Part shown: piece after piece, positions 1 to 64,000 of the stretch
How positions within the stretch are numbered: the stretch's first letter is position 1
Layout of the letters: each line of letters begins with the position of its first letter
From: Candidatus Dadabacteria bacterium
Lineage (GTDB): Bacteria; Desulfobacterota_D; UBA1144; Nemesobacterales; CSP1-2
Assembly (NCBI GenBank): GCA_963805855.1
Contig: CAWDVW010000005.1
Coordinates: 704,001-768,000 of the forward strand
Direction of reading: 5' to 3'
DNA: 64,000 bases
Made by a program: the position numbers and the translations under genes
The notes under the pieces: model-generated
What the model saw: only the letters and a program-made list of their open reading frames with translations
What the model was told of the DNA's origin: nothing
Database searches by the model: none

Positions 1-31
1 TCAGATAAGGTTTCGCACATAATCAAGAGAC

Positions 32-988
32 GTGCATAAGACAAAATCTTCTGAATCCAGGTATAAAATCATCTTTATGGGAACCCCTGGATTTGCAGTA
101 CCCACCCTCAGAGCGCTGATTGAATCCGAAAACGATGTCGTCACAGTGGTAACAAAGCCCGACACTCCAAAGGGGAGAGGCAGAAGAGTTATCCCACCAC
201 CGATAAAAACCCTTACAATTGACTACAATATTCCGGTTCTGCAACCCGAAAAAATTAAGACAGAGGAATTCCATAGCGAACTGAAAGAATATGAACCCGA
301 CATGATATGTGTAGCAGCTTATGGGAAGATTCTTCCAAAAAATATATTGGACCTCCCCCCTCATGGTTGCATTAACGTTCACGCTTCGCTCCTACCAAAA
401 TACAGGGGAGCGGCACCTATAAATTGGGCCATTATAAGGGGAGAAGAAATCACGGGCATTACAACAATGATGATGGATGAAGGAATGGATACTGGGGATA
501 TGCTACTTCAAAAAGAGGTAAAAATTGAGGTTGAGGATGACGCGGAATCTCTTTCTGAAAGGCTCTCTATAGTTGGGGCTGAGCTCTTAACAGAGACAAT
601 ACGGCTTCAAAAGCAGGGAAGGCTCCCTCGCATTCCCCAAGATCACTTAAAAGCAACTTATGCACCAATGCTCAAAAAAGAGGACGGAATTATAGACTGG
701 AGAACATCCTCTGAAGAGATAAAAAACCTTATCCGCGGCACCCTACCCTGGCCGGGCGCACACACAACCATCGATGGGAAAAATCTAAAACTCTACAAAG
801 CTGAAGTATCTCATGGTACAGGAAAACCAGGAGAGGTAATCCTGCCTGAATCAGGAATTCTGAGAGTCGCCACGGGAGATGGTTCGATCGATATCACAGA
901 GATTCAGATAGAGGGGGGGAAGAGACTATCTACCCAGGCGTTTTTAAGTGGGCGAAAAATTCCAAGGGGTACTATCTTTGGGAAATAG
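32..988 (+). CDS. fmt: methionyl-tRNA formyltransferase
   Basis: IIFMGTPGFA N-terminus, NVHASLLPKYRGAAPI motif, GMDTGD; GTG start, exact start uncertain. Confidence 0.96.
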   Translation: MHKTKSSESRYKIIFMGTPGFAVPTLRALIESENDVVTVVTKPDTPKGRGRRVIPPPIKTLTIDYNIPVLQPEKIKTEEFHSELKEYEPDMICVAAYGKILPKNILDLPPHGCINVHASLLPKYRGAAPINWAIIRGEEITGITTMMMDEGMDTGDMLLQKEVKIEVEDDAESLSERLSIVGAELLTETIRLQKQGRLPRIPQDHLKATYAPMLKKEDGIIDWRTSSEEIKNLIRGTLPWPGAHTTIDGKNLKLYKAEVSHGTGKPGEVILPESGILRVATGDGSIDITEIQIEGGKRLSTQAFLSGRKIPRGTIFGK

Positions 989-1004
989 AAATAGGAATCC
1001 AAGC

Positions 1005-1095
1005 CTATCGGGACAGGAATGTCCCGACTATCCATGATTAATTCCGTAATCGATAATGATAGGCGGGGTTTTCCTACCCCGCATGGATAAAACAT
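1005..1095. repeat. composite palindromic intergenic repeat (GATAG-ended REP-like pair), copy 1
   Basis: TCGGGACA-GGAA-TGTCCCGA-CTATC then GATAGGCGGGG..CCCCGCATGGATAAAACAT; a diverged second copy lies at 36214-36305. Confidence 0.75.
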
Positions 1096-1105
1096 TTCGC
1101 CTTTA

Positions 1106-1473
1106 CTAAAAACTCAAAACAACATCAAACGACCCGATCTTTACCTTAGAAACGATAGAGTTTTTCCAACATATATCCCTTGCCACACCCTGAATCTCCT
1201 TTGGAACTAAAACCACAAGTTGTACACCGAGCTGTGACATCTCTTTCCACTGACCGAGCTCTGTCTCATTAACAGTGTCCTTTGTCTCAACCTCTATTAT
1301 CAAGACGATTTGTCCATAATTCACACACACAGCGTCGGGATAATGTCCTTTACCTCGTAATTCTGCTCGTCTCCAGGATTTATGTGGACTTCTTTATAAA
1401 TCCTCGAATACTTTTCCTGCAACTTTCTTATCACCCAATCGTGAAGAAATTGTTCATCAGCCGTCCGATCCAT
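1106..1473 (-). pseudogene. about 122-aa hypothetical protein, PD-(D/E)xK-like motifs, split by a 1-nt frameshift near 1350
   Basis: ATG at 1473 directly after the nadK stop reads MDRTADEQFLHDWV..NYEVK; the -1 frame continues GHYPDAVCVNYGQIVLIIEVET..LSF; may be an assembly indel. Confidence 0.65.
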
Positions 1474-1474
1474 A

Positions 1475-2323
1475 TCATTTTCCCCACATGAGCTTTGTCT
1501 TAAGAATAGTAAAATAATCCCTGAAAGGAGACCTGATCAACCTAACAGAGTTACCTGACTTTTTAACCTCTATCTCATCACCTAATTCTAAGTTGACTCC
1601 TACCTGACCATCAAGCGTGAGGTATATATCGGATGTTTCTGTGAGAACCTTCACCTTTATTGTCGATTCATTTGAAACGACAAGAGGCCTGTTTGTAAGC
1701 ATATGCGGAGAAATGGGAGTAATTATAGTTAAGGGTAACGTCGGATACACGATTGGTCCCCCAGCAGAGAGTGAGTAGGCTGTAGAGCCGGTGGGAGTGG
1801 ATAGAATTAACCCGTCCGCCCTGTACGAAGTCACACTGGAACCATTTATATACATTTCGAGATCTATTACTCGTGCAATTACCCCTTTGCAAATTACGAC
1901 ATCGTTCAGGACGAAATAGTCTCCGATCCTATTTGAATTTCTATGGATAACAGCCGATAGCATTTCCCTTTTTTCTGTAGCGTATTCTCCTTTAGTAATA
2001 CTCTCAACCACCGGATAGAGTTCATCGATCGTTATCTCTGTGAGAAAGCCCAAGCCCCCGAGATTGACACCTAGTATAGGTATATTGCTTTTGCAAACTA
2101 GACGTGCGACATCGAGAAACGTTCCATCACCCCCAAAGACCAAAACAACATCTGAAACCTCAGGAAGGACACTACGGGGTACGGAATTCGGGTGATCAAT
2201 TTTTTTACCTATCTCTTCTTCAACATAGACGTCAACCCCTCTTCTGGCAAGCCACTTGCTTAGCTCACCCGCGATCTCGAACACCTCTTTTTTATTTGTT
2301 TTTCCTATTATACCGACTCTCAA
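1475..2323 (-). CDS. nadK: NAD(+) kinase
   Basis: GGDGT, GVNLGGLGFL, LND, DGLILSTPTGSTAYSLSAGGP motifs. Confidence 0.96.
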   Translation of the reverse strand: MRVGIIGKTNKKEVFEIAGELSKWLARRGVDVYVEEEIGKKIDHPNSVPRSVLPEVSDVVLVFGGDGTFLDVARLVCKSNIPILGVNLGGLGFLTEITIDELYPVVESITKGEYATEKREMLSAVIHRNSNRIGDYFVLNDVVICKGVIARVIDLEMYINGSSVTSYRADGLILSTPTGSTAYSLSAGGPIVYPTLPLTIITPISPHMLTNRPLVVSNESTIKVKVLTETSDIYLTLDGQVGVNLELGDEIEVKKSGNSVRLIRSPFRDYFTILKTKLMWGK

Positions 2324-2428
2324 TCAAATCTCCCTTCTCTCTGATACTTCACGTGCTAAAAGAAATTTTCATAAATCGATATAAAATACTTGAGAGACTC
2401 AGGAATCAAAGCAAATGGCTCTTAAGGC

Positions 2429-3563
2429 CTAACGACTCGTATTGCCAATAATTTTATTTCCACCGTCTCTTGAGGAGAAGACTAGATATCGTTTAATAAA
2501 CTCATTCAAATCACCATCCAGGACGGGTTCAACATTTCCGGTTTCATATTCGGTTCGATGATCTTTTATCATCCTATATGGATGTAGCACATAAGACCTG
2601 ATTTGACTACCCCACCCTATTTCCTTCTTTGTCGAGTGGAGCTCTTCAAGCTTTACTCTTTGTTTTTCTTTCTCAAGCTCATAAAGTCTCGCACGGAGTA
2701 TCCTTAAAGCATTAGCCCGATTTTGATGTTGAGAGCGTTCATTCTGACAACTGACCACCACTCCGGTGGGAATGTGGGTAATTCGAACAGCCGAATCTGT
2801 TTTGTTCACGTGCTGACCACCCGCACCGCTGGCACGAAACGTGTCGACCCTCAAGTCGCCTTCGTCAATTTCAAGTTCGATAGTGTCATCAATCTCCGGA
2901 GAAACGAAGACCGAAGAGAATGATGTGTGCCTTCTCTTATTTGAGTCAAAGGGCGATATCCGAACTAGACGATGCACCCCGCTTTCACCTTTCAAATATC
3001 CATATGCATATGGCCCCTTCACAACAAATGTCGCACTTTTAATTCCAGCTTCCTCTCCCTCCTGCATGTCCAGCATCTGCACCTCGAAACCCTTTCTTTC
3101 CGTATACCTTAAGTACATCCTGAGAAGCATTTCAGACCAATCCTGCGCTTCGGTTCCTCCTGCGCCCGAATTGATGGAAACAATTGCATTTCTCTCATCA
3201 TCAGAATCTCCGAGTATCCGCTTAAACTCCAAATCCTCCACCTTTTTCTCAATCCTAGATAACTTGTCCCTGGCTTCCTCTGCCGCTTCTTCATCTCCCT
3301 CTTCAATAGAAAGCTCCGTTAACACCTCTGCATCCTCAAACTCACGCTTTAGATGCTCAAATTCATCTATAATCCCCTTGGTCAGAGACTGTTCCCTGAC
3401 ATATTGTTGTGCCGTCTCCGGATCATCCCAGAATTTGGGCTGCGATATTATTTTATCTAATTCAGCTAGACGCGATTTTTTGCCAGGCAGGTCAAACAAA
3501 ACCCCTTAATTCGCTTATTCTATTCTTAAGATTCTTTATCTTCTCACTACTTTCCGTCAACAT
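2429..3563 (-). CDS. prfB: peptide chain release factor 2, with programmed +1 frameshift after codon 23
   Basis: SPF and GGQ motifs; SD GGAGG + ATG at 3563 gives a 23-codon ORF ending AGGGGT-TTT-GTT-TGA-C; the +1 frame continues DLPGKK. Confidence 0.95.
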
Positions 3564-3680
3564 GTCTAAACCTCCATTCTACAAATATATATCTCCTCTC
3601 CTAAACTTTCAATGATGTTGAATTATAGCAAATTTTGGGTAAATTCTTAAATTCATTCTTAAAATAGCGGAGAACATAAG

Positions 3681-4838
3681 GTGAAAACATATCTCTTTAC
3701 ACCGGGCCCGGTCCCAGTTCCAGAAGAAGTCCTTGCTGAAATGTCAAAGCCAATAATACATCACAGGACAGATGAATTCGAAAACATATTTGCAGAAATC
3801 CGTGAGGGGCTTCGATACATTTTTGGAACCAAGCAAGAGGTCTTTATTTTAGCGTCCTCCGGAACGGGCTCCATGGAAGCAGCAGTGGCAAACACCCTCT
3901 CAATTGGCGATAAGGTTCTCGTTGTAAACGGAGGCAAATTCGGTGAGAGATGGGGGAAGATATGCCGGGCGTACGGCTTAGTCGTAGAAGAATTGTTTGT
4001 CGATTGGGGCGAGGCAGTCGATCCGGAGAAAGTAAGTGATGCGCTTAAAAGCGATCGCTCAATTCGGGCCGTCTTAATCCAGGCGAGCGAAACCTCAACT
4101 GGTGTAAAGCACCCAACCGATGAAATTGCGCAGATAACTCGAGAAAGGGACGATGTAATACTGATTGTCGACGGCATAACAGCAGTAGGTGTATTTCCCC
4201 TCCCGTTTGACGATACCGGGATAGATGTGCTTGTTGGAGGATCTCAAAAGGCCTTCATGCTCCCACCAGGACTCGCTTTTGCAACAATGAGTGAGAAGGC
4301 ATGGGAATTTTACGGAAGATCTAGCCTCCCAAAGTTTTATTTTGACTTCAAAAGCTATCTAAGCAATGCGAATAAGAATACTACGCCCTGGACCCCGGCA
4401 ATCACGCTGATAATAGGACTTGCCATAGTCCTAAGAAACTTTAAAGAAGAAGGGCTCGAAAAAATTTACAACCGACACGCAAACCTCGCACTTGCGACAA
4501 GGGAGGCAATGAAGGCTATCGGTCTAGATCTATATGCCAAACACTCCCCGAGCCCGGCCCTCACAGCCGTTATTGCTCCCGAGGAGATTGGTGCGGGCAA
4601 GGTAATAAATGGGCTTAGGCAAAAATTCGGCATGACGGTTGCAGGAGGACAGGATCAGGCAAAGGGAAAGATATTCAGGATTTCACATATCGGTTTCATA
4701 GATAAAGCAGCTACAATTGCCGTGATATCTGCGGTAGAGTCGGTCCTAAAGGATCTTGGATACGAATTCGTTTTTGGAAAAGGGCTTACAAAAGCAGCTG
4801 AAATCCTGTCAATGGACTCAACTTCTCTACAAAAATAG
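3681..4838 (+). CDS. class V PLP aminotransferase (serine-pyruvate/alanine-glyoxylate family)
   Basis: LFTPGP, SGTG, ETSTGV, GSQKAFMLPPG (PLP lysine), FRISH. Confidence 0.9.
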   Translation: MKTYLFTPGPVPVPEEVLAEMSKPIIHHRTDEFENIFAEIREGLRYIFGTKQEVFILASSGTGSMEAAVANTLSIGDKVLVVNGGKFGERWGKICRAYGLVVEELFVDWGEAVDPEKVSDALKSDRSIRAVLIQASETSTGVKHPTDEIAQITRERDDVILIVDGITAVGVFPLPFDDTGIDVLVGGSQKAFMLPPGLAFATMSEKAWEFYGRSSLPKFYFDFKSYLSNANKNTTPWTPAITLIIGLAIVLRNFKEEGLEKIYNRHANLALATREAMKAIGLDLYAKHSPSPALTAVIAPEEIGAGKVINGLRQKFGMTVAGGQDQAKGKIFRISHIGFIDKAATIAVISAVESVLKDLGYEFVFGKGLTKAAEILSMDSTSLQK

Positions 4839-4896
4839 GATTTAAACTTTTACCAGAGGAAAATTTTTGATGACGAGCGGCCATTGCCGTACAATG

Positions 4897-5811
4897 CTAT
4901 GTTCTCGTCTCATAACAACTGAGACCTATTGGCTCGCATTCCGTCGTCTCGACCTGTAGCGTCACATGGCTGATTCGAAACTTTTCAAATAACACCTTCT
5001 TCAACTCACTGACAAGGTCTTCTGACAACTGCATATCTTCAATGACCAAGTGCGCACTCAAAGCTTCAAAACCCTGAGTTAACGTCCAGGCATGGAGATC
5101 ATGCACACCAAGAACACCCCTGTGAGAGCGGATTGTGTCTTCAACCGACTTTAGTTCTATACCCTTTGGCGTTCCCTCAAGAAGAATATGTATCGAATCC
5201 CAAAATAAACCCCAGGCACCCCTAATTATCAATATCGAAATTATGATACTAATGATTGAATCCGCATAATACCAATTAGTCACAAGTATGATAAGCCCGG
5301 CAATTAAAGTGCCTAAAGAACCTAAGGCATCACTTATAACGTGATAAAATGCACCGCGTATGTTCAGGTTTTCACTCTGGTACTTCGACAAAACAAAGGC
5401 CCCGATCAGATTAATCAACAGCCCAAAAACTGCTACCACGGTCATCATAAGGCTCTTAACTTCCCTAGGCGCCAGTAGCCTGTCATAGGCTTCCAATATG
5501 ATTACTATAGATAATACAAATAACAGCATACTATTGAAGAACGCAGCGAGAATTTCAGCCCTGTAAAAGCCAAACGTTTTTACAGATGTCGGAGGTTTCA
5601 ATGAGAACCAGATTGCTAAAAGGGCAATAGAAATTGAGAAAGCATCCGTAAACATATGCACTGCATCAGAGAGAAGCGCCAAGCTACCCGTGTAAAAGCC
5701 GGCCACTATCTCTACGATCATAAAACTTACCGTAAGGCAGAGGACAACCACTAGGGCCTTTTTCTCTTTGAAGTCTCTAACGTTGTGATGAGAATGGTTT
5801 TCAGGTCCCAT
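4897..5811 (-). CDS. cation diffusion facilitator (Zn/Co/Cd efflux, CzcD/ZitB-like)
   Basis: SLALLSDAVHMFTD, HVISD, VHDLHAW, HVTLQVE; His-rich N-terminus. Confidence 0.92.
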   Translation of the reverse strand: MGPENHSHHNVRDFKEKKALVVVLCLTVSFMIVEIVAGFYTGSLALLSDAVHMFTDAFSISIALLAIWFSLKPPTSVKTFGFYRAEILAAFFNSMLLFVLSIVIILEAYDRLLAPREVKSLMMTVVAVFGLLINLIGAFVLSKYQSENLNIRGAFYHVISDALGSLGTLIAGLIILVTNWYYADSIISIIISILIIRGAWGLFWDSIHILLEGTPKGIELKSVEDTIRSHRGVLGVHDLHAWTLTQGFEALSAHLVIEDMQLSEDLVSELKKVLFEKFRISHVTLQVETTECEPIGLSCYETRT

Positions 5812-5819
5812 TTCAATTA

Positions 5820-5848
5820 ACAATACATATGATAAATATAAGAGTCAA
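5820..5848 (-). promoter_or_regulatory. sigma70-type promoter directly upstream of the CDF start codon
   Basis: TTGACT-N17-TATTGT, 8 nt before ATG 5811; no SD. Confidence 0.55.
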
Positions 5849-6092
5849 AAACCTCCTGAGGCCACTGTATTTATTATATTATCATGATCTCGTCGGGGAA
5901 TTTATCACTCTAAATACCAAATTTCAAATAGTGACACTCCCGAAGAATCGATAACTCCAGTAGGTTCTGATCAATTCGAGAGGCTTTGATCGTACCCAAA
6001 AAATGCTAATCGATTTAATGCGCCATGAGAACATGACCTATCGGAAAGTCCAACGGATAAACAGATTCTTATATGAACTCAGCTACAAATTA

Positions 6093-7724
6093 CTATATTG
6101 GAGATATCAATGCTCCAAACTTTTCCATTATCTTCAGGTTTTCCCTGTAATCAACCGGACAATCAATCACTACCGGTCTATCTTTGGAAAAGGCCTCTTC
6201 CAAAACTGGTTTAAGCTCGTCTGTCGATCCAATCTTATACCCATAGGCACCAAAACTCTCAGCGAATTTGACAAAATCGGGATTACCAAAGTTTACGTGT
6301 GATGTTCTTCCAAAAGAGATGTGCTGCTTAATCTCAATCAAACTGTAACTTTTATCGTGGAAGATCAAACTAACTACCGGAATATTCTCCCTGACCGCCG
6401 TTTCCAATTCCTGACAGTTCATCATAAACCCACCATCACCGGTAACTGTTACCACCTTCCGATGGGGGTAGAGAAGTTTTGCAGCTATAGCGCCCGGCAA
6501 TCCTATGCCCATGGTCGCAAATCCATTTGAGATAATACAAGTGTTGGGTTTATAACAGGGATAAATCCTTGCGACCCAGAGTTTATGCGCGCCGACATCG
6601 GAGACTACAATGTCGTGCTCTCCCATAATGTCTCTTAAGTCCGCTAAGATCTTTTGAGGCTTTGGCGGATACGCTCTGTCGTCTTTATACCTCTCATACT
6701 CACTTAAAATTGCCTTTCTGAGTTGAATTGAATAGTCAGCCTCCGTCGGCGTAGCCCTACCGGCAACCTCTCTCAGGGAAATAGAGATGTCCCCAACAAC
6801 ACCTACGCTAACTATGTAATGGGAATCAACCTCGGCGGGAGACATGTCTACATGAACTATCTTTTTGTCCCTTTTTGGGTTCCATTTCGCCGGCGGATAC
6901 TCAACTATATCATAACCGACTGTAATTATGACATCAGCCTTTGCAAGGCCGGAAGCGATATAATCGCCGGCTTGAAGGCCCACCGTATATAACGAAAGCT
7001 CATGATTATCCGAAAGTGCACCCTTACCCATGAAGGTGTGGGCCACAGGTATATTTAATTTTTCAGCAAAGTACCGAAGCTCCTGTGAAGCATTCCCCCT
7101 TATCACCCCATTTCCCGCTAAGACCATAGGATACTTGGCCTCTGAGATTATGCTGGCCGCCCTTTCAACCTTATCTGACCTCGGATGCGGCTTTGATGGA
7201 AATTGAACAAAGAGCGGACTCTCATTCACTTCCATGTCTGCTACATCTTCGGGGAAATCGATATGAACGGCACCCGGCTTTTCTGTCTGGCAGACCTTAA
7301 AAGCCTTCCTCACCGCTTCGGGAATAATCTCAGGGATCTTAATTTGCGTATTCCATTTTGTTATCGGAGCAAAAATCCCGACAATATCTATGTACTGGTG
7401 AGACTCCTTATGCATTCTATCCAGGGACGCCTGGCCCGTTATCGCTACAAGGGGGGCCCTGTCCATATTTGCGTCTGCTACTCCGGTGATAAGGTTAGTT
7501 GCGCCCGGGCCAAGGGTCGAAAGACAGACCCCCGCCTTCCCACTGAGACGACCATACACATCGGCCATGAAGGCTGCACCCTGTTCGTGGCGTGTCAATA
7601 TGAACCGAATCTTCGAATCTAGGAGGGCATCCATGATCGCGATATTTTCCTCGCCAGGAAGACCGAACATATGATTCACATTATCGCTCTCCAAGCATTT
7701 TACGAGTAATTCGGCTGCTCTCAT
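6093..7724 (-). CDS. acetolactate synthase large subunit-like ThDP enzyme
   Basis: FGLPGEE, RHEQGAAFMA, GPGATN, GDGGF..(N/D) ThDP motif; alternative GTG start at 7733. Confidence 0.88.
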   Translation of the reverse strand: MRAAELLVKCLESDNVNHMFGLPGEENIAIMDALLDSKIRFILTRHEQGAAFMADVYGRLSGKAGVCLSTLGPGATNLITGVADANMDRAPLVAITGQASLDRMHKESHQYIDIVGIFAPITKWNTQIKIPEIIPEAVRKAFKVCQTEKPGAVHIDFPEDVADMEVNESPLFVQFPSKPHPRSDKVERAASIISEAKYPMVLAGNGVIRGNASQELRYFAEKLNIPVAHTFMGKGALSDNHELSLYTVGLQAGDYIASGLAKADVIITVGYDIVEYPPAKWNPKRDKKIVHVDMSPAEVDSHYIVSVGVVGDISISLREVAGRATPTEADYSIQLRKAILSEYERYKDDRAYPPKPQKILADLRDIMGEHDIVVSDVGAHKLWVARIYPCYKPNTCIISNGFATMGIGLPGAIAAKLLYPHRKVVTVTGDGGFMMNCQELETAVRENIPVVSLIFHDKSYSLIEIKQHISFGRTSHVNFGNPDFVKFAESFGAYGYKIGSTDELKPVLEEAFSKDRPVVIDCPVDYRENLKIMEKFGALISPI

Positions 7725-7781
7725 CAATTTCACCTTTAGTAATTTGGATATACTACATCCTAGATTTCAATCAAACAGCAA

Positions 7782-8078
7782 TCATTGAGTATCTGTATTC
7801 TTGAAATGCTTCAGAACCAGTGGATCCTTATCCAATTCTGAAATTAGATATCCGACCTCATACTGATCGCCACGATTCCAATACAGCCTGATCCCCTGCG
7901 GCGTTACCAGATAAGAACCCTCCATCTTTGTACCATCCGGAAGTTTAACCTGAAACACTGGATATCCGACGGTACCGCCGCCGATATTAACAATTCTTCT
8001 TTCATCCCTGAGCTTAAGTACACCATATGCCAAATCCCAGATTTTCGGAAATACCTGCCCCTTCACTTCAATTATCAT
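7782..8078 (-). CDS. hypothetical protein (98 aa)
   Basis: ORF co-oriented with neighbours, protein-like composition. Confidence 0.65.
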   Translation of the reverse strand: MIIEVKGQVFPKIWDLAYGVLKLRDERRIVNIGGGTVGYPVFQVKLPDGTKMEGSYLVTPQGIRLYWNRGDQYEVGYLISELDKDPLVLKHFKNTDTQ

Positions 8079-8118
8079 AACAAACCTGCTTCGGGATATA
8101 TAGTTTTCTGATCAAGCA

Positions 8119-8460
8119 TCAATCTAAAACCTCAATCCTTGTGATCATTCCTATGCAAGTTAAAAGCATATCTAAGCCTTTATCCCTGTCGTAGAGATAG
8201 AGTTCAGTTAAAATAGCTCCGCAACCCGAACATTGAATCTCCTCATGGTACCAAGCGTGACATTTTTCGCAAAACATACCCTTCTCTTCATACCAGCGGA
8301 GATGAGAATATAAGAGTTCGTTCAAACCCCTCTTACCCAACGAGTCTGCCCAATAGCTTATGTCTTCTATGACTACATCGCGGAATTTATCTGGAACTTC
8401 AGTAAGATCTCCCGAATAAATCTCCTTTTCGCCGATATAAATCCTAAATAGAGAACCCAT
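8119..8460 (-). CDS. hypothetical protein with putative zinc ribbon
   Basis: CEKC..CSGC pair. Confidence 0.7.
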   Translation of the reverse strand: MGSLFRIYIGEKEIYSGDLTEVPDKFRDVVIEDISYWADSLGKRGLNELLYSHLRWYEEKGMFCEKCHAWYHEEIQCSGCGAILTELYLYDRDKGLDMLLTCIGMITRIEVLD

Positions 8461-8539
8461 TTTTTGAGACTTAGAATTATACCCCTTGTATTATAAATTT
8501 CACGGGGCTTAAATACTTTTTTAAAGATTGCAGATTCCT

Positions 8540-9610
8540 CTAGACCCTTGACACCTTCGACATAAGCAGATGGTCGACTAAAACGAGATTTACCATTGCT
8601 TCGGCAATAGGAACTGCCCTAGGGCACAGACAGGGATCATGTCTACCCTTGACCACTAAATCCTTCTCATCTCCAAATTTGTCTACCGTCTTCTGTACTT
8701 TCGGAATTGAAGAAGTTGGTTTTATCGCAATCCGAACAATTAAATCCTCAGCCGTTGTAATACCGCCGAGTAATCCACCAGCATTGTTGGTCTTAAACCT
8801 TAGCTTCCCCGTGTCATCCTTATACATCAAATCATTAACCTCAGACCCCTTTCGCCTTGCAGCTTCAAACCCTAAACCGACTTCAAAACCCCTTATGCCT
8901 CCGATACTCATTAATGCCCCGGCGAGATCGGCCTCCATCTTGTTGAAAACAGGGCTCCCCAGCCCTGCTGGCACCCCCTTTGACACAACCTCGACTAAGC
9001 CGCCGATAGAATCACCTTCTCTTCTCACATCCTCTATAAGCTCTATCATCTTTTTTGCAACTTCTGGATCAGGGCATCTCACAGGGTTATTCTCAATTTC
9101 CTCAAGATCGACATTTAAGGCAACAATATCACCTACCCGCTTGACGTAACCATACGTTCTTATACCATGGATACCCAGTATCTTTTTTGCGATTGCGGCA
9201 GCGGCCACACGACCAACCGTTTCTCTTGCTGACGACCTTCCACCCCCTCTGTAATCCCTTATCCCGTACTTGGTTTCATAGGTAAAATCCGCATGTCCCG
9301 GACGATAAGTGTCCTTTATGTCTTCGTAAGATTTCGAGATCACATCAGCGTTTTGAATCATCAGAGAGATTGGTGTGCCTAATGTTTTCCCATCAAAGAT
9401 TCCAGAAAGGATCTCAACCCTATCGGGTTCCTTTCGTTGAGTTGTTATCCGGCTTTGTCCCGGCCGCCTCCTATCGAGCTCGCCCTGGATATCATCCTCG
9501 GAGATATCTAGTCCTGCCGGGCATCCATCTATAACTACCCCAAGGGCTGGGCCATGTGACTCCCCCCAGGTAGTAATACGGAAAAGATTTCCAAATGAAT
9601 TTCCCGGCAT
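8540..9610 (-). CDS. aroC: chorismate synthase
   Basis: GESHG, RPGHAD, RSSARET, KPTSS, GRHDPC. Confidence 0.97.
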
Positions 9611-9616
9611 GTGAAA

Positions 9617-9645
9617 ATGTTATATGACTTGGGTTTTTGTTTCAA
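9617..9645 (-). promoter_or_regulatory. sigma70-type promoter, predicted leaderless aroC mRNA
   Basis: TTGAAA-N17-TAACAT, 6 nt before ATG; no SD. Confidence 0.5.
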
Positions 9646-9660
9646 ACACTATCAAATTAT

Positions 9661-10650
9661 CTAATTATCCAGATACCCATTTTCCCTGAACCACAACACT
9701 GTCTTCCTTATAGTTTCCTCTATGGGCGACTGCGAATATCCAAGCTCTTTTATTGCCTTTGAACTATCGCAGTACCAAACATACTTCGATAATTTAACCG
9801 AATCGATGTCCATCGAAGAAAAATTTGGGAAAGATAGACCTAGGATCCTCTCGACTACAAAACCCGAAGTATATGCGATAAAATACGGAATCTTAAATCG
9901 AGGACCCGATATACCGGTAACCTCCTCCAAAAGCTGGAAAAGCTCTTTAAGGGTCACATTCCTATTGCCCAGTATATAACGTTCTCCAATCCGCCCTTTT
10001 TCAGCAGCGAGCAGATGCCCGTCGGCTACGTCGTCTACATCAACCAAATTCATCGTGCCTTCCATATACCCGGGGAATTTTTTCTTACAGAACCAGAGTA
10101 TAAAACCGGTGCTCGACAAATAAATATCGCCGGGTCCGATGACCACCGAAGGGTTTACAATTACCAAAGGCAACCCTTTTTCGCAGATCTTCAAAGCCTC
10201 TTTTTCAGCATGATATTTCGTGTTTAAATATTGGATACCTTCATCTTCAAGGGTAAATTCCGTCTGCTCATTTGCGATACCGCGATCCGGATCAGGTCCA
10301 ACGGCAGCTACGCTGCTGGTATATACGGCTTTTTTGACACCAGCTTCCAGGGCTGCTGAAAGTGCATTAATAGTTCCTTTAACATTAACATCCTTCATCT
10401 TCATGTAATCGGACTTACGAAATGAAACAAAACCAGCTGTATGATAGATGGTATCGCAACCCTCTAAAGCCGCCTTTATTGAGTCCTTTTCCATCACATC
10501 CCCATAAACACGTTCAACATCCAAGCCTTCAATGTTTATGGTCTTGCTAGTCTTTCTCAATAGGACCCTTACCTTTTCACCCCTTTCCACAAGTTTTCTA
10601 ACAACATGTGATCCTATAAACCCTGTCGCACCGGTAACCAAGGTAGCCAT
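9661..10650 (-). CDS. extended SDR NAD-dependent epimerase/dehydratase (HpnA/dihydroflavonol reductase-like)
   Basis: TGATGFIG, YTSS, YxxxK (YLNTK), GERYILG. Confidence 0.88.
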   Translation of the reverse strand: MATLVTGATGFIGSHVVRKLVERGEKVRVLLRKTSKTINIEGLDVERVYGDVMEKDSIKAALEGCDTIYHTAGFVSFRKSDYMKMKDVNVKGTINALSAALEAGVKKAVYTSSVAAVGPDPDRGIANEQTEFTLEDEGIQYLNTKYHAEKEALKICEKGLPLVIVNPSVVIGPGDIYLSSTGFILWFCKKKFPGYMEGTMNLVDVDDVADGHLLAAEKGRIGERYILGNRNVTLKELFQLLEEVTGISGPRFKIPYFIAYTSGFVVERILGLSFPNFSSMDIDSVKLSKYVWYCDSSKAIKELGYSQSPIEETIRKTVLWFRENGYLDN

Positions 10651-10740
10651 ATGTTGCCTCCTTTAAGCTAATAATCTTACTGGAAGAGAGTCTATTATAA
10701 TACAAATAATGTAAGATATGAATTCAATACACATCTTTCA

Positions 10741-12003
10741 TTAATCAAACTTACTGAGCAAGACGACGGATTCAATATGAAATGTCTGCGGAAACATATC
10801 AAATGGACGAATCTTCTCAAGCTTATAATCGTTCTCGGTTAAACTCTTTAGATCCCTGGCTAATGTCGATGGATTACAAGACACATAAATCAATCTTTTT
10901 GGTGATAGCCTTAATAAGTCCTCTAAAATATCCCTCGCACCTTCTCTCGGGGGATCCAGGATGATCAGGTCGAATTTGGATCTTTGATGTGAATTAGTCG
11001 CCACGAAAGAAGCAACTGAAGAACACACAAATCTTACATTTTCTATCATATTCGCCTTTGAATTTCTTCGCGCAAGTGATACCGCCGTTTTACTTACATC
11101 AACCCCTAATACCCCGCGTGCACTTTTTGCAAGATGTAGAGAAAAATTGCCAACACCCGAGAACAGATCTAGGACCTCTTCATTGCCCTCGAGCTTAGCC
11201 CAGTCCAAGACAGTACTGACCAGCTGCTCATTAGTTCTACTATTTGCCTGCATGAATATGGATGGAACCGAATTAAATTTGAGACCCAGTGACTCAAACT
11301 GAAATACATGTTCTCCATGATCCTCAAAGCCCAGGTCTTTGAAGGCTTCATTAAGCTCGTGGACCTCTTTTGAACCAGAATAAACATATCCCTCACCCCC
11401 ATTTGGGATACAAGAAAAAGTCACACAAGCCCTCTTACCATCAGAGACAATATTAATTCTGTTAAACGGCAACGAATCATATTCATCTTTTAAGAAGAAT
11501 TCATTTAGGTCCTCTATCTCTGAATTAATTACTTCCGATGCGATAGGACATGCATTAATTGGAACCCTCCTAAATTCTCCTTTCTCATGATAGCCGAGTT
11601 TAAACTTTCGATCTTCCAACCAGGCCGAAAGCGTGACCCTCTCCCTATAGCCATATTCATAAGGAGATGGAACGATTGGCTCAATATTCAATTCCCTGAA
11701 ACCACCTATTCTAACGAGTGTCTCGGCAAGGATTTGCTCTTTAGCCCTTAGCTGAAAAGCGTAATTTATATGCTGCCATTGACATCCACCACATGTTCCG
11801 AAAACAGGACATTTGGGCACAGTCCTCTCTGGAGAGGGTCTTATAATTCTTACTATCCTAGCTTCCGCGAAGGTTCTCTTATCCTTAACAACAGTCACCT
11901 CAAGCAAATCCCCCGGAATTCCGCCACGAACAAAGGTGGCCTTCCCATCGACTCTTGCAAAGCCCAAACCGCCATAAATTAACTTTTCGATTTCTACGAG
12001 CAA
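10741..12003 (-). CDS. RNA (uracil-5)-methyltransferase, RlmD/TrmA family with TRAM domain
   Basis: TRAM N-terminus, CPVFGTCGGC Fe-S motif, LDLFSGVG, DPPR, YVSCNP, DMFPQT.H.E. Confidence 0.92.
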   Translation of the reverse strand: MLVEIEKLIYGGLGFARVDGKATFVRGGIPGDLLEVTVVKDKRTFAEARIVRIIRPSPERTVPKCPVFGTCGGCQWQHINYAFQLRAKEQILAETLVRIGGFRELNIEPIVPSPYEYGYRERVTLSAWLEDRKFKLGYHEKGEFRRVPINACPIASEVINSEIEDLNEFFLKDEYDSLPFNRINIVSDGKRACVTFSCIPNGGEGYVYSGSKEVHELNEAFKDLGFEDHGEHVFQFESLGLKFNSVPSIFMQANSRTNEQLVSTVLDWAKLEGNEEVLDLFSGVGNFSLHLAKSARGVLGVDVSKTAVSLARRNSKANMIENVRFVCSSVASFVATNSHQRSKFDLIILDPPREGARDILEDLLRLSPKRLIYVSCNPSTLARDLKSLTENDYKLEKIRPFDMFPQTFHIESVVLLSKFD

Positions 12004-12398
12004 ATCAAGCCCTTCTCAAAGATTAAACGTAATCAGAGGATCGAAGTTGCAATTCACAAAATGATAACACATTAACCTCAGGCTCTGGCTTGTCCTCACA
12101 CACTGAAGACTTTAACAGGCAAGCATCTTGTTGTCGTCTACAACATCCCGCCGACCCCACGCCGCGTTATAGCAAGACGCTCGGCGCAAGCTCGCCGAGT
12201 GCGATGAATTTTACTGCCACTGGGATGATTAAATTAGCTATCTGTTTACTATTCACTTAGCATAAAAAGGCTGATACAGTAAAGGTCTTACTCCTTGCTT
12301 AAATTGTTTTCTTAAAAATTGAATTTTGATTAAATTATATGCTTATTTAAATTACTTATAGTCAAATACAAAGAGGTAGAATAATTAAGGAGGCAGAG

Positions 12399-12776
12399 AT
12401 GAGGCAAAATGGCTTATCTAAACTTACAGTAAGTTTGATCATCACGACTGTTCTGGCAGGGGCATTATTTATTTCCTTTGAAAATGCCTACTCGGTAGAG
12501 ACTACGTGTGATTTCCAGCACAGGGAATGTTACACAAAAAAGGGCTACCCGGCCTGTTACCACAAATTGGATATCGAAAAGTATTACCAGTTTCTGAATG
12601 AAGGAAACACCGAATTCGCAGATCAAATACTTTCTGATGGCAACAAATGCTTCACTCTCAAAGGTAATGAAAAGGCGTTTATGCTTGGAAAGGGATCCGG
12701 CTATGTTAAATTCGGAATTAGGGGTCAAGATAAAACCTTCTGGTCCCTAAGAGAGGCTCTTGTGTCAAGGCAATAA
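12399..12776 (+). CDS. exported hypothetical protein, 4 Cys
   Basis: SD AAGGAGG, signal peptide ending ENAYS. Confidence 0.75.
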   Translation: MRQNGLSKLTVSLIITTVLAGALFISFENAYSVETTCDFQHRECYTKKGYPACYHKLDIEKYYQFLNEGNTEFADQILSDGNKCFTLKGNEKAFMLGKGSGYVKFGIRGQDKTFWSLREALVSRQ

Positions 12777-12944
12777 CAAGATCCGTACCCTTGAGCAATC
12801 CGAATCGCAGTCTCAAACTCAGTGAGTAATTCTTTAATTAAAGTCATAAGCTAAGCGGGTCACCTTTTCTATATTGCATTTATTTTTAACTAGGTTAGAT
12901 TCTTAATTCAGGAACAAATACATCTCGGAGGCTTCCGGATAAAT

Positions 12945-13430
12945 ATGATCAAGAAATTGCTCATAACTCTAGCACTCATAATGGGTGCCACAACACTCTC
13001 GATGGCAGAAAACTGGGAAAATGTAGGCGATACAAATGCAAGATTTGAGGGGATAGTAAACAATGTCGGAAAGCAAGCGGCTGTCAGGCAAAAGGATGTC
13101 TTAGAGGCGTTTCAAAATTTTGATTATGAAGTATACATAGACACCGATAGCATAAAAGAGACTCGTGATTCTGAAAAAAGTGCTCAGGTTAAGGCTGTTT
13201 TTTTGGAGGAACATGAAATAGCACAAACCGAAAAGAAATTTAAATATGTCCTAGCAGAAATTGCTTTTAACTGTTCTCAAGATGCGATATGGTTCATAAA
13301 TGGAGGAGTGTATGACAATGATGGTAATCTGTTAAGAGATGCGCAAACGGTTTATGTTCCGGTTGTACCATCGAAACTATCAAAAAATTCACTTGAAAGA
13401 TTTATGTGGGAAAAAGTTTGTCTAATGTGA
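12945..13430 (+). CDS. exported hypothetical protein, possibly surface-adhesin E-like
   Basis: signal peptide; YIDTDSI..FNC..YDNDG..VC pattern. Confidence 0.65.
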   Translation: MIKKLLITLALIMGATTLSMAENWENVGDTNARFEGIVNNVGKQAAVRQKDVLEAFQNFDYEVYIDTDSIKETRDSEKSAQVKAVFLEEHEIAQTEKKFKYVLAEIAFNCSQDAIWFINGGVYDNDGNLLRDAQTVYVPVVPSKLSKNSLERFMWEKVCLM

Positions 13431-13782
13431 ATATCTAATTAGTAATTAATATTGGTTGTAATATTAAATCCCCTGATTCCCGGCAATTATTGTATTCCTT
13501 CTTGTCTAATCTGATATTCTTGGAAATAAATATAGAAGCGTTAAATCGTCTATCCGCATTCCGCTACTTTTTTACTTCTTGAATCCCTTAATCAACAACG
13601 TAGATGAATTTTTTGAACACAATAATTAGGTGTAACCAACGCAGCAACCCTATTCTTGTATGAGGCAAAGCAATACACAATTGTAGCGTTTAGCTACTTA
13701 ATTTAGTTAAAATAAGTAATTGGTTTTCCAACAATTTTATATTTATGTTGAAAAACCAAAATGCTAAATCTCAAACCAATCT

Positions 13783-15606
13783 ATGAAACCAATCAAGATC
13801 CATGAGACAGCCTATTTTAATCTACCTACTGAAATCCTCTGGAAATACCTGGCCGATACCGACCAGTTAAATAAAAACATTGGTCTCCCCGATGTCTCCT
13901 TTGTTCCGTTGTCGGAGCCTGTAAGAAAAGGATATTACAACGCTGTGATAAAGTTTCTTGGCGTCAAGATAAAATATGAGGAGTATCCCTTCGATTTTAT
14001 TGCCGGCGATTATTATGAGGTAAAGAGAGGCTTCAAGTCCGGCCCCTTCAAGACAATAGAGGGAGGGGTCAAGCTCTTACCTCAGACTAAAGGCACACGG
14101 CTGAATGTCTACACCATCGTAACGCCGCGAAACTGGATCGGATATATCCTTGCGCACTCGGTGCTCAAAAAGAAGGCCACTCGGGACATAGTTGCCTTCA
14201 TCAGACATCTGGAACAGCAATTTCTTCTGAAACGCGATATTAATTCCATCGCTACCTTAAGACCTCCAGAGATTAACATCGACGAGTTAATTAATCGCTT
14301 GAACAAGCTGAAGAGCTATCCAGTTGATAAGGGTCTAGTCTTCAGGTTAGAAAAATTTCTAAAGTATTCTTCAGATTTAGAGGTCAGAAGAATACGTCCT
14401 TTCGAGCTGGCTTATCAATGGGGACAAGATCCAATGCAACTGCTAAAGTTCTTTCTCTACGCCGCAAAAGCGGGTGTTTTGGATCTAATTTGGCATGTTT
14501 TATGCCCCAATTGCAGAGCGGCCACACAGGAGGTGTCAAATTTGTACGCCCTCAGATCGGATTCTCATTGCTCGACATGTCAGATAAAGTTTGACTCCGA
14601 CTTTTCAAAATCGGTGGAAGCGCTCTTTAGCGTTCATAACTCGGTCAGAGTTGCTCACAATGCTATATACTGCATCGGAGGCCCCGCAAATATGCCCCAA
14701 GTCCAGGCCCAATTCAGACTCGCGCCACACGTGAAGAGAGATGAAAGGGTTACATTGGAAAATGGCAAAGTTAGAATTAGGAGTTATCACTTCAAAGATA
14801 TAACCCGCCGTTCGATCTCGAATGACGAAGAATCACTTTCTCATCTTACGGTTCGTGCCACTCCTGGGGGGCTGGCTGTTGACGATACGATATTAAAAGC
14901 CGGTACGGTCGAAATTCATTTCATAAATGATCTCGATTATGAAATACTTATCGTTATCGAGCACGAGAATTATCTTAAATATACGGCGACAGCCGCACAG
15001 GTAATCACCTTGCAGGAATTTCGAGATCTATTTCCCGGTGTTACGCTATCGCAAGGGGTTCAGATTGCGTTTTCCGATCTGGTCCTTCTCTTCACCGATC
15101 TTAAGGGCTCCACTGCCATGTACGAGACGGTGGGAGATTCAATGGCCTTCGAATTTGTGCAGAATCATTTCAAGTTCATAACCGGGATTGTAAGAAAGTA
15201 TAACGGCGGAATAGTGAAAACAATGGGCGATGCCGTAATGGCCTCTTTTATAAACCCTAAGGATGCGTTTCAAGCTGCACTTGATACGCAGCTAGAATGG
15301 AAATCTTTTATTGAAAGCGCGAATTCTAGTACCAATGTACAACTCAAAATCGGCCTTCATAAAGGAACGGGCTATGCAGTCAATGAAAAAGAGAATCAGG
15401 ACTTTTTCGGGTCTATGGTCAACGAGGCCTCCAGAATCGAATCGAAATCAAGCGGAGGGGATATAGTTTTTTCAAAAGATATACTTGAAGATCCAGGCGT
15501 CAAATTCATTCTAGGCCAAAGAGGACTTACTCCCGAAACCTTTACAACCCGATTAAAGGGATTGGTAGAAAACAGGACTCTCTACCGGGTTCAGGTCCTG
15601 AGTTAG
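13783..15606 (+). CDS. class III adenylate/guanylate cyclase with N-terminal START/SRPBCC-like and DUF5939-like regions
   Basis: LFTDLKGST, VKTMGDAVMA, KIGLH.G, DFFGSMVNEASR; CPNC..CSTC. Confidence 0.85.
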   Translation: MKPIKIHETAYFNLPTEILWKYLADTDQLNKNIGLPDVSFVPLSEPVRKGYYNAVIKFLGVKIKYEEYPFDFIAGDYYEVKRGFKSGPFKTIEGGVKLLPQTKGTRLNVYTIVTPRNWIGYILAHSVLKKKATRDIVAFIRHLEQQFLLKRDINSIATLRPPEINIDELINRLNKLKSYPVDKGLVFRLEKFLKYSSDLEVRRIRPFELAYQWGQDPMQLLKFFLYAAKAGVLDLIWHVLCPNCRAATQEVSNLYALRSDSHCSTCQIKFDSDFSKSVEALFSVHNSVRVAHNAIYCIGGPANMPQVQAQFRLAPHVKRDERVTLENGKVRIRSYHFKDITRRSISNDEESLSHLTVRATPGGLAVDDTILKAGTVEIHFINDLDYEILIVIEHENYLKYTATAAQVITLQEFRDLFPGVTLSQGVQIAFSDLVLLFTDLKGSTAMYETVGDSMAFEFVQNHFKFITGIVRKYNGGIVKTMGDAVMASFINPKDAFQAALDTQLEWKSFIESANSSTNVQLKIGLHKGTGYAVNEKENQDFFGSMVNEASRIESKSSGGDIVFSKDILEDPGVKFILGQRGLTPETFTTRLKGLVENRTLYRVQVLS

Positions 15607-15802
15607 GTGGAATTAAAATGGTCAATCTTATATCTAAATTTACGACATAAGTAAATCTCTAATACCTTTATGAAATGTCGTACCCCCTTGAATTAGATTT
15701 TGTACTCAGAACACCTCTATATTTTCTTATAAAAATAGTAGATACTATTTAATCATGTTAAATCGTTAATTTTTCTTGAATTCAAAAACAAGGAGAGACA
15801 CC

Positions 15803-16609
15803 ATGCCTAAAGTAAAAGCAAATAATATAAATATGAATTATGAAAAACAGGGCACTGGAGAACCCCTAATCCTTATACCCTTTACGAGCGCCGATAATGC
15901 TTGCTACGCGTTTCAACTCCCGGATTATTCCAAGCACTTCGAATGTTTCACGATCGACCCGAGGGGAGCGGGCGAAACTGACAAACCCGGGGGTACCTAT
16001 ACTATCGAGCTATTGGCTGACGATGTTGCTGCTCTTATGCAGGAGTTAGGGATCGAGAGAGCCCATGTAGCGGGAGTCTCCCTGGGAGCGGTGATCGGTA
16101 TTTGGCTCGCGGCAAAATATAGCGAAAGGGTTAAATCCCTATCGATCCATAGCGGATGGACGAAGACCGATCTTTTCTTAAAAACCGCGGTAGAAGGTTG
16201 GCAGGTGATGGCAAAAGCACTTAACAATGTCGCTGAAGCTGTCATCCTGGGCATTTTCCCATGGTGCTTTACGCCATCTCTATATGCGTCAAGACCCGAT
16301 TACATAAATTCCCTCGCTGATTTCGTGAGAAGCAGACCAGCGCAGCCGGTCGACGCCTTTATACAACAGACAGACGCTGTTATATCGCATGACTGTGTGT
16401 CTCAGCTAGGAAAGATTGAAGCCCCTACCCTGATAACCTTCGGTGAGTACGATTTGATATGTTCAACACGCTTTGCCGACCCTATGAAGAATAATATCCG
16501 AGATTCAGAATTATTAGTTTTTAAAGATTGTTCCCATGCTGGGTTGTATGAGAAAACCGAGGAATTCAACCAGAAGACACTGGATTTCTTGATTCGCCAT
16601 TCTGGTTAG
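15803..16609 (+). CDS. alpha/beta-fold hydrolase
   Basis: DPRGAG, GVSLG nucleophile elbow, C-terminal His (CSHAG); SD AAGGAG. Confidence 0.88.
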   Translation: MPKVKANNINMNYEKQGTGEPLILIPFTSADNACYAFQLPDYSKHFECFTIDPRGAGETDKPGGTYTIELLADDVAALMQELGIERAHVAGVSLGAVIGIWLAAKYSERVKSLSIHSGWTKTDLFLKTAVEGWQVMAKALNNVAEAVILGIFPWCFTPSLYASRPDYINSLADFVRSRPAQPVDAFIQQTDAVISHDCVSQLGKIEAPTLITFGEYDLICSTRFADPMKNNIRDSELLVFKDCSHAGLYEKTEEFNQKTLDFLIRHSG

Positions 16610-16642
16610 CAAACAAGGTCTCTCATGCATTTATGTCCAGAA

Positions 16643-17010
16643 TGTAGCGGCGACCTTTAAGAGCATATGGGGTCGCGCATGAATAAATGAGTTATTTTTC
16701 TTTTTGTTACTCGTCCTCTTTGTATTTCAAATTATGCTTATTACTGCCGTCATAATGGATTTCCTATGTCTTGTCCTCTTCCTTCTTTTCATTATCAATT
16801 AGAAGACAAGTGGAGGACTAAGGTCCTCCGGTACATGTCTATTCGCGGCTGGAAGCCGCTCCTACCGTTTCACTCAGGACTCGCGACCCAGGGCTCACGG
16901 TTCCAAATGACACTTTTGTGGATCCCCCGCTAACAATCCGCGGGAATGACAGGAGGGGTAGGCAAATGACCTCTCTGTGGATTCTCGAAAAGAATTTAGA
17001 GTATGACAGA
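16643..17010. repeat. cluster of REP-like palindromes between convergent genes
   Basis: GTAGCGGCGACC..GGTCGC, GGAGGAC-TAAG-GTCCTCC, GCGGCTGGAAGCCGCTCCTAC, CCCGC..GCGGGAATGACA. Confidence 0.65.
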
Positions 17011-17041
17011 GGGTGTTGGATTCCCGATTACTAATTTCGGA

Positions 17042-18046
17042 TTAAACTATAAGCATAGCGTCGCCATAGCTGAGTAGTCGATACCTTTTTTCTATCGCCT
17101 CCTTATAGGCCTTAAAGATAAGTTCCTTTCCTGCGAATGCCGCGACTAACAAAATCAATGAGGACTTTGGTAGATGAAAATTAGTTATCAAAGCGTCAAC
17201 CACTTTAAAGCGAAAGCCTGGATAGATGAAGAGATCCGTAAATCCAGAGGAGGGTCTGACAATTCCCGAATCGTCGACACTCGATTCTAACGCCCTAACG
17301 ACAGTCGTCCCCACAGCAATTACCCTTCTACCCTCTTGCTTTGCCCGGTTAATTGCTCTTGAGGTCTCTTCAGGTATTTCCCTATATTCCTCATGCATAT
17401 GGTGATCTTCTATACGTAGAGTTTTAACAGGTTTGAAGGTCCCAATACCTACATGAAGTGTCAGATAATTTATTTCAACTCCGATTTTTTCCAGCCGGCT
17501 CAATAATTCATCTGAGAAATGAAGACCAGCAGTTGGAGCCGCTATCGCACCGCTTTCTCTCGCATAAACCGTTTGATAATAGACGTTATCGGCCTCTTCA
17601 GGTTCTCTGGTTATATAAGGCGGCAGCGGCATTTTGCCATACCGAACCAAATATTCATCGACTCCACTTCGAAAATCTATAAACCACTCGTCTCTACCAT
17701 CCTTATTTAATTTACCGCTTACCCCCCTATCAAATTTAATCTCCATCCCGTCCTTTGGATTTCTTACGAGACACTTCCATCTGCGCGTATTTATCTTATC
17801 AACCAGGAACACTTCTATCCTTTTCCCAGAATCTCTTTTCCCGTAAAGCCGCGCGGGGATGACCTTTGTGTTATTTAATACTAAGGAGTCTCCCTCACGC
17901 AATAGATCTTCGAGCTCATAGAACTTTCGATGCTGTATATTTCCCCTCCTGTCCACAACCATTAGATTGCAACAATCTCTCCTCTCCTCAGGATAAAAAG
18001 CCACCAAATCAGCAGGCAGATGATAACTGAACTCCTCTGTATTCAT
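17042..18046 (-). CDS. queA: S-adenosylmethionine:tRNA ribosyltransferase-isomerase
   Basis: F.Y.LP N-terminus, NNTKVIPAR, PLPPYI, AAPTAGLHF, TNFH.P.S, SYGDAM. Confidence 0.97.
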   Translation of the reverse strand: MNTEEFSYHLPADLVAFYPEERRDCCNLMVVDRRGNIQHRKFYELEDLLREGDSLVLNNTKVIPARLYGKRDSGKRIEVFLVDKINTRRWKCLVRNPKDGMEIKFDRGVSGKLNKDGRDEWFIDFRSGVDEYLVRYGKMPLPPYITREPEEADNVYYQTVYARESGAIAAPTAGLHFSDELLSRLEKIGVEINYLTLHVGIGTFKPVKTLRIEDHHMHEEYREIPEETSRAINRAKQEGRRVIAVGTTVVRALESSVDDSGIVRPSSGFTDLFIYPGFRFKVVDALITNFHLPKSSLILLVAAFAGKELIFKAYKEAIEKRYRLLSYGDAMLIV

Positions 18047-18095
18047 TTTTTGGAAACCAGACAAGAATTATTTTCTTAAGGAAGTAGTAAGTTCT

Positions 18096-19304
18096 TTATT
18101 TTCTGTTTCGCTCCAATAGCTTTTTCATCGAAAGCCTGAGCGCATTAAGCTTAATGAAGCCGGTCGCATCAGATTGATTGTATACCGAATCTTCTTCAAA
18201 GGTTGCCAGATCCTTCTGATAGAGTGAGAAGCTGGATCTTCTGCCGGCCACAGTTACATTCCCTTTATATATCTTTAACCTTGAAGTACCTGTGACATTT
18301 TTCTGAGACTCTTCAATTGCCGCTCTAATCATTTCCATCTCTGATGAATACCAGAATCCATAATAAATCAACTCCGAAAACTTTGGGGTAAGCGAATCCC
18401 TCAGATGCATCACCTCTCTGTCCATCGTTAGGGACTCCACGGCTCTATGTGCAATTTGCAATATAGTTCCGCCAGGAGTTTCGTAAACCCCTCTTGACTT
18501 TATACCAACAAACCTGTTTTCCACCATATCGACCCTGCCGACTCCGTTCTTTCCACCAATTTCGTTCAATTTATAGAGGAGATCAACTGGAGGGAGATCT
18601 TCGCCATCCAATTTCACCGGAACGCCTTCCTCGAAATCAATATCAATAAACGTGGGCTCATCTGGCGCATCCTCAGGTGAAACAGTCATTTCGAACATAT
18701 CCTCGGGAGGGAGTTGCCACGGATCCTCGAGTACCCCTCCTTCGTAGCTGGTATGAAATAAATTCCTGTCACAGCTGTAAGGTTTCTTGAGAGTTACAGG
18801 AACCGGGATCCCATGCTCCTTTGCATAGGAAATAAGGTCGTTTCTTGATCTTAGATTCCATTGTCTCCACGGGGCTATTACCTGAATCTCTGGATTAATT
18901 GCGTAGTATGTAAGCTCAAATCTAACCTGGTCGTTGCCCTTGCCCGTGGATCCGTGCGCGACAGCGAATGCATTTTCTTTTTCAGCTATTTCCATCTGCC
19001 GCTTAGCAATGAGCGGCCTTGCCAGGGAAGTGCCGAGTAGATAAGTTCCTTCATAAACAGCATTGCCCTTAAGTGCGGTAAACACAAAATCCTTAACAAA
19101 CTCGTCTCTAAGATCCTCAACATAAACCTTCGTTGCGCCTGTCTTTATGGCCTTTTGCTTGATCTCATTAAGATCCTCGCCCTGGCCCAGATCCGCTATG
19201 TATGCAACGACATCGCTCTTATATTCCTCAATAAGCCAGCACAATATTACAGACGTATCAAGCCCGCCCGAGTAAGCAAGAACAATTTTCTCTTTATCTC
19301 TCAT
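18096..19304 (-). CDS. argG: argininosuccinate synthase
   Basis: [31 protein letters not shown]. Confidence 0.98.
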
Positions 19305-19564
19305 TTCGGATTATTTCCTCCCGCATCGCTTTTTTCGTCTATCCAGGGGAAATCTTCTATTATTCAGATGTAACTCTTTTCTAAAAAACCGCCTAGACAA
19401 AAATTCAATTTTAACTGACCTAAATCAATCCATAACATTTCATAAAAGAACACAGCAGGAACGAAACATTCATATTCATAGTGTAATGAAGAGGTAGTTT
19501 AAAGGCATTTAACCTTACACGACTGGATTACATTGAAATTTTCATTTACGTAAAATTAGTTATC

Positions 19565-19999
19565 CTATTTACCCGGCTCGCGGCTTCCCCTCAGATCATG
19601 TAGGTAAAATCTAACATCTTTATTTTCATAAAATTTCTCTAATGAAAAGCCAATATACTCTAGCTTTTCATCATCGTCTCCCATATATGATGCCCTCTTC
19701 ACCTCGTTTGACAACTTGCAAACTATCGGAATGTCCTCGGCCGGATTTTCGTGTGATATGAACCCTACCTGGAATTCTCCATCGATCTTGAAATCAACAG
19801 GAAGTGCGAAGCCCACAGCTAGTTTTGCATTTATCAACTCAACAACCATTAGTTTTGCCGTAGTACTCCCCCCCGTTGTTTCCGAGCCACCGGTTACTTC
19901 AAACATATAGCCGTAATAGTCTATAGCAATGTCCTTTTCGCCAATCGATTTCAGATACATGTAGTCCTCGGCATCGAGCCAGCACATAATCTGTATCAT
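19565..19999 (-). CDS. hypothetical acidic protein (144 aa)
   Basis: GGAGG SD before ATG 19999; co-oriented with flanking genes. Confidence 0.7.
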   Translation of the reverse strand: MIQIMCWLDAEDYMYLKSIGEKDIAIDYYGYMFEVTGGSETTGGSTTAKLMVVELINAKLAVGFALPVDFKIDGEFQVGFISHENPAEDIPIVCKLSNEVKRASYMGDDDEKLEYIGFSLEKFYENKDVRFYLHDLRGSREPGK

Positions 20000-20074
20000 G
20001 CCTACCTCCAATTGTTTCTTTTAGTTCTCCATGATTAAAATAGGATGATAATAATAACAGCATATTTAATAACA

Positions 20075-20755
20075 CTAAACCAGCCCGATGAAGCTCAGCT
20101 GCCTACCAACCCCTTTACCCTCCCTCCGATAAGAGTGAAAGTCTCCGTTACACATAGTGCAAATATCCATAACTTCAAAATTTGCTACCCCTGCGTCAAG
20201 CAAGTTTCTAGCGTTAGCCATTCTTAAATCAATAAAGTATTTCGAATCATTCTTTTTATACAAAAACTCACTCCATGTTTCGTACTTCTTCATGAACTGG
20301 TTGGCTACCTCTTCGCCAACCTCGTAGCAGCACACACCAATTGATGGCCCTATAGCTGCGGAAATCTTAGAGGACAAGATACCATAATCTTTCTCAATCC
20401 TCTTAATAGTCCTATTCACGATCCCAGAAAGAGTGCCCCTCCAACCAGCGTGCACAGCAGCTACGACTCTTGCTTCCCCATCGACCAGGAGCAAAGGAAC
20501 ACAATCAGCTGTGTAAATACCGACTCCAAGATTCCTCATACTCGTTACAATAGCGTCGCCTACTGTCCTGTTCTCTTTTGTTACTTCATCATTTAGGAGA
20601 AATACAATATCGCTGTGAATCTGCTTTATCGTGTAAATCCTTTTTAGCCCAGAACAGTGTGCGGCATCATCGATATCCCCAATAAAATTCTTGCTTAAGA
20701 ATCCATGAACTACCTTGCCAATATTCGACAAATTTTGTGATATAACGGAATTCAT
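20075..20755 (-). CDS. pgeF: peptidoglycan editing factor / purine nucleoside phosphorylase YfiH family
   Basis: QIHS, TADCVP, HAGWRG, GPSI..CCYEV, SYRR; adjacent to RluD-like gene. Confidence 0.92.
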   Translation of the reverse strand: MNSVISQNLSNIGKVVHGFLSKNFIGDIDDAAHCSGLKRIYTIKQIHSDIVFLLNDEVTKENRTVGDAIVTSMRNLGVGIYTADCVPLLLVDGEARVVAAVHAGWRGTLSGIVNRTIKRIEKDYGILSSKISAAIGPSIGVCCYEVGEEVANQFMKKYETWSEFLYKKNDSKYFIDLRMANARNLLDAGVANFEVMDICTMCNGDFHSYRREGKGVGRQLSFIGLV

Positions 20756-20762
20756 TTATAGG

Positions 20763-21719
20763 TTAATTTTTCTCTTGAAAAAGCCCAATAACGTGCCTCA
20801 AGTCTTCTGCAAGAGGAGCAGAAAACTCCATCATATTCCCCGATCTTGGGTGCTTGAAACACAACTTAGAAGCATGAAGTGCTTGCCTTCCCAACTTCTT
20901 TGAAACATACTCCAAAAAAGGAGTCCCATATCTCTTTGGCCCATACACGTCATCCCCTAAGAGCGGAAATCCATTGTCTGCGAAGTGAACCCTGATCTGA
21001 TGAGTCCTACCGGTCTTCGGTTCAATTTCAACCATAGTGACTTGGTCATATCTTTTTATAATTCTCCAGCTAGTCAAGGCTTCTCTGCCTGTTTTTGTCT
21101 TTGTAGTCATCTTAACCCTATTTGTTGGATGTCTGCTTATGGGAAACGAAAATCTACCTGAGTCTTTCTCTATTTCTCCTGCAACCAGTGCTATATACAT
21201 TTTTTTTACTAGCCTTGCTTTAAACTGGTCGGCAAGGTGCTGATGTGAAAAATCGTTTTTTGCAACCACAATTATTCCGGACGTATTCTTATCGAGTCGA
21301 TGAACTATCCCTGGCCTAATTTTTCCACCAATTCCGGATAGACCATTACATCGGTATAGTAGCGCATTTACCAGGGTCCCATCTCTTATTCCGGCACCCG
21401 GGTGAACCGTTAACCCGGGAGGTTTATTTACCAGAATTATTTCATCGTCCTCATATACAATCGAAATGTTTATATCTTGCGGTTGAACATTCAAAGGTTC
21501 GGGAGGACGGATGACGACGGATATCACCTCACCACCGTTAAGTCTCTTCGAAGGTTTTATAGCCTTACCTTCTACCAGTATGCTTTTTTCACTTATTAGT
21601 CTTCTGATCTGTGATCGAGTAAGATCGGATCGTAGATGGGAAACCGCCATATCTGCTCTCAGTCCAGAAAGACCCTCAGGCACACGAAACACATCAAAAT
21701 TATCCTCTTTTATATTCAT
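20763..21719 (-). CDS. rluD: RluA-family 23S rRNA pseudouridine synthase (RluD-like)
   Basis: S4 domain, NKP.G..VHP, HRLDKNTSG, TGRTHQIRVH. Confidence 0.88.
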   Translation of the reverse strand: MNIKEDNFDVFRVPEGLSGLRADMAVSHLRSDLTRSQIRRLISEKSILVEGKAIKPSKRLNGGEVISVVIRPPEPLNVQPQDINISIVYEDDEIILVNKPPGLTVHPGAGIRDGTLVNALLYRCNGLSGIGGKIRPGIVHRLDKNTSGIIVVAKNDFSHQHLADQFKARLVKKMYIALVAGEIEKDSGRFSFPISRHPTNRVKMTTKTKTGREALTSWRIIKRYDQVTMVEIEPKTGRTHQIRVHFADNGFPLLGDDVYGPKRYGTPFLEYVSKKLGRQALHASKLCFKHPRSGNMMEFSAPLAEDLRHVIGLFQEKN

Positions 21720-21756
21720 AGATATTAGTCTTAATGCTAAACCCTTATTACGAGTA

Positions 21757-22881
21757 TCAGTTACCTCCCTTTACTCTCTCCTTAATCACCCTGGCGGCTG
21801 ACGTCGTGACAACGAACGGCCGGGGATGTTTTTATCATTCATGATGCTCCTGAGGTCCCTATCCCTTATATAGCGCAAAAAATTCAGCGATATATGTAAC
21901 GGCGTTTTGGGATTACTAACCAGACTATACTTTATCTGATACTGCCTTACCCACCTGCGGGTTTCTGCAATCGTTCTTAATACGTCCTCGTCGACGACCT
22001 TCGGATTGCACGAAAAGAAGAACCTCTGATTCGGTTAGCCTCGGATTCTTCAATACAGAGCAAGCTATCATCTTACTCTGGTCGCGAATCAATAACGAAT
22101 GTGCCTCTCTATTACCGAGAATAGCAAGTTTTAATCTTTCAGAAAAATTCATCGCCTTTATTTTATTGAACAGCATGCCTCGATTTTTTTCACTGATCTC
22201 CTCATCGGCTTCCCTTATGAGATCGTCAGATAATTCAACTTTATCCAAAAAGGCGTCCTGTGAATCCGAAATGATGTCGGAACTGAAGTCTATCAATTGC
22301 TTATCATTTGCTCCAAGAGATTCTGGATCATCATCCGAAGACTTTTTTGTCAGTTCTTCTTTAAGAAAATCAGTGATTTTATCATCATCGATCAAATACT
22401 GCCCTAAATATGAGATTAATTCCTCCATTGTGGAACGGTTCAATGACGGGTTACTGCATAGAGCCTCAACTATACCCTCGGATCGCAACATAAGTTCTTT
22501 ATTGCTGGTCATAAGTTCCAGAAGATTCTGGTCATGTACCGTCTTGGCGATATGTTCAATGGTACTGTCAGAGGTTGAGTGATTCAAAATTATGGCTTTG
22601 ATTTGGTTCATATCTGAGGATAATCTTGCAAAATAATCAAGGAGCTCCGGAGGAGTCATTTCATCGGACAGTATAGAGGATATGGTCTCCTCCGGTAGAG
22701 TTTTAATGGTCTCTTCCGACAGTTTACTTATTTCTTCATCGTTGTCCCTCGGAAGGGCGTAGAGTATTAAGACAAGCTCTTTAGGTAGAACGGCTATCTG
22801 GCCCTTTGCAGCCTTCAACCGCCTTTCCCTTGAGACAGACGGTGAAACATAACTATTGATCCTTTGTGTAAACCTTTCCAT
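21757..22881 (-). pseudogene. helical-repeat hypothetical protein with two apparent frameshifts near its 3' end
   Basis: ORF turns aberrant after VQS (about 22003); the +1 frame reads KVVDEDVLRTIAETRRWVRQYQIKYSLVSNPKTP..NIP; a further shift gives VVTTSAARVIKERVKGGN*. Confidence 0.6.
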
Positions 22882-23041
22882 AACACCCAACAAAATTTTC
22901 TACATCATCTGTGACCCAAAGCGTGAGCCAGCATGAATGAAAATATACAAATTATATTTTTATTATACCTAAGCAGGAAAGTTCTAATAAACTGAATCAC
23001 GCCCTGAGAAATGGCGTTACATGATCGAGTGGAAATCGTAT

Positions 23042-23812
23042 CTAATTATTCCTGACATAGACCTTTCTAGATCTACATTTAATCAAATCAGAAGCCCGTC
23101 CTCTATTTACAGACAATTCAAGAAATCCCGAGCTGCCTATGACGGCCAAAAGCTCACCCTCGGACGCGTCGGAATATGATTTACAAACCCCATTTATTAC
23201 TATATCGCACACGCATAGCCTGGAATTTGAATCGACCATGCTACCGGGAATGTTTGTTATAAGGTTCCCGAATGTGTCCTCGTATATCACTTCGCCAATG
23301 ATCTGTCCCTCTCCAATATCAGGCTCTTTTATTTCAAGCATGAATGGATTAGTTAATCTCTTTCCTAAATCCCCGATAGAAACACCCAGAGAAAGATGCG
23401 CAGCAGCAGGCGCAAATATGTCCCTTCCATGAAATGTAAAACTTACCCTGGACAGAAAGTATTTTGGGTTAGAAATTTCATATGCCCTAAACGATTCTGA
23501 TTCAAGAATGACATAGGTAAAAACTCCGTTATCGGGGCCCACAAAAAATTTTTCATCCGCTTCCAAGACAATAGGCTTCCTGATGCTGCCTACACCGGGA
23601 TCAACGACGACTATATGTATCGTTTCTTTGGGGAAATACGGAACGAAGCTTTTGAGGGTAAAAGCAGCACTGAAGACATCGTGGGCCGGAATCTCATGTG
23701 TGATATCCGTAATAGTAACATCAGGGTTAATAGTATAGATGACTCCTTTCATCGAACCCATATAATGATCCCTATTACCAAAATCCGTGGTTAAAGTTAT
23801 AATACGCTTCAT
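23042..23812 (-). CDS. SAM hydroxide adenosyltransferase (DUF62 family)
   Basis: LTTDFG, VVDPGVG..R, GPDNG, TFHGRDIF, D.FGN.ITN. Confidence 0.9.
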   Translation of the reverse strand: MKRIITLTTDFGNRDHYMGSMKGVIYTINPDVTITDITHEIPAHDVFSAAFTLKSFVPYFPKETIHIVVVDPGVGSIRKPIVLEADEKFFVGPDNGVFTYVILESESFRAYEISNPKYFLSRVSFTFHGRDIFAPAAAHLSLGVSIGDLGKRLTNPFMLEIKEPDIGEGQIIGEVIYEDTFGNLITNIPGSMVDSNSRLCVCDIVINGVCKSYSDASEGELLAVIGSSGFLELSVNRGRASDLIKCRSRKVYVRNN

Positions 23813-23883
23813 GTCGATTTGCCCGATACTTATTTGAACGATAAATTCTATTAATAAATTACCCGAATAGGATCTATAAAAAA

Positions 23884-24630
23884 ATGAGGCTGACTATCCT
23901 TGGCTCTGGCACCTGTGTTCCCTATAATAGGAGAGGTTCTTCATCCTATGCACTCGAGCTCCCAAAAACGAAAATGCTACTAGACTGTGGAAACGGAGCC
24001 ACCTGGAAGCTTGGAAAGGTTGGGATTAACTATTTAGATATAGATCACATACTCATAACACATTTTCATCCTGATCATACATCCGATCTGATACCTTTTC
24101 TATTTGCCACTAGATATTCATACGGTTCGACACGAGAAAAACCATTACACTTATGGGGACCTCCGGGATTCGGGGGTTTTTTCTCCGCTTTAAAAGAGGC
24201 CTATAGTGATTGGATTACACCAGAAGAACTCCTGGTAAACGATATTGAATGTGACAGGATGCAACTAGGAGATTTTATTCTAAGGTCAGCGCACACCCTT
24301 CACACAGAAAACAGCCTTGCATACAGGATTGATTCGGAAGGAAAATCGCTTGTTTACACGGGTGATACAGACTACTCAGAATCACTGGTCAAACTTGCAG
24401 AAAACACCGATATTTTGCTGATTGAATGCTCAATGCCAGACGATTTAAAGGTCGAGGGACATCTCAGTCCCGCCGGAGTCAGCAGGATTGCATATGAGTC
24501 AGGAGCAAAAAAGATAATACTCACCCACTTGTACCCTGTTTGCGACGAAAGTGATATTTTGGCCCTGATGAGGAATCAAATAGACGCTGATGTCGTAGTG
24601 GCCGAGGATTTACTTGTGATTACATTATGA
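23884..24630 (+). CDS. MBL-fold metallohydrolase, RNase Z/BN-like
   Basis: LTILGSG, THFHPDH, YTGDT, GHL, LTH. Confidence 0.85.
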   Translation: MRLTILGSGTCVPYNRRGSSSYALELPKTKMLLDCGNGATWKLGKVGINYLDIDHILITHFHPDHTSDLIPFLFATRYSYGSTREKPLHLWGPPGFGGFFSALKEAYSDWITPEELLVNDIECDRMQLGDFILRSAHTLHTENSLAYRIDSEGKSLVYTGDTDYSESLVKLAENTDILLIECSMPDDLKVEGHLSPAGVSRIAYESGAKKIILTHLYPVCDESDILALMRNQIDADVVVAEDLLVITL

Positions 24631-24710
24631 CATGCTGTAATTTGGTTTTTTTAGTGATATACTGAAATAATCGCAACAAAATAGATCGAAAAAATAGGAG
24701 GTATACCATT

Positions 24711-25592
24711 ATGGACCTCTTCGAAGCAATAGGTTCAAGGAGAAGCATTAGGTTCTTCAAACCATGGAAACCGGTTGAAGAATGGAAGATTCAGATGATG
24801 CTGCAAGCTGCAAGATATGCATCCTGTCAGGGCAACTGCGGTTCGACAGAAGCCATCGTTATAGACAAAAGAACTTATCCAAAAGACAAATTTGAACAGA
24901 TCGTCGAGTGTGCTTCACCCTTTAATGAAATACATCTGAGACAGGCCCCGATCGTCATAGCCTGGCTTCTGAATCTGGATGCATGGTACAAGGAGTTAGT
25001 GCAGTCATTTGCGGTACTTTTCCCTGCAAGGGCAATAAGCGCCGCGCACGGATGGACATACAAGCTGCTTACAGAGGTAACATACCCTCGTCTCATGAGC
25101 TTTCCCCGTGACAGAACAGAGGATCTTTTAAGGATTGAAGCGGGCCAGGCAATAGCTCATTCACTACTCATGGCTACCGAGCTCGGCCTTGGGTGTTGCC
25201 TTCTCGCTACAGGAAGAAAACCAGCCGAGTTTCCTAAGGTTCTTGGAACACCCGACAATGTCGTCCCAATATGGCTCATGGCGGTTGGTTATCCACTCGA
25301 AAGCCCTGGACAGAGACCCAGAAAGCGTTTTGATAGGCTGTTTCACTCTAATACCTATGGCAATCCCCTAAAAGAAGATCCAAAAGTAAAAGAAGATCTA
25401 AGAAAGAAAAACATGATCCAGCCAATGGACCCGCTCCCTGGGAGGGAGGAAGAGATCAAGCACATATGCAGGATGTTTGGATTTACAGAAGACATGCCCG
25501 ATATGCCGAAGGAGCACATAAAGGCTCTATACAGTGAAGAATCTCCCTATTTCGGAGAGCTGCCTGAGGGACTTGAGGAGAAGGGGGTTTAG
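24711..25592 (+). CDS. nitroreductase-family flavoprotein
   Basis: AI.SRRSIR.F, A..LGLG.C, .VGYP...R.RK; strong SD AGGAGG. Confidence 0.82.
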   Translation: MDLFEAIGSRRSIRFFKPWKPVEEWKIQMMLQAARYASCQGNCGSTEAIVIDKRTYPKDKFEQIVECASPFNEIHLRQAPIVIAWLLNLDAWYKELVQSFAVLFPARAISAAHGWTYKLLTEVTYPRLMSFPRDRTEDLLRIEAGQAIAHSLLMATELGLGCCLLATGRKPAEFPKVLGTPDNVVPIWLMAVGYPLESPGQRPRKRFDRLFHSNTYGNPLKEDPKVKEDLRKKNMIQPMDPLPGREEEIKHICRMFGFTEDMPDMPKEHIKALYSEESPYFGELPEGLEEKGV

Positions 25593-25933
25593 ATAAGTCA
25601 CTGCAAAAAGAAACCTTCCCGCTTCAAGAAGAAGGAAGATATCCATCGCAATTTCGACTGAGAGATTAACAATTCTCCTTCTCAATATGAGAGATTATAA
25701 CCGGTCGTAGGATCCAGAATGAGTACCCTAATCTGATTAAAAAGCGCACGAAATCGAAATTTATCTCTTCTTTCTTTCACTTTCGTAAAGGGGGAAGAGA
25801 GATAGATTTCTTCTTTAGAACCCGAGGAAGACATTAAATAATTACCGTCGTTCCCGGCAAAGGGAGAAGATCAATCCTTTCGCGTTTTAGAGCGAAGGAC
25901 ACCTATAATCTATAAATATAAACTTGCAAATAC

Positions 25934-26062
25934 GTAGCGGAGGGCTTTAGCCCTCCATATTTGTGGAGACCTAAAGGTCTCCTCTACAAGCCTGCTTTTT
26001 CAATTCATGACGAGGAAGCATGCGCTGAGCCCCTATGAGTGAGCCTGTCGAACCTTCGAAGG
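25934..26062. repeat. inverted pair of GTAG-type REPs plus a CTGAG..TCGAA element
   Basis: GTAGCGGAGGGCTTTAGCCCTCC / GGAGACCTAAAGGTCTCCTCTAC. Confidence 0.75.
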
Positions 26063-26080
26063 GTCTAAGGAAAGTTGCGA

Positions 26081-27244
26081 CTAATTATGCCCGTCCAACT
26101 TGGAGACCAGCTCCAGCACCGCGCCTTTTACCTCTTCAACTGAGATGTCGCCAAGGCATCTCACCTCATAAGGGCATTTTGGAGTGTATCCGAACCTCGT
26201 ACAGGGACTGCAGGGAAGGTGTTTATTTAATGCGATGTTGCTGTTGCCAATTGGAGCCCACTTCTTCTGAATTCCCGCGCCGAAGAGGGAAACAGTTGGT
26301 GTTCCCACACCATAGGCAATGTGCATAAGCCCCGTATCTGTAGATACCAATAAATCAAGCTGGGACATTATTGCCGCGGTTTCGATTAAGGAGGTCTTCC
26401 CGGCATAGTTGATAGTAAAATCCCCACTGGCGATTTCATCTAATTTAACTGAATCATCTACATCCTCATTTCCTCCAATGATCACAATTCCAAAACCCTC
26501 ATTTATTAAGCCCTCTGCCAGCGCCACAAATTTACTTATTCCCCACCTCCTTTCAGGTGTTGTTGCCCCGCTGAATATCCCCGCAATTGCAGCGCATCTA
26601 TTCCTTAGTTCATTTATTTGAGGACTAAACTTCAATATTAGCTTTCCCCCTATCGGTATAAATGGTGACATATTATTAAATTCGTGACTATCTCCGGTAA
26701 TTGTTGAAGCTAAATTCAGAAAGCTAAAGACCTCATATTGATCATGGCTGTACGGAACTGCGTGTGTAAAGAGTTCAGATCTGTCGTTGGTACCAAACCC
26801 AACCCTTATCGGTGCCCTCGTTAAGTAAGCAAAAACGGCAGACAGCCTATGCCACTGTTCCGAGTCGATGACTATGTCATAATTCCTCTTAAGAGTTTTA
26901 TAAAGTGCAAAAAAAAGTCCTGAGTCATACAAGAATACTTCACTTACATAAGGACAACCGATGAAAATTCCCGAATTCCTCTTTTCAGCAAGTACGTCTA
27001 TTTCAGAATTATTGAAATGCCATTTTAAAGCATTTAGTAGGGGATATAGAAGGGCTGCATCACCGATCCCACCCGGTCTTATGACAAGTATCTTTAGCTT
27101 TTTTTCTGATTCTGTGGTAACTGAGAAATTCTGTGTCTGATTAGTTTCTCCCGGCCTCGGTTTTATAAAAGCCCTTGCGAGAAAACCTGCCGGCCTGCCC
27201 AAAATAGCATCCAGTTTTTTTAAGCCCTCAATTTTGAAGTTCAT
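26081..27244 (-). CDS. glycosyltransferase family 9 (heptosyltransferase-like)
   Basis: KILVIRPGGIGD, DTGLMHIA..G.PTVSLFG, C.PC..C..C C-terminus. Confidence 0.9.
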   Translation of the reverse strand: MNFKIEGLKKLDAILGRPAGFLARAFIKPRPGETNQTQNFSVTTESEKKLKILVIRPGGIGDAALLYPLLNALKWHFNNSEIDVLAEKRNSGIFIGCPYVSEVFLYDSGLFFALYKTLKRNYDIVIDSEQWHRLSAVFAYLTRAPIRVGFGTNDRSELFTHAVPYSHDQYEVFSFLNLASTITGDSHEFNNMSPFIPIGGKLILKFSPQINELRNRCAAIAGIFSGATTPERRWGISKFVALAEGLINEGFGIVIIGGNEDVDDSVKLDEIASGDFTINYAGKTSLIETAAIMSQLDLLVSTDTGLMHIAYGVGTPTVSLFGAGIQKKWAPIGNSNIALNKHLPCSPCTRFGYTPKCPYEVRCLGDISVEEVKGAVLELVSKLDGHN

Positions 27245-27310
27245 TTCAAGGAGTACAATATATTACTACATCGGTGCCGAATTGGGGAATTTAAGTGAGG
27301 GCAGGAATGA

Positions 27311-28375
27311 TTACTTAGCCCTTACGATGCCGGTTTCAGGGTTGTAAGTATATTCGTCACCCAACGGATGAGGCGGAAATTCTCCAGTTGTTTGTTCTTC
27401 TATAAATGTCCTTAGTTCGCCCAGATCTTCAGGAAATCTTCCAAAAAATTTCTTAAATTTATAAGCCTTAGAAGATAGGTAAGCAGGATTCGTCCGGAGT
27501 TTCTGATTTATGAAGGTAGTGCTTTTGACCTCTTTGAGTTTTTTAACTATTACAAAGTCCCCACCAAGAGGTTCCTTAGGTATCTCTTCCATTATTCCCG
27601 TATTCTTAAGTTCCTCAAGACTGGACGGAAATTTTTTGTACTGATTTAGATACTCTCCTAATGCCCCGGTCAGAGCGTCTTCCATATCCATTGTGTCCAG
27701 CTCCTTTATATTCAATAAGGCAAAGTTTTTTCGACCTTCGTCGGGGGTATCTTCATAGATGTATTCCCAGATCTGCCTTGAAAGGTCTCTATTTCCCCCC
27801 TTCTTGATGGCAGAAGCGGCCATCCCCTTGAGGTATGCGCGTCTAAGGTCTGAAAGCCCCGGTTTATCCGATGCCTCCTTAAAGAGCTCATAAGCCTTTT
27901 TATAGTCTTTGAGATTTAGATAATAAAAAAAACCCTGCTCAAGGGGTATTCGAAAATTGTCGGGATTGTTTATTCTCCCTTTGTTAAAGAGCTTCATACC
28001 ATTTGTCACATCTCCCAGTCCAAATGGCGGAGGCTCTGCAAGGAATGTTCCTCCATATCTGTATGCGTTCACAAATTTCGGATCCAGATCTGTCAGAATG
28101 TCAAAGTATTTATAAAGCAGAGCCGGATCTGTTTCGTCAAATCTCGATCCACCAAAATATTGAAGCGCCCTCAACCAATAAATGTCCGCCAATAAATCAT
28201 CATAACCCATTGAGATTCTTCTGAGGGCCGAAGAAGAAAAATACAGGGTCTCCTTAATAGACCTGAACTTTCCCCTTATGTTATCAATTCTTCGCTGAAA
28301 AGGGACAGAGGCGACTATCAATAAAATTACGAGGATTATCCCTGCAATTGAACCCTTGCCGAAAGAGCCTGTCAT
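27311..28375 (-). CDS. pilus-associated TPR-like membrane protein (resembles Myxococcus PilG / Geobacter XapA-type genes)
   Basis: N-terminal TM, ADIYWLRALQY, LDPKF..AY; two pseudopilin-like FP..L.EL..P.G segments; position after ABC genes. Confidence 0.6.
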   Translation of the reverse strand: MTGSFGKGSIAGIILVILLIVASVPFQRRIDNIRGKFRSIKETLYFSSSALRRISMGYDDLLADIYWLRALQYFGGSRFDETDPALLYKYFDILTDLDPKFVNAYRYGGTFLAEPPPFGLGDVTNGMKLFNKGRINNPDNFRIPLEQGFFYYLNLKDYKKAYELFKEASDKPGLSDLRRAYLKGMAASAIKKGGNRDLSRQIWEYIYEDTPDEGRKNFALLNIKELDTMDMEDALTGALGEYLNQYKKFPSSLEELKNTGIMEEIPKEPLGGDFVIVKKLKEVKSTTFINQKLRTNPAYLSSKAYKFKKFFGRFPEDLGELRTFIEEQTTGEFPPHPLGDEYTYNPETGIVRAK

Positions 28376-28379
28376 TATC

Positions 28380-29183
28380 TTACTTGAATTCTCTTTTTTG
28401 AAATATTACTATCGAAAGAATGAGAAGAACAATAGTATAGATTAATGCGTAGGCCGTGGTATACGATATAAGTGTCCAGCCTATATCACCTCCGTAAACC
28501 GCCTCGCTTCTCACATCAAATTTTTCAAGATTAGGTATTACCCTGTAAATGAACTGTGTAAGGTGGCCTATGATTGGGTTATTGACCTGCTCGGCAAATA
28601 GCCGTATATCGCTCGAAAAGCGGCCAATGGCAAAAAGGAAAAATGTAAAAAGCAGAGTCATTACAGGTGTGGTAAAGCTCGAAAAAACCAAAGCGATACC
28701 AATCACAACAAGAAATTCAAGATACTCAAAATATACAGCCTTAAAAAACTGTGAATAATAGAGTCCGCCGTAATAATAAGTGATAAACCCACCGTGTTTA
28801 AATCCTATATAGAGTACAATGAGCGTGAGAATGAGAGCCATTGCTAAGGTATTCACGAGTATCGTAAAGGAGAGTCCAAGATATTTCCCGAGGATAAACT
28901 CATATCTTCGAACGGGTTTGGAAAATATGTTATATACCGTCTTCTTTTCAATCTCCTTATAGACAAGCCCCATCCCGAGAAACACAGAAATGATAATTCC
29001 CATGAGGGAGATTACTGTAAGCCCCAGGTCTTTGACTATCTTGTTATATTGCTCCGCAGATATGCTCGCAAAGATAAGAGAGCTTAAAATCATCACGATG
29101 GCAAACAGGATTAAGCTGTAAAGTATCCTATCCCTTATTGCCTCGGTAAATGTAATACGAGCTACGCTCCAGATCGATTTCAT
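28380..29183 (-). CDS. ABC-2 type permease (PilI-like)
   Basis: TF.EAIRDR, EIEKKT....SKP..R.EFILGKYLG, 6 TM, F.KREF end. Confidence 0.85.
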   Translation of the reverse strand: MKSIWSVARITFTEAIRDRILYSLILFAIVMILSSLIFASISAEQYNKIVKDLGLTVISLMGIIISVFLGMGLVYKEIEKKTVYNIFSKPVRRYEFILGKYLGLSFTILVNTLAMALILTLIVLYIGFKHGGFITYYYGGLYYSQFFKAVYFEYLEFLVVIGIALVFSSFTTPVMTLLFTFFLFAIGRFSSDIRLFAEQVNNPIIGHLTQFIYRVIPNLEKFDVRSEAVYGGDIGWTLISYTTAYALIYTIVLLILSIVIFQKREFK

Positions 29184-29250
29184 CGTATATTACAGCCGTT
29201 TATTTTTTTGTAACTCATTTCTTAATCAATTTCGCCATCTTGATAAACCA

Positions 29251-29274
29251 GTAGGAGCGCCATCCCTGGCGCGA
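29251..29274. repeat. GTAG-type REP-like palindrome
   Basis: GTAGGAGCGCCATCCCTGGCGCGA. Confidence 0.55.
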
Positions 29275-29426
29275 AAAAGGCATCTACAAAGTCGGTGAAT
29301 GTTCCCTGACCTTTATTTGATTATCTCGCATTTTAATACTAATTCTGAATTCTTCTAATCGACTAGAAGGTGCTCCTGCATAGGCTTTTGAGTCCAAGAT
29401 TAATTCTCGAGTAAACCATGTCTAAT

Positions 29427-30356
29427 TCAAACCTCAACATGACCATCCTTTTTAGCCTCTTCGACAAAAAGTCCCTCTAGTGATTTTCTAAACGGATGTA
29501 GCGCTATAATGTCTCCACCAGACCCAGAAATAGCCTCTAACACCCTTGCTTTAATTTCCTCGTTAAATTTCAGGACTATAAGACCAGCCCTTTTTTCGAC
29601 GATTACGTTGAGATCACTCAGGTAATTGAGAACCTTTTCGTCATCTAACCTTAAAAGCATCTCATACATTGCATGTATATCTTCAAACAGCTTTCCGAGG
29701 TCGCCGCTTTTCACCACCTTCCCGTTAATAATAATCGCCACCCTTTCGCAAAGCGCCTCTACATCGGAAAGAATATGAGAACTCATAAGAATGGTCTTAC
29801 CCAGTTCTTTTTGCTCCAGAATCAATTCCCTTATTTCTCGCTGTCCGATCGGATCAAGTCCACTCATTGGCTCATCCAGTATCAGGAATTCGGGATCATT
29901 TATCAGAGCTTGGGCAATTCCAACCCTTTGCAACATCCCTTTGGAATACTTGCGAAGCTGGATCTTTCTCGCATGAGTCATTTTTACCTTTTCAAGCAGA
30001 TCATCGACCCTTCTGGAAAGCCTGTCTCCGTTTACACCATGTAATTCTCCCATATAATGCAATAGCTCTTCACCGGTCAGGTAATCGTAGAAATACGGAT
30101 TTTCGGGCAGATAACCTATCCGCCTCTTCACTTTGACATCTCCCAGGGGCTCACCCATTAACTCAACCCTACCGCCTGTAAGAGAGACGAAACCGAGTAT
30201 AACCTTAAATGTGGTGGTCTTCCCCGCGCCATTCGGTCCCACGAAGCCGAAGATTTCTCCTTTATTAACCGAGAAGGACACATCTTGCAGGACTCGAACC
30301 TTCTTCCGCAAGAACCCTGAAGTATAGTCCTTTACTAGATTATCTATCTTTAACAT
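29427..30356 (-). CDS. ABC transporter ATP-binding protein (PilH-like)
   Basis: GPNGAGKTT, YSKGM signature, ILDEP, SSH. Confidence 0.92.
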   Translation of the reverse strand: MLKIDNLVKDYTSGFLRKKVRVLQDVSFSVNKGEIFGFVGPNGAGKTTTFKVILGFVSLTGGRVELMGEPLGDVKVKRRIGYLPENPYFYDYLTGEELLHYMGELHGVNGDRLSRRVDDLLEKVKMTHARKIQLRKYSKGMLQRVGIAQALINDPEFLILDEPMSGLDPIGQREIRELILEQKELGKTILMSSHILSDVEALCERVAIIINGKVVKSGDLGKLFEDIHAMYEMLLRLDDEKVLNYLSDLNVIVEKRAGLIVLKFNEEIKARVLEAISGSGGDIIALHPFRKSLEGLFVEEAKKDGHVEV

Positions 30357-30510
30357 TGTTCAAAGATTAAATACTGCCTCAGATTATAAACAGCTATTAG
30401 AAATATTCAAAACTATCCGGAAGTATCATGATCTTAGTGAATCGTCGGAACCTTATTGCAATTTCGGTGTAGCAACTTTGCTAATTACTTTCATATCTTA
30501 TTATTGATTT

Positions 30511-30574
30511 AACCTGAGGAGGTTCCCATGGAACGGAAACCCTAGCCATCCCCCCCTGGCTGGGTACGGTCCCA
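30511..30574 (+). ncRNA. candidate structured RNA with C-rich loop, antisense to the pil operon
   Basis: AACCU/AGGUU hairpin; CCUAGCCA-UCCCCCCC-UGGCUGGG 8-bp stem whose U-G pair favours the + strand. Confidence 0.45.
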
Positions 30575-30588
30575 CAAATAAAGGAAGG

Positions 30589-30632
30589 AAAAAAAATAAT
30601 TGAAGGGTGGAGCTGAACAGGTCCACCCTTCA
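30589..30632 (-). terminator. intrinsic terminator of pilA
   Basis: TGAAGGGTGGA/TCCACCCTTCA 11-bp stem followed by a U-rich tract on the minus strand, 11 nt after the pilin stop. Confidence 0.85.
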
Positions 30633-30643
30633 TCTAATTAGCT

Positions 30644-31339
30644 TTAATCACATGCCCCCGAAGAAACGCCCCCCTGACTGCCATCGCGTGAAGTTTCAAA
30701 ATCTCCTGGAGCTGCCGAGGCTTGGGTAGACGTTGTACACCTTATCACGCCATCTCCAAAAACCCCGAAATCCCTTCTCCCGTTCTTCTGTACTGAAGTA
30801 GGTGAGGCTTCCCAGCCAAAATCCGCCTCCAGAATTGCGTCACTACCTGTCCTTACCCAGTTCGCCGTATCAAGATTATCGTCAGTATCTTCAGTCCAAC
30901 CTACGCAATAACCTGCTTTCGAATCAGCGCAGACAGCGGTAGCAGCCGCCGTTCCATCCGCCGCTGCTCGTGCTCCCACAAAACTATTGTCAACGAGGGC
31001 ATCCTGTTCATTACCAGCGCACGCAGCAGCAGCCAAGCCTGTCCCGTCGTCAGGGCACCGTAGAGAACCATCACCACCCACAGGGTCTTGACCGATTAAA
31101 TCTGTGTAATCCCTCTGGCCATTATTGTCGGCGTCCTGCTCGAAAAACTCGCCCTCGGCATCCCTGAGGGTCTGCATAGCCTTTCTGGCATTCGCCTCGT
31201 TTGCCGAAATCCTCGCCTTAATAAGGTTCGGTATGGCTATGGCAAGGAGAATACCGATTATCGCCGCTACGATCAACAGCTCGATAATGGTATATCCCTT
31301 TTCACCTCGCCCTCTTCCCATAAACTTAAATCCCATCAT
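30644..31339 (-). CDS. type IV major pilin-like protein
   Basis: class III signal RGEKG|YTIIELLIVAAIIGILLAIAIP with E5; SD AGGAGG; own promoter and terminator. Confidence 0.9.
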   Translation of the reverse strand: MMGFKFMGRGRGEKGYTIIELLIVAAIIGILLAIAIPNLIKARISANEANARKAMQTLRDAEGEFFEQDADNNGQRDYTDLIGQDPVGGDGSLRCPDDGTGLAAAACAGNEQDALVDNSFVGARAAADGTAAATAVCADSKAGYCVGWTEDTDDNLDTANWVRTGSDAILEADFGWEASPTSVQKNGRRDFGVFGDGVIRCTTSTQASAAPGDFETSRDGSQGGVSSGACD

Positions 31340-31499
31340 CTCTACCTCCTAAAAAATTTAATTTAAAATCTAAGGCTTACCGCTCAATACATCCAAATTG
31401 GCAAAAGAATTCCTTATATATTATGCCCACTCCCAGTTCTTTACTATGAGTTTATGAATTCATGGATTCATTTACTCTTTGTGTTTTTAACCAGATTTG

Positions 31500-31529
31500 A
31501 TTATATATCAGTCGAGAAATATAAGTCAA
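31500..31529 (-). promoter_or_regulatory. near-consensus sigma70 promoter for the pilin gene
   Basis: TTGACT-N18-TATAAT about 160 nt upstream of the start codon. Confidence 0.65.
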
Positions 31530-31650
31530 GCCTTTTTTTTTCAACGTATTCAAGAACCTACAATAAAATTCGACCTCGATCGCTATCCGTTACTATTGAG
31601 AATAACTATCACTCCCGATTAGAAAGGTATTTTCTTTAATATCTTGTTCC

Positions 31651-31733
31651 AAAAAAAATGCCCAGAGAATCGGTGGCGAGATCCTCTGGGCCAATGGCAA
31701 AAGCGGAGGATGGCAACTGAATCTTCACTATTA
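31651..31733 (-). ncRNA. candidate about 83-nt sRNA with anti-SD seed and intrinsic terminator
   Basis: extended -10 TG-A-TACTAT at 31748-31740; single-stranded UUGCCAUCCUCC; 12-bp stem with a G-U pair + A-U8. Confidence 0.65.
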
Positions 31734-32117
31734 GAAACTATAGTATCACCCCAAAATTAAATGAAAATTAATTTAATGTTAGGTAATTGTTAAGTTTGCT
31801 TAACCTGAGTAATCCATCCTCGTATTTCAAGACGAGTAACGTCGGAAGGAATTCGGTCAATTAAATCCCGATAATTCCATCGATTAATGACCGGCTGTGG
31901 TACGCATACGCTATTAAACTATCTCATTAACTTCTGAAAACTTAATAAGTAAGGCTAAATACGATATCTATATTGTGTGCATATGCGAAGTAATTTGTTG
32001 ACTTATTGTCCGAAATGCTTATATTTATGGTTAGTAATGATAAAGATCAATACGGAGAAATTAAGGGTTAGCCAGAAGAAATTAAATTGTTAGGAAGCAG
32101 CCCGAGAACTGATAGCG

Positions 32118-32552
32118 ATGAATATGAATAAGATTCAAGATATATACGATGATAATTTAAAATTTATGAGATTAGTCCTAAACTCCACCTACGATGTGAT
32201 GGGGAAAGGGCAAGTTCTCTTGATTAACCTTTTAAAACCAGCAAAACCCTCCACAAAGGTTGTGAGAAGGGACAACGGAGAAGAACCGGTCGAGGGTATT
32301 CAGTCAAAAGGGGATCGATTTCTTTCCGAGCTATATGCTTTGAGTAAAGCTGATCAGAATCAGGGGCTCAATATGTATGAAATAGGGGAAGGCATTGGTT
32401 TTGACGAACTTGAAACTGAGGAAATAGTGAATAATCTTTCAAGAGCAGAGTTGATAAAACGAGATAAATCCTCAGAGGATGTCTTTCTAACACCCTATGG
32501 AATCATGATAAATAATAGAGATATAATCGTCGGATACGCTCCCGTACATTAA
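32118..32552 (+). CDS. hypothetical protein with C-terminal winged-helix-like domain
   Basis: MYEIGEGIGF..IVNNLSRAELIK..VFLTPYG pattern. Confidence 0.6.
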   Translation: MNMNKIQDIYDDNLKFMRLVLNSTYDVMGKGQVLLINLLKPAKPSTKVVRRDNGEEPVEGIQSKGDRFLSELYALSKADQNQGLNMYEIGEGIGFDELETEEIVNNLSRAELIKRDKSSEDVFLTPYGIMINNRDIIVGYAPVH

Positions 32553-32568
32553 TACCCAAGGTTAAAAT

Positions 32569-33591
32569 TCAAAATGAATTAAAAACCAATTCCTTTACCT
32601 CATCTGTTTCAATTGAAAGATCCATACGTATATTTTCATCCAATCCCCTTACCCATAATGCGATTTTACGATATACATCTACCCTTTGAAACTTCAGGTA
32701 TCTATACTTGCCATCGACACCCGGGAATAACTCTGCAGTTACCGTAGGGCTATCTGGAAAACGCCTTCTTATTAAATCGATCAGCAATTTATGGAGTTTG
32801 ATAGTTCCAAGCGAAATATAATCAATTCTTCCGGGATCAAGTTTAACCAATATCTCTTCGACCATACCGCGGTAATCCTCTTCCCATCCTTCATATATTA
32901 TTATGGGGTCTAATCTTACACCGACCTCATAACCCGCATTCTGGCATCTTCTCGCCGCATCCAGCCTTTCCCTGAGCGAAGGAGTTGTATGCTCTATGGC
33001 ATTCACAACCCTTTCGGGACTTAGCGTCCACGATGGAATCATATTTTTTGGATGGTATTTCAATAATAGAAGGTTCTGGACATTTGTACTCTTGGTTCGA
33101 AATTCAATCACACCATTTTTGTATTTCGAAAAAAGGTCTGAGATTCTCAGTGAAAAATCCGTTAGCGGATCAAAAGCGAGCGCATCACAAACTTCGCCGA
33201 CGTGGAAGTAAGGACGGGGATGACTTTTTAAAATTTCCTCCATCTTTAAGAGAACATCATCCCTATTTACAAAAATTACCGGCACTTTGGTTTGGAAATA
33301 ATACTGCAGGTAACAATATTCGCAATCATATTTACAATCTATCTCATGAAATAGGTAGTACTGGCCACTTTCCATTCTTCCTATGTTCTTAAGAACTTCT
33401 CCCTTTTTCTCGGCTAAAGCCAATGAATTTTTATCCTCGATAGCCCGTATGGGAAAAGGTTTCCCCTCTCCAATACCTTTATAATTATCCACAAACTCTA
33501 CCGGCACGAAAGGCAGCCTCGAGATTATCTTCTTTGTAAGGGGATGATCCTTTATGTGTCTCTCAATGTATAATCTATTAGGCGTTTCCAT
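32569..33591 (-). CDS. radical SAM protein, spore photoproduct lyase-like family
   Basis: CKYDCEYCYLQ (CxxxCxxC), EFRTKS, E..TPSL.ERL.AA, DPII, DGKYRY. Confidence 0.85.
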   Translation of the reverse strand: METPNRLYIERHIKDHPLTKKIISRLPFVPVEFVDNYKGIGEGKPFPIRAIEDKNSLALAEKKGEVLKNIGRMESGQYYLFHEIDCKYDCEYCYLQYYFQTKVPVIFVNRDDVLLKMEEILKSHPRPYFHVGEVCDALAFDPLTDFSLRISDLFSKYKNGVIEFRTKSTNVQNLLLLKYHPKNMIPSWTLSPERVVNAIEHTTPSLRERLDAARRCQNAGYEVGVRLDPIIIYEGWEEDYRGMVEEILVKLDPGRIDYISLGTIKLHKLLIDLIRRRFPDSPTVTAELFPGVDGKYRYLKFQRVDVYRKIALWVRGLDENIRMDLSIETDEVKELVFNSF

Positions 33592-33894
33592 TTTTTTTTT
33601 GAAAATTTTTCGACTGAATAGAAATCTAAATCTTTATAAGAATAACCATCATATTGAAAGCATAAACCACTGGCCAGTTAAGGATTTTAATCAAAGATGC
33701 AAATCCGGATAAAACACTAGGATACCTAATGAAATTAAATTTAAGTAAATTCCCTATCTCTATAGCAATCCCTAGCGACTATGACGTAGCATTTCCCTGA
33801 TTCAGAATATCGCTAAAATTAAAAAGCAATTGACGGGATACTAATGAATATTTAAAATTCATCAATCCGTAATTGGTAGCTATGGATTAAGATT

Positions 33895-35805
33895 ATGAGA
33901 CCTTCATATCGAAAATCACATCAGATAATAGTCATAGGAGCAGGACACGCAGGCTGTGAGGCCGCGCTGGCCTCCGCCAGAATTGGTTGCAGGACACTTG
34001 TACTCACAGCGAATATCGACACGATAGGCCTGATGTCATGTAACCCTTCTATTGGGGGTGTTGGAAAAGGCCATCTTGTAAAGGAGATTGACGCCCTTGG
34101 AGGCGAAATGGGAAAGGCGGCCGACGCAACAGCCATTCAATTTAGAAGGCTGAATACAAAAAAGGGCCCGGCAGTCCAAGCAACTAGAATTCAAGCGGAC
34201 AGGCAAGCTTATAAAACATACATGAGGAATGCCCTAGAATCCGAAAGGAATATAGATATAAAGCAGAGAATGGTGGAAGGATTTCTTGCCAAGCGTGGAA
34301 GGGTGTTAGGGGTCAAAACAAATCTCGGCGAGAATTTTTTCGCAGATGCCGTGGTAGTCACTCCCGGAACATTTCCGAACGGACTGATTCACATAGGGCT
34401 TACCAAGATATCTGCAGGTCGTGCCGGCGAGGCTGCCGCGCTAGGGATAACCGAATCTTTTGAGAGCCTTGGATTCAAAATGGGAAGGTTAAAAACTGGG
34501 ACACCTCCTAGATTCGACGGAAGGACAATTAATTGGGAAATTCTAGAGGTTCAACCGGGCGATAAAGATCCGGTCCCGTTTTCATCCTCTAGCGATATCA
34601 ACGACAGGAGACAGCTCCCGTGCTACATAACCTATACCAACGAAAAGACCCATGATGTGATTAGAAGAAACCTCCACAAGTCACCTCTGTATTCAGGAGA
34701 TATTAAAGGAGTCGGTCCCAGATATTGCCCCTCTATAGAGGATAAGGTCGTAAAGTTTGCCGACAAGGACCGACATCAAATATTCCTTGAGCCAGAGGGA
34801 ATAAATACCTATGAAATTTATCCAAACGGCATCTCCACCAGCCTACCGTTGGACGTTCAATACCAAATCGTTCGAACCATTAGAGGCCTCGAAGAAGTAG
34901 AGATAATGCGACCCGGTTACGCAGTGGAATATGACTTCTTAGACCCGACACAGCTAAATAACATTCTCGAATCAAAGCACGTCTCAAATTTGTTCTTTGC
35001 GGGACAAATAAACGGGACAACGGGTTATGAAGAAGCAGCATCTCAGGGTCTTATCGCCGGTATAAACGCAGCCCTTCTTGTAAAAGGAGAAGAACCTTTA
35101 ATTATAGATCGATCGGAGGGTTACATCGGGATCTTAATAGACGATCTTGTTACAAAAGGTGTTGACGAGCCATACAGAATGTTTACTTCACGAGCTGAGT
35201 ATCGTCTAATCCTGAGAGAAGATAACGCAGATTTAAGGCTTAGGGAAAAGGGTCATCGCATCGGTCTGGTCAGGAATAAAGCGTACGATAAGTTCATCGA
35301 GAAAAAAGAGAAGATCGAAAATGAACTCAGCAGGTTGGAAAAAACAAAAGTCTTTCCAAACAATCAGGTCAATGACCTCCTTACACAGATTGGATCTTCT
35401 CCTTTGAAAAAACCGCATACGTTAAAAGAGTTACTTAGACGACCGGAAATTACCTACAGAGAACTCAGTTTAATAGACCCTCTCTCAAGTAACTTTATAG
35501 ACAGCGATCTAACGGCACAGATATGTATGGAGATTAAATACGAAGGCTACATAAAGAGGCAGTTCGAACAGGTGGAAAAATTCAAGAGGATCGAACAGAT
35601 TCATATTCCAAAGGACTTTTCCTATCAAACCATACCAGGGCTTTCCAATGAGATTGTTCAGAAACTCTCGAAAATCCGGCCATCCTCTCTGGGGCAAGCA
35701 AGCAGAATTTCAGGTATAACACCTGCTGCGATTTCTGTCCTTATGGTTTATTTAAAGCAAGATGTGATTAAGAATTTAGAGGGTTATTCTTCCAGATTTT
35801 CTTGA
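33895..35805 (+). CDS. mnmG: tRNA uridine-5-carboxymethylaminomethyl(34) synthesis enzyme MnmG (GidA)
   Basis: GAGHAG, SCNPSIGG, GRLKTGTPPR, GPRYCPSIEDK, GQINGTTGYEEAA. Confidence 0.98.
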   Translation: MRPSYRKSHQIIVIGAGHAGCEAALASARIGCRTLVLTANIDTIGLMSCNPSIGGVGKGHLVKEIDALGGEMGKAADATAIQFRRLNTKKGPAVQATRIQADRQAYKTYMRNALESERNIDIKQRMVEGFLAKRGRVLGVKTNLGENFFADAVVVTPGTFPNGLIHIGLTKISAGRAGEAAALGITESFESLGFKMGRLKTGTPPRFDGRTINWEILEVQPGDKDPVPFSSSSDINDRRQLPCYITYTNEKTHDVIRRNLHKSPLYSGDIKGVGPRYCPSIEDKVVKFADKDRHQIFLEPEGINTYEIYPNGISTSLPLDVQYQIVRTIRGLEEVEIMRPGYAVEYDFLDPTQLNNILESKHVSNLFFAGQINGTTGYEEAASQGLIAGINAALLVKGEEPLIIDRSEGYIGILIDDLVTKGVDEPYRMFTSRAEYRLILREDNADLRLREKGHRIGLVRNKAYDKFIEKKEKIENELSRLEKTKVFPNNQVNDLLTQIGSSPLKKPHTLKELLRRPEITYRELSLIDPLSSNFIDSDLTAQICMEIKYEGYIKRQFEQVEKFKRIEQIHIPKDFSYQTIPGLSNEIVQKLSKIRPSSLGQASRISGITPAAISVLMVYLKQDVIKNLEGYSSRFS

Positions 35806-35945
35806 TCTTCGTCGTCTGACGCAGATAATTCTTTTTCAAGCATTTCCATGATATCTTCATAGTCTCCACCCACATAGGTAGAACTCTCCGGATCTTCAAG
35901 CAGATCGACGAGGTCTTTTATTTTTCTTCCTCCCTTTTTAGACAT
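35784..35945 (-). CDS. small acidic protein (53 aa), absent from the ORF track
   Basis: AAAGGAGG SD; MSKKGGRKIKDLVDLLEDPESSTYVGGDYEDIMEMLEKELSASDDEDQENLEE*. Confidence 0.65.
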   Translation of the reverse strand: MSKKGGRKIKDLVDLLEDPESSTYVGGDYEDIMEMLEKELSASDDEDQENLEE

Positions 35946-36091
35946 TGCATATTATCCTCCTTTAAATAATTTTAACACAACCTATAAAATAATTACAAAT
36001 ATAACCTGATAATTCGCTGCATCAAGCTACAAGGAAGGAAGATCTTCTTACCTTACATGTGGAAAAAAAGACCATAAACTAACAATAATTT

Positions 36092-36360
36092 GCGGGGAAC
36101 GCATATATGCGTTCCCTACCACTACACAAATTATTCGTTAGAAAATCGAATGTCGGTTAATTAGAGATGTAGCGGAGGACTTCAGCCCTCCATAAAATCA
36201 ATAAGATGGAAATCTATCAGGTCAAGAATTTCCCGACTATCCATAATAAAGGACCTTCATCAATAACGATAGGGGAGGTTTTCCGACCCCGCATGGATAA
36301 AACATAAGGAATGGAAGCCTAACCTGTCCTTAGCCCTGAGCGTGACGAAGGGTCGAAGGA
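36092..36360. repeat. REP-like cluster including copy 2 of the 1005-1095 element
   Basis: GGGAACGCAT-AT-ATGCGTTCCCTAC; GTAGCGGAGGACTTCAGCCCTCC; CCCGACTATCCAT..CCCCGCATGGATAAAACAT; CCCTGAG..CGAAGG. Confidence 0.75.
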
Positions 36361-36396
36361 AAGCTTCCCCTGCATTTAGGACAAAAGTAGAAGAAT

Positions 36397-38634
36397 TTAT
36401 GAAGCCTTTTGCGCTCGGGTTTTTTTTACGTTTAATAGTTCCAACATCTTCCCCACATCAGTTGTTGGAAGTTGACATTCATAGTTTAGACACACGTAGG
36501 CAGTTGCTTTTCCATTGAGGCTCGTGTGATTTTTTGCATATTCGGCAAAGAGGCTTATGTCGGATGCGCTGTTCTCACTTGCGCGAAATAGCACAACCTT
36601 ATTGGGTAAGAATTGCTTCCGCAGCGCTTCCAGCATAACACCTGTATCGTCTGCCTTGGAATCACCTGCAATCACAACTTCGTAAGAAGGGCCTATCCCG
36701 AAATCCAAGGCGACCAAGAGTTGAGTAAAAGCCGACGGATACTTCTTGATAACTTTTGAAAAAACTTCACCTATTTTTGCGGCTTTGCGTTCCAGGTCCG
36801 AATTGGCGGTTATCCTTCCCAGTCTTATGAGGTTAAGCATTGCGACAGAATTGCCTGAAGGCATTGCACCGTCATTTATTTCCTTCTGACGGACAATAAG
36901 TTCTTCGACATCGTTTGGGGTAAAGTAAAACCCTCCATTAGCCTCATCCCAGAAATTTTTGATCAATTCACTGTTCATCTCTAAGGCTGTCTTAAGATAG
37001 TTAACATCAAAGGTAGCTTCGTAAAGCTCCGTCAGTCCCCAGACCAAAAATGCATAATCAGTAAGGTTTGCCCTTATACCAGATTCTCCATCTCTGTAGC
37101 GATGAAGTAAGTTACCATTCTTATCTCGGAGATTTTTAAGTATAAAATCTACCGCACGACCAGCTGCGACCGAATACTCTGGCTCATTAAACGCCTGTGC
37201 TCCTTTAGCGAGGGCGGCGATCATCAACCCATTCCAATCGGTCAGTACCTTATCGTCTTTATGAGGATGAACCCTTTTCTCTCTGACCGTAAACAGCTTT
37301 TCTCTTGCCGATTGAATTTTGCTATTTAGTTTCTCTTCAGAAATATTGAGAGACAGGGCAATTTCAGCTACAGGCTTTTTTAGATGCAGGATGTTGTCTC
37401 CAGTCTTCCTTCCGGTTGCCTCCTCACCGAAATTGCCCGCTTCGTCTACATTGAAAACCTTTATGAACAGTTCGGCATCATCTTTACCCAATACTTGTCT
37501 AATCTCTCTTTCATTCCAGAGATAAAATTTACCTTCTTCTCCCTCGCTATCGGCATCCTCGGCCGAATAGAAGCCACCGCCAGCATCAGTCATGTCCCTG
37601 AGTACATAACTGAATATTTCGCGAGCGGTCTGCTCATAATCCTTTTTGCCGGTTGCTTGATAAGCCTCAATATATGCCATGGCCAGCATCGCCTGATCGT
37701 AAAGCATCTTTTCAAAGTGCGGAACAAACCAGTTTGGGTCCGTGGAATAACGATGAAATCCAAATCCGACATGATCGTATATACCACCAAGTCGCATCGA
37801 TTGAAGGGTCTTTTCTACCATGGCTAAAGCATTTTCATTGCCGCTTCGCTTCCAGTAGCGAAGCAGGAAAAGATAATTATGTGGAGTTGGAAACTTAGGC
37901 GCCGTCCCCATTCCCCCGTTAGTTGAATCAAAGTTTCCTGCAAGCTGATCATATGCATTCTCTAACGAAGATTCGTCAAGTTCTTCACCCTTAAGCTGCA
38001 CTGAACTCCCTAATCCCTGCTGAAGAGCAGAGGTTATTTGGTTAGCCGACTTCGTCACCTCATCCCTCTGCGTAGTCCAGAGCTCCTTTACGCGCGGGAT
38101 CAGATCGAGCATTCCGGCGCGGCCAAAGCGCGCTTCCTTTGGGATGTATGTCGCGGCGAAGAAGGGCTTATTGTCTGGTGTCATTATGATGTTTAGTGGC
38201 CATCCGCAATTACCCCTCGATATCATCTGACATACCGTCATATAGATGTTATCTATATCAGGTCTTTCTTCCCGATCTACCTTTATTGAAACAAAAGTCT
38301 CGTTCATGAGCCTTGCAACCTCGGGATCCTCAAACGATTCGTGCTCCATGACATGACACCAATGGCATGTTGAGTACCCAATTGAAAGGAGAATTGGCTT
38401 ATCCTCTTTACGAGCCTTTTCAAAGGCCTCGTCGCCCCAAGGATACCAATCCACAGGATTATCTGCATGCTGAAGTAAGTACGGGCTCTTTTCATTTATG
38501 AGCCGATTTGGCTTTCCCATTTTTTTCGATTCCGTCGCGTGAAGTTTTGTTACATTAGTAAATAGCTCTGATGAAAACAACACGATTATGACTACTATAA
38601 TTCCACTTAAAAAGATAAAGGCTAACCTGTTCAT
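36397..38634 (-). CDS. thioredoxin domain + six-hairpin glycosidase-like protein (YyaL/DUF255/SPATA20 family) with N-terminal signal/anchor
   Basis: [54 protein letters not shown]. Confidence 0.92.
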
Positions 38635-38906
38635 TATTTCAATAAGCTCTTAGGCCACCCTTTTGAGTCATCAGACCCCGGTATTCAGCATATCCAAAGA
38701 GGGTCATATAACCGATTGAAGTGCTATTCCTAATCGATATATTTGCTACGATCTGTTTTCCTAATAAGATAGTTTAATGCCATTTATTATTATTCGCAAC
38801 ATTCTTATTGTTTACTGATGGAATCCCGCCTGAAACGAAGTATTCAAATACCCTTTACTAGTGACATTAGTTATAATTATTGACTCAAAAAATTTTAGAA
38901 CAAAAT

Positions 38907-40613
38907 ATGAATTTAATTGATAAGAAATACTCTGAGATTATATTAGAGGAAAAGGCTCTGCTGGAATCCCTTGTCCCGGAAATAAAATCGACATCAAACG
39001 AAAAACTCGAAAGAAAATTAAACAGCGCCCGCGACAATCTTGAAAACCTCTTCTCAGTAGTTTTCATCGGTGAGTTCAGCACCGGGAAATCGACAATAAT
39101 AAACGCGCTGCTGGGTAGAAACATCCTTCCGGAAGGGATCACTCCTACTACGGATGAAATAACCATCATCAAATACGGTGAAACAGACGAGGAATCAAAC
39201 TATAATGACTACCATTATATTTCAATCAACGAAGAAAGGCTTAAAGGTTTTTTCATCGTAGACACTCCCGGAACAAACGTCACGATCGAACAGCATGAAA
39301 AGATAACCCAGGACTTCATACCTAACGCCGACATAGTTTTTTTTACAATCGGAGCAGAAAGAGCCGTAACAGGAAGCGAAGCGAAGCTCATTAGATTTAT
39401 CAAAGAAGACTGGCTTAAAAATATAGTCTTCCTCCTGAATAAGATTGATATAGTAGATGACCAGAGCGAACTTAATGAGCTGATACAGCATACAGAAGGC
39501 GAACTACAGAGAATATTCAAGATAAAACCGTTTCTGATACCCATTTCTGCGAAGTTTGCGAATAATGCAAGAACCTCGTCCGATGAGGAACTCTATAGAA
39601 GGAGCGGGATAAATAAGGTTGAAGACTATATGTTCAAGACTCTGGGAGAAGAGGAACGGATCAGGATGAAAATAAAGGGATCTTCCGAATTTGCTATTAG
39701 CCTTTGCACCGAAACAATAAAAGCGATTGATGACAACATTCAAAAGATATCTATCGATATGGTAAAGCTCGGGGAGTTCGAAAATAGATTAACAGGAATG
39801 AAGGAAGAGATCTTCTATAACTCAAATCAGTTCACGGAGAGGATCAAGACAAGGCTCCTTGAATTTAAAACAAGGGGTATAGAGTTTATCGACGATCTAA
39901 TCCGATTTGAGAATGTGCTTAAGCTATTCAGAAAGGAAAAAATCGCAAAGGAGTTTGAGTCCAGAGTCTCACTTCAGACCGTAAAGGAGTTGGAAAAAGA
40001 TCTTGATGCTATGGTCAGCTGGACAGAGCGATCCGCAAGGACGATGATGGATACCTCACTTGAGTTTTATCGCGACTCCATCCAACCAGAATCAACAAAG
40101 CTTCACACGGGCTTCGGCTACGACAGATCTCTTCTCATAGACACCGTCAGGACGGAAATCGACAAAAGACGACAGCAGATCGACCCTGCGTTGCTGGGAG
40201 GTAATCTCGTCGACTCCGCTAGAACCGCGATCGCATCGGTCTTAGGAGTTCAGGTAGGATCCCTCGCCATCGGTGCGGCGGTTATCTCAGCATTCTCATC
40301 CATAATCGTCGACATAACGGGAATAATAGCAACAATTGCGGTAGTTGCTACGGCTTTTGCAATACTTCCCAGAAAGCGAAGGAACGCTATGAAGGAGTTT
40401 AGCGTCAAGGTAGACACGTTGATTGCCGAATTAACCTCAAGCATGAGCTCACAGCTTGAACGAGACCTCGACAGTATAAAAATGCAGATCCTGGATTCGC
40501 TGATTCCCCTAAAGAACTTTTATAAAACACAGGAAGCAAAACTTCTGCAGTCTAAGAAGCGTGTGGAAGACATAGGCGAAAATTTTACGAAGATCAATAA
40601 AAGCGTGTCCTAG
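38907..40613 (+). CDS. bacterial dynamin-like GTPase (FZL/mitofusin-type)
   Basis: G1 GEFSTGKS, G2 PTT, G3 DTPG, G4 NKID; coiled coils; hydrophobic hairpin near the C-terminus. Confidence 0.88.
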   Translation: MNLIDKKYSEIILEEKALLESLVPEIKSTSNEKLERKLNSARDNLENLFSVVFIGEFSTGKSTIINALLGRNILPEGITPTTDEITIIKYGETDEESNYNDYHYISINEERLKGFFIVDTPGTNVTIEQHEKITQDFIPNADIVFFTIGAERAVTGSEAKLIRFIKEDWLKNIVFLLNKIDIVDDQSELNELIQHTEGELQRIFKIKPFLIPISAKFANNARTSSDEELYRRSGINKVEDYMFKTLGEEERIRMKIKGSSEFAISLCTETIKAIDDNIQKISIDMVKLGEFENRLTGMKEEIFYNSNQFTERIKTRLLEFKTRGIEFIDDLIRFENVLKLFRKEKIAKEFESRVSLQTVKELEKDLDAMVSWTERSARTMMDTSLEFYRDSIQPESTKLHTGFGYDRSLLIDTVRTEIDKRRQQIDPALLGGNLVDSARTAIASVLGVQVGSLAIGAAVISAFSSIIVDITGIIATIAVVATAFAILPRKRRNAMKEFSVKVDTLIAELTSSMSSQLERDLDSIKMQILDSLIPLKNFYKTQEAKLLQSKKRVEDIGENFTKINKSVS

Positions 40614-40823
40614 CAGTTCAATGATGAAACAAATCTCTTTGAGCAAAGTTAATATATACAAATGTTATAGGTACCAAATAAATGGGTTTTAAAGAGCAAA
40701 TTTCATTTACTTCATTCCAGTATCACTTGAAATTGTCCAGGTTTTTTAAAGCTTTTGGGTTTTATATGTATTGATGGCTATGTATACTATAAGAGTAATG
40801 AGGCCTGACTGGGGTACACTAGT

Positions 40824-42212
40824 ATGAGGGGAACTCTAGAAATAATAATCACACTCTTAGTTTTGTTCTCGCCGGCTTATCCGCTACACGCCCAAAGCAT
40901 CAGATCGGGAGGTTTTGCGGGCCGGGGAATTAGCGGAGGAATTAGAGGGGCTAGAGTCGGGACAACCGGTTCGGGAAGACAGGGAACGGTCTCAAATTTC
41001 CGACCTGGATTCAATCGAGCTGGCTCAACCTCGAGCTTTCGAGGAAAGAGCGCAGGGATCGGTAATGGAATGGCTAATTCTCGTTTTAGCCAAAGAGGTT
41101 TTGGACAGAATACTTCGAGGGCCGGAGGTTCATTCAGTTCCAGCTCGAACCTCACAAGATCCACTCTGGGTAAAAGCATTTCAGCTCCACAATTTCAATT
41201 AATTTCTGCGTCCAGAAAAAATGCTATGGCACCGGTCAATAAGGGCTCTACGGGTTTTGACTCTGGAAGGCTAAACAAAGTCAGATCTGGATCTCAAAAG
41301 GATACATCACCGACGAAGACAGGAAGAAATTACCCCTCTTCTAATAAAATCAGCAATATCTCCAGGGGACTAAAAAATCCCCTTATCATCGATAAAAGGG
41401 CGTCCTTGATATCTAAGAGATTGAACTCAAATCGAAATGGGAATCACAAACGCACGCTAACCGGAAAAGAAGGGGCCATCAAACCTTTCAACGAAATATC
41501 AACAGTTTCTGCTGGGAATAGGGATATAGTTCATTGGGTTGATAGACATAATGGCATTAGACACTATACAAACGACATAAATTCAATCCCCGAAGCAGCG
41601 AAAGCAATAACTCTGGTGGACGGTAAAAATCGTAGGTCGGTATCGGGCTTGTCAGAAAGAACCAAAAATCTTAGAATTTCTGAGTCTCGTTTCAGAAAAG
41701 CGTCCTTTACAAGCCCGGATAAAACTGCAAATCTTGTCATGGAAAAGACCGCCGATTTCCCAGGTCAACGCCGGGGCTTTGCGATTGGGGGAGATCATGA
41801 AAGAAGAAATACTCACAATGGCAAGCACACTAAAGGCTTCCATCATAATAAGGGCTTCGCCGACACTGGTCCCCAACACTTTCGTCATGGTCATTTTCAT
41901 CACGGTCACTTCTTTCCAGTCGATCCATTTTTCTTTGGCAACTCATTTTTCTTTTTCCGGCCATTCTTCCCTCTTTCAAGCTTTTTCTTTGTGAATAATC
42001 CTTTTATATTTCAACCGATTTTCCCGTCTCCGTTCTTCGGTTTTCAGCCTTTCTTTGTTCCTGCGGTACCGATTGTTTTCATTCCGGTTTTCCCCCAATT
42101 TACAATATTGACGCCATTTATAGATCCGTTTTTGCTAAACCCCTTCTTTAGCCCATTTTTCTTCGGGACAGACTTCTTCTCTACCTCAATCGCCTTTAAT
42201 AATTTCTTTTAA
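40824..42212 (+). CDS. exported low-complexity protein: G/S/R-rich, small DUF4124-like module, His-rich linker, Phe/Pro-rich tail
   Basis: signal peptide ..PLHA|Q; HWVD..G.RHYTN..P; 462-aa open frame. Confidence 0.65.
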   Translation: MRGTLEIIITLLVLFSPAYPLHAQSIRSGGFAGRGISGGIRGARVGTTGSGRQGTVSNFRPGFNRAGSTSSFRGKSAGIGNGMANSRFSQRGFGQNTSRAGGSFSSSSNLTRSTLGKSISAPQFQLISASRKNAMAPVNKGSTGFDSGRLNKVRSGSQKDTSPTKTGRNYPSSNKISNISRGLKNPLIIDKRASLISKRLNSNRNGNHKRTLTGKEGAIKPFNEISTVSAGNRDIVHWVDRHNGIRHYTNDINSIPEAAKAITLVDGKNRRSVSGLSERTKNLRISESRFRKASFTSPDKTANLVMEKTADFPGQRRGFAIGGDHERRNTHNGKHTKGFHHNKGFADTGPQHFRHGHFHHGHFFPVDPFFFGNSFFFFRPFFPLSSFFFVNNPFIFQPIFPSPFFGFQPFFVPAVPIVFIPVFPQFTILTPFIDPFLLNPFFSPFFFGTDFFSTSIAFNNFF

Positions 42213-42260
42213 CTGGCAATCAAAAGGATTGTCTTCCCTAAATCCGACACCGAAAGAATA

Positions 42261-42336
42261 TGGCGGGCGATGGGGGATTCGAACCCCCGACCTCTGGCTT
42301 CGGAGGCCAGTACTCTATCCGCTGAGCTAATCGCCC
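42261..42336 (-). tRNA. tRNA-Arg(CCG)
   Basis: 76 nt; GGGCGAU/AUCGCCC acceptor, anticodon arm CUGGC-CUCCGAA-GCCAG, GGUUCGAAUCC, encoded CCA. Confidence 0.97.
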
Positions 42337-43115
42337 GATTTTGAAATCCCAAGCTCCTTCATCACAAGTTGCATATCTTCCCAGAGTGGTTTTTTAAATC
42401 CGGGATTTCTCAATAGCGCTGCGGGATGGTACGTGACCATAAGTCTTGCATGTCCATAAGTATGAAAATTCCCTCGCAGCTCACCGAGCTTTGCCTTAGT
42501 ATTTAAAACCGATTGAGCGGCAACGCTCCCAAGACATACAACCACCGCCGGATTAATGGCCCTCAGCTGCTTGAATAAAAACTGCCGGCAAGTCGCGATC
42601 TCATCTTGCTCCGGAGTTCTGTTACCAGGCGGGCGGCATTTTACTACATTACATATATAAACATCGGAACGCTTAAGTCCCATAGCAGTGATTATTTTCG
42701 TAAGTAGCTGTCCCGCCCTACCAACAAAGGGCTGTCCCTGAATATCTTCGTCCCTCCCCGGACCCTCGCCAACAAATACCAGCCGTGCCTTCGGATTCCC
42801 TTCTCCAAACACAATATTTGTTCTACCCTCATTAAGTTTACACCTGGTGCAATCTCCGATCTCTTCCTTGATCTCTTCAAGGGTTTGCTTCTTGGAAGCA
42901 GAATCAAAAATATTCAACTGGGGACTTGCGTCAATCGTCGTCTTCACGGGTTGTTTTGTTCTCATTTCATCTTCTTTAATTGCTGCGTTTTTCACATCTA
43001 CCTTTTTTGTCTTCGGGACTAAATACTCGAGACCCAGAGCCCTTTGGTATTCTACATATTTTCTGAGGTCCTCCAGTATCTGTGTTAACTCTGTTACCGA
43101 ACCGATTTGATTCAT
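42327..43115 (-). CDS. uracil-DNA glycosylase family 4 (Fe-S)
   Basis: CTRC, GEGPG, NVVKCRPP.NR, YHPAALLR. Confidence 0.93.
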   Translation of the reverse strand: MNQIGSVTELTQILEDLRKYVEYQRALGLEYLVPKTKKVDVKNAAIKEDEMRTKQPVKTTIDASPQLNIFDSASKKQTLEEIKEEIGDCTRCKLNEGRTNIVFGEGNPKARLVFVGEGPGRDEDIQGQPFVGRAGQLLTKIITAMGLKRSDVYICNVVKCRPPGNRTPEQDEIATCRQFLFKQLRAINPAVVVCLGSVAAQSVLNTKAKLGELRGNFHTYGHARLMVTYHPAALLRNPGFKKPLWEDMQLVMKELGISKSGD

Positions 43116-43173
43116 AATATTCGCTTAATTAAAATATAGCATACCGCTGGAATGTTCAATAAAATTATAAAAA

Positions 43174-43299
43174 TGTCACTTGCGATCGCCTTAAAGAGTG
43201 AACGTTCCGGAATTTGCAAAAATCATAAACAACGGATAACTTCCATACCCTACTCCATAGGTTCGGCCAAACATTGCTTCGCTAGTGCTCACAATGACA
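43174..43299. repeat. degenerate TGTCA..TGACA-bounded palindromic element
   Basis: TGTCACTTGCGA .. ATTGCTTCGCT .. CTCACAATGACA. Confidence 0.45.
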
Positions 43300-43327
43300 C
43301 CAAATTTTTAGTGACCCATTTTCAATC

Positions 43328-45838
43328 ATGAAGAAAAACTACCATCCTCAAAAAATAGAAGAAAAGTGGCAGAACCTTTGGGAAGCTAAGAAATTATATG
43401 AAGTATCAGAAGATCCGCAAAGAGAGAAGTCCTACGTACTGGAAATGTTCCCCTACCCTTCTGGCAGAATCCACATGGGACACGTCAGGAACTACACAAT
43501 TGGAGATGTAATAGCACGATATAATAGATCCAAAGGGTTCAATGTTTTGCATCCCATCGGATGGGATGCATTCGGCCTACCAGCCGAAAACGCAGCGATA
43601 CAGCATGGGGTACATCCGGCTAAATGGACATCCGATAACATAGAGCAGATGAGAGGCCAGCTCAAAAGACTTGGCTTCAGCTATGACTGGAAAAGGGAAT
43701 TCGCCACATGTGAGCCGTCCTATTACAAGTGGGAGCAGATGGTTTTTACGAGGATGCTTAAACGTGGGCTGGCATATAAAAAGAAATCGCTAGTAAACTG
43801 GTGTCCATCATGTGAGACCGTCCTCGCGAACGAGCAGGTGGAGGACGGAATCTGCTGGAGATGTAAATCTCAGGTCCAGTCAAAAGAGATGGATGGCTGG
43901 TTTTTTAAAACGACTGATTATGCAGAAGAACTCCTTGCGTCGGGTGAAAATCTAAAAGATGGTTGGCCGGATAAGGTCATTGCCATGCAGAGGAACTGGA
44001 TCGGAAAAAGCGTCGGCGTGGAAGTAGATTTCCCACTCGAAGAACCAATCGACGATGAGAGATTTTTAAGGATTTTCACGACCCGTCCCGACACACTGTT
44101 CGGGGTTACCTTCATGAGTATTGCCCCGGAGCATTCGTTATCCGAAAAATTAGCCAGAGGAAAACCAAACGAAAAACAAGCCCTTGAGTTCATAAAAAGG
44201 ACTGTGAAGCAGACAAGCCTCGAAAGGATTTCAGAGGGTGCTAAAAAAGAAGGGATCTTTACCGGCACATACTGCATGAACCCCCTGACAGGGGAACGTA
44301 TTCCAATTTTTATAGCAAATTTTGTTCTCATTGAATACGGAACCGGAATAATTATGTGCGTACCCGCCCACGACCAGAGGGATTTTGAATTTGCTAAAGA
44401 ATACAGTTTACCAATAAAGGTGGTTATCAGGCCAGAGGATAAAGTAGGGGCAATTCATGAATTGCCCTTACAGACGAAAGAGAAATTGGAAAGAGCATAC
44501 GAAGATCCCGGAGTCATGGTTAACTCAGGCGAATTCTCCGGACTGCCGTCGGAGAGGGGAAAAGAGGAAATTATAAGACATATAGAAAATAAAGGAATTG
44601 GCAGAAAACAAGTCAATTACAAACTAAAGGATTGGGGCATTTCACGTCAGAGATACTGGGGAGCTCCGATTCCCGTTGTTTATTGCGGCTCATGCGGGGC
44701 TGTTCCTGTTCCCGATGAAGAGCTTCCCGTAGAACTACCTCTTGATATAGAATTCACAGGAAAGGGCGGTTCTCCGCTCGCGAAACTAGATAGTTTTGTC
44801 AACACAAGATGTCCCAAGTGCGGAAAAGACGCCAAGCGAGAGACGGATACCATGGACACCTTTGTCGAATCCTCATGGTATTTTCTGAGGTATGCTTCCC
44901 CGGACTTTGACCAAGGAATGTTCGATGGAGAAAAGGTCGCCTACTGGCTTCCCGTTGATCGGTATATAGGTGGCATTGAACACGCAATCCTGCACCTTTT
45001 ATACGCAAGGTTCTTCACAAAGGTCTTGAGAGACATGGGAATGTGCAATTTGGATGAACCATTCTCTCATCTCCTTACTCAAGGAATGGTTTTAAAAGAT
45101 GGGGCCAAAATGTCGAAGTCTTTTGGCAATATAGTCGACCCGGATGACATGATCGAAAAATTTGGAGCCGATACTGTCCGGGTTTTCATGCTTTTTGCAT
45201 CGCCAGTTCAAAGGGACCTCGACTGGAGCGACGAGGGGATCGAGGGGGCATATCGATTTTTAAACCGCTTGTGGAATCTCGTTCAAACTGCGCTTCCTGA
45301 AGCAAGGGGAATTAGAGACAAGGAACCGGATTTAGATAAAATCACCAAATCCGCAAGGGAATTACATCTCAAGGTTCATAAGACAATTAAAAAAGTAACG
45401 GAAGATTTGGAGAGATTTCAATTTAACACAGCTATTGCCGCGATAATGGAACTATTAAATGCTACTTCTAGATTTAATTCCGAAGAAAAAGATGACCTGC
45501 CCGTTCTAGCGGAATCGGTTGAATCTCTTGTCAGGCTTCTATACCCCATGGCTCCTCACATTGCGGAAGAGCTATGGGAACTAATCGGCTACGAAGAGAC
45601 ACTCGTCGTAAAACCATGGTTGCAATGGAATAAACAACTCGTCGAAGGTGCGTCTATCACGATCGTAATTCAGGTAAATGGGAAAGTAAGAAGCCAGGTC
45701 TTGATGGATTCAGATTCAACACAGGAAGAAATCGAACAAGCCGCCTTATCAGATGAAAAGGTGAGAAACTACATCGCTGGAAGGGAAATCAAGAAGGTTA
45801 TTGTGGTGCCCAAAAAACTTGTTAATGTGGTCATCTAA
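43328..45838 (+). CDS. leuS: leucine--tRNA ligase
   Basis: MFPYPSG, HMGH, FTTRPDT editing motif, [13 protein letters not shown]. Confidence 0.98.
44444..44471. repeat. GTAG-type REP palindrome inside leuS coding sequence
   Basis: GTAGGGGCAATTCA|TGAATTGCCCTTAC, 14-bp arms with one mismatch, in frame as VGAIHELPL(Q). Confidence 0.85.
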
Positions 45839-46030
45839 CCATATCATTCAATAAAAAAGAAATTATTACCTTTGTTGACCTTTGATTTCTTTATGGTATT
45901 TTGAATCAGTCTGGAAGCGCATATTAGAGATCGATAGAACTAATTCACTTAAAGCAGATATTTAACGAAGTAGCGTTTTAATTTCCCTATAAAATAACTA
46001 CTCCACTCCAACTCGAATGGAGGCTTAACG

Positions 46031-47131
46031 TTGTTTAAAGAAAATAAATTACCAAAAGATAATAAACTTTTCACAAGAAAAGTTAAAGCCATAGAAGTAA
46101 AAAGCAAGAAGACAATTTCTCAATTGCTTTCGGAGATGTCCCAGACCGGTTTTCAGGGCAGGAACCTGGCTAATGTAGTGGAAGTAATGGAAGAAATGTT
46201 AATGGATCGCGACACAACTATTCTATTTGGTTATGCTGGTTCTTTATCCACAACGGGCCAGTGGAAAATAATCAATTGGCTGATAGAGAACAATTACATT
46301 GATATACTCGTTCCAACTGGGGCAAACATCTCAGAAGACATAATTGACGCCATGGGATTGGGCTATTGGCAAGGAACCCATTTAGCAGATAATGAGGAAC
46401 TGTTCAGGGAAGGCTTCAATAGGTACTACGACGTATACGGCGATGAATCTGATTATCTGAAGATGACAGAGCTAATCGCGGAATTTATCCTAACCGTCGA
46501 TGAAAACTATAAATATTCTTCGAGGGAGTTTTTAAACCTTTTTGGGAAATGGCTGGGAGAAAAAGGCATCAGGAGTATTGTAACCCTAGCTGCTGAAAAC
46601 GGAGTCCCAATTTTTTGCCCAGCCATAGCCGACAGCCCTTATGGTGATGCGGCGCTTATAGCCAAGAGCAAGGGTTTCACTTTGACGATCGACGCAGTAA
46701 AAGATTATATAGAATTCATGAGCTTGGGGGGGCATGTAAAAGATACCGGAGTAATCTATATCGGCGGTGGAGTACCAAAGGATTTCATTCAACTTTTTGC
46801 TGTGACCAGCGATCTTCTCTACGAGGATAGAAAAATACCGAACAGAGACCACGGATTTAACAGGAAAAAAACGGGAAAAGCCGAGACATATTACCCACAC
46901 AAATATGCCATACAGATTACGACCGATTCACCTCAATGGGGCGGTTTATCGGGATGCACGTTTGAAGAGGCGGTCTCCTGGGGTAAGGAATTACCGGATG
47001 GAGGATTGGTTCAATGCTATTGTGATGCTACAATAGCTCTTCCTATAGTGACTCACGCACTCGCAGAAAGGGTTAAGCATAAGAGAAGAAAGAGAAATTT
47101 CACTAAATTACTAAACAATAAAAAACCCTGA
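46031..47131 (+). CDS. deoxyhypusine synthase-like protein
   Basis: GFQG, TGAN..ED, PIFCPAIADS, GGGVPKDF, GGLSGCT.EEA.SWGK, CDATIALP; TTG start after GGAGG. Confidence 0.9.
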   Translation: MFKENKLPKDNKLFTRKVKAIEVKSKKTISQLLSEMSQTGFQGRNLANVVEVMEEMLMDRDTTILFGYAGSLSTTGQWKIINWLIENNYIDILVPTGANISEDIIDAMGLGYWQGTHLADNEELFREGFNRYYDVYGDESDYLKMTELIAEFILTVDENYKYSSREFLNLFGKWLGEKGIRSIVTLAAENGVPIFCPAIADSPYGDAALIAKSKGFTLTIDAVKDYIEFMSLGGHVKDTGVIYIGGGVPKDFIQLFAVTSDLLYEDRKIPNRDHGFNRKKTGKAETYYPHKYAIQITTDSPQWGGLSGCTFEEAVSWGKELPDGGLVQCYCDATIALPIVTHALAERVKHKRRKRNFTKLLNNKKP

Positions 47132-47190
47132 CGCCTCCTGGTCCAAAGCTGGCCTTCATGTCTTGCTTCTTGTCCTATTTTATCTAGTTA

Positions 47191-47820
47191 TTATGTTTGA
47201 AAAAAAGCGCTGAGCTGTCGCGAAACCTTCTCGGGATCGGACGAACCAAAAACACTAGTTATAACCGCAATTCCGTCTACGCCTGTTTCTAGAACCGAGG
47301 CTACATTTTGAGGTGTTATTCCTCCGATCGCAAAAATCGGGATTTTGGGGATAACCCTCTTTGCCTCCCTCAATATTTGAAATGAAGTAGGCTGCCTGCC
47401 CGGCTTGGTCGGGGTTAAGAACGGTGTTCCGAAGGCCAAATAATCTGCACCTTCTCTATGAGCATCTATCCCCCTTTCTATACTGCTATAGCATGAAACC
47501 CCAATAATCGCCCTGTCCCCAAGTACGCTCCTGGCTTCGGCGATGGAGGCGTCATTCTGGCCGAGATGAACCCCCTCTGCACCAATATCTCTTGCAATCT
47601 CAAGATAATCATTGATTATCAACGGCACATTATATCTCCTCGTGAGCTTAATCAGCTCTTCAGCAAGCCTCAGAATCTCTTCGCTTGATGATTCTTTTTC
47701 CCTGAGTTGAACTACCTTGGCACCCCCCGTTATTGCCTTTTCGACAGTCTCAACGAGTCTTTTCCTCGGGATAAGCTTTTCGTCGGTAATGACATATAGG
47801 CCTCTAATTTGATATTTCAT
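47191..47820 (-). CDS. thiE: thiamine-phosphate synthase
   Basis: LYVITD, VQLREK, IIND, GVHLGQ.D, T.TKP, AIGGI. Confidence 0.93.
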   Translation of the reverse strand: MKYQIRGLYVITDEKLIPRKRLVETVEKAITGGAKVVQLREKESSSEEILRLAEELIKLTRRYNVPLIINDYLEIARDIGAEGVHLGQNDASIAEARSVLGDRAIIGVSCYSSIERGIDAHREGADYLAFGTPFLTPTKPGRQPTSFQILREAKRVIPKIPIFAIGGITPQNVASVLETGVDGIAVITSVFGSSDPEKVSRQLSAFFQT

Positions 47821-47969
47821 CTAACAATTCAATCATAACCAATTCAGTTAATTTCAACAATAAACTAAGAAAGTACTTGAAATATTTTTCCAGATAATTT
47901 AGAATGAGCTTTAAGATTTGCGTGTAATTCATTTAAGTAACGACTCTATCTTAAAGGAGGTAGTTTCGA

Positions 47970-48854
47970 ATGAGATGGTATGACTGGAAAACTATTTTAA
48001 TGAGCTTGGCTCTTTTTCCCCTGATTATCCTCGCTGTTTTTTTCAGTTCAACAAAAGAAGTTAATGCCGCGGGAGCACAAATACCCTACTCCTTCTTCCT
48101 TGAACATCCCTATTCTATTACTGGCCTCCGAGCGAATATTGAGTTTATAGATACAGATGACGACGGGTGGCTGATAATGAACTCATATAGAGGGGATATT
48201 AACATTTACCAGAATCTTTTTGGAGTCTACGCAAAGTTCCCATTTGCAGGCGTAACAGATTTTGGACCAGATAATGAGAGTGATTATGACTTCGGTAACT
48301 TAAGTATTGGCACAAAATTTGTCGTACTCAACCTGGATAATGCCGTTCTCACGACCGGTTTCGAGGTGTTTTTCCCCACCGCAAAAAATGGCCTCGGGGC
48401 ACTTGGTGCTCAGCAATATTTCAGAGATGTTGCGGCATTTGCAGACGATGCTTGGACTTTTAAACCATATGCGGCATTTGGTGTAAGTCAGGGAATCTTC
48501 GCATTCCAGGCAAATCTCGATTTTGACATCCTTACAAATGCGGAAAAACTCAATACCGTATTCGATACTGGAGGAGATAGCACTCAGCTGATAATTAAAT
48601 ACGGAGCCGCCGGAAGCATTACGCCGGAGCTGCCACTTCCATTCTCTACCAGCTTTCTTTTAGAGTTGCTGCTCGCTTCTTCCACAACATTTGACGACAA
48701 CATAACCGGAGCCTACCTAACCCCTGGCTTAAGGTTCGGAGGACAGATAGTAAGTGTCGGCGCGGGTGTAGAAATTCCGTTTGGAAGTAATGAGGTAACC
48801 GATTTTGCCAATGTTGGTTTCGTACTCGACCTGGTAATCAGATTCGGTTCATAG
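47970..48854 (+). CDS. exported protein, probable outer-membrane beta-barrel
   Basis: strong SD, signal peptide, alternating aromatic/hydrophobic strands, Phe near the C-terminus. Confidence 0.6.
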   Translation: MRWYDWKTILMSLALFPLIILAVFFSSTKEVNAAGAQIPYSFFLEHPYSITGLRANIEFIDTDDDGWLIMNSYRGDINIYQNLFGVYAKFPFAGVTDFGPDNESDYDFGNLSIGTKFVVLNLDNAVLTTGFEVFFPTAKNGLGALGAQQYFRDVAAFADDAWTFKPYAAFGVSQGIFAFQANLDFDILTNAEKLNTVFDTGGDSTQLIIKYGAAGSITPELPLPFSTSFLLELLLASSTTFDDNITGAYLTPGLRFGGQIVSVGAGVEIPFGSNEVTDFANVGFVLDLVIRFGS

Positions 48855-48919
48855 TCAATCTCTTTCATAAACGACTTTCTTCTTCGAGAATTAATGCAAA
48901 TAAGAGTAGCCTACCAGTC

Positions 48920-49056
48920 CCTGTCCTGAGTCCTGAGTTTATCGAAGAATCGAAGGGTTCCCTCCGGAGGGTTACTGTGTTCTTTGTGGCGACCTGAAGG
49001 TCGCCGCTACAACAATCATATCCCTCTTCAAATGTAGCGGAGGACTTTAGTCCTCC
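48920..49056. repeat. REP-like cluster between convergent genes
   Basis: GGCGACCTGAAGGTCGCCGCTAC and GTAGCGGAGGACTTTAGTCCTCC; CCTGAG..TCGAAG. Confidence 0.75.
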
Positions 49057-49305
49057 ATTTTTACGGTGCGTTGACAGCGTATATTTCTCATCCCGAACGT
49101 CGCTATCGGATATCCATTTGAAACGAAAGACTTGCGCTACAGGGGTCATTTTGCCACGAGGAAGACCGCTCTGAGTTAACCGAAGGGCAAATTTCGCAAA
49201 GAGGTTGGACGACAGGGCTGTGTGTGTCAATGACAGTAGAAGTCCGATGGCTTGCTACTGGGATTTCACTGGTTAAGAAATACACGAGCTAATATTCCGC
49301 TCAAA

Positions 49306-50643
49306 TTACTGAATGTTTATATTCTTAAAAATTGCTTCCTCTATCGCCCGATAATTATTAGGAAGCTCGACAGGCCGGTTCGCATATTTCGAGACGATTC
49401 CTTCAATTTCGCCCCTATGATAGCCAATCTTAAATTCGACGAATTTAAGCCCATGTGCGGTAGAAATTAACACAATTCTATCATCGGGTTTAAATATCTT
49501 CCGCCTAAGAAGCTTTAGAAAAACTGCAATGGCAACACCTGTATGGGGACAGTTGAAAGTTCCCGTCCGATCAACAAGTGCTGCCGCGTCTGATAGCTCC
49601 GTCTCACTTGCCTGCTCAACAATCCCGTCGAAGGCCTTAAGGGTTTTGATTGCCTTGTTCACACTCACGGGATTCCCAATTTGTATTGCGCTTGCGAGGG
49701 TTTTCTTTGCTTTAACAGAATGGAATTCTTTGAATCCTTTCAGGTAGCTTAAATACAGGGGGTTAGCATTCTCAGCCTGCGCGCAAACCAAACGGGGTAG
49801 TCTTTTAATTAGTCCAAGTTCATACATAATCAGAAAGCCCTTGCCCAGTGCAGATATATTACCGAGATTTCCCCCCGGAATGATCACCCAGTCAGGGACC
49901 TCCCAGTCAAACTGCTGGCAGAGCTCAATACTCACCGTTTTCTGCCCCTCGATGCGCAGCGAGTTCATAGAGTTAGCAAGATAGATGTTATGGTCATCAC
50001 AGATTCTTTGGACCATTTCCATGCAACCGTCAAAATCTGTATCAATCGAAAGAACCAAGGCCCCATTGGCCAGCGGTTGGACAAGCTGAGCAATGGAAAC
50101 CTTATCCTTGGGAAGAAAGACTACTGCCGGTATTCCAGCCGCAGCGCAATACGCGGCAAGGGCCGCTGATGTATCTCCGGTTGATGCACAGGCAGCAGCG
50201 GGGATCTCCTTACCGTCCGCAATCATTTGATTAACAACGGATACCAAAACCGTCATCCCCAAATCTTTGAATGAACCGGTGTGACTGTTACCGCACATCT
50301 TAATCCAGAGGTCTTCAACTTTTACCTGCTTTCCAAATCTGTCAGCCCAGAAAAGGTTGGTAGCACCCTCATACATTGAAACAGTATTGTCCTCCTCCAC
50401 GTAGGGACAAACCCACTCTTTTTTACCCCACACAGAGCTTCCGTAGGGCCACATTTGTCTTCTATACCGGTCATCAAACAGGTCTTTCCACTGTTGGGGA
50501 GTCTGTCTGCGAAGTGAGTCCATGTCGTGCACTACTTCAAGTAAGTTCGAGCACCTCGCGCAGCGATAAATTATTTGATCTAGTTGATATTTTTCTTCAC
50601 AGGCCTCATTGATGCATTGAAACCAAGCTTTATATTCGCTCAT
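49306..50643 (-). CDS. thrC: threonine synthase (PLP fold type II)
   Basis: TGSFKDLGM, ASTGDTSAA, NSMNSLRIEGQKT, PGGNLGN, STAHGLKF. Confidence 0.93.
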   Translation of the reverse strand: MSEYKAWFQCINEACEEKYQLDQIIYRCARCSNLLEVVHDMDSLRRQTPQQWKDLFDDRYRRQMWPYGSSVWGKKEWVCPYVEEDNTVSMYEGATNLFWADRFGKQVKVEDLWIKMCGNSHTGSFKDLGMTVLVSVVNQMIADGKEIPAAACASTGDTSAALAAYCAAAGIPAVVFLPKDKVSIAQLVQPLANGALVLSIDTDFDGCMEMVQRICDDHNIYLANSMNSLRIEGQKTVSIELCQQFDWEVPDWVIIPGGNLGNISALGKGFLIMYELGLIKRLPRLVCAQAENANPLYLSYLKGFKEFHSVKAKKTLASAIQIGNPVSVNKAIKTLKAFDGIVEQASETELSDAAALVDRTGTFNCPHTGVAIAVFLKLLRRKIFKPDDRIVLISTAHGLKFVEFKIGYHRGEIEGIVSKYANRPVELPNNYRAIEEAIFKNINIQ

Positions 50644-50653
50644 ATCTTAAAAC

Positions 50654-50682
50654 AAAATACATTTCAGTATAGTAGGTGTCAA
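50654..50682 (-). promoter_or_regulatory. sigma70 promoter, near-leaderless thrC
   Basis: TTGACA-N17-TATTTT, 10 nt before ATG; no SD. Confidence 0.55.
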
Positions 50683-50842
50683 CGCTGTTCGAAACAACGG
50701 CACTTTGCGGTCAAGCTCTAACGATTATTTGTCTACTGGAATCAGGGTATTTAAAAATCCAAAAAATTCTCCAAAATAAGATCGTCTGATAATCGGTTTC
50801 TTGAAAACATCTATAAACATGGCGTAATCCCATTCATTTTTG

Positions 50843-50871
50843 TTGACACTAATCATCCGTTTTGGTAACCT
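50843..50871 (+). promoter_or_regulatory. sigma70 promoter of the acyP operon
   Basis: TTGACA-N17-TAACCT with TG extension, 11 nt before ATG. Confidence 0.6.
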
Positions 50872-50882
50872 GAGATTGGAGG

Positions 50883-51161
50883 ATGAGTAAAGAAAGGGTC
50901 ACTATCATAGTGCAGGGGAGAGTTCAGGGTGTATTCTATAGAGCAAGGGCTAAAGAAAAAGCAATAGAGCTTGAGCTTAATGGATGGGTAAAGAACAGGA
51001 TGGACGGTACTGTTGAAATCGTAGCGGAAGGTAACAAAGAAGACCTGGAAAGATTGGTGGATTGGAGCAAGTATGGACCTAAGCATGCACATGTGACAAA
51101 AATCGAAGTGAAATGGCAGCCATTTGTGGGTGAATTCAGTGATTTCGCGGTAAAATATTAA
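50883..51161 (+). CDS. acyP: acylphosphatase
   Basis: GRVQGVFYR, GWVKN..DG.VE, GP..A.V. Confidence 0.95.
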   Translation: MSKERVTIIVQGRVQGVFYRARAKEKAIELELNGWVKNRMDGTVEIVAEGNKEDLERLVDWSKYGPKHAHVTKIEVKWQPFVGEFSDFAVKY

Positions 51162-51174
51162 CACAGCAAAAGCG

Positions 51175-51828
51175 ATGAATGATATAGTAATTAAGTGCAT
51201 ACCAGGTGGGAGCTTCCTGACAAACAGCTACATAATAGGTGATGGGGAAACTCTTGATGCTATCCTTATCGATCCAGGAAGCCAAGTGAAAGAAATTCTA
51301 GATGAAATAGATAATTCCGGACTCATTGTCAAAAGGATAATAAACACTCACGCACATATTGATCATGCTGCAGGTGTTGAAGAAGCGAAGCAACAACTAG
51401 AAGCTGAATTTTACCTGCACCCCGAAGAAGAACCGGTACTTAACGCACTGCCCGAGTCAGCCCTGCGGTTTCCAGAATTTTCCGGTGTTAAGGTACCCGA
51501 GATCGACAAATTTATTGAAGAGGGGGATGAAATTCAGATCGGTAATTACACGGCTAAAGTAATACACACACCGGGTCATACATTTGGGAGCATTTGCCTT
51601 TTGATCGATGAACATGTAATTTCCGGTGATACACTTTTTGCAGGAAGTGTCGGAAGAGTAGACCTGACAGGTGGAACATCCATGCGCGAATTAGTTCGTT
51701 CGATAAAAACCAAACTGATGACGCTCCCAGACTCCTATAATGTTTATCCGGGGCATGGACCTTATACAACAATAGGGATTGAGAGGAAATCAAACCCATT
51801 CATATCGGGAGGTGTGATTCTTCTCTAA
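51175..51828 (+). CDS. MBL-fold hydrolase (glyoxalase II-like, YcbL type)
   Basis: THAHIDH, TPGHT.G, SGDTLF..SVGR.D, PGHG. Confidence 0.9.
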   Translation: MNDIVIKCIPGGSFLTNSYIIGDGETLDAILIDPGSQVKEILDEIDNSGLIVKRIINTHAHIDHAAGVEEAKQQLEAEFYLHPEEEPVLNALPESALRFPEFSGVKVPEIDKFIEEGDEIQIGNYTAKVIHTPGHTFGSICLLIDEHVISGDTLFAGSVGRVDLTGGTSMRELVRSIKTKLMTLPDSYNVYPGHGPYTTIGIERKSNPFISGGVILL

Positions 51829-51829
51829 A

Positions 51830-52099
51830 ATGAAAAAATTCATAATAAAGACTGTTTTTATTCTGGTATGCATTTCACTCGCTAGTTACATCTTCACAAA
51901 AGAAATTACCAAGGTGTATTCACTGTACAGAGAAAATGATGAGATAAAGAGAAGAATAGTAAAACTGAAAAAGGAAAACGAGAAGTTGCAAAAACAAATT
52001 ACAGTCCTAAATACTGAAATTCCTATTATAGAAAAAATCGCGAGAGAAGAATTGGGAATGATTAAAAACAGTGAGAAGATTTATAAATTCCAAGAATAA
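51830..52099 (+). CDS. septum formation initiator, FtsB/DivIC family
   Basis: N-terminal TM, coiled coil, IEKIAREELGM..E..Y. Confidence 0.85.
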   Translation: MKKFIIKTVFILVCISLASYIFTKEITKVYSLYRENDEIKRRIVKLKKENEKLQKQITVLNTEIPIIEKIAREELGMIKNSEKIYKFQE

Positions 52100-54206
52100 C
52101 CTAAACCGACCAACACATTTCATTAAAAGTGTTTATTCTCTCTTATTATCAGTTTTTATACTTTCTTTGCTATTTCAAAACGATTTTAATAATATAAACA
52201 CATACTCGCTCATCGCGGCCGCTATTCTGTTCGTCTCGACGCTATACATAACCTCTACATACGTCAAGAATGAGATCGCATCAGTGAGCCATTTAGTCAA
52301 AATTGAGACTGCGCTTCTAATCACCCTGTGTTTAAGCGTACTGGTTCAAGCGATAGGAAAAGATCTATTTCCATCTTTCTACATAGTTACACCTCTACTG
52401 TTTGCATATGCAGGATGGCAGGGAGCGACACTGGCGACATTAGTAATTATAGTCTTACAAATCATTAACCCGCGCAATGATACAATCCTTTGGATTTTTC
52501 CTCTTTTAATATCGACTTATGGTTTGGGATTCCTATTAAGAAAAAACAGGTTTATTCCCACTAAATTATTCAAGAAAAATGAGAAAATTGAGCAATTAAA
52601 GATTCACGGCCTCTTCCATAATATAAAAGATACGGAACTTAGCGAAAATGAGCTTAATAAAATCAAGGAAGTAAAAAGCGCAATAAACGATTCTTTAAGG
52701 CTGCTCAATGAATCCTTATCGTTTCATACGATAGTATTATATTTAAAAGGAGAAGACGGGCTTTTCGAAATTGAAGATTTTATATCCCAAACTCCAGATT
52801 CCATTGATATCGGCCAGAGACTAAACTTTCGGACGGGTTATTTTGGATGGGTTCTAAAGACTAATACACCTTTTAGTGCAGAAAACTTGAAACAGGGAGA
52901 TAAAAATCTCTTTTACTACAAGAAAGAAATTCCAGTTAAATCCATCCTTGTTATGCCAATTGTAATTCCGTCCGACGAAGAGCCCGGGAATAAATCTAGG
53001 GAGCCGATTGGCGTGCTTGTCGTTGACAGTCTTGAGAAAGACGCATTTGGTCATTTTGAAAAACATATAGGGTCTACGATTTCGGACGGAATCGGATTGA
53101 TTCTTGAAAACTATAACCTATCACAAAGGGTCTCCATGAGTCAGAAAGAACTCAATTCCATATACGAGTTCACAAAACATCTCAGCTCCGCTCAGGACAT
53201 TGATCATTCATTTGACCACATTATAAAAACACTGGACAGGTTTCTCGAGGCGGATTTTCTTGGGATAACCATTTCGGATCCTGACACAAACACTAGCGAA
53301 CTAAGGAAGGCATTAAACGTTGATTTAAAAAACATAATTGAAACTACTATATTACATCAAAACACCTTAGTAGGTTTGGTAAATAAAAACAAAAAGATCC
53401 TAAATTTTGACGATATTTCCTCAAGTCGTATCTATAGAAGCGTGTTTGGCAAGGAAATTGATCTTGCATTGGGGATCAAGTCATTAAAATCAATATTGGT
53501 CTGCCCGCTGTTAGAAACATCTATTGGTAGTGGGGCATACAGCGATAATATTTTGGGATGTTTAGTCCTCGGCAGAAAAACTAGCCACGCGTTTAGTGAA
53601 AAGGAGAGGAATTTAGTTAGCTATATTTGTCAGCAAACCGCCAGCGTTATTCAAAACTCGACTAACTATCTCAAAATAAGGGAGCTTGCGATAAGCGATG
53701 GTTTAACCGGTCTTTACAATCGTAGCCATTTTCAGGAAATGTTATCTCACTCGCTTGACATGTCCGATAGATATGGTGAGCACGCCACTCTTATCATGAT
53801 CGACATCGATAACCTCAAAGTCATAAACGATAACTATGGTCGCGAAGAGGGAGATAGAATCCTATCGACGACCGCCAAAACTATTTCCAGATCCCTCAGG
53901 AAAACAGACATTGCAGCAAGGTACAGCGGGGACGAGTTCGCAATTGTACTTCCAAAGACCGATAAGGAAAATGCAATAGTTTTGACCCAGAAGTTACAGG
54001 ATAATTTAAGAAGGGTAATCTCGCCAAAAGATGCTGATGCACCTCATGTGACTTTCAGCCTAGGAGTTGCGACTTATCCTGACAATGCTTCTACCATAGA
54101 CTTGCTAATAGAAAAAACCGAACGTGCCCTTTACGAATCAAAGCAGAATGGAAGAAATAGGTTTACTCATTATGAGGATATTGAGCTTAAAGAATCAGCA
54201 ATGTAA
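52071..54206 (+). CDS. membrane-anchored GAF-GAF-GGDEF diguanylate cyclase (SGDEF variant)
   Basis: N-terminal TMs, two GAF-like domains, DGLTGLYNR, DID, RKTD I-site, RYSGDEF. Confidence 0.88.
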   Translation: MRRFINSKNNLNRPTHFIKSVYSLLLSVFILSLLFQNDFNNINTYSLIAAAILFVSTLYITSTYVKNEIASVSHLVKIETALLITLCLSVLVQAIGKDLFPSFYIVTPLLFAYAGWQGATLATLVIIVLQIINPRNDTILWIFPLLISTYGLGFLLRKNRFIPTKLFKKNEKIEQLKIHGLFHNIKDTELSENELNKIKEVKSAINDSLRLLNESLSFHTIVLYLKGEDGLFEIEDFISQTPDSIDIGQRLNFRTGYFGWVLKTNTPFSAENLKQGDKNLFYYKKEIPVKSILVMPIVIPSDEEPGNKSREPIGVLVVDSLEKDAFGHFEKHIGSTISDGIGLILENYNLSQRVSMSQKELNSIYEFTKHLSSAQDIDHSFDHIIKTLDRFLEADFLGITISDPDTNTSELRKALNVDLKNIIETTILHQNTLVGLVNKNKKILNFDDISSSRIYRSVFGKEIDLALGIKSLKSILVCPLLETSIGSGAYSDNILGCLVLGRKTSHAFSEKERNLVSYICQQTASVIQNSTNYLKIRELAISDGLTGLYNRSHFQEMLSHSLDMSDRYGEHATLIMIDIDNLKVINDNYGREEGDRILSTTAKTISRSLRKTDIAARYSGDEFAIVLPKTDKENAIVLTQKLQDNLRRVISPKDADAPHVTFSLGVATYPDNASTIDLLIEKTERALYESKQNGRNRFTHYEDIELKESAM

Positions 54207-54255
54207 AAAAAGTGCAGTTCCGCACAGGATATCTTACGTATTTAAAGATATCCTA

Positions 54256-54283
54256 ATAGGGAACGCATGTATGGGTCCCCTAC
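54256..54283. repeat. degenerate REP related to 36092-36119
   Basis: TAGGGAACGCATGTATGGGTCCCCTAC. Confidence 0.55.
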
Positions 54284-54394
54284 ATTTTCAATATTACGGC
54301 CAGTTGCCGAAAATTCGCTAGTTGAAAATTATAACTCCAAACATTTTTCCGTCTTTATTTAAATTTGCTATTTCTTCGGGCAAATTTTATACAA

Positions 54395-55249
54395 ATGCAA
54401 AAAGACTCTAGAAGTCTTTACCAGCCGAAGAGAATCTTATTACCCGATAAAATCTTTCCAAAAAAAAGCCTCGGACAGAACTTTATAATAGACTTAGAAG
54501 TACTTGATCGCATCTCTGAAATCGCGAAGCTTACAAGAAACGATGATGTCCTCGAGATCGGTGCAGGCCTGGGCACCCTGACCACTTACCTTGCTGAGAG
54601 GGCAAAACGTGTGGTCGCAATCGAAAAGGACAACAGGCTCTTCGAAAAATTGAGGACATCAATTCATCATCTTCCAAACCTGGAATTAGTACAGGGAGAT
54701 GTTCTCAAAATCAATTTCAGAGAATTATTCACCGGCAATAAAATGAAGGTTGTCTCGAATCTTCCCTACAGCATTTCATCCCCCATATTGATAAAATTAC
54801 TCGAGAATAGAGATATTTTCTCGCTCTTGGTTATCATGATTCAGCGTGAGGTAGGCGAAAGAATCACGGCCAGCCCGGGGGGTAGAGATTACGGCTCAAT
54901 ATCTGTACTTTTGCAAACATTCTTTGACATTTCGATCGAACTCACGGTACCTCCCGAGGCCTTCTGGCCAAAGCCGAAGGTTGACTCGGTTGTCCTGAAA
55001 TTAAATCCGCTTCGAAGTCCAAGAATCGAAATCTCCGACATAGAACTTTTCAAGAAGATTGTAAGGGCATCCTTCTCATCGAGAAGAAAAATTCTTGCCA
55101 ATTCTCTTCGCTCACTCATTCCGAAAGAGAAAGTAGAAAAAATTCTAAAATCAGCTGAAATAGATAGAAAAAGAAGGGCGGAGACCCTCTCGATCGAAGA
55201 ATTTGGGAGATTGACCGAAGAGGCTTTCAAGATAGGGGAGAGAATCTAA
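54395..55249 (+). CDS. rsmA: 16S rRNA m6,2A dimethyltransferase
   Basis: KKSLGQNF, LEIGAG.G, NLPY, FWP.PKVDS, RAETLS. Confidence 0.96.
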   Translation: MQKDSRSLYQPKRILLPDKIFPKKSLGQNFIIDLEVLDRISEIAKLTRNDDVLEIGAGLGTLTTYLAERAKRVVAIEKDNRLFEKLRTSIHHLPNLELVQGDVLKINFRELFTGNKMKVVSNLPYSISSPILIKLLENRDIFSLLVIMIQREVGERITASPGGRDYGSISVLLQTFFDISIELTVPPEAFWPKPKVDSVVLKLNPLRSPRIEISDIELFKKIVRASFSSRRKILANSLRSLIPKEKVEKILKSAEIDRKRRAETLSIEEFGRLTEEAFKIGERI

Positions 55250-55408
55250 AACGCACCATACCTCCGGGAGGTGAACAATAATCTAAACTAGGCGAAAGAA
55301 GCGGAGTTGAACTTTAATTAGGATCAACTATAATATAGGCAAATTATAATTAGGAATAAGAAACTTAATGAATTATCCCTCTTAATTTGAAGTGACGAGT
55401 AGCGTTAG

Positions 55409-56266
55409 ATGCTAAGAGAACGGATTAGCTACACGACCTTGATCTTTTCATGCACCGCACTTCTCGTTTATCTTTTAGTTTCCGATAGTAATTTTATTTT
55501 TTCTCTCGCAGAAGCTGAGGAGGCATCTGTGGATAAGCCTTCCGCCGAGAAGAAATCTCCGGGCAATGTTCCCAGCTCTCCAGTCATCGAACTCGCAGCT
55601 AAAGATTTAATAAACAAGATGGGAACCTTTCTGAACATGGCTAAGCAACTTAGCTTTCATGCGGAGGTTATGTTTGACGATCACCTGCCTTCAGGACAGA
55701 AAATACAGTTTGCTGCAGCAGAAGACGTGTCGGTGCGAAAGCCCGATCGAATTTACGTAGACTACCAGAGTGACCTTGGATCAAAAAGATTTTGGTATAA
55801 CGGCAAGACCATCACCCTTTTATCTCCAGCTCACGACAGCTACTCCACAATCGACGCCCCGCCAAACATAGAAAGCGCCGTTGAAGTATTGATGAAGGAC
55901 TACGGATTTACAGTCCCGTTGGGAGATTTCCTCTTCAGCGAACCACACAGTACATTGATGAAGAATGTGCTGGCCGGAATATACGTTGGGCCAGGCGATG
56001 TAAACGGGGTTGATTGTCAGCACCTCGCTTTTGTTGAGAAATACATAGATTGGCAGATATGGATCGAAGACGGCAACGAACCCATCCCACGAAAAGTGGT
56101 AATCACATATAAGACAATGCCAAATTCTCCTCAGTATATAGCCATGCTCTCGGATTGGAACTTTAAAAAAGACTTCCCCGATTCGCTTTTTACCGCTGAT
56201 GTTCCCAAGGATGCCAAACATATCGATTTCATTAAACTCAAAAGCAGTGAAAAGAAATTAAATTAA
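55409..56266 (+). CDS. DUF2092-like periplasmic protein (LolA-like fold)
   Basis: signal peptide; GQKIQF, RPDR-like, YNGK..TL, C.HLAF..DWQIWI..G..P.P.K.VITYK. Confidence 0.75.
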   Translation: MLRERISYTTLIFSCTALLVYLLVSDSNFIFSLAEAEEASVDKPSAEKKSPGNVPSSPVIELAAKDLINKMGTFLNMAKQLSFHAEVMFDDHLPSGQKIQFAAAEDVSVRKPDRIYVDYQSDLGSKRFWYNGKTITLLSPAHDSYSTIDAPPNIESAVEVLMKDYGFTVPLGDFLFSEPHSTLMKNVLAGIYVGPGDVNGVDCQHLAFVEKYIDWQIWIEDGNEPIPRKVVITYKTMPNSPQYIAMLSDWNFKKDFPDSLFTADVPKDAKHIDFIKLKSSEKKLN

Positions 56267-56280
56267 GAGGGGCACAAGTC

Positions 56281-57345
56281 ATGGGACGGAAAAAAATATC
56301 TAATAGATCTTATCTTGAATACTTATTATTTACCTCACTGCTCATGACGCTGTTGTTCTTCCTACCCGGTGGCGCTTATGCCAGATTTGGTGGTGGAGGT
56401 TTTGGAGGGGGAGGATTCCACGGCGGTGGCTTTGGAGGGAGAGGATTCGGTGGCGGTGGTTTTGGCGGTGGCGGTTTTGGAGGCGGGCGATTGGGTGGCG
56501 GCAGTTTCGGCGGTGGAGACCTGGGGGGTGGTGGATTTGGGGGCCGATTTGGGGGAGGAGGGATTGGGCGGGGAGACTTTGGCGGAGGTGGCCTCGGAAG
56601 CATCAGCCAGTCCGGCGGCGATTTTGGAGCCGGACGAGACTGGAGCTCCGGAGATCGTGCAAGCAGCTTCAGCCAGAGCGGCGACTTCGCCAGTAACCGC
56701 GAGAACGTCCAGCAGGGGGACGGAGGGATGGCTCAACGGCAGGAAAACCGACAGGGCTGGAGCAGCCAGAACCAGCAGAACCGACAGAGTTGGAGTAGCC
56801 AGAATCAGCAGAACCGCCAAAATGCATATGATGACCACTGGAATGACTACTGGCATGGCTCCTACTATCCCGGTGGCGGCTGGTACGGATGGGGTGGATA
56901 TTATAGTGGATTGGCATTGGGCGCTGGCATAGCCGTGGGAGCAACCATTGCAAGTCTGCCTGCGTACTACGATACAGTTTATGTTGAAGGTAATCCCTTC
57001 TATTATTCAAACGGGGTTTACTACGCATCCCAAGGATCCCAATATCAAATAGTACCCCCGCCAAATGGAGCAACAGTCAGCACATTGCCTCCAACATGTA
57101 CCAATACGTATCTTGGGGATATACCTTATTTTGATTGCGGGGGCGCATATTACGCACAAGTTAGCAACGGTTATCAAGTTGTGACTCCACCTATTGGGGC
57201 AACGGTTTCTGCACTGCCTAACGGAGCAGTTTCAAAGACAATAAACGGTGTTAACTACTTTACCTTTGGAGGCGCTTATTACCAGCCTTTTTACAGTGGA
57301 AGCGATGTGATATACAAAATTGTTCAGGATCCTACCTCGTCGTAG
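56281..57345 (+). CDS. exported Gly-rich repeat protein with Tyr-rich C-terminal repeats (DUF6515-like)
   Basis: signal peptide, (GGGFGG)n, tandem WSSQNQQNRQ, repeated PP.GA.V..LP. Confidence 0.75.
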   Translation: MGRKKISNRSYLEYLLFTSLLMTLLFFLPGGAYARFGGGGFGGGGFHGGGFGGRGFGGGGFGGGGFGGGRLGGGSFGGGDLGGGGFGGRFGGGGIGRGDFGGGGLGSISQSGGDFGAGRDWSSGDRASSFSQSGDFASNRENVQQGDGGMAQRQENRQGWSSQNQQNRQSWSSQNQQNRQNAYDDHWNDYWHGSYYPGGGWYGWGGYYSGLALGAGIAVGATIASLPAYYDTVYVEGNPFYYSNGVYYASQGSQYQIVPPPNGATVSTLPPTCTNTYLGDIPYFDCGGAYYAQVSNGYQVVTPPIGATVSALPNGAVSKTINGVNYFTFGGAYYQPFYSGSDVIYKIVQDPTSS

Positions 57346-57422
57346 CTCCCGTTATACGAACTTGATGTAAGTCAAAATAATAGAATTTCAACCCGAAAAA
57401 TCTATTTAGGAGGTATTTGAGC

Positions 57423-58124
57423 ATGAAAAAATCCAAACACGTCCTCACCGCACTCGGGCTTCTGGAAAACGAATTTGGACGAGCTTTCACAAGGAGAAAC
57501 ATAGTGAGCCTTATGGTAATCGGCTTTATTTTTTTCTTCGCATCAATAGCTTCATCCCAGGAGAAAATCCCTTCGGGAACCATTAACATCGACGAAACTC
57601 AACTCGGATTTATCATAGGCGGGGACATAGGCAAGGGTACATTACACTACCAAGGAGTGGACTATTCCTTTAAGACTGGGGGTATTAAAGTTGGCGGCGT
57701 GGGTATAGCCAAGATATCAGCAGCTGGAGAAGTCTACGACTTATTCGACCTATCACAGTTTCCAGGAACCTATGTCGCAGGAGATTATGGCATATCGCTG
57801 GGTGGGGGCGTCGGGGGTATGGTGTTAAAAAATCAGAATGACGTGTTTTTGCGGTTGCGGTCGACGATGGAAGGTGTTGACCTGAATGTTGGCTTAGAGG
57901 GTCTAACCATAAAGTTAGAAGGAGTAGCAGAACAACAACCGGTAGAAGAACCAGCTGAGCAAGTTGAAATGCAGCAACAATCCGGACAAACCTATACGGT
58001 TCAAAGTGGGGACACCTTATATGAGATTGCTACCAGGTTCGGAACTACCGTTTCAGCGTTAAAAAACGCAAACAACCTGACCTCCAATATGATCCGTGTG
58101 GGGCAGGTTCTTAATGTTCCGTAA
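57423..58124 (+). CDS. exported DUF1134/EipA-like beta protein with C-terminal LysM domain
   Basis: [38 protein letters not shown] LysM; SD AGGAGG. Confidence 0.75.
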
Positions 58125-58227
58125 GGTGTGTAGTTTATAGGAACGTGAGATGAAACTGATACAATGTTTCGTGGATAACGCACTAATACGTTTAAGAAAA
58201 TACTTAGTGTAGTTTAAAGTGGTCTGA

Positions 58228-58305
58228 TACCCGTTCGCCCTGAGCTGTGTCGAAGGGCGCCTTTAAAATTCAACATCCTTCGACCGGGCTCAGGATGAGC
58301 GGGTA
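58228..58305. repeat. long inverted-repeat element (CCTGAG..TCGAAGG family)
   Basis: TACCCGTTCGCCCTGAGC..GTCGAAGG / CCTTCGAC..GCTCAGGATGAGCGGGTA. Confidence 0.75.
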
Positions 58306-58477
58306 CCTATCCGCTTGACAACTGAAGTTCAAAAGAGAGAAAATGCCTGATGAATCTCTCAAATTGGTATTAGCAACGACGCAAAAACAATAAAAAGAGA
58401 ATCATATTTCACTAAACCAAAGAAGGTAAAGTAAAATGAAGGAAATAAACAGAATGTTGATTAATAGGAGGTGTAAC

Positions 58478-60334
58478 ATGAATTCAAAAAGAAATTTCTC
58501 CTTTCTGGGATGTACGGTGCTACTAATAACGCTTATTTTTTTCTCCCTCGCATGTTCTCGGGAGGAGGCAATTGGCGAGAAGGTTGAGGGCGAAAAGCAA
58601 ACTGAAATGGTAACCGGCGAACAGGTTAAACCCGAGAATCTCGCACCGGAGCAGGGGATAGTGGTTGCTCAAAAAGAAGAGACAGCGGCGAAGAAGAGCG
58701 CTACCAGCAAGCCGAACATCCTGTTCATCATGGGCGACGACATCGGCTGGATGCAGCCGAGCATCTACCACCGCGGCCTGATGGTAGGGGAAACACCCAA
58801 CATCGACCGCATCGGCCGAGAAGGCGCGATGTTCACGGACTACTACGCTGAGCAGAGCTGCACCGCCGGGCGTACAGCCTTTTTCACCGGCATGAATCCG
58901 ATGCGCGTCGGCATGACCTTACCGGAAATTCCCGGAAGCCCGTCCTACCTGCGGCCCGGCACGCCGGCGCTCGCCAAGTTCCTGCTCGACCTCGGCTACA
59001 ACACCGGCGAGTTCGGCAAGAACCATCTCGGAGATCACACGGACTCCCTGCCGACCGCGCACGGCTTCCAGGAATACTGGGGCTACCTCTATCACCTCGA
59101 CGCCATGCAAGGGGTGAGCTTCCCTGATATCAACAAGAGCCCGACCGAGCAGACCGTCGCGCCACCGTGCAAGAACACGCCGGTCAAAGGCCTCTCCGAC
59201 CCCCCGGGCGCCGTGGACCCCAAAACGACGACGTGCCTGACACCCCCGCGTCCGGTGATCTTGTGCACCTCTTCGGACGGCACGGAGAAGAACCAGTCCT
59301 GTAAAGACGAGGGCCCGCTGACGCTGGAGCGGTCGAAGACGGTGGATGAGGAAATCTCGACCCACGTCATCGACTTCCTCGACCGCAACGACCCTAAGAA
59401 GACCGGCAAGCCGTTCTTCGTCTGGTACAACCCGGCGCGCATGCACATCACGACCGTGTTGTCGGACAAATACATGGCCATGGTGGGTCAGCAGGGCGGC
59501 AAGGATTGGGGCGTGAATGAAGCCGGCATGAAGCAGATGGACGACAACATCGGCTACGTGCTGAAGAAGCTCGAGGACATGGGCCAGCTCGACAACACCA
59601 TCGTCGTCTTCACCACCGACAACGGCGCCGAGGTGATCACCTACCCCGACGGCGGCGTGACCCCATTCGCGGGCGGCAAGCTGACCACCTGGGAAGGCGG
59701 CATGCGGGCTCCCTGCGTCATTCGTTGGCCAGGCGTGATCAAGCCGGGCACGATATTCAACCAGATCTTCGCGTCCCTGGACTGGCTGCCCACGTTCGTT
59801 GAAATCGCCGGTGGTCCCAAGGGCAATGCGTTAAAGGCGGAGATCGAAAAAGGGGCCTATAAAGACATCGTCAAGACGACGCTGGACGGTGTTAACGAGA
59901 TTGACTACCTGACGGGCAAGTCGGCAAATTCGGCGCGCGATGTCTTCTTCTACTATTCAAATAAGGTCCCGTCGGCGGTGCGGTACAAGAACTGGAAGAT
60001 GTACTTCGGGATGGTGTCTCAGTCGCCGGAGGGCTTTACCACCGGCGTCGTCCCCTATCACTGGACCCAGGTCGTCAACATCAAGCGCGATCCCTTCGAG
60101 ACTTCGATCGGAGCCCATACCAAGACCCTCTTCGGTATGGGCGGGGCCCTTGCTGGTCCGGTCACCGCATACGTCTACGATTGGAACATGCTGCCTATCG
60201 GCCAGGCGCTGTGGCTGAAGGAACTCGAGACCTACGTCGACTTCCCACCGCTACAGAACCCGGCAAGCTACAATCTGGACCAGGTCCTCCAGCAGGTCCG
60301 GGAAATGCACACGGCCAGTCACGCAGGCGAGTAG
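58478..60334 (+). CDS. Cys-type arylsulfatase-family lipoprotein
   Basis: lipobox SLAC, PNILFIMGDDIG, SCTAGR, GKNHLG, TDNG, WEGGMR; SD AGGAGG. Confidence 0.92.
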   Translation: MNSKRNFSFLGCTVLLITLIFFSLACSREEAIGEKVEGEKQTEMVTGEQVKPENLAPEQGIVVAQKEETAAKKSATSKPNILFIMGDDIGWMQPSIYHRGLMVGETPNIDRIGREGAMFTDYYAEQSCTAGRTAFFTGMNPMRVGMTLPEIPGSPSYLRPGTPALAKFLLDLGYNTGEFGKNHLGDHTDSLPTAHGFQEYWGYLYHLDAMQGVSFPDINKSPTEQTVAPPCKNTPVKGLSDPPGAVDPKTTTCLTPPRPVILCTSSDGTEKNQSCKDEGPLTLERSKTVDEEISTHVIDFLDRNDPKKTGKPFFVWYNPARMHITTVLSDKYMAMVGQQGGKDWGVNEAGMKQMDDNIGYVLKKLEDMGQLDNTIVVFTTDNGAEVITYPDGGVTPFAGGKLTTWEGGMRAPCVIRWPGVIKPGTIFNQIFASLDWLPTFVEIAGGPKGNALKAEIEKGAYKDIVKTTLDGVNEIDYLTGKSANSARDVFFYYSNKVPSAVRYKNWKMYFGMVSQSPEGFTTGVVPYHWTQVVNIKRDPFETSIGAHTKTLFGMGGALAGPVTAYVYDWNMLPIGQALWLKELETYVDFPPLQNPASYNLDQVLQQVREMHTASHAGE

Positions 60335-60488
60335 CGGCGTGAATCCAGCGTCAAGTGAGTGAGCAGGCGTTCCGACGGCCATAAAACGGCCGCCCGGTGT
60401 GCCGATGATAGTGAGCTAAGACTAGGAGACGAAGCACGAGCAACTAGAAAGCGAATTATTTTTCAATGATCCAAAGGAGCAAAATAAT

Positions 60489-62045
60489 ATGAAGGAAAGA
60501 TACAGAACGTTCACTACTGCGTTATGCGCAATCCTTATGGCTCTACCATTGGTCACCATTTCGACTGTCGCCCAGGAGAAGAAGCCGAACATTCTAGTCA
60601 TCTGGGGCGACGATATCGGCTGGTACAACATCAGCGCCTACAACATGGGCGTGATGGGCTATAAGACACCTAATATCGACCGCATCGCGAAGGAAGGAGC
60701 TTTGTTCACCGACTGGTACGGGCAGCAGAGCTGCACAGCTGGACGCGCCGCGTTCATCACTGGACAGTCACCGATCCGCACCGGTTTGACCAAGGTGGGA
60801 CTGCCCGGAGCGGATGTCGGCCTGCGCCCGCAGGACCCGACGATCGCTGAACTGTTAAAACCGCTCGGATACGCGACGGGGCAGTTTGGGAAGAACCACC
60901 TCGGCGACCGCGACGAGTTCCTTCCGACCGCGCACGGCTTTGACGAATTCTTCGGCAATCTCTATCACCTCAACGCCGAGGAGGAGCCGGAGAACATCGA
61001 CTATCCGAAGAACCCGGACTTCAAGAAAAAGTTTGGGCCGCGCGGCGTTATCCACTCGTTCGCCGGGGGGAAGATCGACGATACCGGCCCGCTTACCAAA
61101 AAGCGCATGGAAACGATCGACGATGAGATCACCGCGGCAGCCCTCGGGTTCATGGAGCAGCAGCACAAAGAGGGCAAGCCATTCTTTCTATGGTGGAACT
61201 CGACGCGCATGCACATCTGGACTCATCTCAAAAAGGAGTCCGAAGGCAAGACTGGCCTTGGCATCTATCCGGACGGCATGGTCGAGCATGATGCGCACGT
61301 GGGTCAGCTCCTGAACAAGCTTGACGAACTCGGCATCGCAGACAACACCATCGTCATCTATTCGACGGACAATGGCGCCGAGACTTTCACTTGGCCGGAC
61401 GGCGGCACCACCCCCTTCCGCGGCGAAAAGGCAACCAATTGGGAAGGCGGTTACCGTGTCCCCACGCTTATTCGGTGGCCCGGCACAATCGAACCCGGAA
61501 CCGTTTACAACGACATCCTTGCTCACGAGGACTTGCTGCCGACGATCCTCGCAGCGGCCGGCGTGCCCGACGTCAAGGAGAAGCTGCTCAAAGGATACGC
61601 GGCGGGCAACAAAAATTACAAGGTGCATCTGGATGGATACAACCTCATCCCATACGTCAAGGGCGACACGAAAGAGCCTCCGCGTAAGGAATTCCTCTAC
61701 TGGAACGACGACGGCAAGCTTGTGGCGCTTCGTTACGACCGGTGGAAGCTTGTGTTCTCCGAGCAGCGCAGCCACGGCTTTGACGTGTGGCAGGAACCAT
61801 TCGTCGACCTTCGCCTGCCGGCGCTATACGACCTTCGCTCCGATCCGTTCGAGCGTGCAAGCCACGAGTCTATCGGCTACCCGATGTGGAGGGTCGAACG
61901 CGTTTATCTCCTCGTTCCCGCACAGACCTATGTCGCCAAGTGGATTTCGAGCTTCAAGGAATTCCCGCCACGACAGAAGCCTGCGAGCTTCAGCCTCGAT
62001 CAAGTGATGCAGAAGCTCACGGAAACGGCCGGGAGCGCGCAGTAG
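60489..62045 (+). CDS. Cys-type arylsulfatase-family exported protein
   Basis: signal peptide, PNILVIWGDDIG, SCTAGR, GKNHLG, TDNG, WEGGYR. Confidence 0.93.
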   Translation: MKERYRTFTTALCAILMALPLVTISTVAQEKKPNILVIWGDDIGWYNISAYNMGVMGYKTPNIDRIAKEGALFTDWYGQQSCTAGRAAFITGQSPIRTGLTKVGLPGADVGLRPQDPTIAELLKPLGYATGQFGKNHLGDRDEFLPTAHGFDEFFGNLYHLNAEEEPENIDYPKNPDFKKKFGPRGVIHSFAGGKIDDTGPLTKKRMETIDDEITAAALGFMEQQHKEGKPFFLWWNSTRMHIWTHLKKESEGKTGLGIYPDGMVEHDAHVGQLLNKLDELGIADNTIVIYSTDNGAETFTWPDGGTTPFRGEKATNWEGGYRVPTLIRWPGTIEPGTVYNDILAHEDLLPTILAAAGVPDVKEKLLKGYAAGNKNYKVHLDGYNLIPYVKGDTKEPPRKEFLYWNDDGKLVALRYDRWKLVFSEQRSHGFDVWQEPFVDLRLPALYDLRSDPFERASHESIGYPMWRVERVYLLVPAQTYVAKWISSFKEFPPRQKPASFSLDQVMQKLTETAGSAQ

Positions 62046-62310
62046 GTCGGTCGAATCCCGCTCGCGCGTGGCCCTGAAGCGTCGCGAGAACCTGAGCGAC
62101 GATACCTCCGGGAGGTCACGACATTTCGGACGCATTGCTCTAGCGAGTTGATGGGTGAGGCGAAGAAGAGGGCTGGGTGGTCATCAGCATGATGAACGAC
62201 TGGAAACGCATTTTCGCATGGGAGCAGTAGACGAAGAAATCGAATGGCTTATGAGCATTAATCAAGGTAATATCCATTGCGTATCAAAAACCAAATTAGG
62301 AGGTTGTGAA

Positions 62311-63999
62311 ATGAAACGTCGGAAGAATCAGGGCAAATTCCTGGTGAAGAGGATCTCGGGAAAGGCGCTGACGGATGCAATGATAATCGGTTCTATCTTG
62401 TTCGCATTAGTTGCTCTGCTCGCTCCTAAGTCAGAGACTGCCATCGCCCAGACGAGCCCTGGAATTCCACAGGCAATCACCACGCCGGACCAGGTCGAAA
62501 CACGGATCGGCAGTCTTGAGTTCAAGGATGGCGTGCCGAGCGAGGAGACTGCCGAGAAGGTACGCGACACCTTGGACTTCACCCGCGCCCTGAATGCGTA
62601 CAACAACAGTTTCCGCGGCGCATCGGCGTATGCAATCGCGGAGGGCTTTCAGAGCATCGGCGCCGAGGACAACACGGTGGTCATCTTCTCCGAGCTGATG
62701 GATTCGAAATCGCTGTTCCTTACGGCCAACGCCGACACCGTCTATTACCTGGCCGTGGTGAATTTAACGAAGGGGCCGATGGTGGTCGAACAGCCGCCGA
62801 AGAGCCTTGGCACCATCAACGACATGTGGTTTTCGTGGATCATCGACATCGGGTTCCCCGGCCCCGACCGAGGCGAAGGAGGCAAATACCTGCTCGTGCC
62901 GCCAGGCTATGACGGCCCGTTGCCGGACAGCGGATTCCACGTCGCGCACTCGAGCACGAATCGTGTCCTGTACGCTGCTCGCGCTTACCTCACGGACAAT
63001 GATCCGACGGCGACCGTCGAGATGATTAAGAAGACGATCAAGATTTACCCGTACACGCCGGGGGGCTACGGCACAAGCATAGCGACGGCGCTCGATGGCA
63101 AGGTCCGGATCGCAAAGAACCCGCCGATTCCCGAGATCAAGTTCGTCGAAGCGAGCGGCAAATCTTTCAACACGATCCCTCCCAGCGACTACACGTTCTT
63201 CGACATGATCAATGAGAACGTGCAACAGGAACCGGCTACCAGTTACGACGTCGAACTCGCCGGGCAACTGGCCGCCATCGGCATCGTGAAGGGCAAGCCG
63301 TTCGAGCCGGATGAACGGATGAAAAAGATCCTCACCGACGCGGCAGCCGTGGGCAACGCCGCCAGTCGCGTGCTGAACTGGCGCTTCAGCGTGTTGCATC
63401 CTGAATGGTCGTACTACCCCGGCTCGATGTGGGGCAACATGCTCTGGGAAGGAGGAGCCTTCTTCGAGACGCCTCCGCCGATGGTTACCAAGGAGGGCTT
63501 TTTCAAACCGCTTCCGCCTACTGGCGCACGGACCCTCGACTCGCGGACGGCGTTTTACTACGCCTATACCCTCGACTCTCCGGGTATGATCATGCGAATT
63601 CCCGACATCGGCTCGCAGTATCTCATGGGCTTTCTGGACGCGGACAAGAATCCCCTCGACGGCGCCAAGACGTACAAGGTGACGCTTCCGCCAAACATTC
63701 CCGCGGGCAAGTTCTGGTCTTTCACGCTGTACGATAACCAGTCGCGCTCAATGCTCGACACCCCGCAGCGCTACCCGCGCGCGGGCAGCCAGAGTTATCC
63801 CTCGCCGTCCGCCGAACCGAACGCTGACGGCTCCACGACAGTTTACTTCAGTCCGACGCAGCCCGAAAGCGTGAAGCGGGGCAATTGGATTCAGACCGAT
63901 TCGAAGAAGGGCTGGTTCACGATTTTGCGTCTCTACAGCCCGCTCGAACCCTTCTTCACGAAGAAATGGAGGCCGAGCGAGATCGAACTAGTAAGGTGA
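62311..63999 (+). CDS. DUF1254/DUF1214 domain exported protein
   Basis: LTANADTVY, GPD.G.GGKYL.VPP, FWS.TLYD, N.DGS..VYF, NWI.T, LRLYSP; SD AGGAGG before ATG 62311. Confidence 0.88.
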   Translation: MKRRKNQGKFLVKRISGKALTDAMIIGSILFALVALLAPKSETAIAQTSPGIPQAITTPDQVETRIGSLEFKDGVPSEETAEKVRDTLDFTRALNAYNNSFRGASAYAIAEGFQSIGAEDNTVVIFSELMDSKSLFLTANADTVYYLAVVNLTKGPMVVEQPPKSLGTINDMWFSWIIDIGFPGPDRGEGGKYLLVPPGYDGPLPDSGFHVAHSSTNRVLYAARAYLTDNDPTATVEMIKKTIKIYPYTPGGYGTSIATALDGKVRIAKNPPIPEIKFVEASGKSFNTIPPSDYTFFDMINENVQQEPATSYDVELAGQLAAIGIVKGKPFEPDERMKKILTDAAAVGNAASRVLNWRFSVLHPEWSYYPGSMWGNMLWEGGAFFETPPPMVTKEGFFKPLPPTGARTLDSRTAFYYAYTLDSPGMIMRIPDIGSQYLMGFLDADKNPLDGAKTYKVTLPPNIPAGKFWSFTLYDNQSRSMLDTPQRYPRAGSQSYPSPSAEPNADGSTTVYFSPTQPESVKRGNWIQTDSKKGWFTILRLYSPLEPFFTKKWRPSEIELVR

Positions 64000-64000
64000 G

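Follow-up and report, generated by a model that had tools for sequence, protein, structure and literature searches.

The intergenic region ahead of a type IV pilin-like gene in Candidatus Dadabacteria bacterium raises a simple question: does the stretch between 31651 and 31748 encode a small RNA (sRNA) in its own right, or is it only the leader of the pilin gene, or the end of some longer transcript? The window, by which we mean the whole stretch of DNA analysed, covers 64,000 nt of this genome (GCA_963805855.1, CAWDVW010000005.1:704,001-768,000; the genome is called G000 below). Its host is an uncultured bacterium of the sulfate-reducer type, from the Desulfobacterota/Thermodesulfobacteriota lineage. 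The original prediction had placed a complete sRNA gene here, and the sequence features on which it was built (-10 box, short motifs, stem and A+U8) are all found on the minus strand. We think that the invariance of the -10 box, the compensatory changes in the hairpin and the variable downstream context, taken together, support a discrete, conserved, apparently non-coding promoter-to-terminator unit that would be more than a pilin leader. The element stands out from chance because it is conserved in relatives, and not from the statistics of the window alone. The locus comprises:

30644-31339, minus strand: type IV pilin-like gene of 231 aa (Pfam N_methyl, E = 1.3e-6), the downstream neighbour
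31500-31529, minus strand: promoter of the pilin gene, TTGACT-18-TATAAT, with 11/12 consensus matches, 3' of the terminator
31600-31628, minus strand: conserved block TTTCTAATCGGGAGTGATAGTTATTCT, 3' of the terminator (80% identical in the three-way comparison, where the sequence immediately preceding it reaches 30-40%)
31651-31658, minus strand: U8 tail, U-rich in 4/4 copies
31651-31732, minus strand: predicted sRNA of ~82 nt, with no conserved ORF and no Rfam match
31660-31691, minus strand: predicted intrinsic terminator, a 12-bp hairpin whose C-rich loop of 8 nt spans 31672-31679
31694-31716, minus strand: conserved core UUGCCAUCCUCCGCUUUUGCCAU, predicted to be single-stranded, including a CCUCC anti-Shine-Dalgarno (SD)-like stretch at 31709-31705
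31740-31748, minus strand: extended -10 element TGATACTAT, invariant in 4/4 copies from two genera
31778-31793, minus strand: candidate regulator site TTAAC-N6-CTAAC, two TTAA-type half-sites 11 nt apart
32118-32552, plus strand: p144, a divergent, family-restricted gene of 144 aa, with a MarR-like winged-helix fold in its structural model
32569-33591, minus strand: SPL-like gene, converging with p144 across a 16-nt gap

The extended -10 box of the original prediction is present as TGATACTAT at 31748-31740 of the minus strand. We place the putative 5' end of the RNA 7-8 nt past this box and its 3' end within the U-run, and the layout from 5' to 3' would be a variable stretch of ~18 nt (which differs between genera), an unstructured C/U-rich stretch and a hairpin with a C-rich loop. 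The 12-bp stem with a G-U pair, followed by A-U8, was also foreseen and lies at 31691-31660 (seven of its pairs are G-C and one is G-U). In 4/4 copies a G+C-rich stem-loop with compensatory changes directly precedes a U-run, as is expected of an intrinsic terminator, and the loop ends in CACC. This hairpin is the sole terminator-like site between 30400 and 32700, a count that is not unusual by itself (shuffles of the region give 2.0 +/- 1.4). The 88-nt fold has an energy of -24.5 kcal/mol (z = -2.48, equalled by 1 of 200 shuffles); since the opposite strand folds about equally well (-24.6, z = -2.17), the strand was set from the U-run and the G-U/U-G pairs and not from the energy. The core is left unpaired both in the single-sequence centroid and in the consensus fold (RNAalifold on the four copies gives the hairpin only), and the single-sequence MFE structure pairs only 2 bp there.

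The comparison with related genomes that the original prediction had called for yielded three further distinct copies. The four now available are those of the window, G001 and G002, all from one genus, and that of G007:C11, from a second genus of the same family, which is matched with 35 bits by the R1 model and with 78.9 bits by the R2 model. The element is found in 4 of 101 genomes of the order and in 3 of the 14 other genomes of the family, and G000 itself holds a single copy. Mean column identity among the window, G001 and G002 is 93%. Within this genus the three-way identity is 0.75-1.0 over 31757-31660 and 0.3-0.4 just outside, the whole intergenic region being 76-80% identical; the flanks of the G007 unit cannot be aligned with those of the window. 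A salt-marsh DNA contig, present in two runs, matches only 31654-31715 (a 62-nt core), with both flanks unrelated and the same in both runs. Pattern scans recovered one locus in metagenomes and two in genome contigs, all three identical to known copies; at 14 further p144 loci, R1 run without filters yielded no convincing match (best 18 bits), and a scan for the hairpin 5' of p144 at 12 loci found the element only at the three known ones. Weaker candidate matches occur in G037, G046 and G027 (21.9-22.6 bits). Those of G003 and G012 were rejected as lying inside ORFs (that of G012 is antisense to a Walker-A motif), and that of G029 as aligning with the terminator half only.

Compensatory changes, which the covariation test proposed with the original prediction was meant to find, are indeed present in the stem, weakly so with four copies. 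Across these, 47 of 48 cells are paired; two pairs have changed on both sides (G-C to A-U and A-U to C-G) and three on one side, with one G.A mismatch, and sliding the 3' partners by 1-3 columns lowers pairing to 21-54%. The covariation is statistically weak because it depends on one diverged copy: 25-31 of 500 column shuffles equal the observed values, with four sequences of which three are near-identical.

The putative promoter speaks in the same direction. A TGnTAnnnT-type extended -10 motif precedes the predicted sRNA in 4/4 copies, and TGATACTAT keeps a fixed spacing of 25-26 nt ahead of the core in both genera, whereas its own flanks diverge between them (those of G007 included). No -35 box is recognisable before TGATACTAT, which a consensus promoter scan left unlisted, and by eye the locus sequence contains no sigma-54 promoter of the type TGGCAC-N5-TTGC.

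As for coding potential, the claim that the region contains no ORF is not literally correct, since a 30-codon frame starts from a GTG at 31728; it does hold in the sense that matters for conservation, the GTG being TTA in two relatives and an indel shifting the frame. Small ORFs on both strands were rejected on the same grounds, as relatives carry indels and lose the start codon. A run search gave 24 runs, two of them RNA, and contigs were compared from both RNA runs and from two DNA runs. No RNA contig from the two metatranscriptome runs covers 31651-31748, a result that is uninformative either way because these are assembled contigs with low cover of the organism; RNA contigs do lie on parts of the pilin ORF (X23, 30788-30938 and 30944-31094) and of p144 (X24, 32175-32362).

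Is the unit then part of the pilin gene? The original prediction gave the pilin a promoter of its own, and this is confirmed by a near-consensus TTGACT-18-TATAAT at 31529-31500, with TTGACA...TATAAT equivalents in G001 and G002:C119. The gene order of G007:C11 is as in the window (SPL-like gene, p144, sRNA, pilin, ABC transporter). In G002 and in an identical 25-kb metagenome contig, however, the sRNA is followed not by the pilin gene but by a 145-aa gene (with a signal-peptide-like N-terminus by eye), and the G002 pilin sits elsewhere, behind an HTH-like gene (XRE-type by eye). These arrangements support a predicted sRNA gene that is independent of the pilin gene. In both the window and G002 the unit lies ~310 nt ahead of a co-oriented downstream gene. 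The TTTCTAATCGGGAGTGATAGTTATTCT block occurs twice in G002, after the sRNA and ahead of the pilin promoter, and it has a 13-nt repeat in common with the sRNA 5' end. We also note that the sRNA stays beside p144 and usually beside the pilin gene, which would also fit a local role in cis.

The neighbour on the other side is p144, in the window and likewise in G002 and G007:C11; the intergenic distance is ~370 nt. The structural model of p144 has a pLDDT of 74.1 overall and above 85 for residues 61-130, and its best Foldseek matches belong to the MarR family of repressors (MepR, E = 6.2e-3, prob 1.00, TM ~0.41, ~76 columns); Foldseek gives no match at E <= 0.001 and Pfam no match. In a profile search of the PDB the lone MarR-type row is YusO (E = 0.44), which we take to belong to the MarR family. 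On the basis of this modelled fold, p144 may be considered a candidate regulator of the sRNA. It is not dedicated to it, because p144 is present in 11 of the 14 other genomes of the family and the sRNA in only three. The TTAAC-N6-CTAAC stretch sits within a block of 95% three-way identity; its proximal TTAA half-site is 29 nt from the -10 box in three of the copies (window, G001, G007), whereas an 11-bp deletion in G002 leaves 18 nt. A comparable TTAA motif lies 5' of a sibling CU-rich sRNA candidate (G000:C7:198725-198794), which has counterparts in G001 and G007. The motif is a candidate binding site for a regulator. The idea that it marks a genome-wide regulon was rejected, as 8 sites were found against 10.6 expected.

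The predicted CCUCC seed is present in the core, at 31709-31705. Conservation is strict for CC[A/U]UCCUC and for UGCCA at the second site (4/4 copies), and does not extend to the fifth C of CCUCC, which is G in G001 (CCUCG) and U in G007 (CCUCU). Literal UCCC is found only in the loop of G002; what 4/4 copies have is the unpaired UCCUC and a C-rich loop. The triple GCCA motif of the original prediction is real in the window, with UUGCCAU at 31716-31710 and 31700-31694 and UCGCCAC at 31679-31673 (minus strand), but is not conserved as such: the loop copy is lost in 3/3 relatives and the first is altered in two (GCCUU in G001 and G002). The window holds 33 TYGCCAY where 26.7 are expected, and the three within 44 nt form a local cluster.

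The 16S rRNA 3' end of the host carries CCUCC, and GGAGG-type SDs are for this reason the expected partners of the seed. The two complements named in the original prediction did not survive closer inspection. The pilin SD (AGGAGG) pairs over 5 nt only (GGAGG:CCUCC), because the sRNA reads CCUCCG, and the 8-mer GGAGGAUG at the acyP start (50878-50885, an acylphosphatase-like ORF) is at chance level, with 2 occurrences where 2.46 are expected for the window. The pilin was also rejected as a target on energetic grounds, the duplexes of its 5'UTR with the 5' part of the sRNA being no better than those of 200 shuffles in 4/4 genomes (146, 89, 45 and 140 shuffles at least as good). A motif of the pilin 5'UTR that resembles the UGCCA elements, UUUUGCCAAUUUGG, was set aside too: it is present in the window and in G002:C119 and absent from G001 and G007. 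The same fate befell the idea that UUGCCAU pairs with start codons (AUGGCAA, with many matches at ATG GCA AA starts), as GCCAU changes to GCCUU or GCCAC within the genus. We then have the genome-wide scans. For TIR duplexes (a crude gene call of our own, 3094 ORFs, with nine mononucleotide shuffles of the core as controls), the real core gives -37.2 at the 10th rank, -32.4 at the 50th and a mean of -18.45, against -34.9, -31.5 and -18.02 for the best shuffle; the best single energy, -41.5, is equalled by a shuffle. This excess is not specific, because a generic CCUCC scores well against any SD. The longest contiguous complements in the rest of the genome are of 14 nt, about what chance would give in 6.2 Mb by a rough estimate, and the one inspected (C2:715418) lies within an ORF. 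The conserved-core pattern gave no convincing start genome-wide, since of its 41 matches 7 are near possible starts, mostly ones within genes. None of these three scans thus pointed to a specific target. A search of G000 (93.84% complete) turned up neither an Hfq nor a CsrA gene; the CsrA profile (PF02599) did match control genomes.

Considering these data together, we read the element as a lineage-restricted, probably trans-acting, CU-rich anti-SD sRNA, a reading to which we give about even credence. The TGATACTAT promoter would start a non-coding RNA of ~82 nt, ended by the 12-bp terminator and U8. This RNA may act in trans, with UCCUC(C), and perhaps the C-rich loop, pairing with the purine-rich SD of one or more mRNAs; analogy makes action in trans via the CCUCC seed plausible. 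Such pairing would block ribosome binding without Hfq, as do CU-rich sRNAs of Firmicutes (LhrC, RsaE/RoxS). Transcription might be set by a factor bound to TTAA-N7-YTAA, 29 nt 5' of the -10 box, for which p144 is one candidate.

Several other explanations have to be weighed against this one. The unit could be a leader or attenuator acting in cis, whose transcript stops at the hairpin or reads into the downstream gene (here the pilin), with UCCUC and the GAGGA of the hairpin 5' arm forming a weak antiterminator and the short RNA a mere by-product. We consider this unlikely. In its favour, the unit is co-oriented with a gene ~310 nt downstream in the window and in G002, the TTTCTAATCGGGAGTGATAGTTATTCT block after the terminator travels with downstream promoters, and when the nascent RNA is folded without the 3' arm, three of the four copies form a helix between UCCUC and GAGGA (-8.6, -5.6 and -11.3 kcal/mol). 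Against it, the alternative helix has 5-6 bp where the terminator has 12, the full-length MFE structure is the terminator in 4/4 copies, and Rfam gives no match to a riboswitch or leader family; moreover, the downstream gene varies among relatives, the pilin has its near-consensus promoter 3' of the terminator, and the DNA contigs carry the 62-nt core with unrelated downstream sequence. A transcript coming from further upstream, for example from the SPL-like gene and antisense through p144, could also end at the hairpin, the -10-like box being then non-functional. Such a minus-strand transcript could reach the hairpin, because no terminator-like site lies between the convergent SPL-like gene and p144. 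It would nevertheless require a 3' extension of ~900 nt antisense to an expressed gene; the invariance of TGATACTAT at its fixed distance from the core in two genera with diverged flanks, and the core being found behind an unrelated upstream flank in other contigs, make us regard this as improbable.

Two further alternatives concern what the RNA does rather than where it begins. The (U)UGCCA(U) repeats, together with the C-rich elements, might bind an RNA-binding protein instead of pairing, making the RNA a sponge or decoy. The cluster of three TYGCCAY in the window, the second-site UGCCA kept in all copies and the absence of a specific mRNA target from our scans would fit this, which the original prediction had itself entertained. 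Yet the first and the loop copies of the motif are those that relatives have altered or lost, G001 and G007 lack the similar UUUUGCCAAUUUGG of the pilin 5'UTR, and we know of no candidate binding protein; a sponge of the CsrA type in particular is unlikely, as neither a CsrA nor an Hfq gene was found in the genome and no loop carries GGA (the sole GGA is within the stem). For the sponge as a whole we therefore see little chance. Finally, one may argue that this is an ordinary terminator or insulator with no further function, whose conservation reflects a short evolutionary distance, as the narrow distribution (4/101 genomes of the order) and the origin of three copies in one genus, with the entire intergenic region 76-80% identical, might suggest. 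This is the explanation that we find hardest to accept, since conservation rises to a sharp peak over the unit and falls off in its flanks, and the unit is still present in a second genus, whose flanking sequence cannot be aligned, and outlives its surroundings where these are rearranged (G002 and the DNA contigs).

If the trans-acting anti-SD sRNA is real, it would offer a handle on post-transcriptional control in a lineage where neither Hfq nor CsrA was found in this genome, and would add to the cases in which C-rich anti-SD riboregulation arose outside Firmicutes. One could go further and imagine at least two sibling CU-rich sRNAs under a common TTAA-N7-YTAA operator, forming an Hfq- and CsrA-independent anti-SD circuit, possibly linked to the pilin or cell surface, as an independently arisen Gram-negative counterpart of LhrC/RsaE; we would call this a rather doubtful extrapolation. 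At present the element is one among many lineage-specific sRNA candidates and carries modest weight, while its clear boundaries make it well suited to annotation and to a new RNA family model.

How does the predicted sRNA compare with known systems? At gathering thresholds, the 4227 models of Rfam 15 recognise only a tRNA (42264-42336) in the whole window, and no described family matches the predicted sRNA, in line with the novelty originally claimed for it. At E <= 10, the region 31300-32200 gives NmsRb (18.1 bits, gathering threshold 52), RalA (16 against 170) and snoR113 (14.6 against 47). NmsRb (RF02877) is the best near-miss, with an alignment that spans a 5' region, a terminator hairpin and a U-tail of similar length; at 18.1 against 52 bits and E = 4.3 it is nevertheless a chance-level match driven by the terminator. 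A narrow literature search, which is no proof of absence, found nothing on such an RNA in Desulfobacterota, and to our knowledge no regulatory RNA is known for uncultured members of this group. The locus does not look like a riboswitch or attenuator either, with no cis-regulatory match in Rfam, an alternative helix of 5-6 bp and a different downstream gene in G002. In Enterobacteria, oxyR-oxyS, gcvA-gcvB and sgrR-sgrS are divergent regulator-sRNA pairs. The present locus resembles them in that the sRNA diverges from a gene of DNA-binding type (p144, going by its modelled MarR-like fold) and has a conserved upstream motif; it differs from them in the ~370 nt between the two and in the much wider distribution of p144 (11/14 family genomes, against 3/14 for the sRNA).

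RNAs of the RsaE/RoxS type block SD sequences with unpaired C-rich motifs, largely without Hfq. The action that we propose would be alike, although the two are not homologous (no Rfam match), the predicted sRNA having a single hairpin and a phylogenetically remote host. RsaE/RoxS are counted among the UCCC-motif sRNAs of low-GC Gram-positives in PMC4132741, where LhrC of Listeria monocytogenes is described as pairing with an SD region via CU-rich sites that are located in a loop, in an unpaired stretch and in the loop of the terminator. Our candidate has no sequence or structure match to LhrC (Rfam at gathering thresholds and at E <= 10), no 5' stem-loop A, a UCCUC(C) motif instead of UCCC (seen only in the loop of G002) and a host that is not a Firmicute. 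What it would have in common with LhrC is a short RNA with an intrinsic terminator, C/U-rich sites, both in an unpaired stretch and in the loop of that terminator, which could pair with G-rich SD sequences, and possibly siblings, a likeness that we see as one of analogy and not of homology.

The features from which a small RNA gene had been predicted next to a pilin-like gene (-10 box, CCUCC, 12-bp hairpin and U8) are confirmed on the minus strand of the window, where they would delimit an RNA of about 82 nt. The element and its neighbourhood read as follows (the first five lines come from sequence reading).

31748-31740, minus: extended -10 box TGATACTAT
between the -10 box and UUGCCAU, minus: A/U-rich stretch of about 18 nt
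31716-31692, minus: UUGCCAU-CCUCC-GC-UUUUGCCAU-UG
31691-31660, minus: 12-bp hairpin GCCCAGAGGAUC / GAUUCUCUGGGC with loop UCGCCACC
31659-31651, minus: A, then U8
30644-31339, minus: type IV pilin-like gene (N_methyl, E = 1.3e-6)
farther downstream of the pilin-like gene: ABC-transporter genes
32118-32552, plus: p144, a divergent 144-aa gene without Pfam family
32569-33591, minus: spore-photoproduct-lyase-like (SPL-like) radical SAM gene

The hairpin (12 pairs, 7 of them G-C) is the only terminator-like site found by scanning 30400-32700, and the predicted RNA folds at -24.5 kcal/mol (z = -2.48), with a centroid that holds this hairpin only. The opposite strand folds comparably well, so that it is the U-run and the G-U pairs, not energy, that tell us the strand. 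A promoter scan placed TTGACT-18-TATAAT (near consensus, 11/12) at 31529-31500, between hairpin and pilin-like gene, which bears out the claim that this gene has its own promoter past the terminator; the triple GCCA motif of the original prediction should be dropped. As for the neighbours, metatranscriptome run X23 has two contigs (depth 2, DNA carry-over possible) within 30788-31094 of the pilin open reading frame, and one contig of metatranscriptome run X24 (depth 17.8) covers 32175-32362 of p144. The SPL-like gene and p144 are convergent across a gap of 16 nt (32553-32568); since it holds no terminator-like site, each transcript would continue into the other gene in antisense unless stopped by other means.

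Neither of two Rfam scans assigned the element to a described family: at gathering thresholds the sole match in the whole window is a tRNA elsewhere in it, and a permissive scan of 31300-32200 gave three matches, all far under threshold (the best being NmsRb, 18.1 versus 52 bits).

The element occurs once in its own genome. A DNA search of 41 genomes (this one and 40 relatives) recovered the intergenic region in G001 and G002, the two other genomes of the genus. Over the length of the RNA these copies and the window's share 93% identity; identity among all three runs at 0.75-1.0 from 31757 to 31660 and drops to 0.3-0.4 directly past the U-run. A fourth copy lies on contig C11 of G007, from another genus of the same family; it scores 35 bits with a covariance model built from the three same-genus copies and 78.9 bits with a second, four-sequence model, and its gene order is that of the window (SPL-like gene, p144 homologue, element, pilin, ABC transporter). 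Between the genera TGATACTAT is unchanged although the flanks differ on both sides, the distance from -10 box to the C/U-rich core is kept at 25-26 nt, and CC[A/U]UCCUC, UGCCA, the hairpin and its loop ending in CACC are all retained; conservation does not extend to roughly the first 18 nt of the predicted RNA. Across the four copies the stem is paired in 47 of 48 cells (the exception is one G.A mismatch), with two pairs changed on both sides (G-C to A-U, A-U to C-G) and three on one side, and pairing falls to 21-54% when the 3' partner is slid by 1-3 columns. RNAalifold retains the terminator helix only and leaves the core unpaired. In a column-shuffle control, 25-31 of 500 shuffles attain the observed stem values. 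We think that this support is real but thin, coming as it does from four sequences and one diverged lineage.

With the four-sequence model, 9 of the 101 genomes of the order have a match at E <= 0.05, and 4 of these have the element. A match in G012 and one in G003 from an earlier search were rejected as homologues, both lying inside open reading frames, as was a terminator-only alignment in G029; further matches (G037, G046, G027) score about 22 bits each. The G012 case (L066:1501-1561, on contig C26) shows how false positives can arise: opposite the Walker-A codons (GKAGVGKT) of a gene that by eye encodes a DnaC/IstB-like ATPase, the antisense strand reads CUUGCCAACCCCUGCUUUUCCCAUU and mimics the core at 22.7 bits. 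Exact-pattern scans gave one locus in a metagenome collection and two in a species-genome collection, all three with elements identical to known copies; of these, the two that have record titles are labelled Desulfobacterota and Thermodesulfobacteriota. DNA runs labelled salt marsh metagenome contain most of the 2-kb stretch, and the one that covers it best may derive from the source sample.

The element is also found away from the pilin gene. In G002, and in an identical 25-kb metagenome contig, it is followed after about 160 nt by a 145-aa gene (with, by eye, a signal-peptide-like N-terminus) and then a gene named by eye as an Lhr-like helicase; the G002 pilin gene stands on a separate contig (C119), behind an HTH-like gene (XRE-type by eye) with its own terminator. 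Both G002 loci carry a block of about 100 nt that corresponds to window 31649-31549. The locus has been rearranged within the genus, and comparison with G001 puts the breakpoint at the pilin -35 box. Contigs from two DNA sequencing runs, X1 and X2, match the window only at 31654-31715 (from the UGCCAUCCUCC core to the U-run; 62 nt, 4 differences), between flanks that are the same in both runs and unrelated to the window on both sides. The core is therefore present in at least one further genomic context, which indicates a further organism or strain carrying it elsewhere. Past the terminator, a conserved block TTTCTAATCGGGAGTGATAGTTATTCT (window 31600-31628, minus; L053:2360-2400; L055:1618-1650) occurs twice in G002, after the sRNA and before the pilin promoter on the other contig; it is similar to the 5' end and promoter of the sRNA (GTGATA...TTCTAAT; 13-nt repeat), and may represent either a promoter duplicate that has degenerated or a joint left by recombination.

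What might such an RNA do? The 3' end of this genome's 16S rRNA carries CCUCC; the unpaired UCCUC(C) therefore mimics the anti-Shine-Dalgarno (SD) sequence and is able to pair with GGAGG-type ribosome-binding sites. Genes for Hfq and CsrA were not found in this 93.84%-complete genome (control genomes were positive). In a scan of 3094 start regions from a crude gene call, pairing by the real core was somewhat stronger than that by any of nine shuffles, whether judged by the 10th-ranked value, the 50th-ranked value or the mean; its best single value is equalled by a shuffle. An excess of this kind would be expected of a generic anti-SD sequence and names no target. The in-window targets first proposed should be abandoned: in none of the four genomes does the pilin 5'UTR outperform shuffled controls, and GGAGGAUG is as frequent as chance predicts. 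A rough estimate puts contiguous complements of up to 14 nt at about chance level (the one examined falls inside an open reading frame), and a pattern scan with the conserved core matched no credible start. Alternatively, the element could be a cis-attenuator, in which UCCUC competes with the terminator by pairing with the hairpin's 5' arm. We keep this reading alive at low odds, because UCCUC pairs with GAGGA of that arm in nascent-RNA folds of three of the four copies, yet the helix is only 5-6 bp and the full-length folds all favour the terminator.

Transcription of the sRNA gene might be controlled by p144; divergent regulator-sRNA gene pairs are a known arrangement. A TTAAC-N6-CTAAC motif (31793-31778) lies within a 95%-identical block; in three copies (window, G001, G007) its proximal half-site is 29 nt from the -10 box, and in G002 18 nt, after an 11-bp deletion that keeps helical phase. 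Sequence searches with p144 gave no significant match and no Pfam family; its structural model (pLDDT 74.1 overall, above 85 for residues 61-130) predicts that a long helix at the N-terminus is followed by a C-terminal half with a MarR-like winged-helix fold. MarR-family repressors head its structural matches (MepR, E = 6.2e-3, prob 1.00), though none is at E <= 0.001. On this modelling, p144 and the sRNA are possibly such a pair, with the motif as candidate operator. We temper this reading because p144 has a much wider distribution than the sRNA (it is in 14 of 101 genomes across the order, including the window's own, and in 11 of the family's 14 other genomes) and the genome shows no enrichment of the motif (8 sites, 10.6 expected). 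Searching 14 further p144 loci with the model, free of filters, turned up no element, and a hairpin scan of 12 p144 loci found it only at the three known ones (window, G002, G007:C11).

There may also be a second CU-rich sRNA. The four-sequence model matched G000:C7:198725-198794 in the window's own genome (minus; L067:1501-1570; 37.9 bits), G001:C46:417-486 (L068:417-486; 32.5 bits) and, with weaker conservation, G007:C53:1547-1614 (L069:1501-1568; 25.9 bits). Each copy has a C/U-rich stretch (e.g. CUUCCUUCUCACCCCACC) and then a hairpin, whose stem CCCAGAGG / CCUCUGGG is nearly that of the main element; about 130 nt are conserved between G000 and G001, with a tRNA gene next in both, and a CTTAAC-N5-CTTAAC motif lies upstream. 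Rfam matched no family to this candidate. Its homology with the main element is plausible, and the G000 locus may encode a sibling.

Taken together, comparative anatomy strengthens the original prediction of a new sRNA gene, to which expression and target data lend no support; we consider a new gene, apparently confined to two genera within an uncultured family, as supported by these comparisons. By analogy, the functionally closest described RNAs would be the CU-rich sRNAs of Firmicutes. According to PMC4132741, LhrC binds an SD region via CU-rich sites in a loop, a linker and the terminator loop, and UCCC motifs are used by RsaE, RNAIII, SprD and FsrA. Our element differs from these RNAs in sequence, architecture and lineage, and the permissive Rfam scan, as a test of homology, returned none of them. 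The logic would be common to both: a C/U-rich stretch left unpaired, a terminator loop rich in C, and no Hfq.
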